Below, one piece after another: positions 1 through 64,000 of a stretch of 64,000 nt of DNA. Positions within the stretch are counted from its first letter, which is position 1; each line of letters begins with the position of its first letter. Origin of the DNA: Chrysomallon squamiferum. Its lineage: Eukaryota; Animalia; Mollusca. The DNA lies in NCBI GenBank assembly GCA_012295275.1, contig CM022671.1:33418001-33482000 (forward strand). The letters run 5' to 3'. Made by a program: the position numbers and the translations under genes. The notes under the pieces were generated by a model. That model made no database searches, was not told the DNA's origin, and was given only the letters and a program-made list of their open reading frames with translations.

Positions 1-2725
1 GATCTGGATTAGAAATTGAAAGAGATATGTTGAACAGAATGAAAGAACATATCCAACAATGTGCCAATAATTTCAAAACTGTCACTGTTACTCTCTATCA
101 TGCACCAGGTGGTGGTGGAACCACAATGTCTCAAAGAATTTTGTGGGATCTCCATAAGATTATCCCATGTGTTGAAGTGAAAAAGAATGCTCATGTTGAA
201 GGATTAATAGACAGAATTACTTTCATTCATGATAAAACGCATCTACCAGTATTGGTATTACTAGATGGAGATGATGAGGTGAAGGTAAAACAACTGAACA
301 CAGGTTTGAAATCAGTGTATTCTGTATTGTTGTATGTCAAAAGATACATTGGACCAATGCTAGAACCAAATTATAACCTGGATGAAAATAAATTTTGGTT
401 AAAAGGAAGAGTATCAGCATGTGAAGCCAACAGACTTGCACTCAAATTTCAAGACCACTGTGATGATGAAGCAAAGAAAAGAAAGCTTGCCAAACTCAGC
501 AGAGAAGTGCGGGAGAAACAAATTTCACATTATGTTTTTGAATTTGGGATGACAACATATTGTGCTGAATATAAAGGTATTGCATCTTTTGTTAGAGGTT
601 ATTTAAGTTTAGACAGATATCCAGAAATGGACCTTTTACCATGGCAAAAGCTTTTAGCATATTTGTCCTTGGTATACTACTATGGCCAGGCATCAGTGCC
701 TTGTCAGTTTTTTGGACAACTACTGAACAAACCATCAAATTATGTCATTGACATGGATGATTTTCCACATCCACTTTGTTTATTTGTTGTACCTAGTTCA
801 AATAAATATAGAGCTAATGAGATCAGAATCTGTCATTACTTTGTTGCTAAGGAGGTACTTGAATATGTACTTAATCCTTTGAAAGATGGTTTACAAGAAA
901 ATTATCTCAGCAGAACTGCTAAAAGGAACTTAAAAAAACTGTGCATTGAGTTCATAGACTATGCTGGTCACAAAAATCTGAAATCTTCTTTAACTGCCAC
1001 AACAGTCATACGTATTCTAACTGAAACGTTTATCTATAGAGACAACAAAAATATTGGAGAAAGTGAAATCTCCAAAAACAGGAAACCTGTGTTTGCAAAG
1101 GCAGTCATTGATGTTGACCAATATCAACCCTTTACAGGGAGACTTGAAGTTCTGCGAAAACTAACAACTTCTTTTCCTCAGGATCCAAACTTTCATGCTC
1201 ATCTTGGACGATTTTATGCTTGCTGCAGACCAGAAGAAGAAGACAAGGCAGAAGCTTGTTTTGAAGATGCTCTCAAACTCTGTGAGCAACAGAACTTGGG
1301 GAAAGAAATAAATGATATTGAGGATAGCATGCGTTTAACTCTCATGCATGTTTATCATATGTATGGTACCATATTTAAACAAAGAGTGTCAAAATTTACT
1401 GGAAAACCACCATGGAACAAAACACAAGTAAACATAGATGACAGTCAGTTCTTGTCTAAAGCTGAAAACCTAACAATTGTTGCAGAGAAGGCTTGCAAAT
1501 ACTTTGGACTCAGTAGAAAACATAAACCACTAGGACATGGTGAAACAACTGATTATTCATTTTCTTCTGAAATCATAGTCCGTCTTCATGTATGTGACTT
1601 TGTAAGAAAACACCAAGGACAGAATGGAATAACAAAGTTCATTAAAGAGAATAATGATCATCCAGCAGCTAAATTCATTAAGAAAAGTGTTTATACCATT
1701 GAAGATTTAATGGTAGAATACTACAATACAGTTGATCCTGATAATGCAGATCAAGAATATCAGAGAGCCATAGTTTGGTATCATGTTTTATTCAGTGAAC
1801 ATACAGATAAACTGAAAAACTGTTTCCAACTGTTGATCATGATTCTAGGAGATTAACAATTGCTGCTATCAAAACTAAAATATCTTGAAAATTTTAAAGG
1901 CACCTTGTAGTGTTTTTGAGGAAAACCATTTCAGAAGATGACATACAGTTGGTAACATTATATGAAGGAAATTTCATCGATGCTCATATATCTTCTGAAA
2001 TAAATAAAAGAAAACTTGATGGTGATTATAAAGAATGGATAATTGCTATTCGAAATCCTGCTTTCCATAAAAGCTATTCTGTTGAACATGTTCTAACATT
2101 TGTACGTGACTGGAATTATTTTGTATCCAGTCCCTTATCTCGGTTTTATCTTTTCATCTGTACAAGTCTCATTGGTTTTGGTATAGGATTTCAGAAAGGT
2201 TTCAGTGAATCTTTGGTAGAAGCACAGATCATTAAAGATGATCTTCAGAAAATGAGCAAATCAATTTGGAGGCCTCGTTATCCAAGAGAATGGCTGGGTA
2301 AAAATGAAGAAGACATTAAATGTCTTTTAACCAATAACAGAATTGGTCACATTGAAGACAGACATATTGACCATTCTTCTGAATTAGCAGTATGTAAAGG
2401 GACTATATGCAGTCCAAATAAAAAACCTCTGAGTGGATATATTGACTTGGATCTTGGGGAAAATCCAGTTTCTGTAAAGGTATTTTTTATCCCATTAAAA
2501 GCAAAACTTAACAGCACAAGGTATGCTGGAATAAGGGTACAGTTCCATTTAGCATTTACATTAGACCATGGATATGAAGCATTTACAGTTATGCTTCTGA
2601 AAAAATATCCTTGCTATGCCTGTGGAAGAAAGACAGAAATTACAATGGACAAAAAGTTGATTACCTGTAGGTGTGGAGAACTTGTTCTGAAAGATGAAAA
2701 GGGAACTGAAGAAGAAATGATTTAA
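1..2725 (+). CDS. SAMD9: SAMD9/SAMD9L-like STAND NTPase, copy 1 (5'-truncated by the window; four frameshifts at ~1815-1921, so either an assembly error or a recent pseudogene)
   Basis: ORFs 27..1856 and 1910..2725 are collinear with the C-terminal ~900 aa of the 1579-aa ORF. Motifs: Walker A LYHAPGGGGTTMSQRILW (SAMD9-type, no Lys), Walker B PVLVLLDGD, TPR-like FHAHLGRFYA, OB-fold end VQFHLAFTLDHGYEAF. The frame is open back to base 3 (SGLEIERDM, matching GHLEVERDIM in copy 2). Confidence 0.85.
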
Positions 2726-5700
2726 AAAACATTATCAAACTTGAAACTTTATGCTGTTTTTATTCAATTATTTAAATTTGGTTGTTTATCTTTGCTTATA
2801 ATTATTAAATGATGGTAATAATTATATATATAAAAAAAAGATACCCCCTCCCAAAAAAAAGAAGCAAATTACATGAATTTTAAATAAATATCCATTTTGA
2901 ACAACTTTTTTGAAAAACATAACAAAAGCACTAAAATGTTATGGCTAATGAGTGTGAATTTAAAACACTAACAAGAAGAAGAAAATATTTCTGTGACCTT
3001 TTATTAAAATTCTTTGATGAAAACTATTATCATTTGTTTTATTATCTGCAGTTGGTTTACAATTCATTTCCTAATTTTTAGTTGCTTCAATCTCATAACT
3101 TAAACAAATGAAAATGGATTTATTTTCTTTTAAAAGCTATTATATAGTTTTATGCACCTTTTTATTCCATTTATTAATAACTATGTCTGTTAATTCCTAT
3201 TGTTCAGACAAAAATATTTCCACTATCATATCTTATCACTAATTTTTGTAACAACTGCCATTTTCTGTGATTTCCAAACAGACATTACAATAGATATTAC
3301 ATCATGTAATACTGCAAACCCCACAACATTGCCAGCTTAGGATTTTTATATGAGATAATTTTGATTCAAACTGATTTAACAGTGATGCAAGTTTTGAATA
3401 TAATTAAATGGTGATGAACCAACAATGAACTGTTTATAAACTATTTTGAACAATGAACTATTACTGCATATTTTCCTTTTATTGTTTTTTCTTATAACAG
3501 TAATGTGTATAAAAGAGTGAAACTTAAATAACTGTAATGCACCCTTCTGATATATGTGGGAATTACATAATGAAGTTAATAAATAAAGAATAGATTTCCA
3601 TATCACAGAGAAATAGCTTGTTGAAAACTAAGTTACTACATAAAAATGGAAAGGCAACAAGCATTCACTTCCTTTAACCGAAAGATTCATTTTCATTTTT
3701 TTTTTTCTTTATATGAAGATTTTAGATACAAATGCTTGTTTCTGTCAACATTGTGAATTTAAAAATAATAAAGTATTAGTAATAATGCAGTTTTATAATC
3801 AGTTTGTGGTCATGTGAATTGCTTTTTGATACTGCTTTGATTTCTTTCATATAATAAAATATTCTTAATTTGTAGATATATAGCTGTTAGTGCTTAATGG
3901 TGTTATTAGTATTTCTAATGTGTTTTTTTATCAATTTTTAAAAATATTAAAAATTAAAATAAAAAATAATTATATAATATGTATGTATTATTTATTTATT
4001 ATAGGACAATGTTTACACACACACACGCACATAATATATATGCAGCTCTTGATGAGAAATAATTTATCATTTACTATCAGTTTTATTCATTTTTAAGTTT
4101 GTAATGAGACAATATATATTTTGAAATTATGTACAAACATTACTGAATTTATAAAAATATAGTGCTACACTAAATTATGGGAATTAATTTGCTGAAACTG
4201 TGTCAGAATTCAGTGTCTTACATAGGTAAAGTTATCTATAAAACAGGTGTCACACAACTAAACAGTGGCAGAATTTCAGTGTTTATGATAGGCACCATTT
4301 TTCATAGATACACTCCTTAAATTTTATGACTGGTTTACTTCTGTAGATGCTTTTAATGTTCAGTTGTTGTCTCTTTTTTCTTTGTAATATATATATATAT
4401 ATATATATATAAAAATTAAGAATATAAAATATTAAAATATGTATTATATATATATATATATATGTCTGTGTGTATGTTGAAAATATCACAAAATCTATTA
4501 CAGATTCAGTCAGCCAAATCAAATGGTATATATAAAAACAGACACTATTAACAGCATTCATACATTTTGTTAATTTGTTTTTAATTTAAGACATTAAACA
4601 TAACTGATTCTATAATTTTCTGTGTGTATGTGTTTTATTTTATTTTTGTTGTGGTTGTTTTCTTTATCTCAGATGAAAGTAATAAATAATATAAATAAAT
4701 ATTCCTGAAAACTTATGTTTTATTATAAACTTTTGAATGTAACACAAAAACTAATAAAACTTTTTTGAAATTCAAATATTTTCTTTTTGAATTTGATATA
4801 GTTTTAGCAGAAATGGATTTGTAATGGCATTTGTGACAATTAATACAACTAATTTTGAATACAAATGTAATAAATTGAATATAGTTAATAACTGATCAAG
4901 CCAGACAATAAATATTCAGAAAACTTTAGAACAGTGTTTTGTTATGGAAAACATTATACTTGCTGAAATTTCAGGTTTGATTGCCATTCTGTCATTTATA
5001 ATAATCACTTAAAATTAAATAAAGTTTTACACAATTTCATTTTTAAGTAGCTTATCGTGAAGTGAATACTGTTCACTGTTAAAGTTTTAATTTCCCGAGA
5101 ACCAACTTCAAACTAATTTTAAATCAGAATTGGTTTATCACCATAAACATTCTTCGTTAAAATACATTCACACTTCAAACCATTTTCAGTATGTGTAGTA
5201 TACATTGATATGAGTGAACAGGCTTGTGGCGAGGATAGGACATTAACACCAACAGTTGCTAAAACCGATGTCAAATTAATAAACGATTATGTGCTAAATT
5301 TCATTGATACGGGACAAAAAAATAAATATAATAATAATAATAAATAAATAAAAGTACAATATTTATGCTAATGAACTACCAACCAACACAGTTCGGCCAC
5401 GTAAGGAAAGAGTAAATCACGAAATCAACCGAATTTTCCCGACTGTAATACACGACTGTTAACCACGGCTGATTAAGGTATTACAATTCTTCATATGTTT
5501 GCAGCGCAACTAAGTAATATATTGGCTCTAAAATTTTACAAAATGGGTTTTTTACAAAATGTTTGGAATTATCATTTTACTTTTTGTTTTTCAAAGAAAA
5601 AGAAGATAGTTGATCGGGTATGTATATATATCCAATATTAGCATCTAGAAACCAAAAAGCTAAGAATTATCAACATTATTTTATAGTAAACTTTCACAAA

Positions 5701-5731
5701 CTGATAAAATAATGACATGTCTGTGAAGTCT

Positions 5732-5743
5732 ACTTTCACTTTC
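5732..5743 (-). promoter_or_regulatory. IRF-binding element (IRF-E/ISRE-like, GAAAGTGAAAGT)
   Basis: ACTTTCACTTTC on + matches the IRF consensus GAAANNGAAA(G/C)(T/C). It lies in a locally CpG-retaining patch (~5260-5840) just upstream of a strong splice donor. Confidence 0.55.
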
Positions 5744-5744
5744 G

Positions 5745-5859
5745 ACAGTTGTTTAGCTGATATTCCATTGTTTTAACAAGCAAGAACACCAAAAAAAGAG
5801 TGAGCGACAGCTGCACGACTGTAACTTGTTTTCGAGATTACTGAACTTGATTATCTTAG
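5745..5859 (+). other. Putative non-coding first exon of SAMD9-like copy 2 (start approximate)
   Basis: Consensus donor AG|GTGAGT at 5859/5860, CpG-containing context, and a downstream acceptor ttttaag at 6496. The TSS cannot be determined from sequence. Confidence 0.5.
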
Positions 5860-6512
5860 GTGAGTGACCCAAAATAATAATAATTATATGCAAATTAAAT
5901 ATTAAATTTGAAATTAAACAATAAAATGTTAAATTTAAATATGAATATAATTCAATGCGGATTTATTAACTAGAATAAAAGTTCAACTATACACCTTAGA
6001 AATAAATAATAACAATTTAAAAAATAATATATAAAAATAATAATCACAGCTTACAAAAACATTGAAGTATATGACCAATAGTTTTGATTTATTATCCTTT
6101 TAAGGGATTTAAATGTAAATTTCATTTATTTTCTTTTAAAAGTAAATGAAAAAACTTGATATCTAGTTTGTATTTAGGATATGTAAATTAATATAAGGCA
6201 AGCTAGACAAATCCCACAGTCCTGAGAATAATTATAAATAGAACAAAAACAAAAACTAACCTTTTGCTAAAATTGATGCTAAAAGTGTTCACTGTTTTAC
6301 CAGCTCAATGCAATTATAAGTTTGTTCTGTCATAACATATTACTGGGACTTGATTTTAATCCATGGTCACCTGCTGACATCTGATCGTACATATGAACAT
6401 ATAAAAGTATTTAATTTTATATTGCATTTCCAAGAACTAGTTATCCACTGTGTAATCACTTTGCATTACTTAAAATTTGTTTAATTTAATTTTAAGACTT
6501 TTCGCTGGCATC

Positions 6513-6576
6513 ATGGCTGAAAATGATGAAGAAAGTCAAACAATGGATCAGGCACAGGCACAAGCCACAAATGAAG
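6513..6576 (+). CDS. SAMD9: SAMD9-like copy 2, first coding exon (MAENDEESQTMDQAQAQATNE, ends phase 1)
   Basis: Acceptor AG at 6495-6496, ATG in good Kozak context (atcATGG), donor AAG|GTAAAT at 6576/6577. Phase is compatible with the next two exons. Confidence 0.7.
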
Positions 6577-6840
6577 GTAAATATTCATACACCACAAATC
6601 TAGAAATGAGAGGTGATGATTTATATAAATGAAGTTTGTTTGCATTCAGTTTTGTATTTGTGGATTAAACTTAACTAAATAAATAAATAAATCAATCAAT
6701 TAATAAATAAATAAATACCTTTATAGGAAAAACTTTCTTTGAATAATTTTGGTCTGTTGAAAATACTACATACACTAAACAAATGTTGTGTTGTTTTTAA
6801 GAAAAAAAAAAATATTTAATTGTCTTATTTTTACTTACAG

Positions 6841-6963
6841 ATCAGAGATGTACTATAATTAACTATTTCAGAGACTGTAAGTTTAAGAATGTTGACAAAC
6901 TACAAGTAGGAGGAAACAACTCTATAATAAATCAGGCATCAGATCTTCTAGCTTCCTCAAAAG
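6841..6963 (+). CDS. SAMD9: SAMD9-like copy 2, second coding exon, encoding a RHIM-like motif (DQRCTIINYFRDCKFKNVDKLQVGGNNSIINQASDLLASSK)
   Basis: Pyrimidine tract and ttacag acceptor ending at 6840, donor AAG|GTATAT at 6963/6964. 123 nt, phase 1-1, with no stop in the required frame. Confidence 0.7.
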
Positions 6964-7494
6964 GTATATTAATAAAAATAATAAATTACTCAATACAGGT
7001 GAATGATCTTAAATTTCATTTAAAAAAAGTATAATTGTGTGCATAGTATCTAACTCAGATTCTTATATTAATAGTAATGGCATCACATAATCTTGTTTAT
7101 TTAATGAAGCATTCAATACATTGTATTTACGGTTTTGTGGCATAAGACATATTCTTTTTCTTCTTGGAGGCCATTGATAAGTCCTTGGAGTTTGGTATTT
7201 AGGAATATGTCTTGTGTCCAAACTTTCTGACAGTTCACTTCCAGGTATTGGCAGTATTTGCAAGACCCATCTTTTTCAGTACAGTTTGCAGATGAAAATT
7301 ATTGTTTGTTCTTTCCTGTTGAACTGATATATGCAGTCTTTATCAGGGCTGTAACCTGTAGTTTCTGATCTTCCACTTTGAACTTTAATTTTGAAGTGCA
7401 TATTATGAAGGATAGCATTCGCAGAATTAGCTTATCATTTTGGCCAGCAGGTCAGCTTTTTCATTACCTGCTGGTATCCACTGGAGAGCACTGA

Positions 7495-7640
7495 ACATAA
7501 TTATGATTAAGGATCACTCAGATAATAGGCAAGGAAACCTACATCTGTCAGTTATGGACTGTTCATTCTGATTAGCAGAATAGAATCTTTATATGCACCA
7601 TTCCAGTCAGGAAAGTATGTACCACATCTTTGTTACACTG
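7495..7640 (-). mobile_element. Degenerate fragment of a mollusc-type tRNA-derived SINE
   Basis: The sequence aaggatcactcagata...ggaaacc...gattagcag...tttatatgcaccat...taccacatctttgttacac resembles, from memory, an abundant gastropod SINE. Related decayed pieces occur at ~48197, ~50265 and ~53020. Not verified by search. Confidence 0.4.
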
Positions 7641-7809
7641 ATTATCCTCAGCTACCAAGGTGATAATTACTGTAAGAAAATGACTTTGTTATAAACACTG
7701 ACATCATCTTTTGATTCCAAACTGAAATTTTCTTCCTGATACCCTAGTCTTTTTATAGCTGAATGGCTGCTGATGATGGGGAATTTATGTTTTAAATGTT
7801 AAACATATA

Positions 7810-8553
7810 CAGTGGTACCTTGAGTTACAAGTGCTCCAACTTACTGGCTTTTCGATTTACAAGCAGCTGCCCTGTCAATTTTTTGCTTTGAGTTGTGAGC
7901 CAAAATCCAAGTTATGAGCAAGCTTTGGATACACCACCAGTAGTTGGTGCAATGAACATCACAACATCCTCTCAGTGAATTCCTCGTTTGCTTCATGTGG
8001 TTACCTCGCCTTGGAAGCATCTCTGTTGTTTTGTGCAGTATTTTGCTATTATTTCATGGAGCCTAAGAAAGTGAATGCAAAGGACAGTGGTGAGAAGACA
8101 AAGCGATGATGTCCATTGAATTAAAGCTTGAATTCATAGAAAAACATGAGCGAGGTGTGCGAGTAGTCAACATGGCTCGGCAGTACAAGCTTAGTAATTT
8201 TTCTATATGTACCATATTGAAGCAGAAGGCATTGATAAAGGCTATAACTCCAGCCAAAGGCATTAAAATAATTTCTAAGCAACAGACCTCTGTCCATGAA
8301 ACCCTAATCCTGTACACTTTACAAAACCAATTTATTTCTTTACATTCTCTTTTATTTTGTTTTTTTATACAATATTTGTCATTTATACATACATTTTTCT
8401 TATTTAAAGACACCTTACAAAAATCTGGGGCTGGAATGGATTAATGGTATTTCAATTAATTTCATCTGGGAAAATGTATTTGATATATATGAGCAAATTG
8501 AGTTACAAGCTCGGCCACGGAATAAATTAAACTTGTAAGTCAAGGTACCACTG
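7810..8553 (+). mobile_element. Non-autonomous Tigger/pogo (Tc1-mariner superfamily) DNA transposon, 744 bp, in an intron of SAMD9-like copy 2
   Basis: 23-bp TIRs CAGTGGTACCTTGAGTTACAAGT / ACTTGTAAGTCAAGGTACCACTG (1 mismatch) with TA target duplications at 7808-7809 and 8554-8555. Internal CENP-B/psq HTH remnant MSIELKLEFIEKHERGVRVVNMARQYKLSNFSICTILKQK (8106 onward). No DDE domain. Confidence 0.92.
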
Positions 8554-8651
8554 TATTTTGTTATATGTTAATAGCAAAGTGTGTAAAGTGTCACTGAACA
8601 AAATTTAATAAATATATTGACTTATTACAAATAAATTCTTTAAATATATTT

Positions 8652-8657
<6 letters not shown>

Positions 8658-8728
<71 letters not shown>
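8658..8728. repeat. (CT)n microsatellite
   Basis: Pure dinucleotide run. Confidence 0.95.
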
Positions 8729-8731
<3 letters not shown>

Positions 8732-8795
8732 AACAAAAATCATAAAATTAGAACCAAAATTGTTGTATATATATACACACATAACATTTTTTCAG

Positions 8796-11700
8796 ATACT
8801 GGTGAGGATTATAACAAAAGTGACATATTTGCAGCACTTGTTACAAGTTGTCTCAACCCAACAAACTCTTCAAGGGCAAAAGAAATGAAACTACAGGTTC
8901 TGGAAAAGAAACTTGATACTCTGCTATCATTCATATATAGAAAGAAGACAAAATTTAGAGATGTGTATGGAAAACCTACATCTGATTTTATTGAAAAGAA
9001 TAATGATAGGTTTGCCCTCATCAACAAAAATGGTGCTCTTTATGTGAAATTAAAGATATCGGCAGTGAAATATGAAGAAAATAAGATGGCAAGTTATAAA
9101 TGTACTGAGGACAAAGGTGAAAAGGATGAAGTAGATAGAAGTCAGGAAGGATTTCAGCCAGTCAGTGATAAATGTGAGAGTGAAGTCTGGGTGAAACAGA
9201 TGTCAAAGAAATGTACTGAGGACAAAGGTGAAAAGGATGAAGTAGATAGAAGTCAGGAAGGATTTCAGCCAGTCAGTGATAAATGTGAGAGTGAAGTCTG
9301 GGTGAAACAGATGTCAAAGAAACAGAGAAGAAAAGCCAATAAAAAGGAAAAGAAAGATGACAATGTCAGCAACGAGAGCATTTTTTTCATCCAGTCTGAT
9401 ACCAAGTCCTCTTTAGACAAAACTTTTGTTGAAGGCCTCCTAAATCAGACAGAAAGTAATAATGTAGTATTTTACCCTGATGACAAAATTTATAAAGATA
9501 ACCCATACCAGTTTATGCAGGATGTTGTAAGTATATGGAACACTCCCTACAGACATGATGGTTTCATTGTTCTGGGTGTAGAATGTCAGATGCAGATGCC
9601 ACATAAAGTGATAGGTCTTAATACTTCAAATGGCAATGATGTTTACCAAAATCTCTTTGTTGCACAGTGCTTCAAAATTAAACCCCAGTATGAATACACA
9701 GAACATTTGTACAATGGAAAAATTGTAGGAGTTATCACAATTCCAAGTAGCCATGGGAAGGGTTATCCATCAGTTGTTGAAAACAATTCATGCGAACCAC
9801 ATTTTGTCAAAGGCCAGTTGTGGGCCCGTTTCAACAAGGTAAACAAATTAATACCTGCAGAAGATTTGTTCACAGGACAAATTTACTTCTGGTTCTTCTC
9901 ACCAATTACTACAACGTCCTTTGTGGAGCCTGAACCTCAGTCAGTGACAAGAGAATCTCAAACCTCTGAATCTGAAGTAGAGTTAGAAATTCAGGAACTC
10001 CCGGAGGTTTGTGAAGAGAAGACAGAGTTTGCAGCAGCTGTGGACTGTTTCAAGAAAGGCTTTTTTGTTTTAATTTCTGGCAAATCACCAAAGATATCAA
10101 AGCACTTGGAAAAGCTTGCCCTTGTACCATGGGTGTCAGTTTATGACTTTGACAAATACAGCAGAGACTGTGGTTTGCTTTCTTGTCTTGAAGATGTCAT
10201 TAAGAAGAAGAGATACTTAAATGTGCACACATGGATGACACCAGCATCTAATCTGACAGAAAGTGGAACACAGTGGTGTTGTATGAGAGGCCTGAGAGAA
10301 ATTGCAGACAGTGATACACCAGATGATCCACTGAGATGGTTTAAACACACAAAATCAGGTCTTGATAATATTTGTCTCAGTCTGGCTAGATTTGCTGAGA
10401 TTTATACAGTCCTTAAGATAATAATCTTTTGGCCTGATGATGAACAGAGGGTCCAGTACATTTACCGATTTCTGGCTCATCTTGATGGATATTTAGGACC
10501 ATCAAAGCTGGTCATCATCTGTTTTGAAGATCCAAGGACAGACGTGTCAAAATCACGGCTTTCCATGTTAATCAGTGAGCATAAAGAAGATGCTGTAAAA
10601 ATTGTCATGCATCAGGACGAGCTGTGTTCTGAAATAGAAAACTTGTTAGAAAGCAGAGAGGTGGCAAAAAAAGTTAGTTATACTCTACCAAAAGAGGAGG
10701 GTTATGCCAATTGTTATATTGATGAAACTGATGCCATCTGGTTGCGTGAGGACCTGGATGTCCTCTTTGAATCAAACCCATACACCAAAAATGAATCTGA
10801 TGTGGATGTTTTGGATAAAGAAGCTGACAACTTCTTTCATGGTGGAACCATTCACTGGTTTGCCTGGTATGAATTGGGTTCTGGACATTTAGAAGTTGAA
10901 AGAGATATCATGTTCAGCATTTTGGATCATATTAATAAAAAAATCAAGAAAGAATATCGAAGTTTTATCATTACCCTCTTTCATGCTCCAGGTGGTGGTG
11001 GTACCACAATGGCTCAGAGAATCCTGTGGGAACTTCATCGCACCATCCCTTGTGCTGAAGTGAAAAAGAGAGCTACAATTGATGGGTTAACAGATAAAAT
11101 TATGTTCCTTCATGAAAAATCCAACCTTCCTGTAGTTCTGCTTTTTGATGGAGGTGAAGAATCAGGAATTAAACAATTGGTGAAATGTCTCCACTCTGTT
11201 TTTGCCATAATTCTTTATGTGAAGAGACACCCTTACATGATTCCAGAGGTAGCGTCTCGACCATGGGATAACAAATTTTGGTTGGATGGCAAAGTGTCAG
11301 GTGTAGAAGCCAAAAAGCTTGCACTGAAATTTGCTAGTAGATGTGAATCCAAAAAGAATAAATTAACCAAAATGAGTAGAGAAGTGCATGATGAAGGAAA
11401 ATCTCATTATGTTTTTGAATTTGGAATGGCTGTTTATTTATCAGAATTTAAAGGCATTTCTTCTTTTGTTAGAGGATACCTAGATTTTGAAAGGAATCCT
11501 CAAAAACAGCTTTCACCTATACAGAATGTTCTTGTCTATTTGTCTCTTGCATATTACTATGGTCAGTCACCTATACCGTGTCAATTTTTTGCACCTCTGC
11601 TTGGTAAACCATCAAATTATGAGATTGACATGGAAGATTTTCCTCACCCAGCAAGTGTTTTCATAGTAAAAGATTTGAATAATGGAAGAGCCAATGACAT

Positions 11701-13624
11701 CAGAATTTGTCATTACCTGGTTGCTAAAGAGATCCTTGAGTACATCCTTAATGAAAAGCAGACTCGTCATCATGCTGATAAGCTCAGCACGTCAGCCAAG
11801 AGAGGTTTGAAGGATCTGTGTCTTCAGTTCATATCATATGCTAGTCAGAAGAACCTGAGGTCATCACTAACTGCCTGGACTGTGATTCGAATCCTTACTC
11901 AAACTTTTATCTTCAGGGATAACAAAGACGTGGGAGAGAATGAAACTCAAACTAAAAAGCCTCTGTTTTCACAAATAATGAATGATGTTGACTCTGACCC
12001 TCCTTACACTGGTCGACTTGAAATTCTAGAAAAACTTACAAGTTCTTTTCCAGGTGATCCAAATTTCCAGGCTCATCTTGGAAGATTTTATGCCCACTGC
12101 AGACCTGATGAAGATGGCAAAGCTGTGGCATGTTTTAAACGAGCACTTGAACTTTGTCATCAACAACATGTTGGAAAAGAAATGGATGATGCAATGAGAT
12201 CCACCTTGATGCACATATACCACATGTATGGAATGATATACAAGAAAAAGGTTTCCAGATATACAGGGAGAACTCCAGGAGACAAACCAGACATAAAAAC
12301 ACCTGCTGATGAATTCATGTCAACAGCTGAACGCATTACTGCTGATGCTGAAATAGCTTGTTTGCAGTTTGCAAAAAGCAGAGAACACAAACCAAAAGGA
12401 AATGATGAAATATACAATTATGCATTTTCAAGTGAAATCATGGTCCGTCTTCATGTCTGTGACTTTGTTCAGAGAAATTACCAGCTTGGTGGGATTTCTG
12501 ATTTCCTTTCGCAAGAGCAGGATCACCCAACAGCAAAATTTATTGAAGAAACAATTGGCACTGTTGAAGACTTAATAGTGGAATGCTACAGTGTTGTGAA
12601 TATTGAAAATATTGATACAGAGTTTGGCAAGGCTTTGTTTTGGTACCATTCTCTTTTCAAAAGCCATTCTTCCCATCTTGAAAACATGTTCCTTGATGAT
12701 GAGGTTTCATCAAGAAGACTGAAAATTGCAGCCTTGAAACTGAAATATTTGTCAAACTGTAGAGGAACATGTAGTGTATTTGAAGGCAGTTCTGTGACAA
12801 AGGAAGATCTTAAGAAGCTGGTTCACTGGTATGAGCAGAACTTCAAAGATGCTATAAGCTATGGAGAAGCTAACAAGAGGCAGCTTGATGGTGATTATAA
12901 AGAGTGGATGTTTGCAATTCGTAATCAGGAATTTGTCTATAATTACTCAGTGGAAAAGGTGTTGCAGTTTGTACGAGATTGGCATAAACAGGTGAAAAGT
13001 CCAACATCCATCTTTTATCTTTTCATTTGCAAAAGTCTTGTTGGCTTTGGAACAAAATCTCAAAAAGGTATCAGTGAGACTTTGGTAGAAGCTCAGCTCT
13101 TAAAGAGTGAATTACAGAATTTAAGCAAATCTGTTCTCAGGCCACGATTCCCCCATGAATGGCTGGGAAAAGATCAAAATGGAATAAAATGCCTAATTTC
13201 AAACAACAGAATTATTGATGCAGGACATATGAAAGGTGATTCTTCTTTGTTGGCCATTTGCAAGGGAACAATATGTCATCCTAACAAGAATCACCTGAGT
13301 GGGTACATTGATCTTGATCTTGGAGACAATTCTGTTGCAGTAAAGACATTTTACATCCCAATTAGAGCTGAACTTCATGGCGCCAGATATGCTGGAAAAA
13401 GAGTTCAGTTCCATTTGGCTTTTTCTCTCGTTCATGGATATGAAGCTTTTGCTGTGACACTTCTGAAGAAATACCCTTGTTCTGCCTGTCAGCTAAAGAT
13501 AGAAATTCCAAAAGAGGAAGAATCTGCTGACTGTTGTTGTGGAACTGTTGTCAAACGAACAGACTCACCAGTGGAAGAAGACACACACAGCATGGAACTG
13601 AACATGAATGAAGAACTCAAGTAA
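8796..13624 (+). CDS. SAMD9: SAMD9/SAMD9L-like protein copy 2, main 4.8-kb exon (LOTUS-like wHTH, AlbA_2, SIR2-like, STAND NTPase, TPR, OB fold, Zn ribbon); about 1671 aa when spliced
   Basis: The 1579-aa ORF 8885..13624 extends in frame to the acceptor ttttttcag at 8795. Motifs: AlbA_2 QDVVSIWNTPYRHDGFIVLGV, SIR2-like VPWVSVYDFD, linker FFHGGTIHW, Walker A LFHAPGGGGTTMAQRILWEL, Walker B PVVLLFDG, IRICHYLVAKEIL, FQAHLGRFY, OB end VQFHLAFSLVHGYEAF. The domain order is that of SAMD9. No SAM domain was recognised. Confidence 0.9.
9098..9322 (+). repeat. Perfect in-frame 111-bp tandem duplication (37 aa x2)
   Basis: Units start at 9098 and 9209 and are identical at the DNA level: KCTEDKGEKDEVDRSQEGFQPVSDKCESEVWVKQMSK. 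Confidence 0.97.
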
Positions 13625-16600
13625 ATATTCTCTGAAATTGACCATACATGAACCCTGATGACAGAGTATAATTCAGTAATAACAAAATTTATAGACATTG
13701 TTAAAATTAATTATGATCATGATAACAATTACAGACGTTTATTTGTTTTTTTTTTTAAATTATTATTCTTTTCTCTAATGATTACTCATGCATTAATTTA
13801 ATAATGAATTTGAATGTAGAATGGCAGACATTATCTTTTATTTATACTTGTGCTGCTCTTCACTCGTCAATTTACTTGTCGTGTAAAATTATGTATCACT
13901 ATAGCTGGCCTCTACCCAAGTCAAAGACAAACATTTTGATATAAAAATGAATATGTGAGATTTCACTAGTTCATACAGTGGAGACATTTTATGAATGACC
14001 ACTGGAAATCTTGACTGATAATGTGAACTGTACCATGGGATGCTTCTAGGTTTGACTACAAAAATGAAAAAAAAAAAAAAAAAGAGATTCCTGTTGTACT
14101 TCTTTCAGTTGTGTTTGCTTGATATCTTTTGTATATATATATAAAATGATGTCACAGCAGTTCATTGTGCTTAAAATCTGATTATATAAACATACAACAA
14201 ACAATTATTAAATAAAAATAATGGATTGAAAATAATTACTTGTTTAATTCATATTATATAATTATATATATGTTGTTTTACATATACAACACAGTGGAAT
14301 ATGATGTTATTTGTAGATTTTTTACTGTAAAAAAATTATTAATTTAATCTTGTAGGATGAATTTTAATTAATAAGCTTTTTGTTTTATTAGTATCAGGTT
14401 TTTGTATTTGAATCAAATTAATTATTGTTATATTTTAATCACAAATTGTACTTAATTTTTCCATTGTTTTCAAACACATACACACAAATATTCACAGTTT
14501 TATTGTGTACAGACTTAGAAAAAAATAAAATATCATAAACATATAAAATTCAGCTGTTTATTTAAATGTTGTTTCTGAACATGATTATCATATCAGAACT
14601 GTACTCTCTGTAATAATGTTTCCAGTTACTTAATCCATTTATTTTATGTAAATGATTATTTTTGTCTAATCTATAACATCTGATTTCCCAGTTTACTGAT
14701 TACAATCTGAAATTTTGTCAAGACATGACAGTATATTGTCAAATTTTATTTAGTATTTTTATTTTCTCCAAATTATTGATCTATAGTAAATTAAATAATG
14801 TAATAAACATTATATTTAGCATGGATTACACATGGATTAAATGTGGATTCATTATTCTTCACAAAACCACACTTTCTTTGATGTATCTTGTTAATTAGGT
14901 AGCTTTAATTATTAATAATTTGTAGATTATTGTAATTACTTGTAATTACATTATTTTTTATATGTTGTGATATTTTTTTAATTAACGTTTTAAGAAGTGA
15001 TTTACTTTTCAGTATTTCTGTATTTACAATTTATTTTTATTAGTGTATAATATAGAGTAGAATTGTTTTTACTTTTATTTATTATACGTATTTATATAAT
15101 CAGTATTCTGCTTTATCACAGTATACTGTTAGTTAATTAATTAATTATTAGTTTGATATCTGTTGTATTTAAAAAAATAAAAAAACATTGTCATTTACCA
15201 ACAAATGTAGGAGGACATAATTCTGTGTGTTCATTAACAAAACATAAAATATTTTTGAAGGCACAGCAAAGCAAAAGATGTAATTTCTTTTGAGGATTTT
15301 TGATTCTGGCATTAATACTGATACTGATCCAGTGATTGACATACTGATGTGGATCTTCTAGAATAAATTCTGTGTTCAGTGTCTTGATGTGTGTAGAGGT
15401 GGATTAAAATGTTCTGTATTTTAGGTGCAGATTTTGTGGTGCTCTGAAACTATCACAAATAATTTTCAATAGCTACCAAAGGAATATAAGAAACTTGATG
15501 TTAACGTGACATGTGCATTTAGTCTGTTTTCACCTTACATAAGTTAGGTTGCATTTATGTCAGTGCTGATTTTTATTTATTTACTTTTAAAAGTAGATCA
15601 AGGAAAAACAAAAAAGAGAAAAACAAAACACTCACATTTTGTATGTGTTATTAATGGTTGTGGAAATTGCATTGACTGTAATTAACTTATAATAATAATA
15701 ATAAATACTACATATTTACCATCAGCAAGCTATTCTTTGAAATAAATATATAACTGAAAAGTTAAGTAATATGAATTTCTTCTTTTTTATGCTAATGTTA
15801 ATTTTTAAATGTTACTTAATTTGCAAATATATTATTTTTATATAACAAAAACAAACCTTAAATTTTTAATACTTAATTATTAATACTTATTTGTAAATTA
15901 TTACAGTTTTAAAAATTATTTATAAATACTCTGTTTAATATTCATAAACATCAATGAAAAATCATATGAAGTTTTAAAATTAGTTTTGTATATTACTTAG
16001 AAGAGAAGTCACTGTTATCAGTTCCTCCTGCACAAAACAGAAATTTTCTGATACCATTATTACTTAAATAAGTGTTGAAAACTGTTGAAAATAAATTAAA
16101 CATACCTAACTTTAGTTAGAAGTCAAAATGAGCAAGACTTTTTTTTTAATGAGTTTTATATTGTTGTAGATGGTCAGTTTTTAAAAATTTGTTTTCATTT
16201 GAATTTTTGTTGTTACGGTCTTTATTTTACTGTCTGTCTATGTTTATGTTTGTAGATATGTGAAACTTATTTTTTTTCTTATTTATATTTTTTGTTCATA
16301 ATATAATCATGACAGTGATTTTAATTAGTTTGCTTAACATTGGTTGTAATTAATACTCACTGCTATTTATAAAAACTGTTTGTACTGTGTTTGGTGAAGT
16401 TAATGCAGATGTTCTGATTATGGCAACAGTGTGTGTGTTAGTTGATGTTCTTTGGTCACAGTGAAACTAGTACTAGTCCAGACATTGATAATCCAGATCA
16501 TGTTTCCATTAACTTCCTTCTGACCGTGTGATTTGAGGCTGTAACAATGATTACCCACCTAACTAATGTGTGTGATTGCAAATATGATGCATGTACCTTA

Positions 16601-19600
16601 TGAATAATCATTACAAACATGAACAAAAATTCATGTCCATGAAAATGTTTTTACAAAAAAGAAAAACAAAATTATATTCATCCTATGAAAAATATGTTTT
16701 ATGAATGCATGTAATCCATGTCAATATTCTTTTAAGTAAAAGCTTTATGTTCTTTTCAGTAAAAATATTCAATGTTAATCACTTTATATAGATATAAATA
16801 TAGATATATAGATATCACAACAAATGAAATGCTCAGAATGAGAAAATGTTAGCTTACAGAATATTGTTTTGGCAATATCTGATTTTAAAATAATTAAAGA
16901 ATACAGTATAAAATGAATAAATAAAATAAACAAATAATAACAGTGATGGTGAATAAATAAATAAAATATTAATAATAATAATAAAAAAATAATAATCAAA
17001 GTGACACTCACTTATTTATTCCTAGTCTGGTTAAATGTGATTGATGTGGGTTGCTTTGTTCCGATTCTGAAGGATGTTGACATCTGTGACTCAAAGATCC
17101 AATTTTATTTATTTGTTAGGAGTTAAACCATCTTTGATTTCAGCCTTCATATGACATCTGATGGACATGACAACCAGGTAGTTATGGATCAACCTATACT
17201 TTTTTTTTTTCTTTTTTTCTAAATAAATTGATAAAAAATGTACCTCACCCACTGAATACTTGAATAGTATATCTAGTACAAAAGTACCCAAAACTTCTAT
17301 AGTAACGTATTAAATGATGACTGTTATGTTTTATGATGGGTTTTTTAAATCCATTTACAGTATTTTATAATCAAAAATTGCTGTTGTCGTTTTTTTTTAT
17401 TTCAGTCATTTTTCACATTTGATAGAGATTCTTCAAAATGCTTTACACAATTGTCAAGTCTTTCGGAATATATAATTTGTAGTTTAGTTTTACACTTTTT
17501 TAAAAATAATTTTACGTTTTTGATATTATGTTATATATAACTTTACATTTTTCATATTACTTAGATGAAGTGTTTTTGGTGTGTTTTTTTTATAATTGTA
17601 TTATTGCTAAACATTTACTATATTACTCAATAAAATAATGTAATTCAAGAAATAAATTAAATATTGTCAAAATCTACATCTCTTTGTTATATCTTTATTA
17701 CCAACTCTTTTCTATTACTCATGTTTATAATGCTTATAAAAAGTTTGATAAAACCTTGACAAAATATCAGTCATTATTTCACAACAACATCTAATACTTC
17801 TTTAATGCCATTTCAAGAAATGAAAGAGAACATTCTTAATGAATACATAAGTTTGGTATCTGTTGTTGTTCACTTAAAAATAAATAGTCTGGTGTGAATC
17901 CAGTGCAGGTATTGAAGCTGATGAATGACTGTATTGTAGAAATTGTCATCAGTTTTATTTTTATTTCATTAGACTTGCTGTAATATACAAGCCACAATTT
18001 ACTGACGAATTAGAAAGATGCATATTCAAAAATAATAATAATAATAATAAATGATAATTTTATTATGAAAAAATAATAATAATAAAAATAAAAATATTAT
18101 AAATAAATGTTATTAACAACCTTTTCATGTGTTCAAGACATACACAATATTTAATAAGTATTACAAAATTCTAATTATATTATACATCTCTCCAACACAC
18201 ACACACACAAGAAAAAAGAAAGGTGAAAATCATGACAAACAGTATTTTCTTTCATATAATTGTTTTTTTAATTCCTTTAAATGTAAACACTGGTATTAAA
18301 TCAAACAAGGATATTAAATCAAATGCACCAGTTAAAATAACTCCAAACAGTAATAGCAAAATAATAAACCGAAAACAGTATTTCGTAAATAATCAAAGTT
18401 ATTTAAAATTAGAAGGTTAATAAGATTAAACAATAGACCGAGTCAACTCTCCAGTTTACACCACTCCCTTTAACACACACACACACACATACAATTACAA
18501 ATGCATACTTGTCCATAAACAATATTAATTAAAGTAAAAAATGTTTACATGTATTTCATTAAAATGTACAAGAAAACTATAAAAAGATAAATGACAGAAG
18601 TTATTTGATAATAAAAAGAAAAACTAAAGTAAAAATGTAAAAACAATTATGGCAGTTTCAGTTATGACAAATGAACCAAAAATTCTGGTCTAATGTTAAA
18701 ATAGCACTAGTTTTTCACATCACATCTTAGTATGAATGTTTTATATACACAAACACACAATACTTAAGACTAAAAGACTATTTAAATGTATTTTCTAAAA
18801 TGATGTGTTTGTGTGTGTGTGTGTGTGTGACCTGTAGATTCTGAAGTATTCATAAACATACATATTAATTTATGTAAATCAATTCCTTTTATTCATAGTC
18901 CAAACCATGATTACAAAATATAATTAAGAGAACAATGACACTTGTTTTGATGATAGTCTATGAAAACTTGCCATTTCTAAAAATAACTATTCTACATTTT
19001 CTGATACAGCAGCTGCTCTGTGTTGTTTAGTTTTCTACAGTGTTTCTGAACCTGATGCTAAAATACATACATTTGTATCTCATCTCAGTATGCTAATGAT
19101 TTATTAAATTAATGATTCAATCCAAAATTTTCCTACTGTACATACTTAATGTCATTCACGGTCAAATGTTTCAAAATTAAAGGTGTACAAATTATTTATA
19201 TTTATTTCTATTCTTAAATGTTTTCTTTTTTTCTCTTAAAAGTATCTTCATTTCATATACTAATCTCTGTATAAGACATAAATGAACTGAATGGAAATAA
19301 AAGTTTTTTCTTTATCTTCTTTTCAAATTTTTTTTTCTGAATGATGGTTTGGTGTTTTTTAACAAGCTGCTAATTCAAAATAAAATAAGTAAATAAAAAG
19401 GCAATAAATAAATAAATAAATGACAGAAGAAGGCAGTTATATAAAATGAATGTGGTCAAAATTTACTGCATAATAAAGTGTGTTATTAAAAATAACACAT
19501 TACAGAAGTAACAAAATAATAAAGTATTATCATTTTCTTTTTTTACATTTCATATGTTTGCATATACAACTTAAATTGTATGACATAATACTTGCATCAA

Positions 19601-21370
19601 ACACCAATTCTTTTAAACCACTACATATAACAAAAAAAAAAAGAAGAAAAGAATAAGAAAAAAGTGCATATTATTTTGCATTGCAATGACAGGTCAGTAC
19701 TTAAGTAAAATATTATAAATATTTTAAATATATATATACACAAATATAACAAACTAAAATGAAATTATAAAAAAGCCTCAAACAAACAAAAACCAAAGAT
19801 GGTTGCGTGATATTGAAATATTCTAGACAATTCTTCTCTGAAATACTTTAAAAAATATTGGCGAAAATAACAAGCAAAACATACAAATCAATTCTCAAAA
19901 ACATACATAAAAAAAAAAGTTAAAAAAAAAAGTAAAAAAGCAAAAAAGTAAATAAATAAAAAAATATTTTTTAAATGAGAGCACAAAATGTATGGATTTT
20001 TGTTGAATGGAACAAAATTTAAATAATGTTTTTTTAATCATGTGTGTTCTAATTATTCATTATTTTAAAGAAATCTCTATACAACTGCATGTACCAGAAC
20101 TGAATTAGAAATCTTACCTGTACTGTAGTGTACAAAGTTCTTTTTCTCTTTGATAAGAGAAATAGTTTAATTATTATGATAGTTCTGTTACACCACAGGT
20201 CAGTAACATGTTCCAGTCACAGTAAGAAAAAGGTAAAAGATCTCATTCTGCTGACTGATAAAAGAGTAGCCCAAACAATGGTGGCAGTGGATTTCTTTTC
20301 TCCAATTTCCTGACCATATGATCCATAAAATCAAATTTTATAGTAATATAGCTGTACTGTGGATATATGTACACACACACACACACAGCAGTACCTGGAA
20401 GTTATACTGTTATATACCACACATACGACAGACATCTTAACCAGTCTACACCGAGATCAACTTCAGAGTGTGGCTCCTGTTTGTTCTTTAAAGATTTCAT
20501 ATTCCAGTGATCATGATCAGTTGTTGACAAATTTGTTCTGTTTACAAGAATCCTTGTACAAACATAGTTAAAAAACATAAAAAGCCAATGCTTATTTTTT
20601 TTATTCTTATTATTGTTTTTTTAATCACCATGTTTGGTGGAACAAGAATATGTATTTGAAAAAAAAAATAAATTATTTATCAAAATAAAAATAAAGTAAT
20701 ATTTTTTTAAAGGTGCTACATGGCATATGCTACTATCACTAATTTGACTACAGTAACTGTGATTTGTTTGTTGCTCACCATCAAAAAATAATAATAATAA
20801 TAAAAAAAATAATAATAATAAAAAAAAAAAAAAAATAATAATAATAATGAAAGGAAGTAAATAAATTTATGACACAAACATAAAAAGCATTCTTTTAATA
20901 ATTTATAACATTCCATAACTTATATGTTACACATTTTACTAATTATTAACACTCCTTAATATTACCTATTTTACTAATTATTACATCTTCACCTCTTATA
21001 AAGTATATCAGTTACCATCTACCATGCCAGCCTATCTATATTTTTAAGCTCTATTTCTTTTGTCACCAGTTATAATGTGCGGGTTTCTGCTGTAGAGTGC
21101 AATCATCACCTCATCCTGAAAAAAGATATATGAAGTATATATATATTTATTAAGTGCAGGTTTAATACTATGCATTTAATACTTCATATTTTATTTTTTA
21201 ACTCTGCATAACTGTATTAATATATAAAAATTATATAAAATAATGTTTAATACACTACAATTTGGTCACAAAAAGAACTCTTTTCCTTTCTTTTTTAACC
21301 CACTCTTCTATAACCACATATATTTATGACTATTATGTATTCAAAAATATAATCAAAATAACAGTTACCT

Positions 21371-22831
21371 CTATTTATATTTATTCAGAAACTTCTGATG
21401 AAACTTTGAAAATTCCTTTAGTAATTTCTCAATCTCTGTCAAAGGTGGCAGAATGGTTGTTCGGAAGTGGTATGTCCCTTTCTTCTCCCCAAAACCACTT
21501 CCAGGTACAGTGCAGATTCCTGTCTCCTCTAGCAGCTGGAAGCAGTAGAAGGAATCAGGAGTCTGATTTGCTGCTTTGGCTGCTGCTATAGCTTTCTCAG
21601 GTAAAAAGATTCTTGGAAATGCATACATAGCTCCCTGCACTTCGTTACACTTAATGCCATCAATAGAGTTGAAAGTTTTTGTAACTAGTGCAGCTTTTTT
21701 AGCGAGCTGACTGAGAACTTCGTCCTTTTCTTCTTCAAACAACTTGTGCGATGGATAACCAGGCTTTGGAGGATTCACGACAACATCTAAAACAATCTGA
21801 CCTGAGATTGGAGGACAGAGTTTGGCAGATATACTCTTCTGATACTGAAGTTTCACATCAGGATCCAAGTTAATAATTTCACAGTACCCACCTCTGTATC
21901 CACATTCGCCCATGAAACCCTTAGAGGCAGACATGAAAGAAGCCAGTTCCATAGTGTTATATTTAGGACCCATTTCCATCAAAACTTTCTTAAACGAGAA
22001 AAATTTGCTGCCTTTTGCATAAACATTATGCTGATACACCTCATCAGCTAAAATAAATAACCTTTCTTCTTTAGCAAATTTGATGATACCTTCAATGTTT
22101 TCTCGAGTAAGAACCTGTCCTGTTGGATTCCCAGGATTGATAACAACAATTGCTCGAGGTTTGCACTGTGGTCGAGCTTCATCTATAGCTCTTTTCAATT
22201 CCTTTAAATCAAGACCCCAGTGGTTGTCTTCATCCAGATAATAAGGTATAGGAAATGCATTAAATTCTGCAATGGCTGCTGTGTAAAGTGGATACTGGGG
22301 AACTGGTATCATTATTCCTGCCCTGTCTGTACCCAGTTTTCCTGTCAAAACCAAACTTAAAACAGATTTTATTCCATCACTTGCTCCCGTTGACATATGT
22401 ATGTCTTCCATGTTAGACGGATGTCCGTCTCGTAATGTTATGTAATCTGCAATGTCTTTTCGTATTATATCAATGCCTGAACTAGCACTATACGAACCTA
22501 TACTGCCTCCTTTACATCCTTCAAGGATTGTTTTAGCACGTTGTTTCGCATCTTCGGGAAAATCGGAACTATTCATAAGCAAGTCTGGGTACGTACACAG
22601 CGCAACTACCTGCCGTATAAACTTCATTGGTTTTTGACCTGTTGCATGACAGTCACCTATATTTGCTCTTACAACACTGGAAAAGGGTTTTTTCTCACCG
22701 TTCGCCAGTTCTTTCTCTAACTGAGCCGCTCTTGCTACGATCGGTCCTCTAACTGCATACTCCATGGTTTTTATATTTGGATTCAAAGTTTCCATTGTAA
22801 GAACTTTATCATTTTTCATTTGACCTGCCAT
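21371..22831 (-). CDS. GPT: Alanine aminotransferase (glutamate-pyruvate transaminase), 486 aa, no intron in the CDS
   Basis: Motifs MEYAVRGPI, ANIGD, PVPQYPLY, VINPGNPTGQV, ADEVYQ, PLP-lysine SASKGFMGECGYRGG, QGAMYAFP, VPGSGFG, HFRTTILP. The first ATG (aaaATGG) is at 22831; the ORF track starts at an upstream GTG. Confidence 0.96.
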   Translation of the reverse strand: MAGQMKNDKVLTMETLNPNIKTMEYAVRGPIVARAAQLEKELANGEKKPFSSVVRANIGDCHATGQKPMKFIRQVVALCTYPDLLMNSSDFPEDAKQRAKTILEGCKGGSIGSYSASSGIDIIRKDIADYITLRDGHPSNMEDIHMSTGASDGIKSVLSLVLTGKLGTDRAGIMIPVPQYPLYTAAIAEFNAFPIPYYLDEDNHWGLDLKELKRAIDEARPQCKPRAIVVINPGNPTGQVLTRENIEGIIKFAKEERLFILADEVYQHNVYAKGSKFFSFKKVLMEMGPKYNTMELASFMSASKGFMGECGYRGGYCEIINLDPDVKLQYQKSISAKLCPPISGQIVLDVVVNPPKPGYPSHKLFEEEKDEVLSQLAKKAALVTKTFNSIDGIKCNEVQGAMYAFPRIFLPEKAIAAAKAANQTPDSFYCFQLLEETGICTVPGSGFGEKKGTYHFRTTILPPLTEIEKLLKEFSKFHQKFLNKYK

Positions 22832-23312
22832 TTTGGAATACTTTATTAAATTATCTATCACTATTATTTACGATCCGGAATAATAAAAGAATTATTACTT
22901 AAAAGTACTTCACTGATGAAGTAACGTATTGTAACTTTCAACAGTTATGTTGAACAACAGGAACTATCAAGCCGGATCCTCGCTTCGATAATTTTCTAGC
23001 CCTTGACATTTTCTACATGCCCTTCCTGTTACCAAGGTCGTTTCCGTTTACCGAAGTTAGTGCAAAAAATGTAGGGGTTAAAAAAAAAAAAAAAAAAAAA
23101 TAAAAAAATAGTAATAAAAAAAGAAGAAGAAAAACAACAACAACAACACCAATAAAATAATAATAAAAAAAAAAAAAAAAATAAAAAAATAAATAAAAAC
23201 AAATAAAAACAAACAAACAAAAAACAAAACAAAATAAATAAATGAAAAAACAACAACCAATAATAATAATAATAAATGCGTTGTCAAATCATACGGATAA
23301 TAAAAAGAAAAT

Positions 23313-23349
<37 letters not shown>

Positions 23350-23820
23350 TTATTTTAATAAAATAAAAACATTACAGACAATGTTTTTGAATATATCTAC
23401 AAAATATATTCACATACGTCATAGCAGTACCCAAAACAAACAAATCGTCGTGACCTGGCTTTCTCCTACAAAACAACTGCAAATATATCGAGTTAAATTG
23501 ATGGATGTAAATAAAACAACTTATTTTGCACGTCATAGAACTCATAAAAAGCATAATGTATATTTATATTTCAAACATATTACACGTGAAACCCAACCCA
23601 AATAGAATTTCGATTTGTGCCTCTGATATATATATGTATTTTCTAAGTAAAACAGAATTTAAAATAAACAAAAAATAATGTTTTGACCTGCCCTTTTACC
23701 TAAGCACGTGCATATTTTGCCTAATGTTTAATCCAACACTATCTGTGGCAGCCTCACACTTTCACTGATGCAAGAGGTGGGGTTTTCACAGAAATGTTAC
23801 TGTTTAGTCGGCTTTTGCCT

Positions 23821-23821
23821 A

Positions 23822-23885
<64 letters not shown>

Positions 23886-23898
23886 ATAATAATAATAA
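23821..23898. repeat. (TAC)n(TAA)n microsatellite
   Basis: Direct inspection. Confidence 0.92.
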
Positions 23899-24890
23899 AT
23901 ACCTTCAGCCCGCAATCGATACATTATTATTTTAAAATAACCGAATTATTAAGTATTCTGGTTTATCAAATTTTGCACCGTTTGTCATTAGGCAAACAAG
24001 CGGTTTATATAAACAAAGGCTGCGTCCAATATTTATGAAATCCCTCGCATTTTCCCTTGCTGATAGTAAGATATACTAAAAATCACATTAATAAAATGCA
24101 CAATTAACTAGATTGGTTGCTTTGGAAATAGTTTGCATTTATTTCAGTAAATACGGTACACACCTATTGTCTCAACATCACGTATCCACTTTACGTTTTT
24201 GTAATCAACGTTTCCAAAGCCACGTCAATATATTATAAGAAGATGTTAGGAGTCACACGTCCTGCAAACAACATCCATTACCATGTATGTCCTAGTAAAA
24301 ATAAAAAAAAAAAAAAAAAAAAAAAAATAGAAAAAAAAGAAAAAATAATAATAATAATAAAAAAAAAAAAAAAAAATTCAAAGATTAAATATTGGAATAT
24401 AAACAACAGGCTACTTTACGTACGATAATGATAAAATACATTGATGTTCAATTACACGTACTAATACATCCAACGTACTGTTATACATTAATAACGATAA
24501 AATAATTTTAAAAATATTAAAAACAAAGAAAGAACAGCAGCAAAACCAACATGAAAAACCAGCAACATAAATCCACAAACAACAAAATACTCCTCCTCCT
24601 CCTCCTCCTCCTACTCCTACTACTAGACTAAACGTACCTAGATAGTAAATAAACAAGTAAGTAGTTAATATATTATTTGCTTTTTTCAATACTGTGAATT
24701 AATTTTAATCAAATAAGTAATAAATTACTTTACAACAAGTAAACTCGCAAGCAGTATGTAATTTAAAATAAATACATTTGATCTAATTTGTATTAGTATA
24801 AAATACATGAGTAAATAATTTCATTCAAATATATGAACGCATATTTTATTTTTCAAATAAATAAATAATAGTACTTAAAAACAATTAAAT

Positions 24891-24924
<34 letters not shown>

Positions 24925-26034
24925 TGATGATGATGATGATGATGATGATGATAAATAAATAAATAAATAAGTCTCTACTCTCTACATTTTAAACTGATTA
25001 TTACAGTTCTCGGAGAATTTATTAGCCGACTATTTTAATTTCTATGGGAGAAGAAAAGAATGAGCGAATTTTGTAATTTTTATTTTACAAACATCGCATA
25101 AACGGAGACATTATAATGATTGTTAACTTTCTGAAAGTGAAGATATTAATTTGTTTCAATAATGTTATGTCAGTTTATTATATTTGTTTCTAATACTGAT
25201 AACAGCAGAGTTGCGTATTATGAGATCGCCTTCGTACTGTTATAACGGGAGATAATTCTTACAAGCTTTGTCCGACTTGACGTACGAACTTTTATCGTTC
25301 TTGGTATGTTGCTTGGATTACTTGTTCTGAAATATTATTTTAAATAAATTGATACTCTACCATAAAAAAAAAAAAAAAATAAAATAACAAAATAGAATGA
25401 ATAATGATTTGGACAGATTTCATTCAGAGTTACTGTTCTTGCGGTTCTTAAGTTATTAATTAATGTTTTATCATGAATGCTCGTACCTCATTACAGTTAA
25501 TATACACGATTCATTTTAGAAAAAAAAAAAAATAACAAACAACAAACATTATTATTATTTATATTTATTTATTTAAATATTTATTTATTTATTGTGCGTG
25601 TCAGTTACAAAGTTGGACTCCGTATGTTTTATTTAACAACAACTGATCTATCATAACCACTGGTGCCATACTAGCCGACAGCTCTTGCTGATAAAAGATA
25701 CATTTCCTTTTGTACCTTCTTATAAACACAAAAACTGATATGACTAATACTGCATGCAGGTACAGAACATTTGTTGGAACTGAAAATCATTCAATCGGTG
25801 TAAAAAGAAAGGCGCAGCCTTTGATGTTTTGGATCATCTGCTGCTGTTGTTTCTTTGTTTCTGATATTTTAAAATTACTTTTTAATTATTATTTTTTTTA
25901 TTTATTTACTTTTTTCATTTTTATTTTTATTTTTATTTTTTTCAATTTTATTTACAATTAATACATCATTCCAGTAACAACAAACAACAGATTTGTAAAA
26001 GGTTAGATATACTTTAAACAGAAAAAGCTATTAA

Positions 26035-26048
26035 CACACAAACACACT

Positions 26049-26128
<80 letters not shown>
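26035..26128. repeat. (CA)n microsatellite
   Basis: Direct inspection. Confidence 0.95.
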
Positions 26129-26129
<1 letters not shown>

Positions 26130-29027
26130 TATATATCAGCCACAAATGACCGGTTGATGACGATGGACATATTAACGACAAAGGAAAGAAATAGAAGAGG
26201 TAAGACTGGAAAACACAGAGAGAGACATGTAACATAAGTATGTCAAAAGGTGGACACAATCTCTTACAATGCAAAATATTTTACCCATTTCTTTTTCTTT
26301 CTTTTTCTTTCTTTTTTCTTCTTTCCTTTTTCTTTTGTCAGAAAGGTAGTGTTCATTCGCAACTCATTTAGACACAGAAAACATTGTTCGAAATCACCAG
26401 TCTTTTGGAACTAATTGTTCTCAATAAAAGAATATATTATTTTTAATCAGTTACATTAATACAAGAAATAGAAAACCTTTCTGTTTTGTGGGGTTTTTTT
26501 GTGTTTTTATTTTGTGGTTTTTTTTTTTTTTTTTCAGATGAAATATAAACGTTCTTTAGTAAAAAAAAAAAATAATAATAATAATAATAATGTTGTAAAT
26601 ATTTACTTTAACAACATTAAATAATTCCAACAGTTATTTCACCCATTCCTCATTCCTTTAGAAATTTTTAATTTTTTAATTTTCATTTTTTATAAATATT
26701 TTGAACTAAAAAGGACTGAAAATTTCAGCCACAGAAAAAGAGAACAAGTGTCGATTTTTAGGTTCCTAACAACTGTAAAATCAATGGTCGCCTTTTGGAT
26801 GCTGAGTTAGCGACAGAAACATCCAGTGGCATGATTCAGATGCCGCGTTCTGCCCAGTAGATTGGCCACCTTTGCTCACATATGGTGCTCTGTGTCAATA
26901 TTGGATTTACTTGATGAAATTTCCGCTACATTTAAGTCAATTTTCCTACTCAGTTCATTAAAGAGCTGCAGATTGAAGAGTATTCCAATTTCGGGACGAC
27001 GGACGTGAAGACACTGTTGATGAGAAGTGAAGAGTTTACAAAGATGTTCTTGTGAATATCAGCATATTTGTTTTGTGAGACTTACGACCAAAATATCGTA
27101 TACTGCATGAATTTACAGTTTATTTTAGTTTAGTTTAGTCAACTTTACATTAGTTACTTTATTTTATTTTATTTTATTTTACTTTATTTTACTTAACTCT
27201 ACGTTATTTTACATTACTTTGGGTTTTTCTAGTTGTTTCTTTTTCTTTTTTTTCTTAGTAGAGTTCAGTTTTATTAACTCTGTGCAGTTCACTTATAATA
27301 GTTTCATTTTGTTTAAGTTCTGTAGTTTTTGTTTTGTTTTGTTTATTTATTAATAGTAATAGGTATCCATCTTTGGATTCGTGTGAGTGCGTGTATATGT
27401 GTATGTGTGCGTGAATGCATATGTGTGTTTTTGAGTGTTCGCTTCTGTGTGTCAGAGAAGGAGAGACAGAGAGACGGACAAATGAGAAAGAGTTATAACA
27501 GTGGAGGACATAAACTGTAAGGAAAGGATTATAATATTTAGAACTTTCTGAATTTCTTGTTTTACACCCAGTTTTCACAATCAAACACACAGTATTTAAA
27601 CCTCCACAGCTTAATGAAATATTTCTATTTTATTACTCTGTTCTTGCAAGTAATGAAGTGAAATGAATATTAAGCCGCCTTGTCCTATCAGTCAAACGTC
27701 TTCTTTATTTCATCATGGCGCCGTGTATTTCTGACTTATCTGCGACCTTTCATCAGACGTCATCTTGGAGAAATGGCGGCTCTCGAAGTTTCTTTGTGTT
27801 TGCTCAGTTTTATTTATGACTGTAACGGAAGGGGTCAGACAGACTTGTTTTTATGTTTGTTATTTACAATCGGGGAGTATTGACCGTTGCTATTCTTAGA
27901 TTACGATAATCCGGATTTGGTGCGTGACATTAAAAGAAGGTGATTAATTGATACCGCTTTCGTGAAATAAACTGAGTTGTAACACTGACGCTTCTGCACA
28001 GAAATATATAAAATACATTTTTTTCATTGATCGATAAAATAACCAGGTTTTTTAATATATTTATTTATTTATTTTTTTGGGGTCTATATTACTATTATTT
28101 CATCTTTAGATATATACAGCCTTTACTGTCATTGTTAGTATTAAGGTGGTTAACAGACCATCAATACTTTGATGTGACTATACCACTGCTATAACTACTA
28201 TTACTTCTAATGCTTCTACGTTTTTCATGCCATTAGCACTGCTACTACTTCTGCTGCGAACACCAGAACACTGCTACTACATACTACATACTAATACTAC
28301 GACTACCACCATCACCATTACAGCAGTTTAGCGCATTAGTTATAGTTTTAGTGGAAATAGTAGTAGTAGTAGTAATAGCAATAATAGTGTCAGTGTGATA
28401 GTAATTGTGGCAATTACAGAAGACGATACAGAAATAATAACAACAATGAAAGCCACAGAATGTACCTCCAGTCATTAGCTTTTTGATAGCTTTTTTATTA
28501 ACATAAAATAGAAAAGACCAAGAGCAGCACTAACAACACTAGAGGGGCCTATAATAACAATAACAAATTAAATACTTAGCTGAACCAAGTAAAATTACAG
28601 TTGATTCCTAACGAATGCATTAATTCCAGAATCTAGACTGTTACCATTACAATGTTCACATTTTTTCCCAATTTCGTGTCCCTCGCAATATTTTATCGCC
28701 GTTTTACATGCATTTTCATCTCGTGATCAAACGCGATTAAGATGAAACAAAATTCGCGCTGCAGAAGAAAGCCGCTTTAATAACAGACGACATCCGTCGA
28801 GAAAATTCGTGACAATCATTTCTGGATGACATAGAAGCGTTAAAGAAGTGACTCTTTCATTAATTCATAAACGAACCGTCCGAATGACAGAACCAAATGA
28901 TGATTAGCAGGACAAAATAATAATTGGTCGAAGGTCATTCAGTCTATTAGAGGATTCGTGAGAATTAACGCGAAGATTTGAAAATTTCTTACAAAACCGA
29001 ACGGGTCTCTGCAAAAATTCTAACACA

Positions 29028-29075
<48 letters not shown>

Positions 29076-30437
29076 TGTTTGTTTATTTATTTGTTTGCTT
29101 GGTTGTTTGTTTATATACAAATTAGAATCCTATATTATTACTTCTTTTACCGTTGTTTATATATATATGTGTGTTTTGTTATGTATGTATGCACGTATGT
29201 ATGTATGTGTGGATGTCTGGATATGTGCATGTATATATGTATGTATGAATGTATGTATGTGTGTGTGTGTGTGTTTGTATGCATGTATGTGCGTATGTAT
29301 GCTGTGTGTGTGTTTATGCATCTGTGTCAGTGTGTATGGGTAGTGTGAGTATATATTTGTTCGTGTGTGCATGTTCTGTGTGTGTGGGTGTGTGGGTGTT
29401 TCAAGAAATATTTTAAAATCTAAGGACCCATCACTGTGTATGATAATATGAAATATTAAATCAGAGACAAATAACGGAAATATTAACTGTAATACTCTGA
29501 AATTGTAGAGAATAATCCGGGAAACAACAACAACAACAACAAAACAAAAATAAAAAATAAAAAATAAAAAATAAAAATAAAAATGATGAAGAATAAGAAG
29601 AAGACGAAAGAATGAAAACATCCTTATGAATTATGAACCAAATCTCACATCAGAATGCAAACCGGTGTAATAATGTTTTTTTCTCCTGTGATCATCAGTG
29701 CCATAATTCTCAGTGAAATTCCTGTCAACTTTATTGCCTTCATGTCTGTATGATCAATATCCACAAACACTTGCGTCTACGTTTTGATAGCCAACGCAAT
29801 TATGTAGACACGCATTTGATCATATCTCTGTATCTCGCTGGAACTGTTTTCATAGCAGAGAAAATAAATGAGATCCCGAAGACATCGTAAGCATGAACGG
29901 TTCCAGAAGAGACGCAGTACAAGCCGTAGGATTAATTTCTCATCATAGAGATGGATATGTTGGGATTTTTTTTCTTTTGCAGCAGCGTCGCAGCCTGGTA
30001 AATATTTATACGTGTGTTTGATTTTCAAAACAAGAAATTAGTCTTCGTGGCTGAGGATTTATGTGATGAATGTCTGACATCAGCTGCTTGTCATCTCTGT
30101 TTGCTGTTTTTGTCGAAATGGGATATTATGTTTTAACTGTAATATGTTACTATGGCAAGCATAATAGTGGCGGTAGAAGCAACAATAATAATAATACTGG
30201 TGTAAGTACTAGTATGTGTCAGTGTATATATAATCTACATATATACTGTGTGTATATTTGTTATATTTAAATACATACACACCTATCTACAATGATACAT
30301 TTTACATACAGACACATACCTAATACACATGAACATATATGCAAAGGTCGGACGCAGACATACATACATATATAAAACAATTGCACGCAGACACACACTA
30401 AAAAAATACACACGTCCAAGCAAAGGCTGCATGGAGA

Positions 30438-30564
30438 CACACACACACACACACACACATGTACAAACACACATACATACATACATACATACATACATAC
30501 ATACACATACATACATACATACATACATACATACATACATACATACATACATACATACATACAT
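30438..30564. repeat. (CA)n/(TACA)n compound microsatellite
   Basis: Direct inspection. Confidence 0.93.
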
Positions 30565-31140
30565 AAACTAATCTGCAGCAGCAACAGTTATCCCGGTGGT
30601 AATAATATAGTAGTAATAGTAATAACAGTAGCAACCTGCAGAATTATTATTATTACTGTCGTCATTTTCAGTGATGGTGGTAACGGTGGTTGTAGTAGTA
30701 GTGCTAGTAGTAGTAATTATAGAAACCGTATCAGCGACAACAGCTGTAGTTACATGATTAAAACATTTCTTTGAAAATAAACCAAATATTGGAAATTAAG
30801 AACTATCAAGTTTTTTTTAGCTGATGTTTGTGATGTGTGTACGTACGACTGTGTGTTTGTGGGTTGTAATAACGATTTCAATCAGACATTTCTGTCAGTG
30901 GTATCAGGCAGTAATCCGGTTCTCGCTTCTCGGCACGCGATTTCACATTAACTTTTATATCAGAGCCGACGCGTTGTTTCCGATTCTGGAAATCAGAGAT
31001 GTCGACAAGACGCGCGCCTAGCACTGAGTCAATAATTACCAGTACCTTGTTCTTCCTTTGATTAACTCCTGTCCATGCCCACAGGGGCTTAGAGTGTCTT
31101 TCACCCAGTCCTCTATAATATCAACGAGATCATAGGTCAG

Positions 31141-31270
31141 TTATTTTATTTTATTTTATTTTATTTTATTTTATTTTATTTTATTTTATTTTATTTTATT
31201 TTACTTTATTTTATTTTTATTTTATTTATTTATTTATTTTATTTTATTTTATTTTATTTTATTTATTTAT
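31141..31270. repeat. (TTTTA)n microsatellite
   Basis: Direct inspection. Confidence 0.92.
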
Positions 31271-31357
31271 TATAAGTATTACTTTTTTCTTTTTATCTGT
31301 CTAATGTATTTCGGAATTTTAAAATTTTGCTTACTGTTGTTGCTGTTATTATTATTG

Positions 31358-31398
<41 letters not shown>

Positions 31399-32740
31399 GT
31401 CTTTCATTTTCTATTACTTTATTTTTGATATCACTGCTCTTATTTATGTATTATTTGTCTTCTTTTTCATTGTGTTAAAGATTTATTTTCTTGATTGAAC
31501 GAATTTTTTTTTTTTCTCTATTTTTTTTTAAAAAGTTTTCTAACTTCCTTTTCGTTTTTAAAGTGTCCCATTTCACTCGTTAATTTTGACAAATGCACAC
31601 AGGACGCTGGTGCTCCGACCCGGAGGGTGGAAAATCCCATGACAAATCAATCTTTATTTTTTTTCCTCTTTTCTTCTTTTTTTTTTTCAGTTACTGCGTT
31701 CAAACGTTTGTCGATGCCTCCTTATTGCAGTGTGATTGTGCAAACACGAATAACAACGAATGAAATTTGTTGCCGACATTCCTTCACTTGGGAACGACAA
31801 TGAGGATGATGAAAACTGTGTAAGAGTGCGAGCTGAACGTCTGTGATTATCACTGATGTAGCCTGCAATTACAAGACTGCCAACGAGGTGTCTGAAGTCT
31901 TGTTATTTCAAGATTTTAATACTGGATTTTTTTATAAGTAAGTCATTTTATAATAACTGTATTTGTTATTGTTATTGTTGTTGTTGTTGATACTGTTACT
32001 ATTTTGTTGTTGTGTTTTGTTGTTCTTATTATTAATCTTGTTGATGCTGTTTTTGCTGTTATTACTGTCGTCATAATTATTATCATTTTCGTCATTTTAA
32101 TTACGATCATCATCAGCATCATTATCATTATGTGTTTGGTTTTTTTCAGTTTTGTTTTGTTAAAGTTGTTCTTCATTCGTTTTCTTTTCATTTTTAACAT
32201 CATATCACCACCACACAACCATCACTGGGTCAACTACTACTAACAACAAAATAAGAACATCAACAACAACAACAACAATAATAGTAATAATAAGAAACCG
32301 AATTAATAGACAGGATTAGCAATGTAATGACACTTTGTTCTGTACTTCTTATTTTCATTTTTTTCTTCTTTATTTTTTTTTTTTTTTCAGTTTTGCGTTC
32401 AGAAATTTTTTATCATTTATTTTTACTGATTATATTTCATTAATAACTGATTTCTACAATTTTCGTTTCTTTACTTGATTAAAGAAAATGCTCTCGGAAA
32501 AAACATAAATCTACACAAAAATGGATTAACATCATTACATGTTTAGTGTATTGTGTTTTTATTCCATTTTTAAATCACAGAAGTAGAATCTAAAATTTAA
32601 AATCCCCCTGTTTTTACAACATAAAAGCATTTGAAGATATAACCCTGCTGAAATTCCAGTTTTGTTTGTTTGTTTGTTTGTTTGTTTGTTAAACCTTCAG
32701 TATTTCTGTTTAATAACAGCTGCGTGATAAGACGTAGAAC

Positions 32741-32789
<49 letters not shown>

Positions 32790-33399
32790 GCAGTTGTACT
32801 AGTACTAGAAGCGATAATAACACAAAAATATCAATAATCAGCAACTTAGGCCTATGAGTTTATAAACTAACATCAGAGAACTATATGAAAAAGCTGCAAA
32901 TACAGTTTTAAATTATTTATTTATTTATTTATTTATCTATTTATTTGTTTGTTTTAAATATAAAATTAACTAAAATCTGCTTACGAACCTAATTTTGTTT
33001 CGTTGACTTTTTCATATGATATCGAGACAATGAAAGACCCGGAAGACCTACTTTGTAAAACCGTTGAAGTACTTAATTGGCTTTGACAGCCATGTTTTGC
33101 GTTCTGCGTCTCAACCGTTTGTCAAAAGCGTTTTTATGAGTCAAGGTCGTTTCTATTTTCTCGTGAATCGGAAGCACAATTTGAACAAATCAAGTATATA
33201 TATCAGCATATCTACCCAATAACAGTATAGTAAGAAACAAAATTATTGGCTAAATGACTAAGCTCAGATGTGAGTTGAATGGACGTATGTCGTGCTGGAT
33301 CGGATAAAAACTAATCAGCAGCTGAGGTGCCAGTGGATGGTTTGGAGGGTTCTGGCTTTTGCATGATGTACATTATAAGTAAAAATAGGGAGTTCTTGT

Positions 33400-33445
<46 letters not shown>

Positions 33446-33818
33446 GTATATATATGTATATAATCCTGAAGTCAAATTTTGCTACAAGACTGCAACCGCA
33501 ATCGGCTCGTCTATTCTGTATGTAGATGGAATTTCAGAGTAACCGCAGAAATTAACATCATTAACAAGTAACTGTTAAAAGCATCACAGTGATTTAAGGT
33601 AATGTTACTTTCTAAAAGGTAAAAAAATGAATTAACTTTTACTATAGCTATAAATTATAAAAAACAAGCTTCGGCTGCGGAAGTTTGAAAACAACAACAC
33701 AGAAGCAAAACATGGTTATATAAGGTTTCTTAACATTGATAATTTTTGTGGCAGCATTACAAGTTAGCACGTATTTTTATTATTTCTTTCTTCTTTTTTT
33801 TTTTTAATTATCTTGTCT

Positions 33819-33887
<69 letters not shown>

Positions 33888-33906
33888 AAGAAGAAGAAGA
33901 AGAAGA
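33819..33906. repeat. (TAA)n(GAA)n compound microsatellite
   Basis: Direct inspection. Confidence 0.93.
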
Positions 33907-36563
33907 AAAGAACACATCTAAATTAAATTTTAAAACTGAATATTTTTCATGCAGGCCACGGGTTTGACCTGTAGCGGTATAGAATTGCCTTTAATAATTT
34001 ATAACCTGGCTATCAACAAGAGAAGGGAGGAATCAGCGTTTTTTCTCTTTCTTTCTTGTTTTGATTTTTCCTGTAGATATCCAACACACACGGGAATCAT
34101 CCATCAGTCAAAGCAGGCGAACAAAAAGATGCTATAGTGTCCCGAAAAAAGCAGACAAAATCTGGACAAATTTGCCACGTGCGTCCACTTTTGTTCAGTA
34201 CCGTACACAAAAGAAAGTCGCCGGTCGTTCGTTAATAACAGTTGTGCTTTAATACAAGGGCACCAGTCTATTGGCAAATCAAGTTGTCTAGAGAAAGTAG
34301 CATCTGCTTTTAGAGGCGGTCGCTTGTGTCGTCATTAAATTCGCGAGAAGATGCACTCGAAGGAAAAAAATCATTCTGTCACCAGTGGTTGATGCAGACG
34401 ACAGGAAACGAGATATTTCAACCGGAAGGATACGTTGAGATGCGGCTTTGCACGAGGAAAACGGTAACTCATTTGTTTCTCTGTACGAGTGTCGTCTGGT
34501 CTCGTAGATTTATTTTGTCTAAGAGCAAATGGATATTTCTGGTTCGACATCGTTAGTTCTTTCTTAGTTTTATTTTATTTATTTATTTATATTTTTTTGT
34601 CCTGAGAACGTTGGTATAGGTTTGCTTCTTTTATTAGAAATAATTATTTAATCGTGAAAAAGCGCGAGAAAAAGATAAAAATAGCTAGCTAGATAAATAG
34701 ATATAAAGATACATATATGTATTGTTTGACAGATGAATGGTGAGACAAATAAATATATACCTTTATAGTAAATATAATAGTTTCCCTACATCTGTCACTA
34801 CTACTACTACTATATCACATCTGATTTGCTATTTCATACAATTCGGACATTAAAATTAATAACAATAAAAATAATAATAACAACGCAACAGCAACTACAG
34901 TTAAAATAATACTATACTAACTAATAATAATATTATAATGGTGACAAACAATGATATATTTGGTATAATTATTTTTCACAAATGTTATTACTGCTCCTAA
35001 TGATGCTTCTGATTGCTGTTATATATATCGCTTATAATTCGCAAAAGATCAAATGCAATGGTGACACCTCAAATACATCAAAAGTACGTATTTCACCACT
35101 CGTTGTGTGAGCGTAAAAGTTATATTCTGTTCATTAATTAAAGAATATAGGTGATTGTTTGTATGTGCCTTAGGTATTGGTTTTTTCTTTCTAGTTTAAA
35201 TACATTTTATTAATCGTTCAAGTGACTGTTATATTTTATATAACAGTAACTAAATATTATTTTTTTATACACCAACAAATGATCGCTTTATTAGTTAGTT
35301 TTTTTTTTTTTTTTTTTTTTGTTGTTGTTGTTGTTTTGTTTAAACTAGCTACTGCTAATAAGAGAGTATGAAAAAACAAATAATGATTCGGTGAATGCAT
35401 TTGATTCTTCTTTCTTGCATAGTGACTAAAACTGACTCTCTCTCTCTCTCTCTCTCTGGGTGTCTGTCTCTCTTTTTCTCTCTCTCTCTTCCTCTCTCTC
35501 TCTTTTTTTCTCTCTCCGTCTGTCTCCCATCCCTCTAATTTATTGTTTTTATTTATTTAATCTTTTCTATCTTTGTATTTCTATTTTCCTTATAATTATT
35601 TTTCCCTTCATCATTGTTTTCATTGTCATCATAATCTTCAATGTCAATGTAAATTTCTTAAAAAAGAGAAAAAAAAAGAAGATATAATAATTATAATAAT
35701 CATCATAATTGCATGACGCATCTAACTTTATATCTAAATGTAATCAAAACCTATCAATTTATTTATGAATTAAATTTAGTGTAATAACAATTGATTTCAA
35801 CCAGCACATGTTATCATATGCTGGGGTCAGAGGTCACACGTGAACATGAAGTGCTGGAGGCACTGATGCTCACGATAATTGTATCCGTCGTCAAAATTAA
35901 TTCATGCGTGAGATGGCGGCATTTCAACTAATTGAATCGCATATCCGTGATAATCCCGACGACTTAGGCCACGCATCAATGATCGTACATTCGCGAGAAC
36001 CGTCGTCAACAGAATTTGAAGATTTTATTATTATTATTATTATTATTTATTGTTATTAATTGTTATTATTGTTGTTGTTGTTGTCGTCATCGTTGTTGTT
36101 TATATTAATCATACTGTCCAGCTTAACGTATATTCAAGTAAGATGATGTTTATTTGCGAGCACAGGCAGGAAATACAAATAATTAATCTGGTTTAAAACG
36201 TCTTATACATTAATCCTTTGCACTGATTAATTACAAAATTTGACTTGAAATTAGAAAAATGTAATATTTCTTAATATTCTAAGACATCTTTCTTTTCTTG
36301 AAAGTGAAGTGGAATTATTAGTATTGTTGTTGTTGTTGTTGTTGTGGTCGTCGTTGTTGTTGTTATTTTAAATGTTACTATTGTTTCAAATTAGTTATAT
36401 TGCCATATACGTAAATATTTAGAGAAAATGAGAAAGAAAGAGAAAAAGGAAAACGAATGAGCAGAATATGAAATAATAAACGAAGAAGAAGAAAGAAAAG
36501 AAAGAAAAGAAAGAAATAAAAAAATAACGTTTTAAGAACCATGTAATTGATGCTGATTATAGC

Positions 36564-36566
<3 letters not shown>

Positions 36567-36635
<69 letters not shown>
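36567..36635. repeat. (AG)n microsatellite
   Basis: Direct inspection. Confidence 0.95.
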
Positions 36636-36638
<3 letters not shown>

Positions 36639-37512
36639 TAAATAATATATCCATAACGTGTTAAAAATTAAACTGAAGTCTTGTAAGACAGAAAATCTTG
36701 AATACTGCCTGTCTTCTTTGTAAAAGAAACACATTTTAAATATTTAATGAATTGTTCAAATTCTTTTACCAAGATGTCTCTAAGAATTATATGCAAGAAC
36801 AAAAACTACATAGCGGGCACGGTCTTAGAATTAATAAGTAGTATATTTTTAATTCATTCGGCTGAAATTTAAAATTTTCATAGAAGCAATGATATACATT
36901 CTGTGTTTTATTTCGATTTTGATTCATAAACATTCATTTGTAATAACACAGGACATTTTCAGTTTTCCATCACTCGTGATTTCGGGTTTTACGACTTTAT
37001 GTAAAATACTTCGATTTATGACAGCGTACGAAGAAACATTACGAAGAATACTTTGGTTTACGATGACAAACGAACTAACTTTACACATTTACGACAACAC
37101 GTAAAGTAACGTAACATGGACTGTTTCGATTTAAGAAGACGTACGAACAGCAACGTAGCACCGAAGTCCAAGACGGTATTAAAAGCTCGCGCATTTCAAC
37201 TGATATTGAATGGTATCTGCTGCACGTAACTCACTTCCTATCAAACAGACAAAATTTCAATTCTTATTAATTCGCTGTAAAACTAAGCAGATACGTCCGT
37301 CCTTTGAACGCGCCAGTAACCAGATCCTCCTGGGCATGCGCAAGCTGCGAGCTGGCACTCGGGACAACACAAAGAAAAAAAATAAACCAATTTTCATCTG
37401 TCAGATGGCTGCACGCGATTGTTGACCTCTTTTAGTGGAATATAGTTTCTGAAAGAGTATTTATATTTAGAAAGTTTGAAAGCTTACTGTTAAAAAAAAA
37501 AAAAATAAAAAA

Positions 37513-37555
<43 letters not shown>

Positions 37556-38862
37556 TAGTACTACTACTACTACTACTACTACTACTAATAATAATAATAA
37601 TAATAATTAAATAATTAAATAAATTAAAATAATAAACGAGAGAAAGTTGCGGAGTAATAAAAGTATATTATTAGACAGACACAGTTTGAGACAGAAATGT
37701 AGGTAGATCCAGGATCATGTGGAAAACAGTTAGACAGTCAGACAGATACATTTATAGCAACACAGGTTTTTTTTTTTTCTCTTTTTTAGAATAAAATGTA
37801 CAAGTCTAGAATAACTGATGAATGACCGAGTTGATTGAGAGAAAAATATACTTCATTTGTAGCGACAGATATTAGAATAAAAATAAATGTTAAAAAAAAA
37901 ATTAATCGCAAGACAAAATAATAAAAAATTTAAATACAAACAAACCCAACCTCCCCCCAAAAAACCCACACACACTCTAAACCAGAAACGATAGATATAT
38001 TCATTTTCATATAATATTAAATTAAACAGAATTAAAAGTCTTCGAAACATGCGACAACAAAATAATAATATAAATAAAAATTTCAATTAAAAAAATAAAT
38101 AAAATAAAATAAATAGATAAATTAATTAATAAATAAATAAAATACTGAGACTTAAGTTTAAATAGTATTGTCAAATCTTGATAAACACATTTAGCTAGAC
38201 GAGTGTAACCAAAGAATAAAGCAAAACAACAATATAAATCACAACACATCGACATACTCTTATTACCAATATACAGAAACAACAATGAAAAAAAGAAAAA
38301 GAAAAACAGAAGATTTTTTACATACAGAATTACTTACACGCGATTTGAAATATTATACAAACACAGACACAAATCATGCGAAATTCAGGTATTGGAATAA
38401 TAAAGATTCTTTTCTGTGATAACATTAAACATTTTTTTATTTCTTCTATATTTTAATACTCTCATAACTTACTATATTAATAATATTTTATTCTGCTCCG
38501 CTATTATCAAATTTTCCTTCCTTCTTCTGATTCAGTCATACATTGACTTATTCGCTCATTCATTTATTCGATCTTTCATTCATTCATTTATATGCAGTAT
38601 TACGCATTGGTTAAAAACTCGGCTATTTGCCAGTATTCGTGTCTGTATAAAAAGACTATCAGAATTCAGTGTTTGAATTCGAGCCAAAGGTTGTCAGCAC
38701 TGAAAAAAAGCAGATGTCATTTGAAGTCGATGTTCATGTGGAAGAATATTACATCTGAATTTATCTAGTTAAAACGAAAACTTCTTGAATTCAGTGTTTT
38801 GTTCATAAACTACGAATGAACTTATGGATAATATTTTAATGACTCTTCAACATGTTAATATA

Positions 38863-38902
<40 letters not shown>

Positions 38903-39057
38903 TGAGTGTGTGTTTACTATGATAACATAAGAGACAGGAAGCTCGCTATCAACAGACCAAGGGCTCGTATATTCATTTCATCTAGAAAAGAAATTCTATC
39001 TTTTCGACGTGTTAGGCTGATAACAACCGCAAATTGTTACAATTATAGGGTTACAAA

Positions 39058-39061
39058 CAAA

Positions 39062-39108
<47 letters not shown>

Positions 39109-39110
39109 AA

Positions 39111-39153
<43 letters not shown>
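39058..39153. repeat. (AAAT)n microsatellite
   Basis: Direct inspection. Confidence 0.93.
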
Positions 39154-40064
39154 AAATAATAAAAGAAATCCTAAATAAAACAAACGAAAAATAACTAAAA
39201 TCTTCGGCCGAGAAATGTTCAGGCACGCCTACTGGGGACACGACTTATTTCAGAAAGTATAATACAAGCTGGAATGAGAAATAATATAACATCTGAAATG
39301 CAAATAAAGAGAACTGCGTCTTGGCTTATCTGTCTTTTTAATTAAACTAGATATTTATTAACACACGATTCCTGTACATCTGCTTTTGGCGTATGATTTG
39401 ACCTAGGCCAACGGCTGACCATTTCATTAGAGCATAATAATTTGTAATATATTCTTTCTATATATCTGTCTAAATATGCCTGTCTGTCTGTCTCTCTGTA
39501 TATAAATGTAGTCATATTTCAAAGTATTATGAATAATTATGTCGAAGATGTCTTTCTTCAGTGAAAACATATTTGAGATCAACAAACTCTAAACTGAACC
39601 ACCTTGAACCTCGCCTGATTGCATTAATTGATTCCACAAGTACACTTACCTACAGCAGTAAGTCTCATGCATATTTGACAGATCAGTCTCTCCCGAGTAT
39701 TTAATAAAACAACGTTCCAGGATTGAAAAAGAAAACTATTAACGTACATAAATAATGAAGCTGAAGCTTAGAGCAAGCTTAAGATCGCAGTGTATTTGCA
39801 AATCTTTTACGCCTCTATGTGTCCGCCTTTTTCATGATAGAAAAGAAATATTTTGTATGAAAACTATTTTAAGGAAAACAAATAATTTTTTTTTTTTTAG
39901 CACGTATCTATACCATCCCATAATGGAAAAATAATCACCATGATTGAAAATATGATTATATTTAATTAATTTTCGTTAAAAACGACTGAAGTTAACTGAC
40001 TGATTTACATGTAACGATGAAATTATATTATATCACGAAAGAACGAAAATCATATTACGAGAGC

Positions 40065-40067
<3 letters not shown>

Positions 40068-40108
<41 letters not shown>

Positions 40109-40371
40109 AAGATGAGGAAAAAAGAGAAATAAGGAATGGAAAAAGAAAAAAAGTCAACCCCAAAACCCATTAATAACGAAAAGGGGAAAAAAAGAAGAAA
40201 AGAAAATTACGTCACGCATCCTCTCTTGAGATTCACAAACGCAATTTCGATCGTTAATCAAATGATATTCGGTGTTCTGCGACCAGTCTAGGTACCAGTA
40301 AAAATCAACCAGACCGAAAAGATCTGAACCCAGTCTAATTATAGTCATTAAAATGAGTTCGTAGATTCTTC

Positions 40372-40464
<93 letters not shown>

Positions 40465-40668
40465 ATGTTTATCTATATTTAGAATTACCTGCCAGTTTTT
40501 GTTTATTTAGTTCTTTTTAACTCTTTTTTTTTAAAATTATCTCTTCAGCTTGTATTCTTCACCTCAGTATATCTCTTTGTTTCTCTGTGTTTTAGTAATA
40601 ACTTACTAATACCGTCTCTCTATCGATATCCATTCATGCTCATCTATTAGCGATTTGACTCAGCACAT

Positions 40669-40743
<75 letters not shown>

Positions 40744-40816
40744 CTCTTTTGACTCCCATTTGCCCATTCATTCTGTGGTATAATCTTCGTTATTATTATT
40801 GCTATCATCATCATGG

Positions 40817-40850
<34 letters not shown>

Positions 40851-40880
40851 TATTGCTATTATTATTATTATTATTATTTT
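40068..40880. repeat. Cluster of (GA)n, (CT)n x2, (CAT)n and (TAT)n microsatellites
   Basis: Runs at ~40068-40105, 40374-40461, 40671-40739 and 40804-40878. Confidence 0.9.
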
Positions 40881-41733
40881 TAAGGATTATTAATATTATT
40901 ATTATTTCAGTATTTTTATATAATTATTATTATTATTATCAGCATTTTTGAAATTATCTCAGCATTTTAAACTTTAAATCGTCATCCTGTCGCTACGAGC
41001 CATATGGCAAAATGTTGCACCGGTAACGCTGTGTTCGTTTAATTGAGTGTTTTTCAATACTGATAATTACGCGTCTATATAATAATAGGCTCTTGTGGGC
41101 GAACATGCTCATCAAATTTTCTTCTGAACTTCGAGTGACTCGAATATATCGATCTTTCCGTTCAGTTTCGGCTGTCTCCGCCCAACGCAGTAAGTAAACG
41201 CACTACCGGAACATGCCTTTATGTCGACCGTTATCTAATGTCGGAAACATATGGCACGTCAATGAGTTATGGCTAGACAAATTTATTTCTGCTCAATTAT
41301 CGTTAAGGGCGCTATTAAAGACTGTCACTCGTTGGTTTTAGTGCGAAATTTAACGCTAAACCGAACAGTTTATACACGATTAATGGTACAAAATAAATAA
41401 GGATAATTGTGATAGGTGATAATTCTGTCGTTGTGCTGCTGGCTGCTACTTCATCTACAACAACAACAGCTTGTCAATAAATAAATAAATAATAATAAAA
41501 CTCGTACATATTTCTTTTTCCTAGATTCTTATGAAAGGGAAAATCCTTGTAATAGTTGGCGAAAATTAAATTAACAGTTATTAATTTCAGTTTTGTATAA
41601 GCAACTATTCTGCATCATAATTTTGAAGGTATAAATGAATTTCCTAAGTTTCTTAGTTAATACACCCAATAATCAAAACAAAATAACAACTTCAACATCA
41701 ACAACAACAACAACAACAACAACAAAAATAATA

Positions 41734-41775
<42 letters not shown>

Positions 41776-42920
41776 TGAAAAAGGATAAAACAAATAAATA
41801 TATTTAAATATATTTAAAAAAAAAAATTATAAAAAAATTAAAGAAATATCTGGAATATCGAGTGTACTTTGGTTTACAATGTAGTTTTACTAACAAATGT
41901 AATAATAAGGTGCATGCAAGAAACAACTACAGAAAAGCAGACTTTCTTCACTAAGCACGTGTAAAATGTGAAGTAGAGGAGTACAAGGCTCTTTTTTTAC
42001 TCTTCTAATGAAATATGAGAATGTCTTATTGTTTCAAATTATTTTGGGAGATTTTAAAAATAAAACTGTAGCCTCTCTATCCTTTTCCCGTTCGGCCGTA
42101 TTCTTCCATTACTATGAAATAAAAATAATCCGTAATAATCAAAGAGATAATAATTATGTGCTGTCTGAGATATATGCGCGCGCGTTCACTGACACACTAA
42201 CACACACTCAGGACACACACACACAGAGGCTTACATATGCACTGTGACACTGACAATAATAAATTGTTCCAAAATGTATGACTTAGAAAATAAGATTGCT
42301 TCTAAACGACAGATATAAAAGTTAGGTTGATGGAGGTTGAATTCTCGAATAATCTCGAGATTTCCAAATGCTGATTGCGACAAGAAGCCTCAGATGTGAC
42401 GTCAGAACCCCCGTGGACTTCTTGTCGTTTAGAAAACGTCGATATTCCACGATTATATGTCACAGTTCATTTTGTCGTCGCTCTCTGATAAAACGGAATG
42501 AAGCTGTCACTGCAGTCGAGCAAAATGTATCCATCACTATCTTTGGCGTTGTCTTCAATTAAGGCTGTGTTTGCCATCATTGTATCTGCCGACGTTGAGA
42601 TTGTCTGCGTTGTATTTGGAATCGCTGATGTGGTGAGCAGCGTCTAGTTTGACTGATGTTGATTTTACCAGCAGGTGTCGCTGAAGTTGTGTTTGTGATA
42701 TGTGTTTAGTGGAATGTTTTAAGAAGTTACAGTGCTGCATCCCTTAAGAGATAATAATTGAAAATATTGCGAATAAGGCAATGATTTGAATTTTATGTTC
42801 AGCTTTTTGGAGGATATGTATAAAGAAATTCGCTTTCTATCCTAGCGATGCTTATAATATTGTGTTATGTTCCTGTGTTATGGGAATCAACCGTTTTAAA
42901 GGTATATTATTTTCTGTATT

Positions 42921-43826
<906 letters not shown>

Positions 43827-44002
43827 GCACACACACATATCCCCATCAGTCTACTGCTCAGTCAGTCAATCAACCATTTAACAATCCATTCATTAACTTT
43901 CTTAAATTACACATGAAATAATCTTCATTTAATCAGTATTTTCAGTTTTATTGTTTTATATCTTTATTAACAAATTTATATTGCTCTTTTCATCTGTTGC
44001 AG

Positions 44003-44817
44003 GTGACAGTATTGGCGAGTTTCTGACTGTTGACCAGTTTAACTGAAAAAGAATCGGAACGGATGAGGTCAGTGTTGGCGTTAATTCTAACAAAGCCGGA
44101 GATTACTTTATTTCTTCTTGTCCACAAATTATCCTCTAAAAAAAAGAATGTCAGCCAAAGCTCACCATTAACAGCACCATTTCCGGCCTTTCACCTGACG
44201 GAAGTAGCCCACACGATAAGGTCTTTTTGTAATCACTGGCAAGTGTTGTTCCATTATGGCTGACGTTGACCGAGAGTAAAGTCAATATTTGCAAAATCCT
44301 CAGAACTTCTGCGTTATAATCTTTGTTACGGCACCAGAAACGCAGTGGTCGCAATAATTAGGAACTTCGTATCCGCTTGGGCTTTCCCGTCAAATAAAGC
44401 GATGCGGTAATTCATTTGTAATTTAAAAACATTTGTTTCGCACTGGGAAATAAACGAGGACCTGAAAAGGAAAAAAGAAACTTTGTCTCCCCTGGGAGCT
44501 GTAAATTGGATGATGTTTTATGAATGTTTTGAATAAACACTGAAACTTGTTACAGTGACGGATTGCGGCTGCTGGTAGTTCTTTTACAAACATTAGAAAA
44601 ACAAAATGGCGTTCCTAGAATCTGTTCGTTTCGGTTAACACGTCAGCTTGAAATTGGCAGGAGATATCTGTTAATGGATTTCGTGTTTGTGTTTCCACGT
44701 CGTGCCTTTGTCCTAACACCTAAATGTCATTTGACGAATTCGAAAAAGTGAATATGAATTTTTAAATGTTACTCTGATATTTCACTGCTAATTTGGATAA
44801 ACATTTTACGCCTAGCG
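44003..44817 (+). other. Putative 5' UTR part of the GPCR coding exon
   Basis: Strong acceptor ttgctcttttcatctgttgcag ending at 44002, followed by complex, repeat-free sequence up to the ATG. Confidence 0.4.
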
Positions 44818-46461
44818 ATGGAGAAAACTACATCAAGCTTGATGGACAACTTTACTAATTTCTGGTCCAGTTTAACAAGCCAATCAAAAGATTACTCGAC
44901 TGAATCGGATTCAGTGTCACATATTCAGGAATCAGACTCAAGGACATATTCCCCAGAATCAAATGCAAGGACATATACTTTGGACGCAGATTCAAGAACT
45001 TATTCCTCAGAATCAGACGTCTTCTTTAACATGACTAATACTGATATGAATAAACAGGAAATGTCCACACTGTCTCACAATATTACATCTGTTTACAAAA
45101 CAACAACATCTAGGTTGTTGTCTACCCTTTTTTCAGGAATATCTGAAGAAACGTCTTCGGTTGACGATATTTCGCATAACCCTCGTGGTGACACAGGAGT
45201 GTACACGAATGGAACCGATTCTTTAGATTCGGAATTCGAGTACAGCACCAGTTCGTTTACAGACAGTTTGAGTAACAGTGCAAGCTCCGTAACAGACCAG
45301 TACGTATACCCTCTTTTTACCGGTACTCTCTCCACATTCGTCAGTTCAGGAACCTATGTTCAAAATGGCGTCAGAACAGTGGCAGACGATTCAGACATTG
45401 ACGTCATTGTGCTCAAAGTGTTGTCCTTGATCCTCATCGCTCTGGCAGGCATAGCGGGTAACGGTTTTATTCTCGTCAGGGTGGTCCGAGCTGTCAACCT
45501 ACACAGACCCCCTTTCTACTACCTGCTGAGCATGTGTGTGTCGGATATATCAAGATCTGTGTTCTGTGTTCCTCTCGTTCTGACGTCAGTGTTACAAGAT
45601 TCTGTATGGAAATACGGAACGTCTGCTTGCAAGCTCTTCGCTTTCGCAAACTCCTTTTTTATCTACAGTTCATGCATGTCTATTCTTGCCATAGCCGTAG
45701 ATCGGCACGTATCAATAGTATATTCTAAATATTACAGACGTCGTTCCCGTGGTCTGTTGAACATGATTGTCGTCGTAATCGGATGGACTGTTGCGTTTGC
45801 CATGTCTTTCCCTCCAGTGATCGGAGTGGGTACTTACGTGTTCATAGCAGACGAAGCACAGTGCACGTTTTATCACAGAGACTATCGGCGGAATGATACA
45901 CTCGGTTTTTTACTTGTGTTCACGATGATTCTGTGCTTTGCTGCATTCCTCTACTTCCGTGTTTTCGTGTTTCTCCGCGCTCACAGACGAATGAGACCAT
46001 TAGAGCACACAGCTGCTAGAAGTCGAAACTGGACTTTTATCGGGCCAGGAGCAAACGGACAGGCAGTGGTCAACTGGCTTAACGGCTTTGGCGGTCGTAA
46101 TCAGCCCAATCCTATCGGGAACGGAGCGAGAAATCCTCAAATTCATCCGAATTTCGGTCGCGTCGTGAACCTCCAGGTCACGAAAAACGAACATCTGACC
46201 AGGCTTTTTTGCTTTCTGACATGCGCATTCGGTATCCTGTGGGCGCCTTACATTGTTCTGGGTTTCTGGAGAATTTTCGGTGATGCAAATTTAATATCGT
46301 CCCCTTACGTAACTGTGTCGACTTGGCTTTCTTACACCCAGGTGGCGCTGTGTCCTGTTGTTTACATTTTGTCACGTGGGCCAATTAGAAGAAGTTCAAG
46401 GACAGTGGTAGACGCTAATGACAAGAAAGAATTTTTACTGGAGCCAAGACATAGAAAATAA
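44818..46461 (+). CDS. GPR85: Class A orphan GPCR of the SREB family (GPR85/GPR173/GPR27-like), 547 aa, single coding exon
   Basis: Seven hydrophobic segments plus SREB-diagnostic strings LHRPPFYYLLSMCVSDISRS, FAMSFPPV, QCTFYHRDYRRNDTLGF and NWTFIGPGANGQAVVNWLNGFG. Probably a co-ortholog of all three vertebrate SREBs, so the symbol is nominal. Confidence 0.9.
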   Translation: MEKTTSSLMDNFTNFWSSLTSQSKDYSTESDSVSHIQESDSRTYSPESNARTYTLDADSRTYSSESDVFFNMTNTDMNKQEMSTLSHNITSVYKTTTSRLLSTLFSGISEETSSVDDISHNPRGDTGVYTNGTDSLDSEFEYSTSSFTDSLSNSASSVTDQYVYPLFTGTLSTFVSSGTYVQNGVRTVADDSDIDVIVLKVLSLILIALAGIAGNGFILVRVVRAVNLHRPPFYYLLSMCVSDISRSVFCVPLVLTSVLQDSVWKYGTSACKLFAFANSFFIYSSCMSILAIAVDRHVSIVYSKYYRRRSRGLLNMIVVVIGWTVAFAMSFPPVIGVGTYVFIADEAQCTFYHRDYRRNDTLGFLLVFTMILCFAAFLYFRVFVFLRAHRRMRPLEHTAARSRNWTFIGPGANGQAVVNWLNGFGGRNQPNPIGNGARNPQIHPNFGRVVNLQVTKNEHLTRLFCFLTCAFGILWAPYIVLGFWRIFGDANLISSPYVTVSTWLSYTQVALCPVVYILSRGPIRRSSRTVVDANDKKEFLLEPRHRK

Positions 46462-46603
46462 TGTGTATGTTTCTGCGCGTGCGTTTGTGTGTGCATGTGC
46501 ATATGTGTATTTGTATGTGGGGCTGGCTGTATGATAATTCTGGGCTTAATTAAAAGTTAATTACTTTAAATGTAATAATAATGTTTTGACGTTTTCTGCC
46601 AAG

Positions 46604-46641
<38 letters not shown>

Positions 46642-46780
46642 GATTATTATGATTATTATTTTCCATATGATCACTTTATTATTATTATTGCTATTTCTCT
46701 TCACTCTTATACTGTGCATTTAATTTTCGTCCTGAATTTTCTTTTTATCAGTTAGTTAATTAATTAATTAGTCAATCAAT

Positions 46781-46811
<31 letters not shown>

Positions 46812-47029
46812 TTCATTCACTTGATAAATTTTCATTTAAAGACTTAATTTATAATGAAACATTTTAAAAACGATTTTTCAGTCTATGCTTCTCAAGCCAT
46901 CTCTGCTGAATGATTCATGTGTTTGAAAAATATATATATAAATGTTTTTAACATTCATTGTTTGCCATTGCAATAATAAAATGCTGTGTATTTTTATTTC
47001 TAAAACTTGCTGCTTCTGTGGTAGTTGAT

Positions 47030-47600
47030 ACTACTATTACTACTACTACTGTGATTAAAGCTGATTCAGCTGTTATTATTACTATCATTGCAACGTCATC
47101 ATCATCAGTAATTTTGTCACCGCCACCGCCTCTTCTTCTACCACATCGTGTACTGGAGCCACCATCACTGGTGCTGCTGTTACTGTTACTACTACAACAA
47201 CTACTACTACTACTACTACTACTACTATTACTACTACTACTACTACTACTACTACTATTACTACTACTACTGCTGCCACTACTACCATCAAAATTAATAC
47301 TCCAATGTACACCATCATTATTGTTGCTGTTACTGTTATTACTACTTCTTCTACAACAATAGCTACTACTACTACCACCTCTACTACTACTAACACTATC
47401 ACTGCCAGTGCTGCTTCTACTTCTGCTACTACCACCAGCAACACCACATTCACCGCCTTAATATACTAAAATAATAACGTCAACCAATACTGCCACTGCT
47501 ACTTTTATGACACCAACGACTGCTGTTATTACTTCTGCTAGCAGTGCTGTTGTTACTACACAGCTATAATTGTACTTATTACTATTACTATTACTATAAC
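47030..47600. repeat. Degenerate (CTA/CTG/TTA)n trinucleotide low-complexity tract
   Basis: Direct inspection; it produces spurious poly-L and poly-V ORFs. Confidence 0.88.
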
Positions 47601-48543
47601 TGGTCTTCTATTGCTGTGGCCAATAAAAAGCATAAGAAGACAACAAGACAACAACAATAAGGACAACAAAAAACAAAACAAAACAAAAAACACTATGGGG
47701 AAACAAGGGACATGATATAAAATAAAAGTTCAGTTATTAATTTTATTGAAACTGTCAACATCATCAACCAGAATGACATCATAACAATTTGTTATAATTC
47801 CACTATAATTACTCTATTGGAGAATTTTATTTCTTTGCTTTTCTCAACCGCATGCGGGTCAGGTTATCATAAATCATTAGTTAAATGTTGCATGCGGGAA
47901 TTCTGTGTTCGCGGTGAAGCTTTGTTCCAAAATTATTTCCTTTCCTATTTCTTTTCTTTTCTCTCTTACTTTTTTTTTATGTTATTTTAATTTAATTTAT
48001 TTTATTTTATTTTAATTATTTTTTATTTATTATTATTATTTTTTTTATATAAAAATATATATGGAACAGGAAAAAAGTAAAAAAAAAAAAAATGAAAATA
48101 ATTAAGCATTTTAAATGCAATTAAATTAACATCTTACACAAATACTTAATAATACTGATAAATAAACGCAATATTATAAAGACATTTAATGAATCAGCTG
48201 TGGAGCGCTGGCTGAAAGGTGGGATAACCCAAAGAGCTGTAAACAAGCAGAAGTGTTACGTAATAGTTTTACGCGTCAGTACGTACGTAAGGGGGAAATA
48301 TTAACAGCTTCACTCTTCTTAAGATTTCCCAAATGTCAAATGGCAAATTGCGTCCTACTGCAAAATTATTCCCAACTGTAAATTTTCACTGCTTTTCATT
48401 ACAGAATATTGCTTTGTTCAAAACAACAGATTGCAAATGGCTGACATAGTTAAGATCAATCATGTTAGAATTCTTTTTGCGAATTCAGGAAAACAAAAAG
48501 GTTGAAACGATGCTAAAACCCTTTTATGTGCAAAAAGAAATAG

Positions 48544-48582
<39 letters not shown>

Positions 48583-48634
48583 TCATTAGTTTTTGCTGTT
48601 GCTGAAAATAATATTATTTCATATATAATCCAAT

Positions 48635-48671
<37 letters not shown>

Positions 48672-49867
48672 AACACAAATAAATAAAAAAATAAAAATAA
48701 ATAAAATGAAATAAAATAAAATAAATCAGTAAATATCAGATGGTGTTATTTTATTAATTAATATAAATATTTTCAGTTATTTATTTATGTGCCTTTTTAT
48801 CAAAAAGGTGAAGGAATTTTTATTTTACAAAACGCAAATAGGTGATCCATTTCCCTACATACATGTTTTAGAAACAATTATGTTTTTGCATTCTGAAAAT
48901 TGTTATTATTTAATTATTTATTTTATTTTGAGATTTTGGTAACACTGTATACTCTATGATGGTAAAGCAGAATTCAGCATTGAAAACTAGTATGTATGCA
49001 AGTATTGTTTCGGTGTATGCATAAATGTATGTGTATCTGTGTGTGTATGTTTGTAGACGTGCATACATGTATTTATGTATATGTAAAGATCTGTTTGTTG
49101 TTGTTATTTTTATTATTATTATTTTTTGTTCGCCTATTTTTACTCGGTTTCTTTTCATCTGTGGGTTTTTTGTTTGTTTTTTTTCTGTGTTTTTCCCATG
49201 TCGAGGATTACGTGTGGTAATGAGGCCATGAATATACACACTCCTAGATCCGAATTTATGGCAAGTGTTATCTTGTACTTCAGCTCGATCAAACCCTACA
49301 TTTTATTGCGCGTTACATTTTAAGGTTTGTTGGTTTGGCTTCTTTTTTAGCTATAACTTTCAGTGTTTTAACAATCATTATCTAGTTTGTTTCAGTTTCT
49401 CAGCTCCCCCCTCTCACTTCCTCATACACACACATGCACGCACGCACGTACACGCACACGATCGTTTTTCTTTGTATAATTATTTCGCTGATCTTGTTGT
49501 TTATTTTTATTACATGTATTTGGGATTTGTATTCGTTTTGTGTTTGTTCTTTTGTTATTTTTTTATTATTACCTTTTTAAATGTTCGTATCTGTTATATT
49601 TGTCTTTCTGTTTTCTCAAAAACATAAGGTAATTAAAAAGAGAAAACTCAGTTTAAAACATATTTTTTATTTTATGGTTGTCTGCTTAGTTTATTATTAC
49701 TTTTTTGTTCTTCTGTAAAATATGTGTTTGTCCTGAGTTTGTATGTAGGCAAATCGATCATCTTTTTTCCTTTCAGTTTATGAGTGCTAATTACTTGTCA
49801 CGTCGTGTACTAAAGAGATTCTAAAACGATTAATTACACAGCTATCAAAAACATAAACGTCAAAGAC

Positions 49868-49926
<59 letters not shown>

Positions 49927-50264
49927 AGAGAGAGCGAGAGAAAAAAAAAGATAAAAAACAGCATAAAAATCTCTTCAACAAATCGCTCTTTCAACGGTAT
50001 TTTCGCCATCGTTCTGTTTTCGTTCGATAATTTTTCATCACACATTTCGTTTTCTGAATGGCGATTAATTTTCATGAGAGTTCTTTCCAACAGACACGCT
50101 TAGCTGTGTACAAATAAAGGAAAAGAAACGAGACTTTTTTTTTTTTTTTTCATCATTAGAAGCTTCTGGTGATGACTCGGTCGGTCATGGCGAATCGCTA
50201 ATTTACGGTTTCGTTCTCGCCGATCATGATACTTATTTTAACCTCTAATTACGCGTTATAAAAA

Positions 50265-50400
50265 TGGGCTTAAGTTCAGTGGTTGAATACTCGCCTGAGG
50301 CTCGATGGGTCGTAGGATTAATTCTCTTCGCTGAGCCCACTGTGTTAGTTTTACCCGATTCAGGCAGTATTCCATGTCTGTTTATGATAAGTCGGTGCAT
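50265..50400 (+). mobile_element. Decayed tRNA-derived SINE head
   Basis: A-box-like taagttcagtggttgaatactcgcctga and B-box-like ggtcgtaggattaattctc, followed by body sequence resembling the reverse complement of the fragment at ~48197-48235. Confidence 0.4.
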
Positions 50401-53400
50401 TTTCTTTCTATGGGAAGGTAGATATTTAATATATTTTGGTGCTAATTTCAATATGAAATTAACTATTCATTGAGTCACTGATAAACTGACCATTTCATTT
50501 TGTTTCTCTGGCAAAAATAATTGTTCTCTCTCTCAGTTTTAAGTCCGAGCTGCATTATTATTTTTTCATTTTCTTTTCGAATACTCTAATTATTATTTTA
50601 AAATTTAAATTATTTTCAGAAATAAAATAAATATTTTAGTTCTTAACATAATAAAAACAGTAAACTATTACAAATTTATGATTTTACAATTTACTAGTTT
50701 TATGATGGTTAAAATATTTGAGACGCCAATGATACAGACTGACTGGATTTAATTTATTTTTTATTTTTTATTCTCCATCTGTGAATTTTCACTGGGATTT
50801 GTGCGCCAAAAGTCAAGGACCGGTTGCCTTTAATTTAGGTCTGAGTCTGTCAAATTTCCCTCCAACATGCATCACTATCACGTTTTTCATCAAATTGTTC
50901 GCGCACATGAATTCTAACGAGGCGGGGACACAAGTGGCAAATTTCTGACAATGTCATTTCCGCGTCGCTTCCTGACAATTCAAGGGTCGCCATTTCCTTT
51001 GTGTACTTTTAAACCTGCATGTCGTCTGCTCTTAGTCAGCGACAAGGATTTTTTTTTTTTCTAAATAAAAATACAAGTTAAAAAAAAAAACGAAAAAAAA
51101 AAAAAAAAAAAAACGAAAAAAAAAAAAGAGCTCCCCTCAAAATTTCCTAAATGCAAGAATACTTCAATCAGACGTGTATTCAAGGCTGCCTTGTTGTCGT
51201 TTTGTCATGGTCAATATTCAAAGTAATTAAAACTCTTCATTAGATAAAGGAACTGTCAATTTCTGCCAGTGCGAAAACCGAATGAAAAGAAATTTGTTTT
51301 GTTTCCCCAGTGGAGCAGACGACACGACGTCGTTAATGTAGTTGTTGAAAAATCTTCAAGGCGACTTCGTCATCAAATGAGGGAACTGTGTTTTCTCATG
51401 CTGTCCTCCCACAAAATCCCCAGTGTACAGAATTCAAAGACGACTTCATTTAAATCCTAATATTTTCTTTATACATCAGAAAATTATGTCAGAAAGAATA
51501 AAGGATAATTTTAAAAATGAAAATTTTATTACATTTTTTCTTGTATTGTTTAGTCTTGTTTCTTTCTTCTTATTTATTTTTTTTGTTGTTTAAATTCGTT
51601 TTCTTTCATACCTTTCTTTTTCATGCTTTCTCTTTTCTTTCTTAATTAATTTAATTATTATTATTATTTATATACATTGCTGTTGTGCGTATTTTATTGT
51701 TTCAGTTCATTCTTAATTATATTTCTTCATTTCTTTATTTCTTCTTTCCTTCTTTCGTTCAGTCATTGTTTTTTTTTACTTCTTGATTTATTTTCCTTTC
51801 GTTCATCTTTCATCCTTTCCTTTCTGGCAGACGCACAAATTATTCACACGGTTTTGTTACTTCCAACACTGAAGAGTCAACGAAGACAGCGCCATCTGAC
51901 GTTAGAAAGAAGGTCATGACTGTTTTCTTAGTTTTGCCAAAGGGTGATTAAACTTTTAAATTATTTCTACAAAAGGATTGCCAAAATTCAGCTTAAATTG
52001 TGATGTGCAGAAATAAAACAAAAAACAAAAACCCACAACAACAATAATAAAAAAACAACCGTAAACTATGTAAAAATAAAAATAAAAATTATTAATAATA
52101 AAATAATTAAAATAATATAGCAAGTATAATAACAATAAACCACCACCACAACAACAGTAATGATAAATAAATAAAAAAAAAAAAAAAAAAAATAAAATAA
52201 AATAAATAAATAATTAATTTAAGAATACAAAAATATATTATACTGTTCAGTTTATTTGGATTTGCAAAACATGAGATATAAACAAATAAACAGTAAATTA
52301 ATTAATATGAATAAACAAACAAGTAAACAAATAAATAAATTGAGTATAATATCAGTTTTAAAAATTTCCTTAGACCACATATGAAAAATCGAATCTGTTA
52401 TAGTCTTTACAATTTTTAAAAAAACTTCCCAAAACAACACAGCAGAGACCCACAAAAGTCGTCAAATATCCGCAAAATAAAATTCCCGAACAAAAAATAA
52501 AAATAAATAAATAAAAATTAAAATTAAATTAAAATTAAAAACTGTGAAAAACAAAATAAAACTATACACCTGGCACTTTAAAATTTTTATCTAGTTATAA
52601 TTTATATAAACATATTCTTATCATTCTCTTTCTCTATGTTTCTTTCTTTCTTTCCTTATGTATATATTTTTTTTATGCTGTTATTTTACTTAACCTTTTT
52701 GGTTTCATCAACATGACACTAAAATCGATCCTAATTTAAATTCAACAACTTGTTTTAAATTCTATCTTTTTAACAGTTTCCTTTAAACCAGACAAAAAAA
52801 AAAAAAAAAAAAAAACGAAAAAAGAAAGTACTATTCATTGAGATGGCGACACATTGGAGGTGAAGAGTATCTGTTTGAAGTCTTAGAAATGCATCCGCGT
52901 TTTAAAACTTTTTTTTTGTTTTGAAAACTTGGTTATTTTTAAATCTATTTCTGAAGAGATATTTAACCACGTATAAAATAGCTGTCACTGACCGTAAAAA
53001 CATAATCTGAACTTGGAAACATGCTACTCATCAGCAATGGATTTTTATGTGCACATTTCCTGAGGTGGGAAGATATTATGAGTTTAGATGAACAGGCGAG
53101 CTCTACTTGGAACGGGAAGTGGCCAATACTATTTATGATGTTTGTTTGAGTGGATGGAACGAACGATAGAAAGGAAGAAAGAAAGAAATGAAGGAAGATC
53201 GATATAGATAAAGAGAGTGAGAAACAGAGAAAGTCAGAGAGAGAGAGAGAGAGAGTATTCTAATATATTCAAAATCGACTAAATTTTCAATTTCATCAGA
53301 CGAGATGGCTTGTCAACGTCTTTTTTGGAACCTTTCTCGCAATCACAAAACAGTGATGAAGTCTTGAGTAAAATACACACATACTTTTTTTTGTTGTCGC

Positions 53401-54019
53401 ATATCATTTTATATTTATCTTCTCCATTCTAAAAGACCATTCCATATCTATTCTTCAGCCTCCCCAATCTGAATGTTTTATGGGATATTAAAGATCTTCT
53501 CTCCGAATTAACCATCTCGTTCATCTGAGCGATGATCGAGCTGTTCTTGTTACACGAAAAGAGATACCGTTAGCAAGACAACAGTATTTACTGCATGACC
53601 ATGGGATGTGTGAAGACGGCCAGAGCGTCATTATCATAGATCAACTCTTCCAACTGGCCACTCTGGGAAGCGGCTGGCCATCTCATCAGTTTGTTACTTT
53701 ATTGCTCGCCAGTGGCATCGCCAGTGTTTTATGATAAATGTTGCCTTTGTTTACGTCTGTATAAAACTATTGATCGGTTCGAACTGTACTTGTCGTTAAA
53801 TCTTATACGTCTTGGAAGACCCCAAAGTAGGTAACAAATAGCGACCAAGATGTGAAACATATTTAGTGAAAATTCGATGATTACTGCCTAATTTATGAAA
53901 GAATAATGTAAATAAAATATCAGTGGCAGGGAATTCCAGAAATGTTTCCTATAATTTTTGTAGGTTAATTTTGTTTCAGTTATATAGTAAATGTAAGGAG
54001 ATTATGCTGTATGTAATTT

Positions 54020-54121
<102 letters not shown>

Positions 54122-54811
54122 TCATCATCAAAATCATTATTATAAGTATCATAAAGAACTAAAAATATCGTTAAATATACATATTAATTTAAAATGTAGA
54201 TAGAATATTCTTTAATCCTTGTCACCTCTCACACACGAAAAATATAATTTTTTAAAAAAAGAACAAGGAGAATAAATATGTGACCAAATCACTAGTGAAA
54301 GGACAAAAAGAACTCAACTGTTTTTGACGAAAAAAAAAAAAAATAATAATAATAAAAAAAAAAATTTACTTGCCGAAGAAGAAGGAAAAAAAACCCGAAA
54401 AAAAAACAACAAAAAGCAAATGCCGACAAGGACGACTTTGGTATTTAATAATCCTCCCATTTTCTTTTACGTAATGACTTCTATGACAACGCCAGCTGCA
54501 ACTCTTCGGAATTCATTGCCTTTAAACGGATAGCACTGTGTTCCCCGGAGTATATTGGACAATCAATAGCAATTTGTGTGTGTTTCTTCCGCGGGCTAAT
54601 CCATTAGAGGACGCTTGTCCATGTCAGAAAGGCTGTTCCTAAAACCCACGATGGTAAAAATTCGACAATATTTTCCATGACATGGCGACCCGACGTGTCA
54701 GAATTTCAAGATGCCATCACAGTTTTGTGAATGCGAGAGCGATTCCGAAAAAAAACGTTGACAAGCCATCTTGTCTTGATGAACTTGAAATTTTAGAATA
54801 TATTAGAATAA

Positions 54812-54970
<159 letters not shown>

Positions 54971-56281
54971 TATATGGCTTTTAGTTTATTCATAGGTTTC
55001 AAAAGTTAGGAATAACTATTTTTGAATTTAGTACGTAAATGTATATGCTTGAAAACGAAAAAAAAAAAAAAAAAAAAAAATGGCAAGCTGTTAAGAGATT
55101 CAAAAATAAATAACTACCTAACTAACTAACAAACAAAATAAATAAATATCAAACAAATAATTAACAATAGAATAATAGTAATAAAATAGACTAGTATAAT
55201 AATAGTAGTAGTAGTAGAAGTAGTAGTAGGAGCAGTAAATAAAAAAATAAAAATGAATAAATAAAACACTATACATATATTCGAGGGAAACCCAGAAAAA
55301 AAAATGGCCGCATTCCTATAATAGTGAAATTATCCAGATGGCCTTATTATATATGTTTCAGTCCTTACAGTGGTTTGTAATTCCCAGCAAGCTTCTACGT
55401 TCTATACAATTAAAGATACAGAATCTGCAAAGTAATGCTATTTCCTCTCGTATCTGCAACTAGTCATGTCCAATTTTTCGTCTTTTACAAATTACGTTAA
55501 GTCGAAATGTTCACACGTGTGCCGTGTCCTCTTTAATTTGTAATAAATTCTCACACTCTTTCGCTTTTAAATTGGAGGAAAATAGAGAAGAAAAAGAATG
55601 GATGAATGAATTACTGAATCTTTCAAGTTGAATGACATAGAAGAAAAGAAAAAGAAAGAATTCTTTAACCTTTCAAATTGGAGGAAAATGGAGAAGTAGA
55701 AGAAGAAGAAATAATTCCTGAGTCTTCTGAATTGGAAAAGAATAGAAACTTCCTCAACAGTCAGGGCTTTAATACAGAATAATGAATTCGTAATTTCTTG
55801 TAGACAGCATGGCTCGCTAGGCTACGCTTCACATTCGCGATTCACATAATATAATAATAAGACGGAGCATCACGAATCTTACACTTTCAAACGTCATCTA
55901 GCGAATTTATATCTAAATACGCGATGGTTCAAATTGGCAGGGTACGCTCAATGATTTAAATTTTATGTTCAAACCTCATTTTTTTTATATATATGTATTC
56001 CTTTGAGTATTTGTTGTCAGCTTAGGCACGTATATTAGCTACTGAACGATTGGAAACTTATTGAATAAAATCTCAGTACATATTAATAATTCACGATTAA
56101 TAAAATTCGTGTAGGATGTGGAAAAACAAACCACTTGCCGCTGCATTTTGACTACTCATCGATTGTGAACGTAAGTAATTTTGTAGTATGTTTCATCAGA
56201 ACTATTGCAGTTTACATAAGTGTATTTATTATTCGTGGGAATAATCGCCGACTTCACCAAAATGTTACAGGTCAACAGAAG

Positions 56282-56313
<32 letters not shown>

Positions 56314-57219
56314 TATTATTGTTTTGATATATATATATATATGCACCTTATTGTAGAAAGAAAAACATAAACCCTGTGCGGAACAGGAAATTGCCTAATG
56401 GCTGAGATAAAAAGAGGAGAAGAGAGAGGAAGACAAAGTGTCGTGGGTGGAAGTTATTTAAGAAAATGATCTGATGTGTTTTTCGCTACTGACAAAGTCA
56501 TCAATGACGGCGAAGACGAGAGCATTTGAATATTTACAATCCCGTTAAAGGTAATAAAAATGGACACATTAGAAAATGAAACCATTAAAAAACATGGAAT
56601 TTTCCAGTCGCTGAATTTTTATGTGTCTTTCGAGAATTCTAGCAACAGATTCAAGAGTTTTTTTTTTTTTTTCTTTCTTTGCTGCTTGATCAAAGAAACG
56701 ATAAAACAGGAGGAGAATATTGTAATCTTACCCGACTGGGCATTCGCGATTAACCGAGATCACTGTCGGATGAAACTCGATCGCGGGTTCACGCGGGAGA
56801 CATTTTTTACCCGAGCTGGCTGCTACCGAAGGATAATCGTTTTTTTCCGATAATTTTCGCCGTGTGTTAATGGCAGAACAATCCAACAGAATTTTAAACC
56901 GAAAAATACCAAAGGGGATTTTTACAGAACAGATGTCGCGTGAAAAATGGCTGTTGGCAAAACGATTAGTGATACCATAATTTGATCTCGACTACATAGT
57001 CGCGTCATCAGCCCTTGGGATAACAGCTGTCACGACTTCTACCGATAAGGCGGTCATTATATTCGAAATGGCCAGTTTGAGGCTGTCAAGTAATGGACAC
57101 GACTTAATAAAGCGAAAATTCAACTCTGACATATGGCGACTTGTTAGAAAGTATTGCGTTATAGCTTTCAAAATATTTGGTAAAATGGAGACCATTTCAG
57201 AACTCCATTATTATTATTA

Positions 57220-57267
<48 letters not shown>

Positions 57268-57345
57268 GTTACGTATTTCTCTTTTTCTGAAAAGTGCTTA
57301 CATTCCATTCATTCAGATTATACATTTACGATATTAACATTATTA

Positions 57346-57392
<47 letters not shown>

Positions 57393-58106
57393 TTTTTTTT
57401 TTTTTTTTTAAGATTTATTTATTTATTTATTTATTTATTATTATTATTTTTAAATCAAAAATATAATTACATTTTTCAAATAATGACATCATGTCTTTCA
57501 ATTTTCCCTTTTTGGCATAAATACGTATTTGTCTGATGGGAATGTGGGGGGAGAATTTGGTCTTAGAAAAGAGAAAAAACAAACAACATCTGTATTCAAA
57601 CTCAATTTCTTTCTGTTTAGCTAGTTTGACCCGACGCGTTAATTAGCGACCAATCGCAAGAATTGGCGAACGTGAAATTCTCCTGACCACAGTAAAATAT
57701 CCAAGGTTACCTTTCTTTTCTGTTTTTTTTTTTTTTTTTTTCTTGAATGAGTTGTCTTGGGGATTCGAGTAACTGAAATAGCAATTTAACGCGATGCCAT
57801 CGAAAAATATTTATATTCTCGTGAAAATTCTTTATTGAATTGCTCATTCAAGAGTGGCTTAAATACAAATTAATTTATTGAAGAAGAAGACGAAGAAGAA
57901 GAAGACATTTTTTTATTAAAAAAAATAAAAATAGGAAAGGCAGTGTGAAAAAGAGCGAGCTAATTAATATGAAAGTTTACTGTGAAGAACGTTCACTAGT
58001 TATTGGCCCTGCCTTCATCCAGGTTAAGATTTATAAACAGGTGCTCTGTTTTATTCTGTTAATTTACTGTTACTACCACCACTACTACTACTACTATAAT
58101 TATTTT

Positions 58107-58176
<70 letters not shown>

Positions 58177-59974
58177 TTGAACAGACTCAGTTAAGAAAAT
58201 AAATATCAAGTGTTATCACATATTATTATAAGCAAACGTTGGTTTCCAGTAAGTTAGATAATACAAAGTATGCTTCTTTTAAGCAGTTTGATAATTATAC
58301 TTTTCTCTCGGCCTTGATGGATTCCGCTGAATTCGTGTTCACCTACCAAGAAGCTGAAAAGAACAGTGAGAAGCATTTGCAGTGGCTACTTTAACGATTA
58401 TGGATCGATGTGAGTAAGTGTGCTGGTCAGTCAGTAATTACTTTAAAGCAGAATCTGTCTTTAAAATTAGATTACAGAATCAAATGGGGATATAAATAGA
58501 AAATAAATGTGTTTGTACCAAAAATATGTGGATGTGATGCATGATGTACAGTGTACCCTGGATTTAACGGACAGCTACGGTGAACGTGTGTCGGTTAATA
58601 CCGAAACATTTGATAAATTGCAAATGTTTGAAAATTATATTTTATTACTATGCAATTTTAATAAGTTTAATTCCATATTGTAGAAATTATTGATATATTA
58701 TTTAGTAATATGATATTAAATTAAAACATTTTCAGTTCATAAAAATAAATTAAAACTTGACATTTTTAGATGTATGAAAAGAAAGCGAAGTGACGTTTTA
58801 GAAGGACTTATAGAAATTTATATTAGGAGAAAGTTAATAATTACGATCTCTAAATGTCATATAACAATATAGCAGAAGTATTATGATAATATAATAGCTG
58901 CTACTGTGATAAAATAATAAAAATATAGTAATCTGTATGTATGTGTCAATTTTATGGTTTTTCTTTTATTCATTTTATATAATAAAAATCAGATATATAC
59001 TTGTATAAAATATGTTATTGGTAGGTAACTGTTTAAGAAATACATTCTAGAAGCAATAACAATTTAAGTAAAGGCAAAATTACAATAGTATGCTGAAAAT
59101 ATTTATCACATCAGTATATTTAGTGATGTAATGCTAAATGAAAAAGGAAGGTCACTACAGGAAACCATAAAAACTGATATCATGTTTTAATTATTAGTGA
59201 ACCAGCTGAACAGGTAATGTATTTTAATAGTAAGGAGTTTATATCAACAGAGAACTTATTTCAATAGTTACCAAAATTGTATCAACAGAACATATTTACA
59301 AAAAATAAGGGAATTATACCAAAAGAGCCATAATAATGAAATTATATCAACAGAATATATTTCAGCTGTGAGGAAATTCTATCAAAAGACTTAATTAATT
59401 AGGGAATCATTTGAACAATATTGAGGGAATTATGTTAACAGTTGAACAATGGGCTATTTCTGTAGTAGAGAAATTATTTACAGTAGCAGTAATCCTTTCA
59501 GTAGTTAATAAAATATTTGGATGGTTGGAAAAAATTTGTGACAGTGGAGGAAACAGCATGGATTCATTTATCACGGAAGTTATTTCCATTCTCCAAAATG
59601 TGATAGTATTAGTACATGATAAAACAACAAAAACATTATAATATAAAATCATTATGATAATACAGCAGCTGCACTATGATAATATATAATAGAAATAGAA
59701 AATACAGTAGTATTACCATAATGCAACAGCTGCACTACGATAAACCAAATCAAATATTATGATAGTACAACAGCCTCTTGTTATGAAACATCGTATATAT
59801 TATAATAATAATGCTATAATAATACAGTATGTACATAATGCTTAAGTTTTCTTGAACATCTATAAAAAGAAAGTAATAATTAAAATTTTAAAATTAAGAC
59901 ATTTAACATTTTCTTATAGATACATACATACTACATAAAATAAGAAACAAGTAAGAAAGGAAAATTCCACACTA

Positions 59975-60110
59975 AAATTAAGAAAGACATAACTCCTCTT
60001 TCAAAGCATTTATACAATTCATTGTTCATATTAAAACATGTGCAACTGTGAAACCTGTTGATCCAAATAATTTGCAAAAACATGGACAAAGATAAAAATA
60101 TAGTGCTGTG

Positions 60111-60167
<57 letters not shown>

Positions 60168-60672
60168 TATGTATGTATGTATGTATGTATGTATTTAGGC
60201 ATAGAAAAAGCAAACACAACCTTGATGGTTATCATTGTAGTTTTACAGACATAAGACCAAAACAGGCATCCTAACATCAGTCTTTACAAAAAAATATGCA
60301 CAGATAAAATATTTTACATATTCTTTACAAAATAAGAACAAAGAAGAAAATTCTACTCTAAAATCCCACCAGTCTATTTTAGTTGCTAAAAGTGAGATAC
60401 TATTAAAAGCACAAAGAATTAAAATAAAATAAAATATATATATAAAAGAAATCATATACAAAAAAACCATTATATGAGTGCACACAAATACATTAAGAAA
60501 TACTGTTTAAAATTAATTCCAAATTAAGAAAGACATTTACAGAATTCATTGTTGATATAAAAATGTGCAACTGTGAAACTTGTAGATCCATACAATTTGT
60601 AAAAACATTGACAAAGATAAAATATAGTGCAGTGAATTTATTTAGTCTTTTTCCAAAAAATATTTTACATTT

Positions 60673-60760
<88 letters not shown>

Positions 60761-60872
60761 TTATTTATTTATTTATTTATATATGTATAGCAAAAACAAA
60801 AACAACCTTGATGGTCATTATTGTAGTTTTACAGATGCAAGACCAAAATGGCATCCTTACATCAGTCCTTAC
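59975..60872. repeat. Diverged direct duplication (~59975-60290 and ~60520-60872), each copy with an internal (CA)n
   Basis: Shared blocks aaattaagaaagacat, attcattgtt, atgtgcaactgtgaaac, gacaaagataaaa, caaccttgatggt, ttgtagttttacaga, ggcatcct and acatcagtc occur in the same order. Confidence 0.88.
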
Positions 60873-62562
60873 ATATACAGGTACAGATTCTCATAAGTAT
60901 GAATATATTTATAAAATTAAAATAGTACAATTTTACAGCAAAATTTTTTTTCACTAAAGTAACAATTAAATTATTTAGAATAACAATAAGACATTGTAGA
61001 ACTAGATATAAAATTATAAAACAACTCCATACTACTGAAAATTATGGAAATCACATGATATTTAAATCAGAAATGGTCAAAATATTCCCTTTATAATGAT
61101 ATATGAAAATAAAAGATCAAGTAATTAAAGCACATTTTAAGAAAAGCAGACATTCGTAATTAATACACAAATTACCGTAATATATACATCTATAAAATAT
61201 ATGTTATTAATTTATATAATGTAACAAGAACAAGATAAATGTCAGATTACGACCAATCTTCAATACCTTGCCATTAGTTCACTGATATAAGCGATTAATT
61301 AAAATGTACCTATGTGCCAGTCTAATTGCTATTTGTCTAATTACAAAAGATTATAAGTTACTGGTAATGAATGTTTATTAATAATAAAGTAGTGACAAAG
61401 AAATAAAATAAAAAATACAATTTCTGAGAATATATGAAGTTCAGTAATTTTATAACATCATTTAATATTCAGAAATGAAAAATACACATAATAAAGTATT
61501 GACAAAGAAATAAATAAAAAAGAAAATGTAAAAGTTTGAGTATTCTAGTAAGCTATTTATTGTCATACTTTATTGGTAGTAAAGTAACAAATTAAATGAA
61601 CTCGCGGAAGTATTGTGTGTTTAGTATGTTATTTTGTACTGCATCTGGTACACATTCACATTCAAATGTATATAGAATTTTATGAATTTTTTATGAATAT
61701 TCGTTTATTTATTTATTCTTATTTTATTCTTATTTTGTTATTATGTTTGAATGTGTATCCAGATTAATCTGAACATTAAAGTGTACTAGATGCCATAAAA
61801 AAGAAAATGCTAAATATTTATAAATACTTAAATTTCACGAGCTGTCTCACTGGTAAATCTAGACAAAACTAAACCTACAAACTACAGTGAATGCATCTGA
61901 AAAATAATAAAGTACTGTACATTTTCTCAGTTACAAAAATATTCAGCAGAATGTCTAAATTTTGTGGTAAGACACATCAAAGAATTTATTTTGTAGTTCC
62001 ATAGTTTAGAAAGTTTCCTATTTTTCAATAATTAATTCAATATATTTATAATGAAAATATTGTTTGCAAACTAAGATAGGCTGCCTGAACAAGCATCATT
62101 TGTAGCCTGACAACATTTTATTTTTAATGTTTTAAATTGTTTTAAATTGATTATTTCTGTTTGGCATATTTATTGTGAGTGTGTGCAAATGGCCAGCTGC
62201 ATAGGTGTATGTTTTGTATATATACCATCTCTTTAAAAAAATTGTCTCTGTGACTGTGCAAGTGTACGAAACTTATGTAGATACTGTATTTCTTCTGATC
62301 ACTGGTCTTATTCATTGTTAAACGTTTCATTTATTATGCAATGCTATTTATCATTCATTAACCACGTGTAGTAGATTGAAAAGAACTATACTATATTATT
62401 TTGTGAGTTAAGCTCTAAATGAGTTTTAGTTTTTTTTTAAGTTTCCACTTAAAACTTTCATTACTGAGTATATTTGGTCACATGAATATTTCCCCAGTGA
62501 CAGCTCTACTGATGACTTGGTTTCTAACAGCCAGACAAAAAACATAATCAGTCAGTGAAATT

Positions 62563-63999
62563 TTACACAGAACTGTGCTTTCTGTACATCATAACTGGAC
62601 CTGTGGGGACGTACATGTAAGACTTTCCAGTCAGGTATTCCTGCTCTCCTTGGGCTTTATGTCTTGTGTTACCACTGATATCATAAATAAAAATGTCTTT
62701 GACATCAAAATTTTCCCCTTCATGAACAATCTGCATTCCATTCATATTAGTATCCAGCCTTTCTCTGTTATCTTCATTAAGGCTATCCTTGACATCAACA
62801 TTGTACCCTCCATTCATATCAGCGTTCAGCCTTTCTCTGCTGTCACCCTTCAGCCTATCCTTGTCATCAACATTGTACCTTCCATTCAAATTACCATTCA
62901 GCCTTTCTCTGTTGTCATCATTAAACTTATCCTTGACATTGACCTTCTGTCTTCCATTCACATTAGCATTCAGCCTTTCTATGTTTTGATTATAAACCGT
63001 ATGTTTGACACGCGCCTTCCGCCTTCCATTTACAATACCATTCACAATAGCATTCAATCCTTCTCTGTCAACATCAAGCCTATGATTCACATGAACTTTC
63101 TGCCTTCCATTGACATTAGAATTCAGTCGTTCTCTCTTTTCTTCATTAAGCCTATGCTTGATGTGACCATTCTGCCTTCGACAGACATTAGCATTATGCC
63201 TTTTTCTTTTGTCATCATAACGGCTATCCTTGATATCACTATTCTGCCTTCCATTCATATTAACATTCAGCCTTTCTCTGTTGCCATCATTAAGGCTATC
63301 CTTGACATCAGTATTCTGCCTTCCATTCATATTAGTATTCAGCCTTTCTCTGTTGCCATCATTAAGCCTATCCTTGACACCAGTATTCTGCATTCCCTTC
63401 ATATTAGCATTCAACCTTTCTCTGTTGTCATCATTAAGCCTATCCTTGATATCAGTATTCTGCCTTCCATTCATATTAGCATTCAGCCTTTCTCTGTTGC
63501 CATCATTAAGCCTATTCTTGACATCAGTATTCTGCCTTCCATTCATATTAGCAGTGAGCCTTTCTCTGTTGTCACCATTAAGCCTATCCTTGACATCAGT
63601 ATTCTGCCTTCCATTCATATTAGCATTCAGCCTTTCTCTGTTCTCTTCATTAAGCCTATCCTTGACATCAGTATTCTGCCTTCCATTCATATTAGCATTC
63701 AGCCTTTCTCTGTTCTCTTCATTAATCCTTTCCTTGACATCAGTATTCTGCCTTCCATTCATATTAGTATTCAGCCTTTCTCTGTTGCCATCATTAAGCC
63801 TATCGTTGAATTGACCATACTGCCTTCCATTCACATCAGCATTCAGCCTTTCTTTTTTCTCATCATTACGCCTATCCTTAACATCAGCATTCTGCCTTCC
63901 ACTGAAATTAGCATTCAGCCTTTCTCTATAGTCATCATTAAGCCTCTCCTTGATATCACTATTCTGCCTTCCATTGACATTAGCATTCAGCCTTTCTGT
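62563..63999 (-). CDS. 3' end of an unidentified protein with ~19 tandem 22-aa N/R/D/E-rich repeats; 5'-truncated by the window
   Basis: The frame is open from 63999 to the stop at 62563. The 66-nt unit (ERLNANMNGRQNTDVKDRLNDDNR-like) diverges without stops or frameshifts and ends in a unique tail ...YMYVPTGPVMMYRKHSSV*. Confidence 0.7.
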   Translation of the reverse strand, partial: TERLNANVNGRQNSDIKERLNDDYRERLNANFSGRQNADVKDRRNDEKKERLNADVNGRQYGQFNDRLNDGNRERLNTNMNGRQNTDVKERINEENRERLNANMNGRQNTDVKDRLNEENRERLNANMNGRQNTDVKDRLNGDNRERLTANMNGRQNTDVKNRLNDGNRERLNANMNGRQNTDIKDRLNDDNRERLNANMKGMQNTGVKDRLNDGNRERLNTNMNGRQNTDVKDSLNDGNRERLNVNMNGRQNSDIKDSRYDDKRKRHNANVCRRQNGHIKHRLNEEKRERLNSNVNGRQKVHVNHRLDVDREGLNAIVNGIVNGRRKARVKHTVYNQNIERLNANVNGRQKVNVKDKFNDDNRERLNGNLNGRYNVDDKDRLKGDSRERLNADMNGGYNVDVKDSLNEDNRERLDTNMNGMQIVHEGENFDVKDIFIYDISGNTRHKAQGEQEYLTGKSYMYVPTGPVMMYRKHSSV

Positions 64000-64000
64000 A

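Follow-up and report, generated by a model that had tools for sequence, protein, structure and literature searches.

A divergent RHIM-like motif ahead of the winged helix of a SAMD9-family STAND protein in Chrysomallon squamiferum

The locus and its SAMD9-family body

The window analyzed here is a 64-kb stretch of the Chrysomallon squamiferum genome, in which the gene under study occupies three coding exons (Table 1). A previous reading made from the sequence alone (the sequence-only reading) had joined these exons into one protein of 1671 aa through canonical splice sites. Our check of splice sites and frame bore this out: with GT donors and AG acceptors at their splice sites, the exons give 5016 nt, that is 1671 aa plus stop with 0 internal stops. 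The acidic leader of exon 1 resembles the leader of the Gigantopelta aegis homologue P0001, and the symmetric length of exon 2 would preserve the frame if this exon were skipped. Upstream lies a tandem paralogue whose frame is broken between ORFs 3-1856 and 1898-2725.

Exon 2, on which the sequence-only reading depends, is not absent from transcripts: it was found in RNA contigs of 4/4 runs (one study) with 0 mismatches. The match in contigs X1 and X3 covers exactly 6839-6963, the extra AG being also the end of exon 1. Neither the flanks of X1 (233+332 letters) nor those of X3 (332+386 letters) match the intron, and RNA depth is 0 in the intron bins on both sides of the exon. We infer that the partners of the exon 2 junctions are exons 1 and 3. 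The RNA contigs with exact exon ends rule out a reading of exon 2 as an intronic pseudo-exon.

Table 1. Features of the locus, in window coordinates
Feature	Position	Strand	Evidence or remark
Tandem paralogue, 3' part	1..2725	+	55% identity over 607 aa; ORFs
Coding exon 1	6513..6576	+	Starts with ATG at 6513, encodes an acidic leader; phase-1 GT donor keeps the frame into exon 2
Coding exon 2	6841..6963	+	123 nt, symmetric; AG/GT sites; RNA contigs
RHIM-like motif TIINYFRDCKFKNVDKLQVGGNNSIIN	6852..6932	+	Encoded by exon 2; core LQVG 6900-6911
Coding exon 3	8796..13624	+	ORF; entire SAMD9-family body through stop codon
Winged-helix domain, LOTUS/OST-HTH-like	8810..9064	+	AF2 pLDDT 83-97; VIA structure matches
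Exact in-frame tandem duplication, 111 nt (37 aa)	9098..9322	+	100% match, 2 copies
AlbA_2/Schlafen-fold domain	9410..9901	+	VIA Z 8.4 to human SAMD9 DBD 7KSP, rmsd 4.2, 159 aligned
SIR2-like, Delta, NBD region	10064..11179	+	phmmer exon-3 residues 423-794 vs human SAMD9; profile E 2e-33
SAMD9-type Walker A, H-x-PG-x-GGTT	10979..11008	+	FHAPGGGGTT, aligned to human motif
TPR-like stretch	11939..12193	+	Weak BamD matches, E 0.04; weak TPR Pfam matches in homologues
Putative OB-fold end and C-terminal Cys4 zinc-ribbon-like motif	13403..13543	+	CxxC...CxC by reading

The gene had been called a SAMD9 homologue, and this was correct. Exon 3 matched human SAMD9 chains with E 1.3e-13 as a single sequence and 2e-33 as a profile, and is 64% identical to P0001 over 99%. 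A Pfam scan of exon 3 returned 0 families; neither this exon nor exon 2 gave a SAM match at E 10, and the folded part of the protein opens with a winged helix. The Walker A motif, which has an upstream His and GGT for GKT and thus no canonical lysine, is of the SAMD9 type in 46/48 homologues (P0001-P0048), and human SAMD9 H737, T744, and R837 have aligned equivalents. For the OB region, an alignment of the family profile with the final strand of human SAMD9 stayed below threshold, and the C-terminal zinc-ribbon-like motif has weak Zn-ribbon matches in P0007 and P0010.

A RHIM-like motif next to a winged helix

A six-frame scan of the whole 64 kb matched the RHIM-type pattern at exon 2 and nowhere else. 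With a profile of 10 homologues, its motif was the best of 2729 six-frame segments (E 6e-4). The core tetrad is LQVG, with Leu at position 1, and relatives have VQIG, IQVG, IQIG, or VQVG; bioRxiv 2026.02.19.706818 gives the RHIM core as (V/I)-Q-(V/I/L/C)-G. The motif bears several charged residues, including a Lys directly before the core, a position where, according to that preprint, a glycine is important to the fibril fold of RIPK proteins and mouse RIPK3 tolerates Glu. Chrysomallon and Gigantopelta share N-x-x-x-hydrophobic-Q-[VI]-G-G-N-N-S-I, although their exon-3 bodies are just 64% identical.

The Pfam scan proposed in the sequence-only reading gave no RHIM (PF12721) match: exon 2 alone hit 0 families, and against the PDB it retrieved no RHIM structure, its sole match being phosducin-like. 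On an ungapped profile lacking P0001 the motif scored only 5.8 bits and fell outside the top 12 window segments, and with the A5 profile described below it was outside the top 6. A four-copy complex prediction with the exon 2 peptide (score 0.05) supports neither side. The exon 2 motif counts as a RHIM through its homology to relatives, which match RHIM where exon 2 alone does not. Judged by its sequence, this gene's own RHIM-like motif is divergent, more so from RIPK3 than the by-eye alignment of the sequence-only reading suggests.

A survey of the N-termini of relatives, also proposed in the sequence-only reading, found the RHIM-like pattern just upstream of the winged helix in 19/30 homologues and in 0/30 equal-length downstream segments; the core, whose loss in orthologues would have spoken against that reading, is thus conserved in many relatives. 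The pattern occurred in 10/582 background windows, and shuffled segments of the same composition gave a mean of 1.2 and a maximum of 5 matches. These controls rule out a chance motif. Carriers comprise gastropods, bivalves, a chiton, the hemichordate Ptychodera, and the amphioxus Branchiostoma; the pattern was not matched upstream of the winged helix in 11/30 homologues. Judged by pattern, four named lineages retain RHIM together with the winged helix, and inspection by eye adds a brachiopod.

Two profiles were built from disjoint homologue sets: A2 from 12 motif-selected members and A5 from 15 segments picked solely by their position upstream of the winged helix. In searches of the PDB, the top 7 matches of A2 were all RHIM chains of RIPK3, RIPK1, and M45 (E 4e-5 to 3e-3; next match 0.69), and the top 9 matches of A5 were all RIPK3 or RIPK1 (best E 0.001; 177,635 sequences). 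Pfam RHIM matched 7/12 A2 members (best E 5e-6), and full-length homologues reached 13.8-18.3 bits, below the cut-off of 20. In a search for partners, a RHIM profile run against 5.8 billion proteins returned 13 matches, of which 11 belonged to the query set and the other 2 were additional members of the family; RIPK-like proteins were beyond its reach because the profile is too short for a database of that size. The motif is easy to miss, since it scores below the Pfam cut-off, its exon is small, and in the databases 35 models start at, or shortly before, the winged helix. It sits in the slot where other family members carry CARD or Death domains, and because P0080 and P0081 have a CARD or Death domain in addition to the motif, it need not be the sole output. 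We concluded that the RHIM-like motif is, at the level of sequence, a family trait. The proposed RHIM-SAMD9 fusion thus holds as a RHIM-like motif on a SAMD9-family body, but it is not a lone case, being common to several invertebrate phyla.

The winged helix between this motif and the core had been overlooked in the initial reading. Its best VIA matches were TDRD5 (Z 7.8, rmsd 3.3, 76 aligned), MARF1 (7.7), and Tejas (7.6). LOTUS chains came first in both models (Z 6.6-7.8), with other winged helices tied within 1 Z, and the PKZ Z-alpha domain was among the structure matches. The Z-alpha domain of ZBP1 is a winged helix. OST-HTH (PF12872) was detected with E 0.011 in 2/14 members, and weak WH_Egal matches were also seen in homologues; the Chrysomallon winged helix itself had no OST-HTH Pfam match. 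A winged-helix profile search retrieved 10 proteins (6 known family members, 3 whose length fits the family, and a fragment of 183 aa), and no other fusion of the winged helix was seen among them. The model of the homologue P0053 has pLDDT <50 over the motif, a low confidence which is no proof of disorder and does not concern this gene's own protein. We rejected the reading of the motif as a strand of the winged helix, as it is not folded into this domain in the P0053 model. The tandem duplication falls in the low-confidence linker (pLDDT <50).

An eroded AlbA site and comparison with known systems

The AlbA domain was matched by Foldseek with E 2.8e-3. Judged against bacterial-type relatives, its E-x4-D-x-K motif is eroded in this gene, with E kept, D changed to V, and K to Y; E-x4-[DE]-x-K is complete in 48/50 bacterial-type and 0/58 animal AlbA domains. 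Because the human AlbA domain did not align by sequence, spacing was used to map residues to E14/D19/D45 of Avs9 and to the human protein. An aspartate at the position of D45, which is essential in Avs9, is retained in 58/58 animal AlbA domains, and since the first Glu is also retained in this gene, some residual AlbA activity is possible. AlbA was undetected in 7/19 RHIM carriers. Together with the winged helix, the eroded AlbA site makes it probable that the tRNase output has been replaced, where the sequence-only reading implied an output added to it.

Human SAMD9/SAMD9L (STAND tRNase; PDB 9ZJR, 7KSP) has the AlbA fold and SIR2-like region in the same order, followed by TPR and OB regions that are putative in the Chrysomallon protein, as well as the GGTT-type Walker A with its upstream His and the sensor-1 Arg. 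The Chrysomallon protein differs in having no SAM but a RHIM-like motif followed by a winged helix, an eroded AlbA catalytic motif, a Gly for the second Walker B acid, and a C-terminal Cys4 motif; the kinship is at the family level, with orthology not established. Bacterial Avs9-like AlbA-STAND proteins (PMC12680541) share the AlbA-SIR2-NOD-TPR-OB body, whose TPR and OB parts are putative here, and outscore human SAMD9 (E about 1e-43 versus 1e-13, from different databases), but keep E-x4-D-x-K (48/50) and are without RHIM or winged helix.

Mekhedov, Makarova, and Koonin (2017, PMC5445408) describe invertebrate proteins headed by CARD, Death, Pyrin, or FIIND, which belong to the same family and share the idea of a swappable homotypic head; Lingula XP_013415988.1 of that study is P0081 in our homologue set. 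RHIM, LOTUS, and OST-HTH have 0 mentions in its 3 supplementary files and none in the half of its main text that was covered, where we also found no discussion of nuclease-site loss. Branchiostoma RHIM-NACHT (BF82280) and fungal NWD2/HET-S (Kajava 2014, PMC4262963) likewise join a short amyloid motif, at the N-terminus, to a STAND ATPase that ends in repeats, but the NTPase there is of the NACHT type, whereas here it is a SAMD9-type NOD accompanied by SIR2-like, AlbA, and putative OB regions. No adjacent effector gene comparable to the NWD2/HET-S arrangement was found in the 64-kb window. ZBP1/DAI (PMC4262963) has, as here, a winged-helix nucleic-acid-binding fold beside a RHIM; we claim no homology, and the winged helix of the Chrysomallon protein is closer to LOTUS and mounted on a STAND core. 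RHIM-NACHT proteins and SAMD9 head swaps were thus already known, and we found no report of a RHIM-SAMD9 protein in the literature.

Proposed mechanism and alternative readings

We consider it fairly probable that the protein is a STAND sensor, likely cytosolic and immune, whose activation brings RHIMs together and so seeds an amyloid to which a RHIM-bearing partner is recruited. As in human SAMD9, its resting state would be closed and ATP-bound. The winged helix, AlbA fold, or OB fold would read a non-self ligand, probably nucleic acid, which would open the protein and drive oligomerization. The flexibly tethered RHIMs would then nucleate a cross-beta stack that templates either an adaptor of the RIPK1/Imd kind or some other RHIM protein, with NF-kB-type signaling or cell death as the result. 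In paralogues headed by CARD or Death domains, death-fold filaments would signal in the same manner. Oligomerization-driven activation of SAMD9 has been described (PMC13600222), where human SAMD9 was observed solely as monomers and dimers and higher oligomers are a model.

The RHIM could instead be truly amyloid but self-polymerizing among sensor copies, sharpening the activation threshold, and leave the output to residual AlbA, to the SIR2-like region, or to a winged helix that acts on RNA. Such a role would suit the polymerization of SAM in vertebrate members (PMC5445408), the invariant D45 equivalent, and the CARD or Death domain beside the motif in some members. Known RHIMs, however, are heterotypic (PMC4262963), the charges in this gene's motif favor mixed over pure stacks by the argument of the same paper, and AlbA is undetected in some RHIM carriers and has a broken core motif in all animal domains. 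We regard self-polymerization as unlikely, if not negligibly so.

It is distinctly unlikely that an ancestral RHIM was functional but has decayed or is splice-skipped in this gene, the protein working without amyloid. The Chrysomallon and Gigantopelta motifs do score weakly compared with other relatives, exon 2 is skippable, and some homologues have no pattern, but the residues shared by the two proteins despite their diverged bodies and the presence of exon 2 in RNA contigs of every run argue otherwise. Highly improbable, in our view, is a head that forms a non-immune RNA-granule module, in which an N/Q/G-rich condensation sticker resembles RHIM by composition and the LOTUS-like domain, like those of germ-granule proteins, has RNA or a DEAD-box helicase as its binding partner. 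The first rank of LOTUS domains in both models fits this idea, but their Z stays below 8 and ties with other winged helices, same-composition shuffles rarely yield the pattern, position-selected segments single out RIPK RHIMs, and sister proteins carry death-fold domains.

Beyond the amyloid-seeding sensor proposed for this gene, we tentatively suggest that RHIM plus a LOTUS-like winged helix may have formed the original head of a bilaterian clade of SAMD9-family proteins which lost the tRNase and became an amyloid-seeding nucleic-acid sensor. If true, this would join a ZBP1-like input to an NLR-like switch, provide a conserved animal counterpart of fungal NWD2/HET-S signaling, and, in molluscs, brachiopods, hemichordates, and amphioxus, act upstream of RHIM pathways as a so far unrecognized trigger. 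To our knowledge, RHIM proteins with known roles are just four mammalian ones plus the insect and crustacean cRHIM receptors, and the family is a candidate sensor for RHIM signaling in molluscs and other marine invertebrates. The comparison points to a SAMD9 scaffold with exchangeable outputs, namely tRNA cleavage, death-fold filaments, and amyloid. The family is expanded in bivalves and gastropods relevant to aquaculture disease.

Transcription of the RHIM-like exon

The three exons joined in the sequence-only reading have canonical splice sites and encode 1671 amino acids, with no internal stops. We aligned RNA contigs from four runs of one study to positions 6725-8650 and found a mismatch-free contig covering exon 2 in all four. 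Contigs from runs X1 (690 nt) and X3 (843 nt) match exactly 6839-6963 and carry hundreds of non-intronic letters on either side, and depth is 0 in the intron bins adjoining exon 2. Because of these exact match ends, the non-intronic flanks and the zero intron depth, we concluded that exon 2 is spliced into a transcript. At the proposed junctions (6576>6841 and 6963>8796), exons 1 and 3 are its presumed partners. The closest database protein, P0001 of Gigantopelta aegis, has the same head on the same body. In Dreissena, a 169-residue isoform (P0192) stops just past its RHIM-like motif and is a possible decoy.

Features of the window (strand where assigned)
Position	Strand	Feature	Remarks
1-2725	+	Tandem paralogue, 55% identical	Frame broken at ~1830-1900; pseudogene or assembly indels
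6513-6576		Exon 1	
6796-6984		One X3 contig (depth 95) matching both exon-2 intron flanks	143-nt skip, loose ends; sides short and AT-rich; chance match or related locus
6841-6963		Exon 2 (RHIM-like motif), 123 nt, symmetric	Frame kept if skipped; isoform without RHIM possible
7800-8560		Multi-copy element in intron 2	Many RNA contigs 90-95% alike, internal deletions; similar by eye to a Tigger/pogo transposon remnant
8796-13624		Exon 3	
9098-9322		Tandem duplication of 111 nt within the linker, exact and in frame	Arose recently, or is an artefact of assembly
21371-22867	-	Intronless ORF	Alanine aminotransferase-like by eye
44758-46461	+	Intronless ORF	Rhodopsin-class GPCR-like by eye
62548-63999	-	Long open frames of a ~15-residue repeat	Continue beyond the end of the window; no Pfam match passes the cut-off

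Identity of the exon-2 motif

The case for a RHIM is strong at the family level. In the 48 animal homologues retrieved by searching with only exon 3, 11 copies of the core tetrad (LQVG in the window gene) fall within the first 100 residues, against a single copy in the remaining 67,889. A winged helix was detected in 65 proteins, of which we kept 30; the 35 left out, with fewer than 30 preceding residues, are probably models missing small 5' exons. A RHIM-like pattern, defined after the sequences had been inspected, lies at most 70 residues upstream of the winged helix in 19 of the 30 homologues but in none of 30 equal-length downstream segments, bearing out the expected conservation of the core in relatives. 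It occurs in 10 of 582 background windows and in a mean of 1.2 (maximum 5) upstream segments over 500 shuffles.

Because writing the pattern with the sequences already seen risks circularity, we built the profile A5 by position alone, from 15 of the 30 segments, leaving out P0053, P0054, two HEPN-headed proteins and the 11 present in the motif-selected alignment A2. Against 177,635 PDB sequences, the top nine matches of A5 were RIPK3 and RIPK1 RHIM chains (best E 0.001). The A2 profile gave RIPK3, RIPK1 and M45 as its top seven, and 7 of the 12 A2 members matched PF12721. In the model of the relative P0053, the motif is not packed against the winged helix.

The RHIM call of the sequence-only reading is well supported for the family, with its PDB matches, but the window motif scanned alone matched neither the Pfam RHIM (PF12721) nor any RHIM chain in the PDB. 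A rival account is that the motif has decayed in the window gene. It scores 5.8 bits against an ungapped profile of 10 relatives, and A5 did not rank it among the top six window segments; with a gapped alignment of the same 10, originally built with the window row present, it tops 2729 six-frame window segments (E 6e-4, next 0.32).

The SAMD9-family body and its predicted output

Exon 3 is 64% identical to P0001, and its named animal matches are molluscs without exception. Against human SAMD9 structures, E is 1.3e-13 for exon 3 as a single sequence and 2e-33 for a profile of the family. The Walker A typical of the family (GGTT, with an upstream His) and the sensor-1 Arg align with human SAMD9; a Gly replaces the second Walker B acid in the window protein, and the TPR and OB parts gave weak sequence matches only. 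In a structure model of exon-3 residues 1-501, residues 5-89 form a winged helix; a long linker of low confidence leads to an AlbA fold, after which a SIR2-like domain begins. The AlbA part aligns with the human SAMD9 DBD over 159 residues (Z 8.4, rmsd 4.2). The winged helix appears LOTUS-like in these models, being closest to the LOTUS domains of TDRD5, MARF1 and Tejas (Z 7.6-7.8, tied with other winged helices), and a second model again ranked LOTUS first.

Human SAMD9 and bacterial Avs9 require acidic AlbA residues (PMC12331169, PMC12680541). Setting aside 8 of 116 AlbA matches because of gaps left 108 to count. Of these, 50 are bacterial-type domains, defined by AlbA at the very N-terminus and with few members named, and 48 of them have the whole E-x4-[DE]-x-K motif, versus 0 of 58 animal domains. 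The window has E, V and Y at the motif positions, and 7 of the 19 proteins with the RHIM-like pattern gave no AlbA match. Judged by these residues, the tRNase of the window protein is likely, not certainly, dead; full loss is less certain because the downstream Asp is kept in 58/58 animal domains and the window retains the first Glu. The 150 best matches of the snail protein include bacterial-type AlbA-STAND proteins that keep the motif (P0049-P0051, P0121-P0188); these bear on a bacterial origin of the invertebrate clade.

Human SAMD9 at rest is described as ATP-bound and closed (PMC13600222); intermolecular contacts activate it and are proposed to yield oligomers clustering N-terminal effectors. 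In the window protein the clustered element would be the RHIM on a flexible tether, and clustered RHIMs would seed amyloid in a RHIM partner, the likely output because the nuclease is eroded. NWD2/HET-S, in which amyloid seeds a partner, is the model for this output, and a review, citing another paper, places the origin of RIPK1 and RIPK3 in Mollusca (PMC13506858). The RHIM might instead self-polymerise only, or the LOTUS-like head might have a granule role. Amyloid seeding of a partner remains our reading, with ligand, partner and outcome inferred.

Published heads and distribution

SAMD9-family heads described in Mekhedov 2017 (PMC5445408) are SAM, CARD, Death, Pyrin and FIIND; its text portion and three supplements hold no RHIM or LOTUS heads. 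Kajava 2014 (PMC4262963) places the RHIMs of Branchiostoma proteins, a NACHT protein among them, in the usual death-fold slots, and a SAMD9-like protein may be among those drawn. RHIM is absent from Kaur 2021 (PMC8195603; 12 of 13 supplements covered) and from the main text of PMC12680541. We found no published account of a RHIM-SAMD9 fusion in a search thin on subscription journals. The RHIM-headed SAMD9 protein is a variation on two established themes: STAND proteins that signal through amyloid, and the exchange of heads on SAMD9.

The feature is real, expressed and conserved, and more widely spread than the sequence-only reading supposed. Named carriers are the gastropods Gigantopelta and Haliotis, the bivalves Sinanodonta, Potamilus, Solemya, Mya and Pecten, the chiton Liolophura, the hemichordate Ptychodera and amphioxus. 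In Lingula, P0081 has a CARD and then, by eye, a similar motif and winged-helix-like stretch. In a tree that FastTree built from 573 core columns of 51 sequences, with vertebrates and cnidarians absent, all carriers fall into one clade (support 1.0, inner nodes weak, no clade test); this is most simply read as one early origin, which is not proven. Other family members are headed by CARD, Death or HEPN, some with the motif too. P0029 and P0048 carry a DZIP3-like HEPN domain where the RHIM would be, a possible replacement RNase effector.
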